DNA from: Zygnema circumcarinatum SAG 698-1b | Taxonomy: Eukaryota; Plantae; Zygnematophyceae | Direction: 5' to 3' | DNA length: 64,000 nucleotides | Assembly: GCA_037447605.1 (NCBI GenBank) | Contig: CM074821.1 | Coordinates: forward strand, 806,001-870,000 | Part shown: positions 1 through 64,000 of the stretch, piece after piece | Position numbering within the stretch: the first letter of the stretch is position 1 | How the letters are laid out: each line of letters begins with the position of its first letter | Notes under the pieces: generated by a model | The model's database searches: none | What the model was told of the DNA's origin: nothing | Seen by the model: the letters and a program-made list of their open reading frames with translations, nothing else | Program-made: the position numbers and the translations under genes

Positions 1-255
1 GGATGTGATGGTTCAGCAAGAACTGGATGGAATTGTTTAAGGAAAAGATAGGTTTCTGTGTATATGTGATGTTTTTGTCGGTTGCGATCTCGGAAGTTGA
101 ACTCATATGTGAGAACGCACCAAAAAGAACGATAACAAGATCGAATTGCTTATGTTCGTTTTTAGCCTGTCTGAATGTGAGATACATAACAAACATCTGC
201 ATTTTTCTGCATAATAAGTTCATTAAGCCTGACCTGCAATGACATTTGCATGCAG

Positions 256-2113
256 TATCTCACTGATAACTTCACGGATTTTCAACTCGCTGCTTTGGGA
301 AGCTTCATCATTCACGAGAGCGTCTTTTTCGGTGCTGGCATCCCGTACTTATTGCTTGATATTGCAAACATTCGAAAGTATAAGATTCAGGTGAGCTCGT
401 ATCCGTGTTTGAAAGCTTGGTTTGGCTGCAGGTTTCATGCAAACGAACCGTTATGCGAAGATATGAACTTTTGTCGGAGCTTTTTCGTATCTTGACGATG
501 AATGTTTACCTGTGACTGGAACAGAGGTGTCTCTTCTTTTATTCTTTGGCTCTTTCTGCATGTTGAGAGTCTAATTGGTCTGCAGACGCTTCCGTAATCT
601 TTGTTCGTTCGAGTGACTTGGTAGTGCTTCATTAGAGGTGTCTGCATTTCTGTGCTCCTGCCTCATTTCACTCTTGAAGGGATCTGTTTTCCACATATGC
701 GCTCTGCAACTGATGTGCTTTTTTTGAATGCTTTGCATTAACCACTGCTTATGTAATGTTGAAGTATGTGGGTGATAACTGTTGCAGGAACGCTCAAACT
801 CTTTTGCAGCTCAGCGCAGATGCATCGTAATGCTCCTAGTTTATCATTTCTGCGTCAATCTTCCAATAATGATAATCTCTTATCCTATCTTCAAGTCCAT
901 GGGTTTCACAGCATCCCTTCCACTACCTTCCTGGTGAGCTGTTTACCAGTGCTATTGCTGTGGCCATTATTTTTAATTGTAGGCATGCCTCTGTGATCAA
1001 ATTGCAAGTTTGAGGCTGAGCGAGTAGGTCTGCTCTTTGCAGGTCGACTGTGGGCATACAAATTCTCTTTTACTTCATATTGGAAGACTTCGTTTTCTAC
1101 TGGGGACACCGTCTATTGCATACGAAGTGGCTGTACAAGCACATTCACAGTGTTCACCATGAGTAAGCAGACTATTGAGCCTCTGCAAAAATTGAGCCTC
1201 TTTACTTCTGCTGATTAGATTTGTGAACAAGTGGCTGATTTTCCAGCGGAAATACTCTGAGTTTTTCTTTTGAATGCTTCCCTTCAATCTCATTTGCGCA
1301 ACAAAATACTTCCGAGTTAACAGTACAGTTCAATGATACTGTGCCATTGAATCTCCTCTGCAGATATGCTACTCCGTTTGGCCTGACGTCAGAATATGCG
1401 CATCCTTTGGAGATACTGTTTCTTGGTTTGGCAACCACTCTTGGCCCTGCGTTGACAGGCCCACACCTCTTCACTCTTTGGCTCTGGATGAGTGTTCGAG
1501 TGCTTGAGACCATTGAAGCTCATAGCGGCTATGACTTTCCATGGAGTCCGTCCAGATTTTTCCCGTTGTATGGCGGGTGAGTAACTTGCTTACCTGTCCA
1601 TGAAGATCTAAGTTAGGTCTGCGAGTCGAAGTCGTATCCGTGATAAGTAACCGAGCTTGTAGTTGAAATGGTGTTTCGATGGTGTTATTTTCAGGATATT
1701 TTTCATTGATTGGTGTACCATGGATGCTGGGGGTTGATAATGCTGCAGGGCTGAATTTCATGACTACCACCACAGGCTCCTCTACACCAAGTCTGGAAAC
1801 TATGCCTCAACCTTCGTCTATATGGACTGGTAAGTGGTTTGCATACGATATGTTAAACCTACTTATTATTGGAAGTTTCTTTCGTCGATGATGACTGTCC
1901 ACCAACTCTCCTGCTTTGTTACCACCCCTAGTCTCGTTTACCGTGACTTTAACTGACCAATATTCTCAGTTTTTGTTCTTCTTATCACGCCTCTTCAGGC
2001 TTTTTGGAACGGATAAAGGGTATAGGAAGCTTATGGCTTTGAAGAAGGCTTCCAAGGAGGTCGAAGGAAAGATTTGCACCCCTGATCAGAGCATCAGCAG
2101 CAAAGAGGAGTGA
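256..2113 (+). CDS. SMO2: Sterol 4-alpha-methyl oxidase (methylsterol monooxygenase 2), 5'-partial, 6 exons visible
   Basis: Exons 256-390, 788-933, 1043-1162, 1364-1576, 1749-1829 and 1999-2113 have GT-AG boundaries and join in frame: YLTDNFTDFQLAALGSFIIHESVF...[37 protein letters not shown]...FHDYHHRLLYTKSGNY...FGTDKGYR. The His boxes match the sterol desaturase/hydroxylase family. The first exon was not identified and is probably upstream of the window. Confidence 0.93.
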
Positions 2114-3298
2114 GAAGGGCACGTGTGGCACTTCCCTACCTAAAATTATTTAGTACCTTCAAAACTTCCTAAGTCTTGTAACCATTCTTCGTCCAGAATT
2201 CTTTGAGCCATCAGGTCTCCTCAGGTGAGCCCGAGAGGGGGCTGTGCTTGTCAGCTGGCTCACTCCCATAGGTCACTCCTGATGGCTCCAATAGTCTAAT
2301 CCTCCCTATGGTGGGATGCAGCCTGTCATGCAATTCAGAGCTATCATCTCATCCCGTTTAGGATTAGTGCGAGTCATGCACATACAAAGTTAGGATGGAC
2401 TTTTGTGAACACTGTATAGATCGCGTTTCTTTCAAGGGAGGGAAGCTCTGACTATGGCGTATTTGATGGGGCCCTATCTGATGGCAGTGAGGTAACGGGC
2501 CCAGTTCTCAGTTCAGTCTGTGGCAAAGTTTAACAGAGCTTGCTCGTGAGGTCAATGCCACACCTTTTTCGAGCTTGCCCATATGTCAAAGGCATAAGCC
2601 GCAAATCAATTTGGAGAAAATCACTTGTCCCTGAGCCTCTCTCATGTGCGCGCCTCTCATATGCCAAGACAGGAGGGGGGGACGCCTCCATAGATGGAAT
2701 TCTGAACTCTGTAAATCAATTAATTGGGGCCTGTTACTTCGGTACAAAATTTAGCATCTTTCTTTTGCGTTTGTTTTTCAGTTCCATATCGCTATGAAGA
2801 AACTCGCTCTAACCGTTGGAGGTCTCTCTGCTGCTACTTGGGCAATAGTCGTTTTCGAAAATCCTGAAAATATCGTAGTATTGACGGCGTATCGGCTGTG
2901 TAGGCAGAGTTGCCGGCGTCGGGGTTGAAACTGGGCGGTCAATGGGAGTCTGGGAAGGACGGTAGCCGGCAGCGACGCCGCCACCTTCTGGCCGTCACTG
3001 CCAATGCGCCGGTGATATCGCGATATTTTGAGCCTTTTAATTTCCGCCCTGTTGCTCAATCGCCAAGAGGGCTGCCTCCAACTGCCTGAAAATTTGGGCA
3101 GTTGGTCGGTAGCCTCTGATTGGCTGCTCCGCCGCTGCTGTACGGCGCTTTTTTTTTCGGGCAGGTGGCTGCAGGAAAACTGAAAATTCCTGCAAAAAAA
3201 GCATCAAAAAAAGGATCAGAGTTTTTTAGTTCTCGCGAAAGTATCTACAATCCTGGGCATACAATTTGACCTCTGATGTGTTCTGCATAGAAATAATT

Positions 3299-4023
3299 CA
3301 CAGTTCGGACCAGTGGATCGGCAACCATTGGACAACCATTGGATGGCAATGGTTGGACGTCTACTGGTCGGCAACCAGTCGACTGGTTTGGAACCAGTGG
3401 ATGCCACTGGTTGGCAACCAGTCGACTGGTTCGGAACCAGTGGATGCCACTGGTTGGCAACCAGTCGAATGGTTGTTTCGATCCGGCGGCACTGGTTGGC
3501 AACCAGTCGACTGGTTGTGAACCAGTGGCATCCACTGGTTGGAAACCAGTCGAATGGTTGTTTCGATCCGGCAGCACTGGTTGGCAACCAGTCGAATGGT
3601 TATATCCATTAAATCAAATGGTTGGCAACCATTAAATTGTCGGTGTACGGAAAATATTTACAGTATATCGACAATACGGGGATCCGTACACCGACAATTT
3701 AATGGTTGCCAACCATTGGATCACTGGTTCCGAACCAGTCGAATGGTTGTTTCAGTCCTGCGCCACTGGTTCGCAACCAGTCGAATGGTTGTTTCGATCC
3801 GCAACCACTGGTTGCCAACCAGTCGAATGGTTTGGAACCAGTGGATGCCACTGGTTGGCAACCAGTCGAATGGTTGTTTCGATCCGGCGGCACTGGTTGG
3901 CAACCAGTCGAATGGTTGCCAACCAGTGGCATCCACTGGTTCCAAACCAGTCGAATGGTTGTTTCGGTCCGCAACCACTGGTTGCCAACCAGTCGACTGG
4001 TTTGTCTAATGGTCCGATCTGTG
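3299..4023. mobile_element. Non-autonomous foldback DNA transposon, short internally deleted copy
   Basis: Termini CACAGTTCGGACCA (3299) and TGGTCCGATCTGTG (4023). An 8-bp direct repeat AAATAATT lies at 3291-3298 and 4024-4031. Two inverted arms consist of CTGGTTnnnAACCAG palindrome arrays. The sequence matches the reverse complement of 55521-57529. Confidence 0.88.
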
Positions 4024-4071
4024 AAATAATTACATAGAAATAATTACAGGAGGATTAGCTTTAGTTAAAGT

Positions 4072-4134
4072 ATGGGCTAACTTACGTCAAAAAGGAGCCC
4101 ATTTTGAATCAGATTGCGGGCTTGAATTAGGGTT
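4072..4134 (+). promoter_or_regulatory. Site II (TGGGCY) motifs plus a telo-box-like motif upstream of the TMEM70-family gene
   Basis: TGGGCT at 4073-4078, AGCCCA at 4096-4101 and ATTAGGGTT at 4126-4134. This combination is known in plant promoters of mitochondrial and translation genes. Confidence 0.5.
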
Positions 4135-4515
4135 AAGGCAAAACCTTGAAAGGCGAAGGAACCGAAGGAAGGAGAAAGGGAGAGGGAGGAGGAGGGCTTA
4201 TAGGGTTTTCAATATTGAGGGCTTCGACTCACACCCACACTTTAGCCTAATCTCTCTCGCCCATGCTCTCTCTCTCTTTCTCTCTCGTTCTTGCTCGCTC
4301 GCTCGCTCTCTCTCGCTCTCTCTCATCCCTCGTCTGCACAACTTCAAGGAAGGAGAGTCCATTCCATGCTAAAGCTCGATTGAGCTCTTTCTCTCCCAGG
4401 ATCTGAAAGCTATAACGAACTTAGTTTGAAGGGAAACACCCGAAATCCGAGATCTCCTTCAACCCCTAACCCTAAACCCCTTCTGCATTCCATTTAAAAA
4501 GTGTCCATCGCAGAG

Positions 4516-6059
4516 ATGCTGCAAAGTGCATTAAGTAGAGGCGTCCGCCGCGCTCTTGGGGCGTCAAAAAAATCTAATTTTATTTCTTCTCTTCAATCCC
4601 TATGCCCACATTTTGACCAAAGTGTTTCCATCTCTCCCCATGAAGAAGCATATGTTCACACAGTGCTGCAAAAACCAAGTGGTCTTTCCTTTACCTTTCA
4701 ACGATCCTCTGCTTTGCGGCCGGTACGTCTGCTAACCCTAATTTTACAAAAATCTTACTTATACTTAGTATTCATCCTAGAGAAAGCCAATTCTCCAACA
4801 AGCAGTTCAAGATTTTAGCTGGAATCTTGCTTGAATTTATCATTCGGTGCTCAAATTTAAACTTTTTCTCGACCCACTACTTTGATTAAGTGTAACATAA
4901 GAAGAGAATACATGTTTGCCCATATTCATAATCCGTTCTATTCCGTGTTGCTGGCGTTTTCTTCTTTTTTTTTCAGTTGTCGAAATCTTCTTCTTTTTCG
5001 ACGGTAGTTTGCTCAACTCAAGAAGCTTTACGTTTTCCTGGTGAGCCCCTGAAAAGCTGAATTATATAATTTTTTCGTACTCTTAGTCCAAATGCTTACT
5101 GACGCTATATTGCCATTGGGCCCTCATTTTTTTATTTAAGCTTGAGTTCGCTCTTTTCTCTAATCCTTCGCGGATCATTCTCACTTCAAAATCATTTTTT
5201 TTATGCTTTTGAAAAGTTTCTGTCCTTCTGCTTACGAACGATAGAAGTAATTCAACGGTAATGGGACGTTCCTTGGAGGATTCTCAAGATTAACTCCAAG
5301 TGCTCAAAGATACCCATGAACGATCATTGTATGGAAATCTCACGCATACATTTCCTCAAGGAGAGTATGTGCTGGTCGGACCCCTCCCAGCCCTCCTTCC
5401 CGCCACTCTCTGCCTCTCTGAACTCGTTCTCTTTGAACTTTTATGAATTCTTGGCAGGTTCAATTATCTCAATTCAAGACTGTGTCCTTCAGAATACATC
5501 ACATCCTCTCGGGGTTCCCTTTCGAGCATACAGAGGGGCTAAGGCACAGCCTTCACCTGTTGCACCTCAGACTTCACAGAAAGCCACTCCCCCACCTCCA
5601 GTAGTCTATCAAGGCGTCTTCTCCTCCACTCTCCGGAGTGTGAAGCTCCTCTCTCTCTCCACTTGTGCCCTCTCCCTCAGCATTGGCCCAATTGTCACTT
5701 TCTTCACTATAGCCCCCTCTGTAAACATCGTTGTCAAGGGCGCCATGGCCTCTATCATGGTCCTCTTGAGCGCATCCACAACTGCAGCCCTTCATTGGAT
5801 CAGTTCTGCTTATGTGCATAAGCTGACATGGACCCCTGGTTCTGATGAAGTTGAAGTTAAGGTCCTTTCTTGGATGACTACAACGGTGACGAGGAAAGTG
5901 AAGCTGTCGAGTGTGAGGCCTGCAGTGACAATGAAGCCTCTCGTCTCCTTTGAGGCAGATGGGAGCTTCTATTACATTGACAAGGACTCCTTCCCAGATA
6001 GGTGGTTATTGGAGCAGCTTACGCCGGAAGAGAAGGGAGTGAGCGGGAGTGAGAAATAG
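4516..6059 (+). CDS. TMEM70-family mitochondrial membrane protein (ATP synthase assembly factor-like), probably 2 exons
   Basis: The main exon (about 5458-6059) encodes YQGVFSSTLRSVKLLSLSTCALSLSIGP...STTAALHWISSAYVHKL...PLVSFEADGSFYYID, typical of TMEM70. An upstream ATG at 4516 gives a presequence-like MLQSALSRGVRRALGAS. The exon-1 donor was not resolved. Confidence 0.72.
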
Positions 6060-6854
6060 GTAGAGAGAGTGACCCAGTGAGAGACAGAGAGGGAGAGCTT
6101 TGCCACTTTATGCATGTCTTCCATTTTGGTAAAGTGATAGGTGGAGCTGGAAAATTTCAAGTTTTGGATTAGTTCTAGTGGAAGGAATCATAATTCCTTT
6201 AGTAGATCATTCATTGCCCGTTCCATCGTCACCCTTGTGGGGACCAGGAATGGAAATTTTTGTTACTGCTCCGATTTTTGTAGAAAATGGTTCAATTCCT
6301 GCCTTAGGCCATTGCAGCCCCATGTAACAAACAATGCTTTTTTCACAAAGGTCCATTAAATTTGATTATGGTGCGAAAAACCCTCTTTTGCCGATTGAAC
6401 ACCAAGCCCCTACCTCCTCCTTAAATGTAGGGATGGCAAGGTCTTAACTAAGCATCGATTCTTAAATGGAAGTTTTTAGTCATGAACTACGAAGAGGCCC
6501 AATTCATGTAGTTTTGCTTTAGTTTCACACGGAAATCAACCTTAAACCCCGAAACGAGGGAAACATGAGTTGCACAGCACCTCACACACAACATTCAAAA
6601 CATTCTCTCCTCACATCATCATCTCTTCCTCCAATGTCAAAAAAGAAAGCATCCAGCGCATAGTTAACAAAGGAACAAATACGATGCAAAATCTTCTTCA
6701 CAAGATTCATCGTCGGTGGCAAAAGAGCAAAAAAAAAGAATCGAAGAAATGGGAGACATCTCCAGTCCGCCCCTCCTTGTTACTGGCCTGGACGTGAACT
6801 GAACGGCAACGGTAACAGAAACGGCAACAGCGAACCCTGAGTTCTATGCTCCAA

Positions 6855-9130
6855 TTAGGTTAACCTTGCGATCACCTCCTCCACTTCCTCCCGCGAGTAC
6901 AGATGGTATCGCGGGGCCACCGAGGCAATGTCCACGTTTGTTGAAGTCACCTGCTCAAACAGAAACCACGGAGAATCGCAATCTGAGAAAACTGCATGAA
7001 AAAAAAAAAAAAGGAAAGGAAAAACGGACCGGAAAACTGACTCCACAAACATGGAGTCAGAACCCTTCACGCTATACATTTAGGAAAGCTCCAACCCTAA
7101 AAGGAGTGAGAATTCGGCTCACCTTCTCCTCCATCACTTGCTTCAAAGTCGATAGAGCCAAAGTCTCTGCCTCGTTCAATGTCATGTCCTGCCAAACAAC
7201 ATCACCAGAACGCCACCTTCAAACTCCACGAAAAAATGCGCTAACTCTACAACTTGCTCATACTGACTATATAATCTGCTTCTCTTGGGAAACACAAAAG
7301 GAGACTCCTCTTCAAACTTTCTCCTCTTGTCCACAGTGTTCAAGTCTACAGTTTTCCTCTCTGTTACGTTTCCATCTCTCTCATTGTCCCTGAACCACCT
7401 CGTTTGCCCTCTCCCACCTCTCTCCCTTACCGACATTCGTGCCTCCCTCTCTCCACCCTCACAACCCTCTCCCTCGACACTACCCCCTCCGTAACCGCTT
7501 ATCTCCGCAGCAGAATATGAACTCACCTTACGGAAATTCTCCTGCAAAGAAGTCTGTGCTCCTTCTGACCCAGCTCCAATTGCTTTCGCTTCATATCGTA
7601 CAAATGTCCCGGACGGATCGGTGTGAAATCTGTTCAATTCCGCGAAAAGCTTATATATGTCAGCATTGAAGAGGATCGTCATATGATGATTGAACCACTG
7701 ACATCATACTGCCCCCATAAACGTAAAAAACTCAGAAACCACTTCAGCTTTGGAGTCTATGTGAACAGCATTTATCGATGGACTCAGTCAAAAAGGAAGG
7801 CAGAATTCCTGTTTGCACCCAAACAACAACCTGTGGACAATAACAAACATGAATAGAGGTGCAATTCCATCCTCTAACCTCCAGTGAAGTCTGAAAGGGT
7901 TTGACAAATTCGAGGTTTCTTACTACTTGGAAGTGCAATTTAGCAAAAGAGAAAACATTTCTGCTATGGTGAAAGAGAAGTTGCGGTAAAACTAAGGCTC
8001 AAGTTACGGCTCAGAGTGATAGGGCAAGCTTAAGGGACACACTCACAAACAGGGGCCCGTTTTATCTTTCCCTGCAATCAACAGGGCGACTCCAAATGGC
8101 CGACTCTGTTGCCATATGAACAAAAAAAAAAATCAATCATGAGAGTCAACATACACTTGTAGAGAGACAACCTTTCTCTCGCTTCTCTCTCTCATTTCTC
8201 TCTCGCTCTCTCTCTCTCCTGTCACCACCTCATCATCCCCTCCCCAAAAAGGCCCCTCTCCCTCCCTCCATCCTGAAAACTTGTGAGTAAAAGAGAGTAA
8301 GTTTGTCATCTGCTCACCATTGACTCTTCATCACCCTCTCCAAAACGGAGAGCAAGGTCGCATAGAGACTGGGTCAAGGACTCCACTCCCATTGGCTCAT
8401 TATATGAAAATCGATGATTCTGCAGAGGGTCCAAAAGCAAGCCAACAGCAATTCATTTGCTTTGCCCTTTGATCAATCAGTGAAAAGCAAACTTTTCCAT
8501 CCACAACAACGCAGACATAGACATAGACATAGACAATACATACATAGATTCGACACAGATCATAGTAGCAACAAACAAAAGCAGTGCCCTGCCTTCCTAG
8601 AATTCCTTCAGATTTACCTTAACATTGAGCTTATGTTCGCATCTTCTCAAGGAGAAATTGCGGAAAACAGCCGACAGCAGAAAATCACACAAGTTCTAAC
8701 CTCCCATCGTCAAGCAGCCACGAGAATCAAACTTCTTCGTTGACTGCAAAAAGAGTTCCCTCTAAGACTGAAAGGTAAGCTTCATTTTAGGTTTTGTAGG
8801 GCTTCTAGGGTTTTCTAGAGGTTTTTAGGGTTTTTTTCCACCTGCGTTTCCACTCTTCCATGTTCGATTAGGGTTCGAGCATCCGCGGTGAGCCCTGACA
8901 TGGCGCAGCCAATGTGCTCGTCCACCTCCATGATCTTCTCAACACTGCTCGGTTCCTGCAAACGTTATGGTAATCATTGTAATAATAATAATCATTTCAA
9001 CTTTCTATGTTTCATTGTCTCATTGCTACTACCACTTTTCTTGACCAACATAAAGCCGTTCCTGTTGCATTCACAAAAGCCCGAACCCAGATTTCCAAAT
9101 CGAAAGAGTTTAACATCGAACGGAGAGAGG

Positions 9131-9165
<35 letters not shown>

Positions 9166-10900
9166 GGGAAGCCGTTGACTTCATCCTTTGGCAAGAAAGC
9201 AAGTGAATCTCTGCATTGGAGATAGCGTAAACGAGTTTTCATCCGAAGGAAGAAACAACAAGGAAATAGACAATCAAATACATTCAAGTATACACTTTAG
9301 AAAAACTGACAACGTTTTCCAGTAGTGGTTTGTAATCACTTTTGTCCAGGATGATGCATTATCAGAGCAGCATTGAAAGCTTCTTGACTTTTTATATTAT
9401 CATGAAACATCTGCTGCCAGCGACTCCCTCTGCGCTTTCCGAAAGTGATGGAAAAAAGGAGAAAAGCATAACCCTATTTATACTATTTCTCAAACCTTCA
9501 AAGTCAAAGAACTTACCAGCAGAGTCGATGTTATGCGTTTTTCCACCGCCAAGATGCATCCTTCAGACGTTTGTATACCCACAGCAGTCGATCCCAACTG
9601 CAAGCTCCAAAGCCAACCTTCATACACTCATGCCTTGATGAAAAGAGCAAACTACTGTCATTCATTTAACAAAAACTCATTCACGGTCCTTCACATCGAG
9701 CAAAGAACATTTCTTATGCTGCTATAAAGATCAAGTGTGATAGGAATGCCGTATTTCCGTGTGCTGTGTATGGAAATTTCTTTTCTGGATAAATGTTGGA
9801 AAATCTATCTATCTGTGAAAGCGATGGATACGTGTATTACTTTCTTTTTGCATATCATAGCTATTAGAAGTACAATAAACATGACGAAGACCAGTAATGA
9901 TATGGCATGAAACCAGCGGTTCAGTGCCAAATCATGATCAAAGAATTTTTGTATTCTGGAGGGTTTCTATCTTTTATGAAGTCGTAAGACTAATCTCCAA
10001 AAACCGGATCACATTGGAACTAAAGAAGAAATCTGAAAGAAAGCCGAGTCTCATCCAAAAATCTGAAACTGTCTCCACGGAAATGAAAAAGTCCCGGCTA
10101 CATGGGTCTCCTGCAGGAGAATCTGTACTTCCATCAGCGGGATGGAATACGGAATAAAATGATTATTTCGGCTTCTTTAATGAAAGAAAAAATTATAATC
10201 GTGTAATATTGACTCTGATTTAGGGCTCCCACTTTTTGATGTCCCCAAAGAGAGGCCCATCACCTGCTCACCTTTATCCTTCTCAATTTGTTCAAAAAGT
10301 ATAGCAGCAAAAGGTTCAACGTAACCCATTCTTCAAATTGTTTCTGATCTTTTTAATTCGACTTAAAAATTTGAAGCCGATATTCGTCAATTCTAAAAAT
10401 CTGTTGACATGGCCTCCGAGATGTCAGTGTGTGGCCCTTAACCCTAACTTTCCCTGCATCAACTTTTCAGGTTTTTGCAGCTTGAGGGCAGCACTGCAAG
10501 TTACCTTGATGGCCTCTATCGCATACTCCACTTGAAAGAGGCGACCGTGCGGAGAGAATGTGCTGACGCCACGATCATACTCGCTCCTGAATGCGCCGTC
10601 TCCATGCCGAGAATTAGCCGATAAATTCAGTTACAGTTAGCGTTACATGTGTGGTGCAATTGAGCTTGCAGAGAATTACAATTGAGCGATTCCGAACACT
10701 GTAAATAGTTGGTTCAGTTTTTTACGCGTAGGGAGAGCGACAAGGCAAGCACAAGAAGCCATGAATACCGCTTTGGCATGCAGACATAGGCGCGATATGG
10801 CAATAAAGAATGAACGAGAGAGAGAGCGAGAGAGAGTGATTGAGAGAGAGAGTGAGACAGAGAGTGAGAGCTCCCCTTGAGCACACCTCGTGAGAAACAT
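6855..10900 (-). CDS. PAE1: 20S proteasome subunit alpha type-5 (PAE/PSMA5), multi-exon
   Basis: Exons read MFLTR / [27 protein letters not shown] / [27 protein letters not shown] / [21 protein letters not shown] / [14 protein letters not shown] / [12 protein letters not shown] / [23 protein letters not shown] / [22 protein letters not shown] / [18 protein letters not shown], with GT-AG boundaries. Confidence 0.95.
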
Positions 10901-11437
10901 GGCGCCTTGCCCTGAGAGGCCCTTCCGAGGTCAGATCCCTCCCTTTTCCCTTCCTCTCCCTCTCCCCCAGTCGCCACGTGGCGCTTCTTGGTGGCTCCAC
11001 GTGGCTCCCCCTCTCTCTCTCTCTCTCTCCCTCCCTCTCTTTCCCCTTTCCGGAAAAGCAGACGGAAACTGCCCGGACTTCCAATGTGTCGGATATATCG
11101 TTTATATCGTGAAATATCGTATCGTGTCGGTTATACGGTACTACCCTAGCTACCTTTCGATACAATACGGTCAGGAACGTCCATAACGATCTATGCTTGA
11201 AACTGTCCCGTGAAACGGGATCGCAGCTAAGCATCTAACAGCCGTTACAGGTCTTATCTGCAGAAGGACATAGAACTGGTCATAGAACTACAGAACAGCG
11301 TCAAAACACAGAACCGTCTGCGTTTCCCGCGCCTTGAGAGCCCTCCCTCCCACCCTTCTTCCAAAAGCCCTCTCTCTCTCTGCAGGGTTGCCACGTGGCA
11401 TCTTCCTCCCTCAGGAAAGCTCCCTCTGTTGGCAGCC

Positions 11438-13969
11438 ATGGCTGCCCTCCGTGCTGCTGCTCCCTCCTCCCTCCTCTCTCCCCAACCTTCTCCCGTCCTC
11501 CAGGTGGCGCAGAGTTCTTCAAACAAGGCATCTACAAATGGAGGAAGGCATAGTAGGGGGGGCAGTCTCTCCATGGCGTCTGCTTTTACGCGAAGGGATT
11601 CCCTCCTCAGCCGCCATAGCGACCTCTCCGGGGGCCCCTTGTGGGGACAAGTGGAGTCTCTCTGGAGGGCAGCTGACGGTGCTCCGCGGCGAGGCGTGGC
11701 CACCATGGTATGGAAAATTAGGGTTTGGATGAGGGTTGAGGGGGTGAGGGGTTGAGGGGGTCTGTTCGAGGTTAATGTCAGGGTTAGGCGTAGGATAAGG
11801 TAGGGAGCTAGGGCTGGGCCACCAGGGGTCGGTTGAACTTAGGGGGTAGGGGTAATTTGGGATTAGAGTACGAATTAGGGTTGATGTAAGTGGAACGGTT
11901 ATGTTGCTGTGCATTTTGAATCGCATTACGTAACACTTAATTGTGCGGGGTGTAATTGATGAAGTAGGATTTGCTGTTTCTTTGTTGTGCTTTGCACTCC
12001 TTTCACTTCTTTTTCGTCTGGGTGTGCCCAATTTTGGGCCTGCATCACTCAGACAACAAGAAAGAACTTTTTAACGAAAGTTGATATTCCATGTTAGCGG
12101 TGTTTGTCACGACGGAAAGCAGAAGTGAATCCCCTTTTTTTTAGCGTTAAAATGATGAAGCAAATAGGTCATTTCACGAGAACTGAGTGCTCCTTTCATT
12201 AGTTTCTGCTCTCTCTCTCTGTCTCTCTCTCTCTCTCACCCTCTCTCTCTCGCTTGCTCTTTCTCTCTCTCGCTCTCTCCGCGTGCCCCCACTATCTCAG
12301 GTTATCCCCTTCCAACGTGGTGAAGCCTTCCAGCAGCCTCCGCCTGACCTGCCCTCTTACCTCTTCAAGAACCGCATCGTCTTTCTCGGCATGTCACTCG
12401 TCCCCGCTGTGACGGAATTGATTATGGCCGAGCTGCTTTACCTGCAATATGAGGATCCCGATAAGCCCGTCTACATGTACATCAATTCCACAGGCACTAC
12501 TAAGGTTAGTAGCACCTCCAACACTTACTCTCTTGCAAAAGGAAACGAAAGGATCATCTGCAAGGCCGATGGAGATACATACATAAGGTGTCACTTGTGA
12601 AAAAGTCTGTATGTTTTTGGAGTTTTTCCTCAAGCATTTTTCGGGGCTAGGGTTCAGGGGGGGGAGAAGCTTGGCTACGAAACAGAGGCGTTCGCTATTT
12701 ATGACACGATGCGGTGGGTTCGAAAACCACCCTAACATGGCTGCTATTTGATTCCTTAATCAAATCTCGCAGTTCAGGGTCACTGTCCTGAATTGAACCC
12801 ATTCGGCGTTGGGTGGTTTTCTATTCCTGAGCAGTTATGTTAAGCCGCCGATCTTCACTTTAGCTATCGGAAATTCGTGGGGGGAAGCTGCTCTGCTATT
12901 GGCTGCTGGTTCAAAGGGAAATCGGTCTGCTTTGCCGTCCTCGACCATTATGATGAAGCAGGTCAGCTGCAAGTTGACCCTTTGTGACCGACTGAGGTGC
13001 AGTTGGCTGAATATTATTTTAAAAGCAGAATTCGAATACGTAATTGGTAGTGTCTTGGATGATATAGATTATATAAAAGTAGGCCCTTCGCGTCTTGTGA
13101 AGAAAAAGAGGAGTTGCTGGTCCACTTGTCACAGTTACCCGGTATCTGTGTTGACTGACAGTCTATTACTGTGATGTGGTTCTGCACTTGGTCACAGCCC
13201 ATCGCAAGGTTCAGAGGGCAAGCTACCGATATCGACATCCAGCGAAAGGAGGTCCGGAGTGTAAAAAATGAGCTAGTGAGTGCCTCCTTTCTCATCTCCC
13301 ATACACAGACCCTTTTCTCTCTTTCTCTCTTCCCCCCCCTCTCTCTCTCCCTCTCTCTCTCTCATCCCCTCCCCTCCCCTCCCCAAGTTGCACTAGGAGT
13401 GTTTAGTGCAGCCCAGCAGTTATGCTTCAGAACTCTGGCCATCATGTGCTCCCTTTCCCCGTATTATCCTCAGCATTTTCTGCTTTCCCTCCCCTCGACG
13501 CCTGGTGGCTTTCGTTCAGTGTTACATGATGTCCAGGTTGTCTTCCCAACTGAGACCATGGAATTCCGGGTGTGCAGGTGAAGCTGTATGCGCGCCACAC
13601 GGGCCACTCGGAGGAGAAGATTGAGAAGGACATTGAGCGGCCCAAATACTTCACACCGCACGAAGCCGTTGAATATGGAATCATTGACAAGGTCAGCTTT
13701 ATTCAGAACCTTGGCTGCATTCATTGGAACAAGGGACGCTTCATATTGACACCCCCTCTCTCTCTCTCTATCTCTCTCTCTCTCTCTATCTCTCTCTCTC
13801 CCTCTCTCTCTCACTCTCCCTCTCTCCCTTTCTCCCTCTCTCTCTCGCTCCATCTCTCTCTCTCTCCCTCTCTCTCTTTCTCTCTCTCCTTCCACAGGTT
13901 CTGGACACGGAGAAAGGTGCCAACAGGGGCGTCGTTGATGCCCTACGAAGAAAATCGCTCATTTCGTGA
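11438..13969 (+). CDS. CLPR4: Chloroplast Clp protease non-catalytic subunit ClpR4, multi-exon
   Basis: A transit-peptide exon (11438-11707) is followed by VIPFQRGEAFQQPPPDLPSYLFKNRIVFLGMSLVPAVTELIMAELLYLQYED, GEKLGYETEAFAIYDTM, YVKPPIFTLAIGNSWGEAALLLAAG, PIARFRGQATD, RPKYFTPHEAVEYGIIDK and VLDTEKGANRGVVDALRRKSLIS*. Confidence 0.92.
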
Positions 13970-14347
13970 TAGGGATAGTTGCCATGAAGGAAACAAAGAG
14001 GTGTTTTTAATGAACTGGCGGAAAAAGAAAGAGAAAAGTTTGTCCCAATCTTGTACAGATTCTATCGCCGTTTAACTACTGTACAACAGGCACGGAGCAG
14101 GGCTCCATATGGTCTCCTTGGAGGAAGCTTCAGTGCCTATTGTGTTTCACCTCAGAATTGTGGCATGAATACTTTTCTGGATATAAAAAATCTTGAAAAA
14201 GGGGATATTCCACTAAGGGAATCTCAATGTTCTACGGTTTTTTACAAATAAATTCAGAAAAAAAATCCAAATTCTTCGCAAGGGCTATTCATAGATTCAA
14301 GGCGAACGAATAGCAAAAAAAATCCTGATACAAACTACTGCAATATA

Positions 14348-16875
14348 CTAGAACCAATCAACCCACTTGTCTGATTTTTTTGCCTTCCGTTTCACTGTCC
14401 GCTCTCTCCCGTTCTCAAAATTTGCCTTCGCAATGTATCCATAAAATGTGTTGGAGAGTTCGGAAACCGACCATGCTCCCGTCACCATCCTGCCACAGTC
14501 GTACCACATAATGAACCGCTCCCATAAAAGTGGAAAAAAAAAAGAAAAGGAAAGGGGACTGGAGGGAGCGCCACTAGTGATCACTTTCAAGTAGATGAAA
14601 GCAAAGGTGATGAGGTCAGCGGAATCACTTGCCCACGTAATTCACATGCATGGAGGAAACTTCTACCTTGACCAGCCGAACTGAAAATGGCTAACTAAGA
14701 GCGCATCTGCCCCACACCTGTCCAGCATCTCCTCCAGGATTTGGCGCTGTGGAGGAGTGAGGTAGTGAATGCAGCGCTGTGGGCATTGTCCCACCGCGAG
14801 GTACGTCTCATACTCATCGAGGCCTGCAGGTTCTTATCAAGAATTCCACAAAAAACAAGCACTATTAACTCCTGGGGTGCCTTATTTCACCCTATTTCTG
14901 CCTGCTGAAAACACCTCAATAAGGGAATCGTTACTAGAGATGACAGAGATTGAAAGCTTCCAACTCGTCTTTGCTGCGGATGGAATGCAGGTCTTAGTGA
15001 CTTATTATATGTATTCCTTTACACATACGCTAGCATCCTAGTGGAGTCAAACAAGTCTCTCATGCTTCCTTTCCCTCCCTCTCTTCAACCACCACTTCAT
15101 CTTTTCCTGTCTTCTGGTGGATGAGCAGAAGGCATCCCTCAGGTTCCTCAAAGTCTGTGCGCGAACTCACCTTGTGCATATGCTCTTGCTCGTCCCGTTT
15201 CATCTGAGAATTGAAACGTTCGAGGAGCTCGTGCCACACAACTGTACGGGCAGCCTGGATGCACATGTATTGAATACACAAATTTCACGCACAAGCTAAA
15301 GCTAAAAACCGAAAATGGAAGAGAAATAGGTTCTATAATCGGAACTGTTTTGTCCCATGGAGCACAATTTAACTGGAAGGGGAAATAGGAAAGACCCTAA
15401 GGCCGCTCTCACCTCTCCCAAGGCAGCTCAGCTCGTCCACAAAGACATCCTTGGCTTCTTCCTCCGGCTCTTCGAATGGGTCGGAATTCCTCTTCCTGCA
15501 GCTCGCTCTCTCTCTCTCTCTCTCCAGTTCGTTAGATAGAGACTCAGTGGAACTGAAACTCAGCTTTAACAGCTTAAATCTCTTTGGTTTGCAAAAGCCA
15601 AGACCTCCGGTTGGAAGCAACGCTCTTCATTCCTCGCTCTCATTCTTCACTCCAGCATCAAAGCTAAACTTAAAAAAAGAAAAACTTTATCAAGCTGTGT
15701 AGTTATTAGCTTGATAACTCCAGGAAGACAAGTATGTCTTTCCTAATGTTCACTTGAAAACGGGCTCTTTTCCTACAGAGCAGTAGTGGGAGAAGTGATC
15801 AAACACCTTGTGTAGACTGAGCGTTCCACCTCATCAGTCAACATCTGCCATACACAAAGCAATAGACGTCAGAAGGTTGCACTCCGTCATGAGGCCTTTT
15901 AGGGGTAAAATTTTCAGACTACTAACAATTTTCATGATATCGTTAAATTTTACCGTTTTGGAAATATCTGAGGTGTGCCATTGATTGGAAATAGTTTGAG
16001 TACCTCGTATGCTTGAAGGAGGCGCTGGGTGATCGCATTTGCGTCACTCTTTCCCACATATACATCCGGATGAAACTCTTTTACCTGGGGCCAAAAAGGC
16101 TTAAGCGTCAAGTCCATTATCTCCTAGCAGCTACAAGTACAGAAGCATATAGAAACGCATCTCTACTGTGCGTTAAAGAGACAGTGCGTCCTGACGCTCG
16201 AAGTCTCACAAATCTATGATCTACATTTTATGCCCAAAGGAGCAGGAATACCTTTAACGCTAGGTCTAGAAATAATGTAGTTGGTGAACGAATGCATACA
16301 TATGGATCTGAACTCCATCAAATGAGTGCGTACCAGCTGACCTTAGCGCGAAATGCGGCCTTTATATCTTCGGAAGTAGCATCTTCCCTCACTCCGAGGA
16401 CTTGATAAGGATCTGCTTGTCTCAGCCATGCTGGACTGCCTGCTTCCCACTCTGAACTTGACTCTCCCGGCACATTACTAGCCTGAACTCTAACCCTCAC
16501 TTTCCTTTTTCTCCCCCAAAAGCTGCAGCACTTGAATCCCATCTGCTTCACAAACATAGACTGAAAGGATATCCCGAATGAAAAGTAATGCGGAACGCGA
16601 GGAAGCAGAACAAGCTTTCTCTCGTAACTTCTATCAAACCCTGAAACTGAACCATTGAGCATATACCGAGCACCATATGATAAATCATAATGCGGGTAAA
16701 AGCGATATCTATTTGATATTCTTCTCATTGCGCCGTGGAAGGTAGGAGAACAATTAGGGTTACAGATGCTTCTCAAGCAACTAGAGTTACCAAACAGCTC
16801 AGAGGTTGTAGGCTGCTGCTGCTTCCCGCCATCAGAAACGACCTTCACGCTGCCGCAGGTCGACAAAGCAGCCAT
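14348..16875 (-). CDS. Chloroplast type-C J-domain protein with a ferredoxin-like 4Fe-4S domain (DJC82-like / CDJ family)
   Basis: Transit peptide, then J-domain (DPYQVLGV...IKAAFRAK / VKEFHPDV, carrying the HPD motif), then DPFEEPEEEAKDVFVDELSCLGRG / CPYSCVARAP / AVGQCPQRCIHY, ending AKANFENGR...KWVDWF*. Exon phases are consistent. Confidence 0.85.
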
Positions 16876-17478
16876 GGCGGCTCGAGGCCTCCTCCTCCTC
16901 CTCTGCTGCAACCATTCACTCCCAGCTGGAAGCCATGGCTGGACCTTTCGTGCAGGAAAGAGAGGGGCGGCGTCCACGTCAGATGTCAAGAGCGACGTGG
17001 CGCAATATAATTGGCCGTTTCTGCCACGTGGCAAATAACTGCGTGCGCTCGTCGTCCGGTTTATAGAAACTTGAAACCAGGTGACGGGCAGGTTTGTCGG
17101 AAACAAAATGGGGTATATCTGCTGGACTGCCAAAACTTTTTTTCTCCTAGTTTGCACGTGTCGACCACGGATTGGAGAGTTGAAGGTTTAATTAAAATTC
17201 TTAAAGGTTCGAAAGCTCGAATGAAAAAACCGGGACGGGTTTTTTGGAAAAAACTTGGGCGGGGCCGTTCGAGGCTCGAGCGCCCGCCGACAAATCCAAC
17301 GCCGACTTGGGCTGAACGCTTTCCGCGAGAGCGACGGCGGATCCTGGAGCGACACGTGGCAGTCTACTTGGAAGTCTTGCTGGGCCAGTGGCCAATCATA
17401 GGGGTGATAACTGCCATGTAGACATAAAATATGATGACGTGGCGTCCTTGCCACTTGTCAGCTCCCCCTGGACACCCC

Positions 17479-17551
17479 TTTCTGGAAAGCTCTGGCAGCG
17501 ACCTCTCAGGGCTTCTCTCAAGAGATAAAGAAGCCATGGACTGAAGCTTCA
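17479..17551 (+). promoter_or_regulatory. Candidate heat-shock elements upstream of cpHsp70
   Basis: TTCtgGAAagCTC at 17480-17492 is a 3-unit HSE with one mismatch, and tGAAgcTTCa lies at 17542-17551. Both are within the DJC82/Hsp70 divergent intergenic region. Confidence 0.45.
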
Positions 17552-17778
17552 GACCGTTCGAAGAGATATCAAGCCGGCGGAAATTTTTCAATTCTTGATA
17601 TTCGCAATTCGTACACTTTAAAAAGGGAATAAAAGGTGTATTGGGCGAGTATCTTGGCGGTTTTCCTGTCTGTTTTTTGCTGGAGTTTTGGAGTTCTTAG
17701 CTGTTTGGATTCCTGAGAGAATTCAAGCTCCTTTCCAATATATCACTGAAGAAAGGAGGTTTTGGTGTCAATAGGGCG

Positions 17779-23468
<5,690 letters not shown>

Positions 23469-24284
23469 TGTGAAGGTGGCGTCGTGATGTTGGGCATGAT
23501 GGCACGTGTGGGTGGGGTTGAGCTAGAGATTCTCAGGGACGAGGGGGGGAAGGGGGGAGAAGAGGGGGAGAAGAGGGGGAAAGAGGCTGCTAGATGAGGA
23601 GATTTCGCTTGTTCATAGGGAAGAGTGGAAATTTCTGACCGCGTTGTTAGTTACCGCGTTAGAGTTTTGTTTTCAACAGCAGAGTGATCAAGATAGCTTT
23701 GACGTACGACCACTGTCCTGACCCCCGTAGAGGGAGAGGGAACGGCCGAATAATGAACTAGCAAGGTGTGGAGGGCACGTAGATAGACTTACGTTTCAAT
23801 TTTGTTTGCTTCAATTTCTGTACATAATGTAAATTGTGTATGAGAAAGAGAGAGAGAGGAGAAGATCTGTTACATGATCATCATTTACAATTAGTGATAG
23901 TGAACTTTATGAAAAATAGTTGCAAGGATTGTTGGCGTTTTGGGACGTTTTGTAGTGCAAATGTCGTGTCGCTTTTAGTGAATGATTTGTAGCTCCGTAG
24001 GAAGTGTGATTCTCAGCGTGCCAGGCAGTGAATGTGGTCCAAATCCGGTCCAGGTTCAGCGTGGCAGGCGGTGAATCTGCCCAGTATCCCCACCTCTTGG
24101 AGAGAAACTCTGAAACCCTACAGAAATCTCAGCCCGAAAATGAGGAAGCTGCTTACATCAAAATTAAAGGCAAAGTTACATGTACCTGACCTGCTTGAAT
24201 TCCATTTGAATTCAAATCTAATTGTAACGGATACTTGCATAGAAACCCTCACTGCGCCATTTTGACGCCATAAAGAACCCCTCT

Positions 24285-27200
24285 CTATCTACCGCCCATC
24301 ATCACCTTCAATTGCCGCCGGTGGAAAAACTCCGAAATTTTGCGCCACACATGCTCGGCCTCGGGCAGCCGCAAAAAAAATATTGTTGCCGCGAAGACGA
24401 GCAGCCCCGTGAGCCCCGCCAGACCCACAACGGAAGTTTCCATGACCCAGTTCAGTCTGCACGGACCAACAAAACGGAATGTTTCGTTCCATGTTGATTT
24501 TGTATCTCATGGAACGGCAACTGGACCGTTCAACTGAATTGTTCCACAAGGAAACCGTCTAGAGCTACTGGAAGTAACTGCCACATGGAATACAAGTCTT
24601 GCACAGTTTCTTTCGCATTGACACTCAAATCTTTTGCCCACTGAATATGAAAATTTCAAGTTCTGTGCTATTAGGGTTTTGACAGTTCTACGGATTACCA
24701 ACAGGTCCTCGGATTTCAGAGATTCTATGACTTTGAAAAACCGAATCATAACCCTAAAAGCTCTCAAAAGAGGAGAAGGGAGGAAGAAAATGAGTGGAAT
24801 TGTTCACCTGGCGGAAGCCATCATTTCCCAACTCCAAAGTGCCGATGTTATTGATGAGAGAAATCTGAAGGTGAGGTGAGTGCAGAGAGCTGAAAGGAGA
24901 CCTCCTCTCACAACTACCGAGATCGGCTGTACCCACTCTCGCATGTTAAGGCCTGCCACGAACAAAGGAAGGTGCACAAGTTTACATGTTTAACATTAGA
25001 GCAATTTTTTTTCAGAAACATTAGGGAGGAGAATTAGCTCACTCTTGAGCTTGAGAATAGCTCTGTTGAGGATAGTTAGGCTCTTGAAAACCTCAACAAA
25101 GATAGAAGACTGAAAAGTCATTGTTATAGTTTCCTTGTTTTCTCCCCCCCACAATCTGCTGCTGCTTTTGGGACATCTCCTCTCTCCCTTCAATCACACT
25201 CACCCCTCGCCTTCCCCCCTTATTCCTCTCTCCCCCACTACCCCTCCTCCCACTCCCCCGCTCTCCCAATCTTCCCTTCCCTATCCTCTCCCTCCCTCTC
25301 CCTCCCTCTCCCTCTTACCCCCCTCCGCCCCCCTCACAAACTCCAAACCACCCCCTCTCCAAAAGCAGCCTAACCTAAGGTCTACAACACAATCCACATG
25401 GAACAGCGTTCACCTGAGAGCCGTTTGGACAAAATTCCGAGCAACGCAACTGCAGAAATTATGTTGACAAAGAACGTGGCACAGACGAGGCCCTCCGCCC
25501 CAAGGCTCAGTTTGCGGACAAGGAGCCAATCCAGAACTGCGTTGGACGCAATAGCGGCAACGCTCACATAGAACGGCGTTTGGCCATCTCCCAACGCATA
25601 GAACACCCGTACGAGCACATCTCTCACGAGGTAAGCGCTTGCCCCGACCACATCTGGAGGGAGGAGAGGAGAGGGGGGCGGGAGGTGGGAGAGAGAGAGA
25701 GGGAGAGAGAGGGGAGATGAATAGTGGGGAGGGCGAGAGGGGCGAGATTGAAGGGGAGAGAGTGGGGGGGGGGGGGAGGGAGGAGGAGAGGGAAGGGAAT
25801 GAGAGGAGAAAGGGGCGAAAGAGGGAGAAAAGCAGAGGAAAGGCTTAAAGCGATTTTTTATATTGATAGTTTCTTTGGGTCAGTCAGCCAGTGCATAATT
25901 GATGCATCACTTTAACGTCTTTTACTCTCCTTCCCCTCTCACTCTCTCTCCCCGCTCCCTCCCCTTCCCTTTCTCGTCCTCCCTTCTTTATCTCCCCACT
26001 CTTCCGCCTCTCTCTCCCCTCCTTTCCTACTCCTCTCCCTGATCTCTCTCTCTCTCCCTCACTCTCAAACCCCTTTTTCCGATCACTCCCTCCTGTTCCT
26101 TTCTCCACCATCTCCCCCTTCGCCCTCCTCTCCCACCTTCACTCGTTCCCTCTCTCTCTCCCTCCCACTCTCCCTCCCCCTCCCCCCCCACCCCTCCTCC
26201 CTCCCACCTCCGCCCTTCCCCCCCNNNNNNNNNNGGAGGGAGGGAGGGAGGGGAGAGAGGGAGAGGAGGGAGGGATGGGAGGGAAGGAGGGGAGGGAGGG
26301 GAGGGAGGGGAGGGTGGGGAGGGAGGGGAGAGAGGGGAGGGAGGGAGGGATTTGCTGAATTGGGGACGTTTACAAGGCATACATTTGCAGGCCTTGCATC
26401 ACTTTCACCTCTGCCGCTTTCTGAGAAGTTTCAAACTCTGAAGACTTGAGAGCTACAAGAGAGAGAGAGAGAGAAAGCGAGAGTTACCGCGGAAATGACG
26501 ATGCCTTGTCGTATTCGAACCTTCAGCTCGTCCCACTGCTCGGCCTGCACCACTCCTCGCCTCCAAACTTGCTCACAGGTTTAGGGCATGAAACCCAGTA
26601 CTCAATTATCCATAAAAGGTGCATCCAAAAGGAATTATTTAGGGTTCAAGTGCAGTTCTTGCAATGTCAAGATAAACTGAAATGGATTTTAAAACTTTAA
26701 AACTTTTAAATTTTTTGGAATTGTTACCTGTGCGAGACGCGCATAGAGAGGGAGGATGGGGACAAGCAGAGAGGTGGAGAGAATGCCAAGTGGGGCCATC
26801 ACAAGGAGGTTCGCATCTGCATAAGAAAACTCCTCCTTCAGCTCAACCTCAAGTCCTAAAAAAAAAATAATGAAAAAGATAAAAAATGCTAAAGATTTTA
26901 AAAATTCTATCGGTCCTGAAAGTCTGAAGGTCTGAAATCCGCGATGGAAACTAAAAAACGAACTAAAAACGTGAATTTCTGGAGTGAGTGGCTGAAGCTC
27001 TGAAATTGCAAAAGAGCTGGAAATGCTACTGAAAATCCGAAGACAGACTGAAATCCCTAGAGGCCCTGAAAAGTTCTGAAGTTCGAGAAAAGCAGATTTC
27101 TATTAAAATGGACAAAGCTACAGCGTTTAGAAAATGCGCAAAGCACAGTCAAGCAACCTGCTTGCTGCGCTGAATGCAAAAACCTTGTAATCCTTGTGTG

Positions 27201-29577
27201 TGTGCGTGCGTGTGTGAGAGAGAGAGTGAGAGAAAACGAGAGGGAGGGAGAGAGAGAGAGACGGGAGGAGGAGGGAGATGGGGAGGGGGAGAGAGAGAGA
27301 GAGAGAGAGAGGGAGAAAGAGAGAGAGATAAGGGAGAGAGAGAGAGAGAGGGAGGGAAAGCGAGTGGGAGAGAGAGAAGGGGAGGGCGAGCGAGGGGGAG
27401 AGAGAGAGAGGGGGAGGGACAGAGAGAGAGAGGGAGAGAGATGTGTACAGCCAAGAGCAGCCGCTGCACTGGGGAGGAAAGAGGCAAAGTAGAGGTCGGT
27501 GTAGGTGGCTATTTGCAACATTCCTGAGCCGATGCTCGCCGGCAGGAGAATGCGCATAACCTGTGCGGGTTTAGGGTTCAGAAAGGAGGGCAGAGGAAAC
27601 TAACTGCTTTTGAGCAAAAATCTCAGTTTACGCGAGTGACAGGGTTCAGACATTGGGTGGAGAAATGGTTGACTTCTATTAACAGGGCTTCAAGGTTCAA
27701 CTCCCATGTTTTTGTTAACCACTTCATGGGTTTTAGTGTTAGTAAGAAACCGTGACTTGACTTGGTTTACATAATAACTTAAGGGTGTTGCTTTATGCAT
27801 TCAAGTTTGTACATTTTCTATGTATTTTCTCGCACAAGTCCATTATAGAGCCCCACCTCCGCAAGCCCCTTATCATCTCTCCAATCCCTCCATTCCCATA
27901 TTCTTTCGCGATGTCTCCTTTCCGTCCTCCTCTGCACAAAAACCTGAATTCAAAGAGCATGGAAAATCATTCCTTTTCAGTTTTTACTACTATAGTCATT
28001 TTTTTTTTGGAGGAATTTGGAAGATTTGGGATATTCAGGTTAGAGATCTTGAATGGTTTGGGCTCCCTTAGGGTCTCTAGAATGTTTCATTTTTAGGGTT
28101 TTTAGGGTTATTATATAAAGTGATATAATATGCATGTATACTCTCTCCCTAGGGAGTATGCCAAGAGCAGTTTTCCCCTCTTTCTTCAAACAGATCCAAA
28201 AACAAAGCTATTATAGATATCCGTAAAATCCCAGTTCAAAAGATGTTACTTCCTTGTCTGCTTAACTGAACCCAACTGACATAGATTCGGCTGCAAATTT
28301 CTGTGGTGCATACATCTGATGCAGATGTACGTTATCTTGAAAACACTTGATTCCAATTAGACCTTCATTTCTATAATGAAATTTTCCATTTCTACTAGTA
28401 AAGAAAAATTTTCCATTTCCCACCTGACTTAGCCACTGCAACATCGCGCCAACTGTCATACCTCCGGCGAGAATCAACCCGCCTGCAAACTTCATACTTC
28501 ATCAGAAAAATCCAAATCTCTGTACGGATTAGGGTTTAGTGGTACGGATCAGCTTCATAAGGTTCTTCCAGGCTTTCAAGTTATGTGTAGAGTCTCTCAT
28601 CTGATCTGTTCTCTCATGGGCATGATGATGGGAGGGCTGGGATGCATGCATGCATGCATGCATGTATGGATGTATGCTCTCATGCCTGCCATGAAGCTGC
28701 GAGGACTGGAGACATCCGCTCCATAACGCCACATGTGAACGGCCACCTTCACATACAAACACATGGAAACACATGGAAGAAGACTGAGACAAATGAGAGC
28801 GTGGGAAAGAAAGGTCGAAAAGGAGCGCAGGAGGGAGGGAGGGGGAGAGGGAGAGAGAGTGGGAAAGAGAGGAAAAGAGAGAGATAAGAATAGTAGTGGA
28901 AGAGAGAGTGAACTCACTCCCAGCAGAACAGTGAGAGAGGAGAGAGAGGGGCTCAGAGAGGGCAGCGCATAGACCTGTGCAGCGCTGCACCCGCTTGCTG
29001 CCAACACCAAGTCAAAACAGGGTTGGAGGGGTTTAAGAGCTGCAGGGTTCAGGGATTCAGGATCAAAACTTAAGCATCCAATTCGTCTATTCTGTCTGCT
29101 GCTGAATTCTTACTGGTGGAATCTCTCAGTCGAGGAACGCAGAAGAAAAGCCAAAAAATGATCTTTCCCAGTGGGTTTTTAGGGTCTTTAGGGATTTTGG
29201 AGACTTCATCTGTGAAGTACGACGCTTTCAATTGAACTAAGGCGGAGACATTCATGTGATAAGAACGCATAGCAACTGTGTTTGTACATTTCAAAACGTT
29301 TAGAAAAGCATATGTCTTTTCAGTAATGCAGGCACAGGGTAAAATGGACGTTGGTAGTCCATTGAATATGGAGGGAGAGTTGACTTTCATAGTGGGTGCG
29401 AGAGCGGGGAGAGAGAGAGAGAGAGATGGGACTGGGAGACAAGGGGAGAGCGAAGGGAGGTCGATGATGGGACGAAGAGTGGGTGTGGCAAAGGAGAGAA
29501 GCGGTAAACGATGCTACAAGATGGGGATTGAGGGAGGGAACGAGGGCTGTTGGGTGGAGGGTGGGAAGGGGGGAGGG

Positions 29578-29645
<68 letters not shown>

Positions 29646-31110
29646 GAGAGAGAGGCCCACTTGAGGCTGCCGAAGCCGACTCCAATGAGTGCCGCGAGCA
29701 GGACGCAGGGCGCCATAATACGAAGCTGGTCCGGACCAGGTTCGGACAAGCCCCGAGCCACATTAGGGTTTTAGGGTTGTCGGGTTTTAGGGTTTTAGGG
29801 TTGTAGCATGTTAGGGTTGTGGGGTTTTCTGCGACAGCCGGAAATGGAAACTGCATCCTTCTCGCTCCTTTTCCCATCCTCTAAGAGCTCCCTAAAAACC
29901 CTAAAAAATCCTGCATCCCCTCAAACCCTGTCAACCTATAAACCCTAAAAAAGCCCTAAAACCCTTAACGGCAGGGGCTCGGCCCTTTGTCGGACACGTG
30001 GCAGCACCTGATTGGCGGCGATGGCGCGCGCGAGGAGGCCCTCTCCAGTCGCCGCTGCGAGCCTGCGCGTTCAGTGCAACGGTCAGTTCAACTGAACGGA
30101 ATGAAACGGAACGGAACAGAGGGGGACTGAACAGGACAGACAGAAGGGAGAGGAAGGAGAGGAACTGAATCGAACTGAACTGAATTGAACTGAACTGAAC
30201 TGAACTGAACTGATCTGAACTGAACTGAACTGAACTGAATTGAACTGAACTGAACTGAACTGAATTGAACTGAACTGGACTGAACTGAACTGAACTGAAT
30301 TGAACTAAACTGAACTGTGCTGAGCTTAACTGTGGAAAATAAGAGAAAGAGGAAGGAAAAGACAGAAGCTGCTTCTGATTTACAAACATGTGTTATAGCA
30401 AGTATAAAACGCTACTTGTGGGAGGAAAAAACAAAAAACCAAAAATTGTGACTGTGACTTCAATATGGAAAAAGAGAGTGTCCACATAAATTTAAAAATC
30501 TGAATTAGCTTTTATGATGGCGTGAACAGATTGGGGTCCTCAGGGAGCGGAGTGGAGAGATATTCGGACATGAGTGAAGTGAAGAATGTAAGTTTTCTCT
30601 GATTAAAAAAAGCTCTTCCTGAAAAATCTGCCAGCGAGGCAGCTTCCATATATTAGGGAGAGAAGGGGCTTTAAGGACCGCTTACCCGGGGGCCAAAATG
30701 TCGATGATGGCAGGGGCAAATGCAAACACAGCGAGGGAGAGAAAGAAAAAGACCTGCGGAGAGAGAGAGAGAGGGGGGGTGAGAGAGAGAGAGCGCGAGA
30801 GAGAGAGAGAGAGAGAGAATCATCAGCAGGGTCCTTAGCAGAAACCATGGAGAAGGAGAGAGGGATGGTGGGAAGGTGTGGAGGGAGAGAGGAAATTCAG
30901 AGAAAAGGAGATATACGCATACAGGCACACATAGGGAGAGACGGCAGTAGAGGGAGAGAGTAGACGGGAGTAGGAAGAAACGAGAGAAAGAGAGAGGGAG
31001 GACAAAGTATAATGGGAGAGAAGGAAAGGGAGAGGAAAACTGAGAGATTCCAGAAAAGAGACAGATATAGCCATCAGCAGAACTCACGCAAACTCTTGTT
31101 TTCTCTCTTC

Positions 31111-31189
<79 letters not shown>

Positions 31190-32114
31190 TCTCCCTCTCT
31201 CCCTCTCTCTCTATTCCCCTCTCCTACACTGCCTCCCTCAGCCTATACTCTTCTCGCTCTTCCTCCCCTACCTGCCTCCCGCTCTCTCCCTTCCCCCCCT
31301 GCCCTGTGAGGAGTGCTCTCTCACCAGCCCCACTAGCAACCCAACGCGCTCAACAAGGGCCTCTCCCTCCTCCCGCGATCGCTTGCTGCTCGCATAACAA
31401 AGAGAGAATTGGAGAATTCGAGCTTAAGAAAGGAATCAATTAGTCTTATTTGGATATGGATATGGACATGCTTTCTTTCTGCCTGCTTGCTACTTCCGTT
31501 CTGTTCCAGCTTCTTCAGCATAGAACTGAAAGCCTTAAATCCCAAACAAAGATAGGAGAAAGTCTATTTGGAAAACATCCTCAAGTGTGAACCAATCGTG
31601 GGCATGTGCAATGTGATAAGAATGCAAGATCCTTGTAATCCTTGTGTGTGTGCGTGAGTGTGTGTGTGAGAGAGAGAGAGAACGAGAGAGAGGGAGAGAG
31701 GGAGACGGAGGAGAGAGAGGGGGAGGGCGAGGGAGAGAGAGAGGGAGAAAGAGAGAGAGATAATGGGGAGAGAGAGAGGGGGAGGGAAAGCGAGAGGGAG
31801 AGAGAGAGGGGGAGGGAAAGAAAGTCTTAAGTAATCATTGGTCTGTTTGTAACCACATTATAGAGGCACATGCATCCACATGTTGGAGCCATAATGTTGT
31901 ACCTCAATACGGAAGTGATGGCACTATGAAATGGTCCGTTCACACCTAACAACGTGCACAAGAAGTTCTTCAAGATTAGAGAACAATACAAAGAGTCTCC
32001 TTCTTTTGCAACTGACCTCGAGTTCATACATTTTAGCTAAGGGTCCAAAAACTACGATGTTCAAAAGTAGACCAGGGGTCGACAAAAGTTGGAGTAATTC
32101 AATGAGTGCAAAGG

Positions 32115-32159
<45 letters not shown>

Positions 32160-33561
32160 GGAAGGGAGAGCAGACCTCCGAGCAGTGAAAGGCAAAAGGT
32201 TGGCACAAGTGCTGCGTAGCTGAACACATGGGAGCAGAACAGTCAAAATGGCAACGAAACGGATCAGAAAGCATAAACACACCGCTCAATCTAACTTTTC
32301 TTTTTGAGCTACGGAACCCAAAGAGAACTAACCCTAAAACTACACCTTTCTTATGCATTCCAAATATATTAAACAGTGAAATTGCTGAATGGGAAATAAA
32401 CAGCAACAATCAAAGAACCTTACAAAACCAAAATGAAAAAAAGGGGGGGGTTCCAAGAAGCCTGCCCAATAAGACAAACAAACAATCGATGAAAAGAACA
32501 AAAAAAAAAAAAAAAAAAAGGAAAAGTGAACTTTGCCTGAATGCAGTCATCACAGGTCCGACTCCAAACGCAGCTGCGAGAACTGTCTCTCTCAGAAGAC
32601 CCTGCCCCCCTCCAAAAAAAAAACCGTTGTACTCATTTAAACAATCCGGGTGTGTCTAAAGCACGTTCGTATCCCAATCTGATTCTTGCTTCAAATTTTT
32701 CTTTTTAACATTTTGGCGAGAAAAAATGTAAATTTTAGTGCTGAAACCTTTGTACTGCTGTAAGGAGAAAGCGGACCAGAAGCTTGCTGGCAGTTGCAGC
32801 CATTCCGACGATCCCTGCTGCACGAAGCAGGGCTCCTGTCCCAAACCAATGGCACTTTGAAAGTTAAGTTGGGCTATAAAACCCGGAACTCTCGTGAAAG
32901 AGAAATAGTAGGTTTCTAATCTTGTTGGAATTCTCTGCCTTTAACAGGTTAATTTTCTTTTGGATTATCCGAGGCAATGGTTGCTTCTTCTTTAGCTATT
33001 ATTTAAGAACTTTTTCCGTTTCTTTTTAATGTAATGCATTAATATTCTGATGTATTTGGCAGACTTACCGTTCTCTACGGCCTTGTCTGATTCTTGAGCT
33101 AGCACTTCCTCCTCTCCCACCACCTCCTCTGCCAGCTGTCCTTCTCTGCTTCCACCTCCTTCTCCTCTTCTGCCAGCTGTCGCTACCCTGCAGGCTACCG
33201 ACATGCATGTCCACCTTCCACCTCCACATTGCTCTCTCAGCCGCTCTTTAAGGTGCAGAGAGCTGCCTTTTTGGAAGTCATAAGTGGAGCATTTGAGCAG
33301 AGATGTGCTGCAGAAAGTTGCCTCCTGTGTTTTGCATGTCAAACTGTACAGCTGAAACCGAGACTTGGAGTATTCTGTTACATGTATGCCATGGTTGAAC
33401 CCTAAAGAAGCCATGCTACAGCATGCTGATGACATGCCATGCCGTTCATGGGCATTTCGAGGTTGTATATAAGCATATGCTCTATGTGGAACCTTCTCCG
33501 TCCTGGAAGAAAGGTAAGGAATCCTGCCATGAGGCCATGCATGCATCGTGCTTGCAGCCAT
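24285..33561 (-). CDS. MurJ: Plastid-targeted lipid II flippase MurJ/MviN homolog, many exons (one exon likely hidden in the N-gap at 26225-26234)
   Basis: Transit exon 33561-33066, then ALLRAAGIVGMAATASKLL / GLLRETVLAAAFGVGPVMTAFS / YAALVPTFCLSLLGG / VNGPFHSAITSVLS / KRSREEGEALVERV / LAVFAFAPAIIDILAPG / LRIMAPCVLLAALIG / ILAGGMTVGAMLQWL / ILLPASIGSGMLQIATYTDLYFAS / ANLLVMAPLGILS / LVRVFYALGDGQTPF / GLNMREWVQP / LNWVMETSVVGLAG...MMGGR*. These are MviN-family motifs. Confidence 0.9.
26225..26234. other. Assembly gap (10 N); further gaps at 43122-43131 and 43902-43911
   Basis: N runs lie inside homopurine/homopyrimidine tracts. Confidence 0.99.
29762..29965. repeat. Degenerate telomere-like (TTTTAGGG/TTAGGG) arrays in inverted orientation within a MurJ intron
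   Basis: TTAGGGTTTTTAGGG...GTTTTAGGGTTTTAGGG at 29762-29826 faces CCCTAAAAACCCTAAAA...AACCCTAAAA at 29889-29965. Confidence 0.75.
30162..30317. repeat. (GAACT)n pentanucleotide tandem array in a MurJ intron
   Basis: About 30 near-perfect GAACT units, read as TTCAG on the transcribed strand. Confidence 0.92.
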
Positions 33562-33724
33562 GGATGGCGGCTCGAATTTCCGACTGTGTGCAGCTTTCAC
33601 ATGGTGGAATACGATAGTTTAAAAAGCTAAAGCAAAGCAGAAGCGGAAGGTCTCGCGAAAGCTATCACGACCAACAGTAGGAAATTCTTATTTTCGAATC
33701 GCGAGGAAGAGATGTGGCAATGAT

Positions 33725-33950
33725 CATGGCGATGATGCCATCAAACGTACATGGACAAAACCATCATCATGGGGAACCACGAGGAACTGGCCACAAAGGA
33801 CTCCATGCTGATTCTGTTCATGTACATTTGATGGCCTTGCCATCGTGAGATCAATGCCACTTCCATGTTTTCACCTAAGAACAAAAGAAAAAAAGCTTGG
33901 AACTGAAAGCCGCAGCCCTCCCTAGAAGCAGCCGCGAAGGCCTCGAATCC
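33725..33950. repeat. Dispersed hairpin repeat family, copy 1
   Basis: The core CATGGGGAACCACGAGGAACTGG(C/T)CACA, plus ATTTGATGGC...GTGAGATCAATGCCACTTC and GCAGCCCT..AGAAGCAGCCGCGAAGG, recurs at about 54975-55115, 57585-57640 and 62600-62740. Confidence 0.7.
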
Positions 33951-34021
33951 GTTTGGAGGCCGCCACTTTATGGCAATGCCCATGGTGGGCACCTGGCCAT
34001 GGGACCCCATGGCAGCCATGG

Positions 34022-34090
34022 CATGGGGACCATGACACCATGCATGCCATGGGGACCATGACACCATGCATGCCATGGGGCCATGCATGC
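34022..34090. repeat. 26-bp CATG-rich tandem repeat (about 2.5 copies) containing RY-like CATGCATG
   Basis: CATGGGGACCATGACACCATGCATGC occurs at 34022-34047 and 34048-34073, followed by a partial copy. Confidence 0.8.
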
Positions 34091-34924
34091 ATGGCTCTCG
34101 TTACGCATAACATGTGCGCAATCATGATGGAATGGTGAGGAAAAGCATGTTTGTGGGGTGATGAGGGACCATGGGGCCATGGGGCCATGTTGCTATGGGT
34201 TGGGGAAAGAAAATGTTCACTTTTCCATAGTCCCTTCATTCAGCCTTCACTCCCGACTCGAAGCACAGATCAATCCAATCCACCATCGATGCCCAGTTAT
34301 TGTTTAGGTTCAGAGTCAAGGGGGGATTTGAACCAAGGTTTAGGGTTTTGGGTTTAGGGGCTCGGGTTCAATGGTTCAGGAATAATTTAAGACGTCTCAC
34401 GATGGCTATTGCCATTCCAAAATTTACACATCTAACACCAACTGACAAATAACGGATAAATGACCGACTAAATCTGACAAGGAGGGGAGAAAGGCCTGCC
34501 TTCAGTTGCTCCCATGCTAGTCCTAAATCCTTCAAGGATGGCTTCATGCTTAAACAAAGTCCTCTATAAAAAACTGCAGCTAAAACGAGAACGGGGGTAA
34601 CAAGAAACAGCGTTCCCACTGCCCTGCTTGGGATTTTCCGCACCCTAAAACAAAGCCAAAAGCGGCACATAGAGGCCCTGCTCGCCCCCTGCCCTGAGTA
34701 CACACTCCTTCTCACACTCTTATTCACATTGAACAAAAGCAAAGCCCACTTCTCTAACCGTTACCCGCTCTCCACTTCTGCCTTTGTTCTCGCTAACAAT
34801 TGGCGCAACAGTTTTGTATTTCGTTTCAGCGCGAATCTCAGATTGAACCCAATTCGGTTCAGCGTCTCCGTTCCGTGGCCTTACTTATTTTTGAAGACTT
34901 TTCCAGCATCTTGTTGTGTCATAG

Positions 34925-37900
34925 TCATGGTCTCCCTCCCTCCCTCCCCCCCTCCCCTCCCCTCCCTCCCTCCCTCCCCCCGCGCCTTGCCCAGGGCGGG
35001 AGGCCCCCCGGGGCGGCGAGCAGCGACTCGCGGGAGACGCACGCAAGGGAGGCCTTCGCGTCCTCCACTGCGTCCGGACACAGACTCTGCCGGGGACCGC
35101 CCTGGGGAGAGGGAAGGGACGAGGTTGGGACAGGCGGAGGAAGGAGGAGGGAGGGGGAGGGGAGAGGGGAGGAGGGAGGGGAGGGGGGGAGGGGGGAGGG
35201 GGAGGGGGGAGGGGGGAGGGGGAGGGGTGGGGGGAGAGAGGGGGAGAGGGGGGAAGGGGGAGGGGGAGGGGGGGAAGGGGAGAGGGGGAGGGGGAGGAGG
35301 AAGTGGGGAGGGGGGAGAGGGGGAGAGGGGGAGAGGGGGAGGGGGAGGGGGGGAGAGAGGGGGGAGAGGAGGGAAAGGGGAGGGGGGAGAGGGGGAAGGG
35401 GTGGGGGAAGGGGGAGGGGGGGAGGGGGAAGGAGGAAGTGGGGAGGGGAGAGGGGGAAGGGGGAGGGGGGAGGGGGGGGGAGGGGGGGGAAGGGGGGAGA
35501 GGGGGGAGGGGGGGAGAGAGGGGGGAGAGGAGGGAAAGGGGAGGGGGGGAGAGGGGGAAGGGGGTGGGGAAGGGGGAGTGGGGGAGGGGGAAGGAGGAAG
35601 TGAGGGGGGAGAGGGGGAAGGGGGAGGGGGGGAGAGAGGGGGAGAGGGAGAGGGGAGAGGGGAGAGGGGGAGAGAGGGGGAATGGGGAGAAGGGGGAGGG
35701 GGGGAGGGGGGGAGGGGGAGGGGGAGGGGGAGGGGGGAGAGAGGGGGAGAGGGGGAAGGGGGAGGGGGGAGGGGGAGGGGAGGGGAGGGGGGAGAGAGGG
35801 GGAGAGGGGAGAGGGAGGGGGAGGGGAGAGGGAGAGAGAGGGGGAGGAGGGGAGGAGGAGGGAGGGGAAGGGAGGATGGGCGAGGGAGAGGGGAGAGGGG
35901 AGGGAGGGGAGAGGGGAGAGGGGAGAGGGGAGAGGGAGGGGAGAGGGAGAGGGGAGGGGAGAGGGAGAGGGAGAGGGAGAGGGAGAGGGGAGAGGGAGAG
36001 GGGAGAGGGAGAGGGGAGAGGAGAGGGGAGAGGGGAGAGGGGAGAGGGAGAGGGGAGAGGGGAGAGGGAGAGGGGAGAGGGAGAGGGAGAGGGGAGGAGG
36101 GAGAGGGGAGGGGAGAGGGGAGGGGAGAGGGGAGAGGGAGAGGGGAGAGGGAGAGGGGAGGAGGAGAGGGAGAGGGGAGAGGGGAGAGGGAGAGGGGAGA
36201 GGGAGAGGGGAGAGGGAGAGGGGAGAGGGGAGAGGGGAGAGGGGAGAGGAGAGGGGAGAGGGAGAGGGGAGGAGGGAGAGGGAGAGGGGAGAGGAGAGGG
36301 GAGGAGGGAGAGGGGAGAGGGAGAGGGGAGAGGGAGAGGGAGAGGGAGAGGGAGAGGGAGAGGGAGAGGGAGAGGGGAGAGGGGAGAGGAGAGGAGAGGG
36401 AGAGGGGAGAGGGGAGGAGAGGAGAGGGGAGAGGGGAGAGGGAGAGAGAGGGAGAGGGGAGAGGAAGAGGAGATGGGAGATGGGAGAGGGAAGGGACGAT
36501 TTTAGGACAGGCGGAGGGGAAGGCGAAAGTGATATGCGCGATAAGTCACGGTCCCAACACCTTGTGTATATAGCACTTGTACTTTATCCATTTTTCTAGA
36601 TGGGCAACCTTCTTTTTGTGTTCAATTAAACCTTCAGTTATGTGGCATGGAACTTACTGGGCAGTACGCGATACCTTCACAAGAATAAAAACACTGGTAG
36701 TCATCTGCTATGTGGCAGTACCCCGGAAGCGCCAACGGAACGGAACTGATGTTCCCACATGCGCACGTACTGCCCGGCGGACAGTTTGTACATGGAATCT
36801 CCGTTTCCGCTTCACATCCTGCCGCACATGGATGTATCACTTGGATCGCTTTTTCTCGGGCCAATGACTGCACATGGAAACCCCCAAAAAACCATAATGT
36901 TCTATGTTGAAATTGGAGGGCTGAAGTGTTCTTGATCTATGTTTAAGTGCGTTGTTTGAAGTTTTTTTGAAGTTTTAAAGTTTTGAAGTTCTTGATGGTT
37001 GAATGATTGCAGATTTTTTTCATGAGAAGCAAAGAATTGTTCTGGGTTTCCAAAGGCGGAAAATCCGTAATTTAGCATCTTAGGTTATCCGATTCGGTTG
37101 CGGTTTCAACAATTTACAAAACATAAATATATTCATGTACATATCCTCACCTCAACGAGCGGTATTTCCTCCTCAGCGAGCAGAGTCAGTGAAGTTAAAT
37201 CTTCAGACGAAGCTTCGAAGTAGCTTCGCGGAAAGTGATGCCCTGCCGACTGCCAATGTAGGCCGTACACATCCACAGACACACATTTCTGCCCCACCCC
37301 AATAGAAAAAAATACACAAACATAAAAAAAGGTACAAAAACAGAAGTAAGAAACCTTCAGGTCTGCAGCATGTTCCAAAGTTCAATCTCTTACAGTACAA
37401 CTTTCATGAGATATAGAAGACTAAGGTGCTCTTTATCATTTAGTTTGGTTTTAGTTTTCGATTTTCGTTTTTCTCACCTGAATTGCAAGAAGAATGGCTG
37501 TAAAAGCTGGGGAGGCTTTGCCTGGGAGCGGAGAATTTTGGGCGATAAATTGGGAAAAATCGGGGTCAAAAAGCAGCATCCGCTGATCTTTTGTGTCAAA
37601 TAAGTACTGCAATAACAGTTCAACGGAAGATATCGTTCCATTTACAGAATATTCAATATCTTCCTTGCACCTCATACAAAAGAACTCCGAAAACACATCT
37701 AATGCATCTCAATCAAACTAAAACATTTCATATTTTGTTTCGTATAGAAAACTCCTTCCTCCCCAGAAAAAACTTCGGCGAGAAAATCTCCATATTGAAA
37801 CATTACTGTTCCTGGAAACCCTAATGAAAATCCTACCACTTATTCACTGAAATTCAGGCCACCTTGTGAAAAAAAATCACCTGAAAAGCAGCCAAAAAAT

Positions 37901-39650
37901 CCTCTTCACTCTGCACATTCATGATCCGGACCTCCTCTCCGTCTGTTTCCCCCAAATGATCTCTGCTCACAATACGAACCGAAGTCCTGCTTCCGACTTT
38001 ATCCTTCAATTCCAAGTCACCCCTCTTCCCCTTCGTCGGAGGTCTGCAGATAAACCAATTTCCCTCTCAATTTGCTTAGAAAAAACCCATCAAAAGGACC
38101 TTAAAAAACAGCCAAAGAAACCCATATGTATACAGAGAAAGAAGGTTTGGAATTAGACTGTTAACAGGGGGGGTAGTTCATGTACCCGTTTAACCGAATG
38201 ACTAAGTCAGACGAGTCAATTCGTTTTCCGTAATTGTAGGCGAGGGAGAGGCCGGAGCCCCCTACTACAGCACACGTGTTGAAGAGAGGGACCAATAGGA
38301 TGTCTGCAGGGGGGAGGAGGTTAACCATGGCCTGACTAAGAACAGGTTTCATGTTCGACAGTCGGTTCTGCACCACACAGTGAGAGAGAGAGAGAGAGGT
38401 CGACTGAACGTAATCAAAGAGACTGACTGACTCACTCCTCCAGAAAATTGGGTCAAAGAAATGAGATGCAGAAAGTGGCAGCTGCTGCTTGCTGAGTGAG
38501 TGGGTGAGTGAGTGAGCATGGGAGGAGAGTGCGATAGGAAAAAAAAAAGAAAAAATTAAAAGGTAAAAGGAAAAAGGAAAAGGAAAAAATAGTGACGATA
38601 TTTACCGCCTTCAGAGCCTTCCAGACGGCGGCGTTCACTTTTCCGGTCTTGTTCACACGTGCGACGAAAAAGCGTCCTGTTTCCGTTTCCGTCTCCGTCT
38701 CCGTTTCAGTTTCCGTTTCCGTGACAGAGCTGCCCTTTCCGGAATCTCTAGACGCGATCTGGAACGTCACATTTCCGGATCTCCTCACACGTGTGGAGGA
38801 CAGAACAAACTGCCCATGGAACATGGCCTCCACTCCTCCAAACTTCTGCCGAGTAAGCAGACAGTCGGAGCCATAGTATCTGAATAGGGGGAGGAGTGGA
38901 AAACAAGCAGAAATTGAGTTTTGTTTCACTAACTACTGCATCATTGTATGTTGTATGTTGTCCCCGTTGTATGTAGCTAGACAGCCAAGACATACAACAC
39001 ACATTGGCACGTGTTCGCACATGTATAAAAACATGTACTAGTTAATTAGTTAATGCAGAGAGTAGTCACACATACACAGGTAGTGCACATGAAGACTATA
39101 GTCAGCAGTGCCCTCAAGTGCTCGCTAGGAAGTAACTGACTTGTGAACAACTATGTGAAGAATGATCTCAAACTTTGGAAAGCCCTTCCCTTTTCATGGT
39201 TTCCCAGCCTTCCAGTTGGATTGGAACATGTGAACTTTCGGTTCTCAATATCTTTCAGCGTCCTAAAAAGCTTTTACCCTTACATAGTAGCATATTGCCA
39301 TTATTGATAATGTTATTAATAATATTGAAGGTTTTCCTTCTAATTTTGAGGTAATGGATGAACTCACGGCTTCAAACAGTGGCAAACGCTGTGCCTGCAA
39401 AACCCCCGAGAGTGGCAACCTGTCCCATTGCTGAACCCCGCCTCCTCCTCTCCCACCCGGGAGAGAGAGAGAGTGCAGCTCCCATCTCCCACAGCCTGCA
39501 GTCTGCTCCACTCGCTCCCTTCCAAAACCCTTTGGAAGGTTCGCCCCTCCGTGTCATCTATGCCAAAAGCCTTTACATACAGTTCGCCTCTCGCATCGCT
39601 TTCTTCCTCCTTCGGTTCCTGCAAAGTGAGTGAGAGAGAGAGAGAGAGAG

Positions 39651-39685
<35 letters not shown>

Positions 39686-41552
39686 GTGGAGAGAGATGAA
39701 AGATCTCGTACACTTAGAGTGAAAGATGAGCATCCTCCTCCGAAGTGGAACAGGGATGGGGATGATCCATCATAACGCAACCCTAAAACTGCCAAATAGA
39801 TTTGTCCTAAAAATGCAGTCACAATTCCTAGACAATTCCTGCATGCCTTGGGTTAAAGTGACAAAAAAATCACATACAGTGCTTTGTTTTGATCTCCCAT
39901 GGATCATGCCTTCCACCACGTGGCCACTCTCTCCCTTTATTTCTTTCCTTCGTTTTGCCTCCTCCTCCTCTTCACCTTTTTTTTCAGACAACTCTGTGCC
40001 ATTCTGTATGGCCTGTCCTGCAGGCAAAAGAAAGGACCTGTTCTTTCCGCATGCTTGACCAGAGGCAATATGCACACATCGCATTCTGCCTAAAGAGTTG
40101 CAGTTCAGTGTTGAATAAAGTGATGGAGAGACAGGAGGGGGAGAGAGAGATGAAGGGGACAGGGTGAGAGTTACATAATGCATTCATCAGTAACATGTGA
40201 TTGATAGCTCAGTTTCTCACACCTTCTTGGCCGACCGGAATTTTTGGGTGGGTCAATCTGTCCCGTTCACGCTTCAAATGCTTTGCCAGCTCATACAGTG
40301 CTGTGATGTTCTGCTTGGCCAACCCTGGTCACCGGAACAATGCAATTACTCAGTTGAAAAAAAAAAGGGAAGGAGAAAAAGGGATTGGTGTGATATGGGA
40401 AGGTATGTTATGGGTTTTAGAGTTGCGATTGGGCTGAAAAAAACTGCACAATACTAAACAGTGAATGGAGCAAATACTAATGCTGCAGATCTGCTCTTCA
40501 CCCCAACACCCTGAAAGAGGAAACCCTTCCAAGGGAGAGCGCGAGAGAGAGAGAGAGCGAGAAAGAGAGCGAGAGCGAGAGAGGGGGAGACAAGGGTGTG
40601 GGTGTGGGAGGCAGACAGTGAGAGGGGGAAGGACAAAGGAAATAAAGAATAACTGACCACTTTTCATAAGCGAATTTTCACGCTGTTGTTTGACTGTGTT
40701 CTCGTCAACTGGACGGGAGACCTCCACCTGAGAGCCGAACCCATCACTGCAAAAACGAACTTTGCACTGGGCGGTTAAACAGGTGAAAAGGAGGGGCAAA
40801 CATGTATTGTTCGGACTTCTAGAGGTAAAAAGCTGAATAATTTTTTCTACTCCTACTTCTTCGTCTCCTTCGTCTTCCGTCAGCGGGGTTCCATGCAAAT
40901 GCATTCACAATTTCCATCGAATTGAAGTTAAAATGACGACGTCGTGAAAGACGGAACGTATATAATTTCAAATTTGTTTTCCGACTCTTCGTGTCCTGCA
41001 ACTGAGATACAATAAACACTGGATGGTGGTGCATTGAGGGTAGATCTCTGGACATGCAAGACATACCCTGGCAGTTCAGCAAAGTTTGTGCGTCGTTTTA
41101 AATCTTGGACAACGAAAGACAAGCTTTGAATCCAGCAATGAATCAGACAAGCTGGACCGATTGTCAAAAAAATTGAAAACAGACGTGGATAAGCCACATT
41201 CTGCAGCCTTCAATGGCAGCATCGGAACAGCAGCATGAATTCAGTCAATGTGCATCCTCCAACTAACCCTACGCGTTGCCGCCTTCTTTTGGAATGACAA
41301 GATCAAACCAGCTGTCAGGTCTTGTGACATGGCAAACAGTCATCATCCTCATGGCATGATGCCATGGCCAAATCGTCTCATATGATGGCATGGGATGATG
41401 GCATGATGGCGTGACATGAGGGCATGGCATGAGGGTACATACATGCCGGCCTGCTCTATGAGGCGCTGGCGCGAGTGCAGCACGGAGAGCCCCGCGGAGG
41501 AGATGATGAAGGTCACCAGAACGGTGCGCCATGTTACACATGGCCGCGCCAT
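34925..41552 (-). CDS. GT29 (sialyltransferase-like) type II membrane glycosyltransferase with an EGF-like module and a Cys-rich C-terminus; 5' exons uncertain
   Basis: Sialylmotif L: [36 protein letters not shown]...[11 protein letters not shown] (38290-37990). S-motif-like: [23 protein letters not shown]. The N-terminal signal-anchor [25 protein letters not shown] starts at 41552. The last exon 35102-34925 is joined through the donor CCA|GTAAGT. Exons between 41450 and 40030 were not resolved. Confidence 0.72.
35140..36490. repeat. About 1.35-kb almost pure G/A homopurine tract in the last intron of the GT29 gene
   Basis: Nearly exclusively G and A (GGGA/GAGG/GGGAGA units). The long G/E/R-rich ORFs here are by-products of this composition. 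Confidence 0.93.
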
Positions 41553-43352
41553 GGCTACTGCATCTGAGCTTGGCACGAAATTAGGACGAACTGCACTGCA
41601 CTGCACTGCACTGCACGAGGCGGTTGCACAGCGGAGCGAGTACGAAGGGCCCACTGCAGCCGCCGTCCGGGTGCCATTACCCCGCAGGTGCGGTAGAGAG
41701 ACACCCCAACGCCCCAAAAGGGAATTGAGGACCGCTGCCCTGTGCTCAAAGCGTCTGTGTAACGGTCGGCAGCGGTGACTGCGGAGACGTTCGAACCCGG
41801 GACGTCTTCTTTGCGAGCTCCATGTGAAGGGTTTACATGCGAATCCTGTTCGACTGCGTAGCTGTAACTAAGCTAGTTAATTCGGACGGTTCCCTGTTGC
41901 TCACAATCCTTTACTGTGATCTATGCTACTCCAGTAATTTACAACAATAAACTACGCTGTCAGCGAACTAGCAAGCCTAAGACGGTAAGGTCGGTCGCGA
42001 GTTCATCCGTACAGTTACGGGAAGGACGGAGGGGGGCCGTTACATGCTTCGTCCCCGTCGCATCACGAACTGTACGGACCAGCCTGCGTTGACACCGACC
42101 TACTGAAAATGATGAGGTCTCCGGCGCCCTGGACAGCCGTACCGCCATGTGGGTCGCGCCCTGATTGGTCGGACTGGCCGCGCGCAATCATTGCTAAAAT
42201 AGGGGGAGCGGCCCGGAAAGTCACAGTATGGCGGCCACAGTCGTATCGTATCGTCTTGTATCGTCGTATCTTGTACAATATCGTATAATCGTAGGCGTTA
42301 TCGTTGCCTATGTGGACCGGCATGACAAAAAAAAGTGCCACAACACGGACTAAAAAAGAGAATGAAAAAAAACTTTCCACAAAATCGACGGCCACAAGTG
42401 AAAGGTGCAATAGATTGGTGTACTCACAGCCGTCCGATTCCGACTCCAGGAAAACGTTTCCGGGCAGTCTCCGAAAAGAATCCAGTCAGCTAGATATTTT
42501 GCCACGTGGATATTTTGCCACGTCATTCGGACCAATCTTGACCGTCCAATCAGCGCGCACGAGGGCATCCCGCCGTCCGTACAGCCGCGTCCTTCCTGAA
42601 CCGTCGCCTAAGGACGATCCCGTCCGCGCTGGATAGCTTTGTCTTTATCGCACTGTCCGCCCTAAAGATCGCCCTTGACTCAGCCGCCATCATTGATTGA
42701 ATAGCCTGCCCCAGATCCATCCAGATTATATTTTGTCCTTACTGTCACACGACAATTCAAACCATCGCGCCGTACATCCCGGCTCCGTAACACTCCAAGT
42801 GGCGACAATGCCGACATCGCGGAGACGGCCGGGCGGCGCCACGACGCCCCACGTGTTCCGGCATTCCCGGGCGGGCGGCGCATTGGGCGAGCCGTACAGC
42901 TGTACGGTTCGATGTCGGTCGGTCCCACGGAGCGGTCGCGCGCGCATGGTGGCGAGGGGCCGAGGGCGCGCGGCCGGACAGTGTACGAATACTGTACGGT
43001 TCGTACAATTTGTACCCTGCAGGAGGGCGGGCGGCGGACCGTACAGGGGGGGGCGGAGGCGCGCGTGCAGCAGAGGGATCCGCGGGAGGGAGGGTGGGGG
43101 GAGGGGGGAGGGGGGAGGGTGNNNNNNNNNNGGGGGGGGGGCTGGCATATAGAGGGAGTCTGGATAGTGAGTAGAGCAAAGGTTGAGAGAGCGGAGGGAG
43201 AGGGGGAAGGGGAAGGAGAAGGAGAAGGTAACGGATGTAGAGAATTTCAGATGATTTAGGACACTACGACATCCCGTCGCGTAGAGCGGAGGCGACAGGG
43301 GTGCTCTCTCTCACACACAATGTGTGCCTACTCCAGACCCAAAGGGGGTCCG

Positions 43353-45374
43353 ATGGCTGCTCCCCCTCAGACCATAGCGCTGTTAGAAACGCTCGGGAGA
43401 GGGATATCCGGCGAGGTGCGGCGGTGCGTCCTCCCCGCGAGCGGGGAGGAAGCCGCCTGCAAGATCATCCTGAAGAATCGCCTGCAGAACCCCGCCGCCA
43501 TGGCCGCCCTCCGCACGGAGGTGGCGGCGCTAAGGGAGCTCCAGGCGCACCCCAACGTTGTGCACCTCTACGACGTCGCGGAAGACGCCAAGGTTGCAAA
43601 CAAACCCTGAAAACAAATCACCCTAAAAAATAAACTATCCCTCCTTCTCTCCTGAAAAACAAACCAATTCACATCCGACCCACCTTCAAATCCCCCCAAA
43701 TATTCCAACTTTTTCCGCTGTCTGTATCTATCTGACCCTCTCACCCATTGAATTGACCCACCCCCACTCCTCTTCGTTCCCCTCCCCCTCACCCTCCCCC
43801 TCCCCTCCCCCTCCCCCCCACCCTCCTCCTCCTCCTCCTACCCCTCCGTCTCCTCCTTCTCCCCCTCCCGCTCCTCCTCCCTCTCTCCCCCTCGCCCTCC
43901 CNNNNNNNNNNCTCCCCCACCTCCTCCTCCCCCACCTCGTCCTCCCCTCCTCCTCCTCCCCTCCCCCCTCATCCTCCTCCCCCTCCCTGTGCAGAGCGTG
44001 CAGGTGGTGATGGAGCTGTGCCGCGGCGGGGACCTCCTCGAGCGCGTGCGCGCTCGCGGGCCGTACGGAGAGGGCCCCGCGGCGCGCGTGTGTGCGGCGC
44101 TAGCGGACGCGCTCGCGGCCGCGCACGCGCAGGGGATCGCGCACCGCGACCTCAAGCCCGAGAACGTGCTCCTGCGCCCGCGCGCGCCCGCGGACGGGAA
44201 CCCTAAAAGGGAGGAGGAGGGGGAGGGGGAGGGGGAGGAGGTGCGCCTAGCGGACTTCGGGCACGCGGCCTTCGTGCGGCCGGGTGAGGGGGAGGGAGAG
44301 AGGGAGGGAGGGAGGGAGGGAGGGACCTGGGGGCGGATCAGATACGGGCGGGTCGGATACGGAGAATCTGAGGATAGCTTGTTGGTCTTCTGTGACTAGT
44401 TGACATTGGTCCTACACATTGCTTTTTTCCATGTACATTTCATGCTTGCCTCCCTACAACGAGACCAATGCCATTCCTTGTTGCCATTTTTTGTTGTTGT
44501 TGTTGTTGTTGTTCCATGTCATTGTTGCTCAATACGAACAATGTCTGTTTGTGCGCAGGCGAAAGGCTGACGGAGATCGTGGGCAGCACGTTCTACATCG
44601 CCCCGGAGGTCCTTTTGGGCAGCTACGGCTGCGATTGCGACACGTGGAGCCTGGGCGTGATCCTGTACATCCTTTTGAGCGGGCAGGACCCCTTCAGCGG
44701 CGGCTCCCTGCAGTGCACCTTCGAACGGATTTTGGGCGGAATCTACGACACGGAGACGGGGCCCTGGGAAGGGGTCTCCGCCGGGGCCGTCGATCTCGTG
44801 CGGAGGCTCCTCACCGTCGATCCCGAGCGGCGAATCAACGTCCGAGATGTCAAGAGTGAGTTTCTCGCGGGGTTTAGGGCATCATTTCGCTTTGGGTTCA
44901 GGGAGGGCTTCAAGATTTTCAAGAACTCAATTTTTTTGGGATTCAGGGTGGAGGGTTTTGCAAGGCCTTGCATGTGCTTGCATGTGCCGGCGGTAACGGT
45001 CGATTTTTTTGCGTTTTTGCGCTGCAGCCCACCCATGGATCGCAAAGCACTGCGGAACGCCGCAGCTGCCGAGGAGGCAGGCCCTTCCTCGCCGCCGGCG
45101 TTCCATGGACGACTATTCACACAGAGAACCAGCCACTCGTCGAGCGCTCACAGTTCCGTATTCTAACTGTACTGACATGGACATGGAGACGAGGCGACCG
45201 ATCAGCCCAACGACAGTTCTCCATGCGCAGCCTGCTCTGTCTCCTCCCTTCCCTGAATATCCGACCTGCATGCAAGTGCAAACCCGGCGGCATCATCCCG
45301 CCCCTCCCTCTGAACCCTGTCCCCCGCACCCTTCCCCGAGGACGAGGATCAACAAATACTTCTCCTGCGCTTGA
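43353..45374 (+). CDS. Ser/Thr kinase of the CDPK/SnRK superfamily lacking EF-hands (PEPC-kinase-related, PEPKR-like), 4 exons
   Basis: LGRGISGEV...AACK...HPNVVHL / VVMELCRGGDLL...HRDLKPENVLL...LADFG / IVGSTFYIAPEVL...DTWSLGVILYILLSG...WEGVSAGAVDLVRRLL / HPW followed by a disordered tail. All catalytic motifs are intact. The true start could be upstream, near the gap at 43122. Confidence 0.85.
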
Positions 45375-46229
45375 ACATTAGAACGCGGGGCCCATTCATT
45401 TGTGATCAAAGTATCACACTTTATTTTTTTTCACATTCGTTTTCATTCATGGCAGGCTTCCGTCCATTTTGAACGGACTGGCTTTCGCAGAATGCCCCGA
45501 ACGCCTCTCGGTTCAACATGCGCGCGGCCAACACGGAACGGCTATTCGATTTTTGAAACTGCAAAAACTGCGTTGGTGACTGTCTCCATTCATTTCCCGC
45601 TGAGCCCGGAACCTCGCAAAACCTTCACTTTTGCTGAGTGATTTGACGCGGAATAGTTTCTGTCATATGAGAGAGCAACCCTTGTAACTATATTTTTGTA
45701 GTATTTTGTTAAAGAGGGTTAATTTCATTGTTTTTAGGACTACTCAAGTTAGCTATTGTTTGCCACCATAGCTTTTGTTTTTGTATGAGAGAAAATGGCG
45801 ATTCACAGCCGTATTACATCTTAAATTTTCACTTTACATTGTTTTTCAATCGACGTTCTCTAGGATAGTCAGATTATAAGGGTTTGAAGGTTTCTAGAAA
45901 TAGCACATTGTAAGAAGAAAGCATCGGAACTGGATGCTAATCATTTTGCTGATTCAAACAACACGTTTCAGTTTCTGTTTCGTCCCTGTTTACTACCTAT
46001 GACAACAAAACAACAATGCTCGCCGAGAGCTTTTCAAAACCCCAATTCATCCTTTCGTACCCAATTTATTAACTTTCATAACTTTGCCAACAACGACATT
46101 CAGTCTGCTATATTTTCGTTTCCGTCCCTTGGTAACTTCCAGCCAGGACTTTCTATGTGATTGAACTGAAACTATTCCGTTTTTTTAAACAAACAAAAAA
46201 CTACATGGAACTGTACATGGAGCCGCCAA

Positions 46230-48129
46230 CTAGTCATTCCAATCCTTCAACTTTTTGCTGCCTTTGGGCTTTGCGATTGGTCGGTTCATTCCGGCCATCT
46301 TTGCGTTGTACTTAGCCCTCATATCATCGTTGTACGTCCACCTGCGAGGCAAGAGATGGAATCAGCAAAATTACCATCTCCCGGAACAAGCAGAAGATTC
46401 GGCAAGGGACGTTGCTAAGTGATGACATCAAACAAACAGTTTCCGTCAATTTTCTTCCATCGGTAAAAGGATCGGCAACTGAAGAGATTACTAAAAAACA
46501 TCCAGACAGACAGAGACAGTAAAACAGACAGACAAACAGACAGTAAAACTGGCGAAAAGTGGTACAACTACATGAGTTTCACTGCTGAGCGTAGATTTCA
46601 TTCCCAGTCATTCAATTCTTAAGATTTCCAAGTTCTACAGAGTTCCACGGCTCCAAGGTAAGTTCAAGCTTTAAGGAGTTTCCACTATTTTAAAGCTCAA
46701 TATTTTGCAGCGTTTAGGGTTCCCGGGTTCAGTCAAGATGTCAAAATCGACGGCGGCAAACTCAAAATATCTACACAACTTCCAGTTCACAGATAACAGA
46801 CCGCCGCAGACAAAGGGTGTGCATTCGGAACATGTCGAAGGTTTTATTGTTTTCAACCTGAAAGCATTGGGCCCTTTCCATGTTCAACAACATAAAAAGG
46901 AAAGGAGGGTAGAACGAGAGCACTCACGGGTTATCCCACTGCGTTGTGTCTTCGTTCACAAGATGAGTCCACTTAGTGCGTCCGGAGCGACCAAAATGTT
47001 TCACTTGCATCACTTTAGGAAGGTTTGTTTTATCCATTTTATCCTCCCCAGTAGGCGCCGAAAAATCTCGGTGATAAATCTCTCCACCGCCCGCAGTGCC
47101 TGCCGTATCATCCGGCTGGTCCTGGAAGAAAGCTCCCTTATGGAAATACTTCTGCATAAACTTCCACTTCTTCTTGGGAGCTACGCTCATTTGCTTAGGG
47201 TTCTTCCTCTCCCACTCTCTCCTCTCCTCCTCCGTCATGTTCCGCAGCTTCTCAAGCTCCTCCTTCTCCTTTACTGCCGTTTCCCTGTCCTCCTTATCCC
47301 TTCTAATTCTGGCTATCTCTCGTGCTTTCCATGTCTCATACTCCTCCGCTTCGTTCGCTTCGTCGTCAGTATCTACCTCCCCTCCGTCTCCCTCCTCCGC
47401 TCTCGCTTTCTCTATCTCCTCCTCCTTCCTAATCTCCTCTACTAAAATTTGCTTTGTCTCCGCCTTCCTCTCCTCCAGCTTCTGTTGTAGCATTCTCTCT
47501 CGCACCTGCTCCTCCTCCTCCAATTTCTTCCTCTCTGCCTCTATGTCACGCTCCGCCTTGGGAACAAACATGGGCCGCAGCATGGCAACTCCTCCCTCCT
47601 CATCCTCCTCGTCCGTCTCATACTCCGACTCCTCCTCCTCGTCCTCCTCCTCCTCTCCCTCCTCCTCTCCCACCCCCTCCTCCTCCTCCACCTCCCGCTG
47701 CCGCTGCAGCAGCTTCTCTCTGATCCTTCTCCTCCTCTCCTCGATCGCCTCGTCATCCTCCTCCCTCCTCTCCTCCTCCTCCCTCCTCCCCTCCTCCTCC
47801 CTCGCCTCCTCCTTCGTCGACACTATCTCCGCTGCCCTTATCTGTCTGTGCCGCGCTATCGCCTCCTCCCTGTCCCTCCTGCTCTCTGCCAACCGTTTCA
47901 GTCGAGCGTCGTCCCGTGGAACTATGCGTTCCATGCGCAGCTCTCCCTGCCCCCCGCCATGGCCTCCGCCCGCCTCCTCCCCCGCCGCCTCCTCCCTCTC
48001 CCGCGCTTCCTCCGCCCATTCCGGCGCCTTGCCCGGCCAGTAGCGCTTCACCTTCGTCTGTCCGATCTTCCCGCGCAGCTTGTCGCGCACGGTTATGGCG
48101 GCATCGCTCACTCCCGCGGCGACGGACAT
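46230..48129 (-). CDS. MFAP1: Microfibrillar-associated protein 1 (MFAP1; spliceosome B-complex factor), 2 exons
   Basis: [39 protein letters not shown]...[16 protein letters not shown]...[36 protein letters not shown] / [18 protein letters not shown]...KKLKDWND*. Exons are 48129-46928 and 46341-46230. Confidence 0.94.
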
Positions 48130-49475
48130 GGCGGCAGGGAGAGGGAGAGGGAGAGGGCGAGGGAGGGAGAGACGAAGAGGGAGAGAGGTAGAGGGAGGAG
48201 GAGACGGAGAGGGAGAGGGAGGAAGTAGTAGAGGCCAAGGGCACAAAATTAGGGTTGGGAATGGAGAAGGAACAAAGTCTGAAGGCGGAAAGTGGGCATG
48301 CTTGCGTCCACCCGATCCTGCCAGTACTGGATCAATGCCTACGTGGCAGTAGAATCAGATCAACTGTAGTTGATCACAGCTCGTCCAGATCTCCCCATCA
48401 AACACAAACGAATCTCCACTCATCCACGTCAGCAATCGGATCACGTATTTGTCGTCTTTTCAAGAATCCTCTAAAAAGACAAAAGCGCAGATGCGAAGAA
48501 TCTGAATTCGTACGGCAGGAGTCTCCTGGTAACCGCGAGTCCCCGAAAGTCCCCTACCGTCCTTGGACCGCCCGTCCGTCCGTCCGTCGTCCTTGTACAG
48601 GAAAGATCAGAGGGCAATGCCAATGGTTGGCAGCATGCGATGTGAATGGTGTTGTGGCACTGTAGTGGGGTCGGCGCTGGCGTCACTTTTCAAGTTCGAT
48701 GGATGCGATTCATTGTGAGTTGTTTAACAACAGAACGAGACACAGGCGATTGCTGTCCTGTGGGGCGTGTGATTGGCCCATGCCAGAAAGAAGCGGTTTC
48801 ATTCATGCCCAGCGGTTGTTGTTGTCAAGGCGGTCATGATGCATTGGACGACTCCCAGTGAGCTTCACAAGAGTCCTTCCCTAAGCTCTCAAGGATGCAT
48901 GTGAGCAAACAATCCATCCAGAATCACATAGTCCGAGTTCAAGCCGGTTAGGATCGGCGGCTTAGCTAGCCCCTCCTCAGTTGCAGGTACTTACCCGGCT
49001 CGGAACATTCCACAGTAAATCTCCATGGTCATATGATCATGAGTCCTCAAGATGAAAAATGGCATTGAATCACATGCATGCATGCATGTATCATGTGCAT
49101 AAAGGTGGCATAGGACCACAATGTCACTGCTTGAGCACACAACATAAGAAGCCGACCCAACATGGTTACGATATCTCCCATGATTAAATTGTACGTCCTC
49201 AGTTCCTTAGTATACAGACTGTACAGGAGCTCCTAACCAACAGCCCCCCCCCTCCCTCTCTCAAACGCAGCAAAACAACCCCCTTTCCAGCACTTAATCA
49301 ATCTCCTCTCAGACACAGAACATGCTTTATTTACAACAGAAGTCGCCGACCTGCCAGGCCTCCTCCCTCTGCCCCCCCTCCAGCTGCCCAAAAAAATACA
49401 GCTACCAGATGGGAAAAAATCGCCGGAGCCTCCTTCCGCCGTACACTCCATCACTACTGCACCGCAACAGCTGCT

Positions 49476-51416
49476 TTAAGACGAAGCAGCCAAAGGCTTA
49501 CCCCCTCCCACCGCCACCTCCATAGGGCCCTCTTTACGCACCCCCTTCCTGGAAGTTTCCAAAGGACCTGCAAGCTTGAGAAAGTCCGGCACTACTATTC
49601 TCTCTGCATCCACTCCCGATCTCAGAGCCTGCCTCCCTGCCTCCAAAAACTGCCTCGTTGCCTCTTCAACGAAGTTGCTCGCCTGCTTCACATTCATCTT
49701 CTGCGGCATCTGCCGGAGCAGATCGCTGTTCAGGGAGTCATCTCCTCTCTGCAGAGTCGCAGCCAACTGCACGAGCTCTGCCTGCCACTCACTCAGAGCT
49801 GCTTCTTCATTCGGAGGGCTATGGCGAAGGGACCATGGAGGCGAAGGAAGCTCATCTGAAAAATCGAAGAATAGAGTAAGAGAGCGGAGGAGAGAGATAC
49901 AGACTGTCAGGTCTGCACATGTCAACGGTTCTGCAATGAACATTTCATAGATTTGACATGTCATGAGTATGGACTCTGCTTACAAGGGCAGTCAGTGCGG
50001 GGGGAATCCCTCTCCATGAGAACATGCTCGAAGGTGCCGGCCCACTCATCGCGCTTTGTGAGGAAGTCAGACTTCAGATTAAATATCTTCTTCACTGTGG
50101 CTGGGACAGAGGAGTGCTCGTACGCGGACTGAGGTGTGGGACCCACAGCTTCGTGCACAACTGCAGAAAAAAAGGAACGGAAGGGAGAAAATTAGCCATC
50201 AGAGAACCGGCAACTTTGATCGATCTCGCTTAGAAATAAGTTGGGGATCAATCAATTAATATCTATTCCCCTCACCTGTTCCTTTGTTGATCCATGGCGA
50301 GATCATGATTGTCGGAACGCGTACTCCCAGCCGGTCAAACTCGAACAGCCATGGCTCCGGCCCTACAATGCCGTCGGGGCTCGGAACTCCGCGGACAGGT
50401 GTAGGAACGTGGTCGTAAAACCCGCCATGTTCATCATAGGTGATAATGAGCAGAGTTTCATTCCACTGAGGTGACATTCGAAGCGTCTCATACACCTCCT
50501 TCAACAGCTTCTGCCCCTCTGCAACATCGTGGCTCGGATGATCGTCGTTCGCCGGACTAACCTTCAAATCAAAGTACTTCGGTTCGAGAAAGGAATAATT
50601 CGGCAGCTTCCCCGCCCTTGCGTGCCGTCTGAACATATCCCACGAATGGAATTTGTCCGCAAATTTCACCTTCCGTAGTGACGACAGAAACAGAACCGAC
50701 GGCAGACTCTGGTGATAGACCCCCACACTGAACCCCTCGTCGTGCAGAGAATCGAAAATAGTTTTCTGCGGGAAGCCGCGAAGCAGGTCCGGAATGTGGT
50801 TCCCGGTAGCTCCATGCGATGTGGCGGAGTGCACATACATCCTGTTCGGCTGCGTGCTGGCGGGCATAGATGCATGCCACTTGTCAAACAAAGCAAACTC
50901 CATCGCCATAGCCGTATGCACCGGCACCACCTCCGGCCTGAACCCACTCATCACCCTCTCTGCAAACCCTTCCTCCGGCCTCATCCCCTCCGCCTGCTGC
51001 GCAAAGCCGTTCATGGGCGGAACTTCCTGCGCGAGAAGCTCCGGCGTTGCGCCGCCGAATACCTGCTCTCTGATGGCTTGGAAGGAGTGCCCGGGATCGG
51101 GGTCGACAAACTCCGCCGTGTCGGAGACGAAGAGAGGGCGCGCAGAGGGGTCGGAAGCGTTCAGGAGGTTGAACTCGGCGCCGGTGAGGCCGTCCACGTC
51201 CGGACGGAGGCGGCGGAGCCAACCGACCATGTGGTCGAAGGAGCGGTTCTCCATCATGAGGAGGACGACGGTCCGGATGCGCCCATGGAGGTCGGGATTG
51301 AGGGTTGGATCGAGGGAGGAGGTGGGACTGCAGAGGGAGAGGGGAAGGGAGGAGACGAGAAGGAGGAGGAGGGAGAGGGAGAGGGAGAGGCGCGAGAGGG
51401 AGAGAGAGGCAGCCAT
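49476..51416 (-). CDS. NPC: Non-specific phospholipase C (phosphoesterase family), signal peptide, 3 exons
   Basis: A signal peptide precedes [20 protein letters not shown]...[17 protein letters not shown]...[16 protein letters not shown]...[13 protein letters not shown]...[14 protein letters not shown]...[16 protein letters not shown] / [14 protein letters not shown] / a C-terminal NPC domain. Confidence 0.95.
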
Positions 51417-52307
51417 GGCCCTGGCGGTTTTCGAGCTTCGGACGCAAGGCATGGCAGAAGAAAGCCGGTAAGCTCCTTCCAAGTGGTAACGCGGAACCCT
51501 AAATTTGCCCTAACTGCTCACTATTATGGGTTATGGGCGCACAATGGGAAGCGAATGCCAATCGAAGGGTGTCACGTGGACGTGAATACTACGTGGCGTT
51601 CCCTGATTGGCCGTCATGGTAGATGGCTACTGTCAACGGATACCCATGGCCATGCCATGGAGGGCTTACGTGGAGGCATATGCTGCCACGTGTTACAACG
51701 GTGAGGCGCCACGTAAGAAACCGGGCGGGGCGAGCGCCGGTTCGTTTTTTTTTTTTTCCATTTTTGTTGGCGGGCAGACGCTTCCCAGGTTCGGGCAGGA
51801 AAAGAAGGGGTTGAGGACCACGTGGCGGCAGCAGAGGCGACTTTTTGAGATAAAAAAGATTTTTATTTGCCACGTGGACAGTCGAGGAAAGATTCGCACA
51901 TTGGGGCAGCGAATGTTCCCTGAAGCTGAATATGCCGCCAGGGGGGGCGGCGGGCGCGGGGAAGGGCGAGGTGTGCGCCGTCGGATCAACACAAAACGAA
52001 TCTGAACCGCAAGATGTGCCAGCTAGTTTGCTTAGTGAGGCTCTAGCCATTTGGAGGCTGCCACGTAGTAAACCGATCTTGACAGGATCCCCAGATGACC
52101 GCGTGGCGGAACAAGGTCCAGTCAGGGGAGGGCTTGTTCGTACAGTACGGGTATGAGCAGGTCAGACTTTACAAAATTAGACGGAAGATTATTTTTCAAT
52201 AATACTGACTGAATACTTTTTAGAAGTACTCCTTTTTAAAGTTATTGCAAATTCATCAAAGTACTCGTTTTTGTTAATCAATGACGGAGGTCATTTCTTC
52301 AGTATTA

Positions 52308-52464
52308 GGGGGTGTCAGACTTAACAAAATCTTACGAAAAGTGTTACGAAAAAAAAGGTTACGAAAGTACTCCGCCGCAGCAGGATCGTGATTATACTGG
52401 AGTACTCGTTCTGATGTCAAACTTACGAACACGCGTACTGAAATTTTTTAAGTCTGACACCCCC
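52308..52464. mobile_element. 157-bp MITE with perfect 17-bp TIRs
   Basis: GGGGGTGTCAGACTTAA ... TTAAGTCTGACACCCCC, flanked on both sides by TATTA (52303-52307 and 52465-52469). Confidence 0.75.
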
Positions 52465-52469
52465 TATTA

Positions 52470-52625
52470 GGGGTTGTCAGACTTAGCAAGAGGTTCCGAA
52501 AAACATTACGAAAAAGAAAGTTCCAAAAGTACTCCGCTGCGGGCGGATCCCTATATCATCGGGGTACTCATTTTGGCGTGAAACTTACGAACGGACATAC
52601 TGACGATTCTTAAGTCTAACAACCC
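52470..52625. mobile_element. Second, diverged tandem copy of the same MITE
   Basis: GGGTTGTCAGACTTA ... TAAGTCTAACAACCC, with internal similarity to copy 1 (TTACGAAAA..AAAGTACTCCGC, GTACTC...AAACTTACGAAC). A more degenerate third unit begins at about 52163. Confidence 0.68.
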
Positions 52626-52905
52626 CAAATCCCGTTCCAATTTTTTGGAACAAGCGAAAACATGAACGAGAAATAGGGGTAGGGAAACGAGAAAAGTTCA
52701 TGTTCAAACTTGCGAGACTTTACCTTTCTTGTTGCGCCAAGCGGGAACTACATCACTCCCAAAATCCGTTCAACCGCGTCCCGTGCCAATTTCCACATGT
52801 AGACAGACCGTCCGTGGCCCGTTGAGCCGCACATAGAACGCGGAGGACGACCCCCGCCAGGCCGCGTCACGACAACGCTTCCCACGGCCACGGCTTCACA
52901 GGCCA

Positions 52906-53115
52906 CCACGTGGCAGCCCTGCCGCCCCGCCGCGCCACGTCACATTACCCCAGGAGGCGTCGAGCGCTGTCCGCTCGCCACGTCGCGACGCTGCACCAGC
53001 ACTCGCCACGTTCTCCAATCCCGCTCGTCCGTTTCACCACGTGGACCTCCACCTCTGCAGCTTTGTCGGCGGCCGTCCTGAGCCCTTGCGGGCCCTCGCG
53101 CCGGCGGGTATAAGA
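52906..53115 (+). promoter_or_regulatory. ABRE/G-box cluster plus TATA box
   Basis: CCACGTGG 52906, GCCACGTC 52934, GCCACGTC 52977, GCCACGTT 53005, CCACGTGG 53037 and TATAAGA 53109-53115. Confidence 0.62.
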
Positions 53116-53423
53116 GGGCTTCGGCGGCGGTTGAGCAGAGAAGGAGAAGGAGCTTGCGTCATTGTAGCTGGAGAAGAAACTGAAGGAGCGTAGGACTGAA
53201 AGGGGCTTCTTCACTTACACCACCGCTTCTACGTGCAAGGTAAGGCAAGCATGCCTCGGCCATGACGGCCAGGGGGGCGACGGCACGCGGGTCGGATGCG
53301 GATGCATGCATGCAGAAGGAGGGGAGGTGATTGCAGCTATGCAGATTAGGGTTCAGTTTTTTTACTTCTCCTCTCACTATTTCGTTCCCTGCAGACCCTT
53401 CCTTCGCCGCCGCCTCCTCGACA

Positions 53424-53633
53424 ATGGGAAACGCTATGGGAAATCGGCGCTTCGCCACCGCCCACACGGGCACCGGCGCAGGAGTTCATGTGAACACGGG
53501 CCCCACTGCGGGCGGCTTCACGACGGCCACGCCCGCCACGGGGCTGCACAGGCGGCCCGTCGCTCCCTTGAGAAGGCGCCCATGGTACTCGCGGTTCATG
53601 AGATGCTGCAGGCGACCTGCCGCTGTGTACTAA
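53424..53633 (+). CDS. Candidate 69-aa microprotein of unknown family
   Basis: TATA at 53109, a GT-AG 5'-UTR intron (53240-53394: AAG|GTAAGG...CCCTGCAG) and a strong ACAATGG start. The ORF reads MGNAMGNRRFATAHTG...LRRRPWYSRFMRCCRRPAAVY*. Confidence 0.55.
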   Translation: MGNAMGNRRFATAHTGTGAGVHVNTGPTAGGFTTATPATGLHRRPVAPLRRRPWYSRFMRCCRRPAAVY

Positions 53634-54121
53634 GTAGAGGGAGGGGGACGTAAAAGGCTGTAAAGGGATGTACAGAGAATGGCAGCAGCATGATAATGAT
53701 GCGAAGCTTTTCGAAATACGGTATTATCGAATTGAAAGCTATGTTGGTTTTCTAAAAGGGAGAAAGGGAAGGTGGAGTTTTTTTAGGGAGGAAAAGAGGT
53801 TCGAGTTGAAGAGATAGGGTTTTTGAGATTGAGACGTGGAGGAGGAGAGAGAAGGGAGACGGGTTGGTGCTTGGATGATTGTAATTGGTTTGTTTTTCTT
53901 GTATTACATGTACAGTAAGCATTACTTCAAATTTTTGTATGGTTCGCGTTACAATGATGTACATATGTCCTTGAAAGCTTTTCAGTTATTACCGAAAGGG
54001 AATAATCAGATCCGCCCTACCTTTCATGCTCTCGCTGAACCCTTTGAATATCACGGACCTAAAACCCTTTCACAATCTCTAAGTCATGAAGTTTTTGGAC
54101 CCACATGGGGTCAGCCACCCA

Positions 54122-54571
54122 CAGTGGCGGCTCCGCGGTTGGCTATAGGGGGCTTGACCCTCCCTCAGACTTTGAAAATCTGTTAGCCTCTGATCGCCGT
54201 TCAAGGTTGGAACTGCAAAAACATGCCCCGATTCTCAGCCTTTCCTGAACCCGCCCCTATCCATCCACACATTCACTTTAGCCAACTCCTTGAGCCTGCC
54301 AAAACCCTAAAAGACTTCCCGCTGTGGTTTGCAGGACTTTGCAGATATGCAAAAAGGTTTTGCATGCGTCTTAGAAGGCAGCGTTTCCGCATCGTTGTTC
54401 AGGCATGAATCCAGAAGTTTAGTTCAGAGAGGGCTGACCACTGAATTGGGAAAAAAATCTGCAATTCGAGTGTGTTTCTGCTATTTAACCTTCAAAGGTT
54501 AACAGGTTTTTCAAATTCCGAGGGGGAGGCCCAGCCCCCTCACTGCCCCCCTCCCCATGGGTCCGCCACTG
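54122..54571. mobile_element. Degenerate hAT-like MITE
   Basis: The left end CAGTGGCGGCTCC...GGGGGCTTGACCCTCCCTCAG and right end CCGAGGGGGAGGCCCAGCCCCC...GGTCCGCCACTG are imperfect inverted repeats. CAGTGGCGG is a common hAT terminus. No 8-bp TSD is preserved. Confidence 0.5.
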
Positions 54572-54974
54572 GGGCTGCTTTGAAGCTCCCTTTCTTTCCC
54601 TCCTCTTTGCATCCGTTAGCGTGCAGCGTTGTACCGCTCAACTGTTTCCATGTGCAGTGTCCGTCCAGCGCTGAGCTGGGCCGGCATGTTCACACCGCCC
54701 TGGGCTGTGACAAAACCTGCCTCGCTCTGTGGTGCCCTGTGAAGATCTGGCTGGCTTCCATGCTCCTCCAAGGGCAAGGACAGGGTCATGGTCCAACTTT
54801 CTTCCAACTTTCTTCCAACTTCGCTAGTGCAATCTCGCACGTGCGAACTGTTGAAGCATATTTGGAGGGGGGGGGGTGCATGGACCTCTCCAACTTTGGG
54901 TCTCGCCCTCGTACCCAAATAAACAAATGGGATAAAACGTAACGCAAACTTTCATTGAACTCGCGATGGCGAGG

Positions 54975-55115
54975 CCATCAAATTTACATGGATAAAGGCA
55001 AAATGTGGAACCACGAAGGACTGGTCACAAAGGACCGAAACACAATAAAACGAAGCTAGGAGCGGAAAACTACGCCTAGGCACAACAACGCAGCCCTAGA
55101 AGCAGCCGCGAAGGT
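54975..55115. repeat. Dispersed hairpin repeat family, copy 2
   Basis: GCCATCAAATTTACATGGA...GGAACCACGAAGGACTGGTCACAAAGGA and GCAGCCCTAGAAGCAGCCGCGAAGG are shared with 33725-33950. Confidence 0.62.
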
Positions 55116-55520
55116 CACCGATGTGAGGCACGTCGCGATAAAACTAATCAAAAATTTAGGTAGATTACAAATTAGAAGGCGACACGTGGCATGTTTGCTT
55201 GTCACTTCCTCTTGCCGTCTGGTCATGTTTAGGGCTGCGCCACGTCGGCGCCGCGTGGCAATATCCGTTGGCTCTGGAGTCGCCACGTGTCGCTCCTCCG
55301 GCTTTCGTCCGCTTTGGACCAACCGATCGAGCCAAAGCTGCGTACGGCATCTGCAGGGGTGTTCTATGGAGGGATTTGGTCCCGTTCAGCGTTGAACGTT
55401 GGGACGTCGTACCACATTCGTGACGTCATCCTCAGTAAATGACGCCAATACTGCCTGTAAGGTTTTCCGTACAGTAGCTTTTGTACAGTACAGTACAGTA
55501 CATTACGCGTAGCAGGATTT

Positions 55521-57529
55521 CACAGATCGGACCATTAGACAAACCAGTCGACTGGTTGGCAACCAGTGGTTGCGGACCGAAACAACCATTCGACTGGTTG
55601 CCAACCAGTGGATGCCACTGGTTCGCAACCAGTCGACTGGTTGCCAACCAGTGGCATCCACTGGTTCCAATTCAGTCGACTGGTTGCCAACCAGTGGTTG
55701 CGGACCGAAACAACCATTCGACTGGTTGCCAACCAGTGGATGCCACTGGTTGCCAACCAGTCGAATGGTTGCCAACCAGTGGCATCCACTGGTTCCAAAC
55801 CAGTCGACTGGTTGCCAACCAGTGGCATCCACTGGTTCCAAACCAGTCGACTGGTTGCCAACCAGTGGCATCCACTGGTTGGCAACTAGTCGACTGGTTG
55901 CGAACCAGTGGCGCAGGACTGAAACAACCATTCGACTGGTTCGGAACCAGTGATCAAATGGTTGGCAACCATTAAATTGTCGGTGTACGGATCCCCGTAT
56001 TGTCGATATACTGTAAATATTTTCCGTACGATTTTCCGGCAATTTTTCCGGCAATTTTTTAAAGGAAAATTCTATTCTCACACCTTTTTTGTCTACACAC
56101 AGACCTCTTTCGCAGGGCAGATTTTAAAATAGACCAAAAAGGAACACACCTTTCACACCTTTTTTTCTCACCTTTTTTTTCACACCGTTTTGGAATCGAT
56201 AGACGCTACTAGTCCTGAGCGGCCGGGCGCCGTGAGACCTTTTTCTGTCGGGCAGATTTTACTCATCATTTATTTTCAGGGAATAAAATATCTGCCTGCC
56301 CGAATCCGCTCGGAGCGGAAGATCCGTCCTCCACGAGATCGTTCGCGGATGGCCGTCCTTCACACGTGCAATAATTTTCCGCCGTCGATATTCACGCATA
56401 TCGCACCATGGCAGATCACCGTTCGATCAGCAGCCGGGCTCTGTCCCACGTGTCCCACCCAAGCCGGCTCCAAGGACCGTACAAAATGCGCACGCCCGCA
56501 GCTTCGAGGAAAGTCAAAAAACGTCATAATTAAGTTGAGTGCCTGCACCAATCACAGTTTGTCACGCCTACAACGAGCACGCGGCAGATGGTGATTGGTT
56601 CAAGCTCTCAATGCTAAGGAATTTAGACTTTCCTCGAAGCTTTCCGTACGAGTTGTGTACGGACCTCGAGCCGGCTCGGGTGGGACACGTGGGCGTGTGC
56701 CATTCGCTGGGACCGAGCCCAGCTGCCGATCGAACGGTGATCTGCCGTGGTGTGATCTGCGCTAGAATCGACGGTGTATAGATTCTGCACGTGTGAAGGA
56801 CGGCCACCCGCGAACGATCTCGTGGCGGACGGATCTTCTGCTCCGAGAGGATTCGGGCAGGCCGATATTTTTTCCTTTGAAAAAAACAAAAAGGGGTAAA
56901 ATCTGCCCGATGGAGAAAGGTGTGTATCGATTTCAAAAAGGTGTGGAAAAAAAGGTGAAAAAAAAGAAGGTGAGAAGGTGTGAAAGGTGTGTTCTTTTTT
57001 TGTGCTATTTTAAAATCTGCCCGGCGAAAAGAGGCCTGTGTGTAGACAAAAAAGGTGTGAGTATAGAATTTTCCTTTTTTAAAATTGCCGGAAAATCGTA
57101 CGGAAAATATTTATAGTATATCGACAATACGGGGATCCGTACACCGACAATTTAATGGTTGCCAACCATTTGATTTAATGGATATGACCATTCGACTGGT
57201 TGCCAACCAGTGCTGCCGGATCGAAACAACCATTCGACTGGTTGCCAACCAGTGCTGCCGGATCGAAACAACCATTCGACTGGTTGCCAACCAGTGGATG
57301 CCACTGGTTCACAACCAGTCGACTGGTTGCCAACCAGTGCCGCCGGATCGAAACAACCATTCGACTGGTTGCCGACCAGTAACCAGTCCACTGGTTGCCG
57401 ACCAAACTGGTTTGGAACCAGTGGATGCCACTGGTTGGCAACCAGTCGACTGGTTGCCGACCAGTAGACGTCCAACCATTGCCATCCAATGGTTGTCCAA
57501 TGGTTGCCGATCCAATGGTCTGACCTGTG
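55521..57529. mobile_element. Non-autonomous foldback DNA transposon, about 2.0 kb, almost entirely an imperfect palindrome
   Basis: Termini CACAGATCGGACCA (55521) and TGGTCTGACCTGTG (57529), with 8-bp TSD CAGGATTT at 55513-55520 and 57530-57537. Outer arms are palindrome arrays. Inner arms (about 55960-56555 vs 56591-57170) are inverted copies around a 35-nt loop (56556-56590). No transposase ORF. Confidence 0.9.
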
Positions 57530-57929
57530 CAGGATTTCCAAGCCGACAATGGCTTTTGGCGGCGGGCTTACGCCAATGCCATGCCATGCCATGGACAAAG
57601 CACCATGGGAAACCACGAGGAAACTGCCCACAACGCGTTTGAAGACAGGATTGCCACGAGGGCCCTTCAATCGCCGGGCCAATCCAAGTCCAACACGTAA
57701 GCAGATTGTCTGACGTGACGCGCTCTGACTGGTCCGACCTCACCCGCCCACTCTTGTACCAAGGCGGTGGCCGCCCGTCCACGTCATCCCACATGGCCCG
57801 CCGCCCCTCCCCGCGTGCGGCCAGTCAACGGTCAGTCAACGCGCACCGCGGCCCATCGACCAGATCTGCCACGCGGCGTGCTCTCCCCGCCTTCGGGCGC
57901 CGCGTCCCTCGCGGCGGCGCCTATGCGCG

Positions 57930-58077
57930 CCACGTGTTAGCCGCCGCCCTTTCCACCGAGCCACGTGGCCATCCCCCCCTCACCGACCCGCCCCGCTGGG
58001 CGCCGCGGCACGTGCGAGCCCCCTCCTTGTCCCGCGCGGAGCCTCCCCCCGAGACCCGGAGACTCGCACTATATAAA
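57930..58077 (+). promoter_or_regulatory. G-box-rich proximal promoter and TATA box of the secreted Cys-rich gene
   Basis: GCCACGTG at about 57930, GCCACGTGGC at 57960-57969, GCACGTGC at about 58008 and TATATAAA at 58070-58077. Confidence 0.6.
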
Positions 58078-58309
58078 GGGGCCCGCGGCAGCAGATGTTT
58101 GCAGACACTTTACCTCGCTCTCGCTCTCGCTCTCGCTCTCGCTCTCGCTCTCGCTCTCGCTCTCCCTCTCCCTCTCGCTCTCGCTCTCCCTCTCCCTCTC
58201 CCTCTCCCTCTCCCTCTCCCACCCCCTCTCCCTCTTCCTCTTCCCCCCCTTTTTCCCTCGCTGTGCTCGCAAGCCTCCCATATCTCTCCTCCGCTTCATC
58301 ACAGGCACA

Positions 58310-59074
58310 ATGATGCAGTCTCCATGCTTCAGAGCTCCCAGCGTGCCCGCTCTGGCCCTTCTCCTTTTTTCTCTCCTCTCTCTCCCTTCCGCCTTCGCTG
58401 GCCGCTCTCTCCCTCTCCCTCTCCCTGCCGCTGCTACGGCCGCTGACCCCATCATCCCCGACAACGCCACCTGTCACCTCGCCCTGAGCCTGGAGTGGCT
58501 TCCGCCCTTCTGCAAGGAGGGGCCCACCGGCTGCCTCGTCACGCATCTCCCCGCCAACGCGAAGCAGCTCCTTCGTGGAAAGTGCGCTTCAGACTTCTCC
58601 AAAACGCCTCACTGCACTGTGGGCCCCTTCCGGTTCGCTGTGGGAGTGAAAGGGATCCCTCCGTACGGCCCTTCCACTTGTGAGAAGTGCTCCTGTCACC
58701 TCCAAGCTAACCCTAAAAATGCTTCAAACCCTAAAAAGGAGGCGGTTTGCGACTGCGATCCTCTTCCCCCATGCTACGTCTCGTTGGCCGGCGCTACTGT
58801 TGCGCCAGGGTGCCCCTACGGCATTCAGTCGAGATGTGTCATATTGAAACCCAATGCAGGCAAGAAAGTAGCTGGAAAAGCGACGCATTTGGGCACATGT
58901 CAGGCTCCTGAGGTGACAATGTGCGTCTCAGGGGGGCCAACTTGGGGCCCTTTCTGCTATGGGGTTGGAGCGGTAAATGTGCCGTTTCCCGGGAATCGGT
59001 GCCTTGCTTGTAAATGCGGAGAAGGAGGAGCCATTGAGAGTTGCGTCGCTGTTCCAGGGTGCAAGCAGCCCTGA
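58310..59074 (+). CDS. Secreted cysteine-rich protein (254 aa, intronless) made of two tandem repeats of about 100 aa
   Basis: The ACAATG start follows a TATA box. A hydrophobic signal (ALALLLFSLLSLPSAFAG) precedes a region with 21 Cys. The repeated motif is GPF-x-[FY]-x-VG...C-x2-C-x-C. No family was recognised with certainty. Confidence 0.8.
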   Translation: MMQSPCFRAPSVPALALLLFSLLSLPSAFAGRSLPLPLPAAATAADPIIPDNATCHLALSLEWLPPFCKEGPTGCLVTHLPANAKQLLRGKCASDFSKTPHCTVGPFRFAVGVKGIPPYGPSTCEKCSCHLQANPKNASNPKKEAVCDCDPLPPCYVSLAGATVAPGCPYGIQSRCVILKPNAGKKVAGKATHLGTCQAPEVTMCVSGGPTWGPFCYGVGAVNVPFPGNRCLACKCGEGGAIESCVAVPGCKQP

Positions 59075-60885
59075 CGCCGCCCTCCCATTAATTTTCTATC
59101 TGTTGAAGGGTATCCGTCACGTGTTTCGGTGACAGACGAGTGGTAGTCATGCTTTATGTTTCGACCTTTTTCCCCTTATCAAGGGAAGGGCGAAGGAGAA
59201 GGGGGGAGGAAAGTCGACAATCTTCTTAAGGAACGTGGTTCAAACTTGGGGAGTAAATACGAGAGGGAGGTCTGCCTACACTGTTTTTAGGGCTGATGTT
59301 ATTCACAGCACCCACGCGCAAATGCTTTACTTTTTGCCCATTTTCTTCCCACCGAGCTGTAAAGTATCTTCGTTTTTTGGCGGCTTCTAGGAGCGAAGGG
59401 TGAGAGTACGGAGCAGCAGTACTTCAAGACAATTTGAAGACCGAATGTGGGACTTTCCAAACCGCTGGTTATTAGTTAACCAGCGGTTAATTAGTCAGTT
59501 GGCTGGATAGTTAGTTGGTTGGCGTGCTTGCCACCGTTGTGCATAGTTTGTTATTTAGCTTATAGAGGATAGACACCTACAATGTACAGTTACATTGAAC
59601 ATGTATATTCGTTACCCGCTCGCTTAGTTGAAGGCTCTGCCCCCTTTCTACTTTATCCTGGCAATGTCTATAGATAAAAAAGGAGGCAAAGAGAAATTAA
59701 TTTTCACGAATGTGAACTGTACGACTTACATTCTGATGCGTACATTTCTTTGTGGGTGAAACCATCTCTTATTCTTTCCCTCCTTCCCCTCCCAGTCCTC
59801 CGTCTTCCTCCCCTCTCCTCCCACATTCTCCCTCTCTCCTCCCCCGCTCCTTCACCCCCTTCACCTCCCACTGCCACCTCAGTTTCCTTCCTATGCGCAT
59901 CTCTAGGCGCCATGTACCCCTTCCGCAGTGAAGTTATTCATTTAAAGAAGAGAACGTCAACATTAAAGGGCATTCCAGTGTGTCGGTTATCCTGCTCCAG
60001 TTCGATACCTCCAGGAAGTTACCACTAGCTTGAGGCACACAAGCCTATTGTGATACGGTTTAATTCACAACCAACTTATTTAAACGTTTATCCGACAAAC
60101 CTAGAAAGGGAAAATTGCAAACCCGACACACGTAACCCCACCCCCAGCACAAACGTTTGTTGAAAATGCCATTTTCTCCTTCCTCCGTGTCTGTTTGCAT
60201 TCCAGCGCCTGCTTTCAGCACTCTCTCAGCACACGCGTACGCACCCTGAACACACCCCATTTATTGAATCCTCCTCCAATAACATATAAATGTGAACCTA
60301 GCGATTGTTGGACGAATGTCCAGAACCAGCCCACCACAGCTATAAAACAATCATTCCAACCCTTCATTTATGAAGCACAGGCGTCCAATACTGGTAGACA
60401 CTACCTACAAAACCACCGCTACATTTGTCCAAGCTGAACTTGCCTCGATAAGTCACAGAAGTAGCCAAAGGCGAAGAATTCATTCACTCAACAAAGGAGG
60501 GGAAAAAAAAGGGGGGGGGCCCTGAAAAGACCCTGCAAGAGCCGTGCCTCAAAAAGTTGTCTCAATTACATTTTAATAAGGCTGAAGTCTACTCTACCAC
60601 TGCCAGCCGTCAACTGTGAACTATAAACTATGTCAACTATTTCCCCCGAGAAGACGAAGAATTATTACTTTCAGGAATAGTAGCGGCCCTGCAAGACACC
60701 ATTCCCAACCTAACCTTGCAAGGCCATATACACCCTATCAATGTCGCCTCCCTCTCTCCCTCCCTCCCTCTCTCCCTTCCCGAGAGAAAGAGTGAGAGAG
60801 AGAGAGGGAGAGAGAAGCTCCTCCTTCCCCTCACATTCGTCGCCATTATCACGCAGCTCAGCCTCTGAAACAAAGCTGTACAACA

Positions 60886-62112
60886 TCAGCTTGAACCAGG
60901 AGGCATTACAACCACCTCCGTACTCGCCCGCCGCTGCCGCTCTTTCTGCATCCTCTTCTGATTCTGCACCATCAAAACGTCGTATGCTTCCTCCTTCAGT
61001 GCAGAAAAGTTCTTACTCTCCCGCCGATTCTCCCAGCTCTCATTTCCCTCCCCTCCTACCCCTCCCAGTCTGCTCGGTGACTTCTTCACAGATGCAAGCC
61101 CTTCACCAGTCGCTTTCTGCTTCCCGGCATAGCTCTGCTCTTTCCTTCTTCTTGGCGATTCAAGAGATGAAGTTGCCCCTCCAGTAGGGCTTCCGCTTGC
61201 AGACGACCCCCCGGGAGAGGTGACGGCTCCAAGCTTTGCAAGGAGAGCCTGACTCTGACTGAGACGGGGCGAATCAACACTGTTTCGGGAGGTAGAAACA
61301 GACCATGGCGCCATTTTCTCTGTACTGTGTCCCTCCTCTTCTTCCTCTCCCTCCTCTCCCACACGGAGGGACTTAGGTTTAGACCACACGGAACGAGGGC
61401 TGGAGGCAGGTGAAGAGCTTGGAGAAGCGGAAAGCCGGTCCGGACTGGAGGAAAACTCGCTCCTGCTGCTGTTCAAAAGCGCATTTAGGTTTGCTGATTT
61501 TTTTGAGACATCACTGGGAGACTTCAGGGCTGCCTCTCTCCTCTGCAAGGAACCCCCACGAGGAGATCCTAGCAACGAAGAAGGCGAAGAAAGAGTGAAA
61601 GCTGGAGACTTCCAGGGGTCATCTTTGCGCTCTTTTTCTCCCTCTGCAAGGATTTCGGAATGCAGCTTTGCTTGCATGTCTGAATAGATATCCGGATGAA
61701 GATCCAATCGAAAGCTAGTCGAACTCTCACTAGTTGGAGGGCTTCCCGAACTCTCTGAACTTCCTGCAACTTTCCCGCTCCGCCTTTCTGCAGCCCTAAT
61801 AAGAGCGTCTGCGGCTTTCCTGAACCCTGCAGCGTTGGGAGACTCCGGCTGCTTCCCTATGGCTGCTCTGGAAGCCTTCTTCCACGCCATCTTCGCCCTC
61901 TCCACCTTGGCTCTCTCCCGCGCCTCCTGCTCCTCCTCGTAGGAGACGAAATGCCGGCGGGAAGAGGGAGAGCCGAGCTGCTTCCTCTCCTCGGTCCGGC
62001 GCTGTCGCAGCATCTGCTCGGAAAGAGGCTGCTCCTGGAAGCACCCCACGCAGTCCAGCCATAGCGGGAAGCCCGGCAGGCAGAGGCCCCTGCCGGAGGT
62101 ACTTGCTGCCAT
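60886..62112 (-). CDS. Intronless Ser/Pro/Arg-rich, probably disordered protein of unknown function (408 aa)
   Basis: A 1.2-kb stop-free frame with a GGCATGG start, a CT-rich 5' leader and G-boxes at 62276 and 62344. It has many SP motifs and a charged helical-looking segment (EEEQEARERAKVERAKMAWKK). No family was recognised. Confidence 0.7.
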   Translation of the reverse strand: MAASTSGRGLCLPGFPLWLDCVGCFQEQPLSEQMLRQRRTEERKQLGSPSSRRHFVSYEEEQEARERAKVERAKMAWKKASRAAIGKQPESPNAAGFRKAADALIRAAERRSGKVAGSSESSGSPPTSESSTSFRLDLHPDIYSDMQAKLHSEILAEGEKERKDDPWKSPAFTLSSPSSLLGSPRGGSLQRREAALKSPSDVSKKSANLNALLNSSRSEFSSSPDRLSASPSSSPASSPRSVWSKPKSLRVGEEGEEEEEGHSTEKMAPWSVSTSRNSVDSPRLSQSQALLAKLGAVTSPGGSSASGSPTGGATSSLESPRRRKEQSYAGKQKATGEGLASVKKSPSRLGGVGGEGNESWENRRESKNFSALKEEAYDVLMVQNQKRMQKERQRRASTEVVVMPPGSS

Positions 62113-62599
62113 GCCCCCCCCGGTCTTTAGAATGGGGAAAGAAGTGGCGAGGAGGTGAGAGAGGGAGGGAGGAGGGAGAGAAGGAGAGAGAGTGGGAGAG
62201 AGAGGGAGCGAAGGAGGGAGCAGCGCACCCTCCTCGCTGGCTCTCCCTCCTCCGCCAATTTGCGCGTGCGGGAGCGCCACGTGGCGCCTCCCCGCCCTCC
62301 CCCCCCCTGCGCGGCGGCGGACCCGGTCGGTGGCTGCGGGGGTGCCACGTGGCGCGCTTCCATGATGGAATCCCGTTTAACGGAGCTACATGGAGATGTC
62401 GTACCATAAGGACGGTTTGCCTTACGGGATACGCGCACAGCCACATACGTGCGAGCGAGGCCGCCCATTGGCGCTTGGGCACGCTTTCTGCAAGTGCGAA
62501 CTTACATATGAAGAGGGGTGGAGTTAGGGATGGCCGAAATTTTTATATTTCGACTTTTATATTACTTTTATAACACCAAAGGACCATATAAACAATTCT

Positions 62600-62740
62600 T
62601 CGTGGTTCCCCATGAGGCTGATGTTGTCCATGCACATTTGATGGCATCATCGCCACCGTGAGATCAATGCCACTTCAAAAAAAAAAAGTCCATGAACAAA
62701 ATCAGCACCATGGGGAACCACGAGGAACTGGTCACACAGG
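62600..62740. repeat. Dispersed hairpin repeat family, copy with inverted arms
   Basis: TTCTTCGTGGTTCCCCATG...GTTGTCCATG pairs with CATGAACAAAATCAGCACCATGGGGAACCACGAGGAA. The spacer contains GTGAGATCAATGCCACTTC, as at about 33845. Confidence 0.7.
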
Positions 62741-63179
62741 AACACTTCCATTTCTTTCATAATGAGTTCTAAAAGTAGGGCCTCTCTCTCTCTTGCGGTG
62801 GATCCACACAACGTAAGGATGAACCTGGACGGGTCCTTTCGACAGGTACAGACAGGGTCGATCAAAGATCCGGGATCAACTTGACAGTCCAACGTCACGT
62901 GAAGGCTCCTCCAAGGTCACAAGGACGCTGGATGACGAAAATTGTCGTCATCGTCACTGTAGCGAATGGAAACGCGCCACGTGCCACTCCTCATGTACTG
63001 TACGTAGGTCGATGCTGGCTCAAATCTGGCCGTCCAGCGTTCTTGCAAGGACTGACGCCAGCTGACGCAAGAACCTCCGTCCAATTGATCTGTAACAGTG
63101 AACATAAAACCAACACAGTCCCGTTCGACAAGGAACGGAGTACGTGGCATCACACCGTAGCTGCCACGATGGCACAATG

Positions 63180-63219
63180 GACGGTCCGATGCCAGTGACG
63201 TCACTGGCACCGGACCGTC
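63180..63219. promoter_or_regulatory. 40-bp near-perfect palindrome centred on TGACGTCA
   Basis: GACGGTCCG-A-TGCCAGTGAC|GTCACTGGCA-C-CGGACCGTC has a single mismatched pair. Confidence 0.6.
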
Positions 63220-63920
63220 GGACCGTCCGTCTCTCCCTCCGGTCAATCGCTAAAGGTCTACTACAGTAAAACTACTGTACAGTGTGTTCAACCAAACGGA
63301 TTGCCGTACACCCGCACATGGCAGCCGTACGAAATACCCTATGATGTACCGTACATAAGTTGACGTAGATCTGCTGTGCGGTGAACACCTCCGATTGGCG
63401 ATTGTCTAGGCGCTTTCTGCCCAGTTCCAGCCTCCCCCGCTATCTGCCAACAATGTTCGTACCACCGCGGCCATGCACGTGGGTGGCGCGGAGCCACGGA
63501 AAAATAATTTGTTTGAGCTTTTCACATTTAACATATTCTTAAAACCAATGTAAATGCGACACGTGGCACAATTGCATATGTGGCGGCTTCGGAGATGAAG
63601 AAAGCCCCCAACGTGTGGTCCCAGCAGACCTGCAAACTGCAAACCGGGTTTTGGGGCAAACTGGGGGGAAGTTACAAACTTGGCTGAAGTTGAAAAACCG
63701 GGCGACGGTTCAGTGGTCGCAAGGCGTCGCATGAAGTCGCAGGGAGGGCCGTGCGACAGAAAGGCGCTCGGGGCCCTTCGCCGCCGCCACGTGGTGGCCC
63801 CGCTTGCCCTAAAAAAGGCTTAGGGCTTGCGGGCTTCCACGGGGAGGGAGATAGGAGAAAGGGAGCGAGAGGAAGGAGAGGGAGAGAGGGAGAGAGGGAG
63901 AGAGGGAGAGAGGGAGAGAG

Positions 63921-64000
63921 ATGGCGCTGGGAGCCATGGACGCGGCGGAGACCAACGATCAGGTGTACTCTCAAATTCCGCGCGACGTGGAGGGCGCGAA
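63921..64000 (+). CDS. Probable first exon of a gene continuing beyond the window
   Basis: An ATG follows a GA-rich leader and upstream G-boxes. It reads MALGAMDAAETNDQ followed by a possible donor CAG|GTGTAC. Too short to identify. Confidence 0.35.
   Translation, partial: MALGAMDAAETNDQVYSQIPRDVEGA

Follow-up and report, generated by a model that had tools for sequence, protein, structure and literature searches.

DNA transposons of the foldback type are familiar from flies and angiosperms. The classical foldback elements, FB of Drosophila and the plant elements FARE and SoFT, consist of long inverted arms that are built from short subrepeats and leave little or no non-palindromic centre; they are mostly non-coding and have a high hairpin potential, and FB and FARE are associated with direct subrepeats and with target-site duplications (TSDs) of 9 bp. 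The commonest source of elements with an 8-bp TSD is the hAT superfamily, whose terminal consensus is YARNG and in which a TSD of the form nTnnnnAn is typical of many members (Ac/Hermes type); the transposase of its autonomous copies has a BED finger, a DDE domain and a hAT dimerisation domain. TSDs of 8 bp are also made by the P element; P elements are rare in the green lineage. The termini of MULEs are usually G-rich at the start, and MULEs are characterised by TSDs of 9 bp and by long TIRs (100 bp or more).

Galileo, a member of the P superfamily in Drosophila, has a foldback-like look with internal arm repeats that vary in number, and many of its copies are two-arm deletion derivatives; its TSDs are 7 bp long, its TIRs are colinear over 0.6-1.2 kb, its tandem repeats measure ~210 bp and complete copies carry a P-type transposase (PMC3573991). 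Muta1, a MULE of Aedes aegypti, has a palindromic terminal motif followed by many subterminal repeats with short linkers, and TSDs of 8 or 9 bp; its repeats are direct 12-bp tandem repeats within a 145-bp, 97%-identical TIR, and the transposase is encoded by the element (PMC5499845). In experiments on Muta1, the subterminal repeats made the transposase bind more strongly and increased excision, and cleavage required them (PMC5499845). As for algae, the genome paper on a Zygnema-type alga names MITEs as the largest class of transposable elements, with the families not described (PMC11096116), and our literature search found no paper that links foldback elements to streptophyte algae.

Here, we describe an element of 2009 bp (positions 55521-57529) and a second one of 725 bp (3299-4023), which is inverted relative to the long copy, in a window that comprises the whole stretch of 64,000 nucleotides analysed. 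Very probably, both belong to a single abundant family of class II (cut-and-paste, TIR) transposons that is non-autonomous and has a foldback architecture. Long inverted arms of short subrepeats, the near absence of a non-palindromic centre, the lack of coding capacity and the hairpin potential are shared with FB, FARE and SoFT, but the 8-bp TSD, the palindromic nature of the subrepeats and the differing tips set the element apart from FB and FARE.

Ends and target-site duplications of the two copies

The features of the two copies are listed by position, with the strand and the observation on which each of them is based.

55513..55520, no strand: left TSD of the long copy, CAGGATTT; the identical 8-mer is found at 57530-57537
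55521..55534, plus strand: 14-bp TIR of the A end, CACAGATCGGACCA; 12/14 against the other end, 14/14 against the A end of the short copy
55521..55952, plus strand: left (A) arm, an array of 17-bp palindromes joined by CG, 7-nt or 25-nt linkers; Tandem Repeats Finder periods of 43, 86, 128 and 171 bp, half-site and linker counts
55953..56046, plus strand: inner arm, 99% complementary to 57081-57174; holds GTACGG (55985-55990), the left deletion breakpoint of the short form; inverted repeat, alignment
56047..56557, plus strand: non-coding left interior, which pairs with 56593-57080 at ~85-90% complementarity, indels included; inverted repeats, alignment
56558..56592, no strand: central hairpin loop of 35 nt; alignment of the halves, fold
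56593..57174, minus strand: right interior and inner arm (57081-57174); holds GTACGG (57098-57103), where the deletion of the short form has its right breakpoint; inverted repeats, alignment
57175..57529, minus strand: right (B) arm, a palindrome array whose outer ~70 bp have the variant half-site AACCATT; Tandem Repeats Finder periods of 42, 85 and 127 bp
57516..57529, minus strand: 14-bp TIR of the B end, CACAGGTCAGACCA on the minus strand; 14-mer search
57530..57537, no strand: right TSD of the long copy, CAGGATTT; abuts the CTGTG terminus
3291..3298, no strand: left TSD of the short copy, AAATAATT; abuts the CACAG terminus
3299..4023, minus strand: 725-bp internal-deletion copy whose left end is the B end; made up of the arms and a ~33-nt loop, without the 1.1-kb interior; arms 90-92% identical to the long copy
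4024..4031, no strand: right TSD of the short copy, AAATAATT; same 8-mer as at 3291-3298

Both copies are bounded by CACAG...CTGTG termini with the 8-mers of the TSD directly outside, the long copy starting with CACAGATCGGACCA at 55521 and finishing with the inverted TGGTCTGACCTGTG at 57529. The 14-bp TIR common to the long and the short copy is CACAGNTCGGACCA; at most one mismatch being allowed, this 14-mer has exactly four sites in the window, and these are the four ends of the copies. Within one copy, the two ends agree in 12-13 of the 14 positions. The two copies are inserted at unrelated sites; their TSDs differ (CAGGATTT and AAATAATT, respectively), and each is perfect and 8 bp long (n = 2 copies); an abutting match of two 8-mers has a chance of ~1.5e-5 per copy. 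When all 66 x 68 CACAG/CTGTG pairs of the 64-kb window were tested for an exact flanking 8-mer, only the pairs that delimit the two copies qualified. In the common orientation the TSDs read CAGGATTT and AATTATTT, both ending in ATTT. The original prediction had described two copies in opposite orientation with CACAG termini, each flanked by its own 8-bp TSD ending in ATTT, and all of this was reproduced. A TSD of 9 bp can be read in both copies, the base beside the TSD being equal to a terminal base of the element, but this is expected by chance in ~7/16 of copies and would render the termini asymmetric; this reading was rejected.

The true TIR is limited to ~14-16 bp. Further in, the A and the B end are different sequences (36/100 identical). 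A comparison between the copies gave 97/100 identical positions for the A ends and 94/100 for the B ends. The A end, which is on the left in the long copy and on the right in the short copy, leads directly into the AACCAGT palindromes, and the ~70 bp at the B end are based on AACCATT. Since the two ends are distinct and yet each is conserved between the copies, the element has a defined 5'/3' polarity as known from Ac/Ds or P, and is not a symmetric foldback.

Palindrome arrays and hairpin structure

The unit of the arms is the 17-bp palindrome A[C/A]TGGTTnnnAACCA[G/T]T. For the palindrome CTGGTTnnnAACCAG, 35 occurrences were counted in the window, compared to an expectation of 0.02, and every one is within the two copies; the same is true for all 42 occurrences of a relaxed palindrome core. 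Of these 42, 27 have GCC or GGC at the centre and, therefore, the palindrome is really of the form 8+1+8. In terms of half-sites, ACTGGTT and AACCAGT strictly alternate along the arms, with a spacer of 3 nt within the palindrome. If one mismatch at most is allowed, 68 half-sites are present in the long and 54 in the short copy, and exact half-sites are absent from the other 51.3 kb examined.

The palindromes are connected by linkers of three classes. The shortest has 2 nt, CG, and gives the TCGA join; the next has 7 nt, GGATGCC or the complement GGCATCC, both orientations being used; the longest, with 25 nt and the form ...CGGAyCGAAACAACCATTCG, ends in GAAACAACCATTCG and carries a degenerate half-site at its end. 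Tandem Repeats Finder reported a period of 42-43 bp, which corresponds to ~four turns of B-DNA, together with its multiples. As 17+25 = 42 and 17+2+17+7 = 43, each combination of linkers restores this period. Arrays of palindromes with three interchangeable linkers had been reported in the original prediction, and the classes are as described (CG; GGATGCC/GGCATCC; the 25-nt unit).

The two copies differ at 5.4% of the half-site positions, 5.7% of the linker positions and 25% of the positions in the centre triplets (Fisher p = 1e-5). Linkers are conserved to the same degree as half-sites, and thus conservation does not mark the half-sites as the selected part. Many of the changes in the centre triplet are C/G flips, which are equivalent to an inversion of the palindrome, and the 7-nt linker likewise occurs in both orientations; part of the signal in the centre triplets may therefore stem from module inversion or from an out-of-register alignment rather than from point mutation.

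When the right half of the long copy is reverse-complemented, the left half can be aligned to it over its full length, and a loop of only 35 nt remains. Complementarity varies along the hairpin, with 99% in a 94-nt segment (55953-56046 versus 57081-57174) and ~85-90%, with indels, in the 1.1-kb interior; the outer arrays have a lower complementarity and are out of register. Folded as single-stranded DNA, the long copy reached an MFE of -826.7 kcal/mol as compared to -280 +/- 8 for shuffled sequences, and 673 of the 846 pairs span the centre. The fold of the short copy had a value of -281.8 versus -117 for shuffles (z = -29). Alignment and DNA fold together reproduce the predicted near-complete, imperfect hairpin with its 35-nt loop. 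The interior of the long copy does not occur a second time elsewhere in the window.

Internal deletion, abundance and coding capacity

In the centre of the short copy, the equivalents of positions 55990 and 57104 of the long copy are joined at a 6-bp direct repeat, GTACGG, and the hairpin tip is gone. Between the two copies, the arms are 8-10% divergent and also differ in the number of modules. The short copy therefore derives from a related long element and not from the one at 55521-57529.

Contigs from three DNA samples (three studies) and from one sequencing run of unknown kind (X7) were compared with positions 55000-58000. The element stretch is present in DNA-type contig sets from several studies. 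Both junctions (55109-55545 and about 57491-58000) were covered with zero differences in all three DNA samples, from which it follows that the insertion is real and present in each of them. No empty-site joint was among the joints listed for the three DNA samples, and no insertion polymorphism was seen. The family had been proposed to be recently mobile; this is not borne out by a site that is filled in all three samples with no empty-site joint listed, nor by copies whose arms are 8-10% apart, nor by a long copy with many letters that depart from the family majority.

In the unique flanks, the depth was ~140, 54-73 and 18-25 in the three samples. Inside the element, the summed k-mer depth was 17,000-290,000, 2,300-96,000 and 800-34,000 in the same order. 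Overall, the k-mer depth of the element was 100-2000 times that of the unique flanks; by region, it was roughly 40-125-fold in the central loop region and >1000-fold at the tips. The summed depth of contigs is not a copy number, and the modules multi-map. The summed depth shows that the family is very abundant. At many interior positions, most family contigs carry a letter other than that of the long copy, which is thus some percent diverged from the family majority. In addition, many joints from the left to the right arm were found at single-copy depth and were identical across the three samples, skipping 1507, 1524, 1691 bp and other lengths; they are best read as further deletion derivatives elsewhere in the genome. 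In run X7 there was no depth on the right flank, and contigs covered the interior, one of them (132 bp, 56681-56812) without differences. This is compatible with low-level transcription; no listed run was recorded as RNA.

The element has no coding capacity. A search of seven of its ORFs against Pfam gave nothing above threshold, and no relative scored when the 156-aa ORF of the arm was compared with the protein collection. The arms are open in nearly all six reading frames because the modules contain no stop codons. A transposase was not found among the ten longest ORFs of the window, which belong to host genes (MFAP1, phosphoesterase, TMEM70, kinase) or to no family. In Rfam no family reached the threshold; the only matches were to miRNA models, at 23-43 bits versus gathering scores of 52-150, and such sub-threshold matches are generic hairpin matching that is expected of any perfect hairpin. 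Two palindromes joined by TCGA gave 0 matches in a pattern scan of public metagenomes. A looser pattern of two palindromes picked up two AT-rich contigs (L001 and L002) with just 2-3 units, which were discarded as unrelated. Distinct and perfect 8-bp TSDs, no coding capacity, a high k-mer depth and deletion derivatives in three DNA samples are the evidence for the multi-copy, non-autonomous TIR family that the original prediction had put forward.

Superfamily, transposition and significance

Among the superfamily options we tentatively favour a hAT-like element, a choice that falls just short of an even chance. Features that fit hAT are a TSD of 8 bp, a short TIR and subterminal regions that extend over several hundred bp, are asymmetric and are packed with a short motif in both orientations. 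Non-autonomous hAT elements (Ac/Ds-type, hAT MITEs) resemble the family in the 8-bp TSD, the short TIR, here of 14 bp, and the asymmetric, motif-crowded subterminal regions, and also in having internal-deletion derivatives that are joined at microhomology. What is unlike hAT is the terminus, since CACAG fits YARNG in 4/5 positions but not with the C at position 3, and the TSDs, both of which are nAnnnnTn (position 2 is A, position 7 is T), a pattern that weighs little with n = 2. No hAT transposase could be linked to the family, and strict 17-bp palindromes in a higher-order repeat of 42-43 bp, with the whole element a hairpin, are further differences from hAT.

Part of these observations could be taken to indicate a different superfamily that makes 8-bp TSDs, either a described one (Novosib or Zisupton/KDZ-like, for example) or an undescribed one, with a DNA-binding domain that would recognise the 17-bp palindrome in dimeric form. 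None of the standard consensuses tested matches the terminus or either of the TSD patterns, a partner transposase was not found, and neither was literature linking foldback elements with streptophyte algae; but this is purely an argument from absence. hAT is the commonest source of elements with an 8-bp TSD, and we regard this reading as rather unlikely. A MULE of the 'type 2 foldback' kind, like Muta1 or plant FARE, that is moved by a MULE transposase would account for a terminal motif with subterminal repeat arrays and for TSDs of 8 or 9 bp; the duplication is readable as 9 bp in both copies, though chance gives this in ~7/16. Against it, symmetric termini give a TSD of exactly 8 bp in both copies, a long near-identical TIR does not exist (A versus B 36/100 past the tip) and CACAG is not the G-rich start usual for MULEs. 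Moreover, palindromic repeat units, arms that lack colinearity and the absence of coding capacity distinguish the element from Muta1, and we consider a MULE origin unlikely.

The original prediction had considered the family to be possibly P/Galileo-like. On this reading, the arrays would be bound by a P-type transposase with a THAP domain, which would also make the 8-bp duplication. The TSDs of the P element itself do have 8 bp. Elements of the P superfamily can also carry long arms with internal repeats and secondary transposase-binding sites, as in Galileo. With Galileo the family shares the foldback-like look, internal arm repeats that differ in number from copy to copy and a wealth of two-arm deletion derivatives, but Galileo has TSDs of 7 bp (PMC3573991), in contrast to 8 bp here. 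In addition, its arms are long colinear TIRs, whereas the ends of the element described here diverge after about 16 bp, and no THAP or P transposase that could be linked with the family was found among the ten longest ORFs of the window or the seven ORFs of the element. The P/Galileo-like affinity did not withstand these comparisons and appears improbable. It is barely credible that the locus is no transposon at all but a dispersed satellite or palindromic array that was spread by recombination and is flanked by equal 8-mers by chance. The arms are indeed tandem arrays, and modules and 7-nt linkers are found in both orientations, as recombination among inverted repeats would give. But two independent, perfect 8-bp duplications are located exactly at the shared 14-bp termini, and the window has no other pairs of this kind. 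The A end and the B end are each preserved from copy to copy, and the flanks are unique with single-copy depth.

How such an element would move can be outlined. A transposase supplied in trans would recognise the 14-bp terminal repeat CACAGNTCGGACCA, and the subterminal arrays of AACCAGT half-sites, with their alternating orientation and their 42-43-bp repeat, would recruit many copies of the transposase, probably as dimers. By analogy to Muta1, it is reasonable to regard the arrays as putative multimerised transposase-binding sites. The enzyme would then cut at both ends and integrate the element across a staggered cut of 8 bp in the target, which would give rise to the 8-bp duplication; the distinct subterminal sequences of A and B would confer a polarity like that of Ac/Ds or P. 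A long form would give rise to a short one, like that at 3299-4023, when the hairpin tip is lost between two short direct repeats (GTACGG in this case), either via abortive gap repair or via replication slippage on the hairpin. We infer the binding of the arrays by a transposase and the mechanism of deletion, as well as the superfamily and mobility in trans, the latter two because neither an autonomous copy nor a transposase was found.

It is tempting to speculate on a transposase superfamily that is new to streptophytes (P, Novosib or Zisupton/KDZ-like), or even on a new lineage, with a DNA-binding domain that would dimerise on 17-bp palindromes placed every four turns, and in which the arrays and the G-box-bearing interior near genes would double as sources of hairpin RNA or small RNA or as cis-regulatory cargo; the chances for this are small. 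What we describe is a new family of a known kind, a foldback-type non-autonomous DNA transposon, and not a new principle. The family is abundant and located in gene-dense intergenic DNA. Foldback-type elements disrupt assemblies, promote deletions and inversions and can give rise to hairpin RNAs; they are hazards and tools at the same time, which is nothing unexpected for the field. The very regular grammar of the arms, with one 7-bp half-site, three linkers and a phasing of 42-43 bp, would make this family a clean system for the recruitment of transposase by subterminal arrays.

Genomic setting of the two copies

Both copies of the foldback transposon, the long copy (2009 bp, 55521-57529) and the short, internally deleted one (725 bp, 3299-4023), have host genes around them:
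5316-6056, + strand, TMEM70-family protein
44468-45163, + strand, kinase fragment
46927-48246, - strand, MFAP1 (E = 3e-70)
50259-51482, - strand, phosphoesterase-family protein (E = 2e-94)
Therefore, the two insertions are located in gene-dense DNA.

Removal of the short copy in silico rebuilds an empty site with a 14-bp tandem duplication, two copies of CATAGAAATAATTA that include the target-site duplication (3285-3298 and 4032-4045). Slippage at the target or a footprint of older date could account for this duplication.

To the left of the long copy, a second repeat, distinct from the foldback element, stops near 55138 (55000-55138 of the segment examined), where numerous loose contig ends are found. 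In the DNA sample X1 its summed contig depth was about 320,000, versus 140 on the unique flank; this repeat is even more common than the foldback family.

Terminal-like motifs in the arms

The 25-nt linkers of the arms (55566-55592, 55694-55720, 57211-57235 and others) have the layout CGGAyC, 5 nt, AACCATT-CG-ACTGGTT. This is similar to the tip of the A end without CACAG, which reads CGGACC, 7 nt, AACCAGT-CG-ACTGGTT, and thus the terminal motif may be repeated inside the arrays, where such copies would be possible pseudo-ends.

The half-site AACCAGT was also encountered in a metagenome contig retrieved by a loose two-palindrome pattern scan (Ga0307513_10032185), which is unrelated, AT-rich and eukaryote-like. 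There, a stretch of about 1.5 kb (2565-4089) has inverted repeats at both boundaries and three AGACTGGTTAATAACCAGTCT palindromes with this half-site in its subterminal region. These may be a coincidence or mark a distant analogue.

Interior of the long copy

Within the hairpin, 94 nt (55953-56046 versus 57081-57174) are 99% complementary, compared to about 85% in the adjoining interior; conversion, constraint and recent origin are candidate causes. In X7, a run of unknown kind, contigs were found on the interior (56341-56934), with zero depth on the right flank, and one of them (132 bp, 56681-56812) had no differences from the window. These contigs may reflect transcription of the long copy or a twin copy.

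The interior also carries four G-box/ABRE-like CACGTG cores, two in each hairpin half:
56363-56368, CACGTG core
56447-56452, CACGTG core
56686-56691, CACGTG core
56788-56793, CACGTG core
The left flank has additional CACGTG cores at 55183-55290, and the long copy is situated about 0.8 kb upstream of a Cys-rich ORF (58310-59074). The CACGTG cores of the long copy are possibly regulatory cargo.
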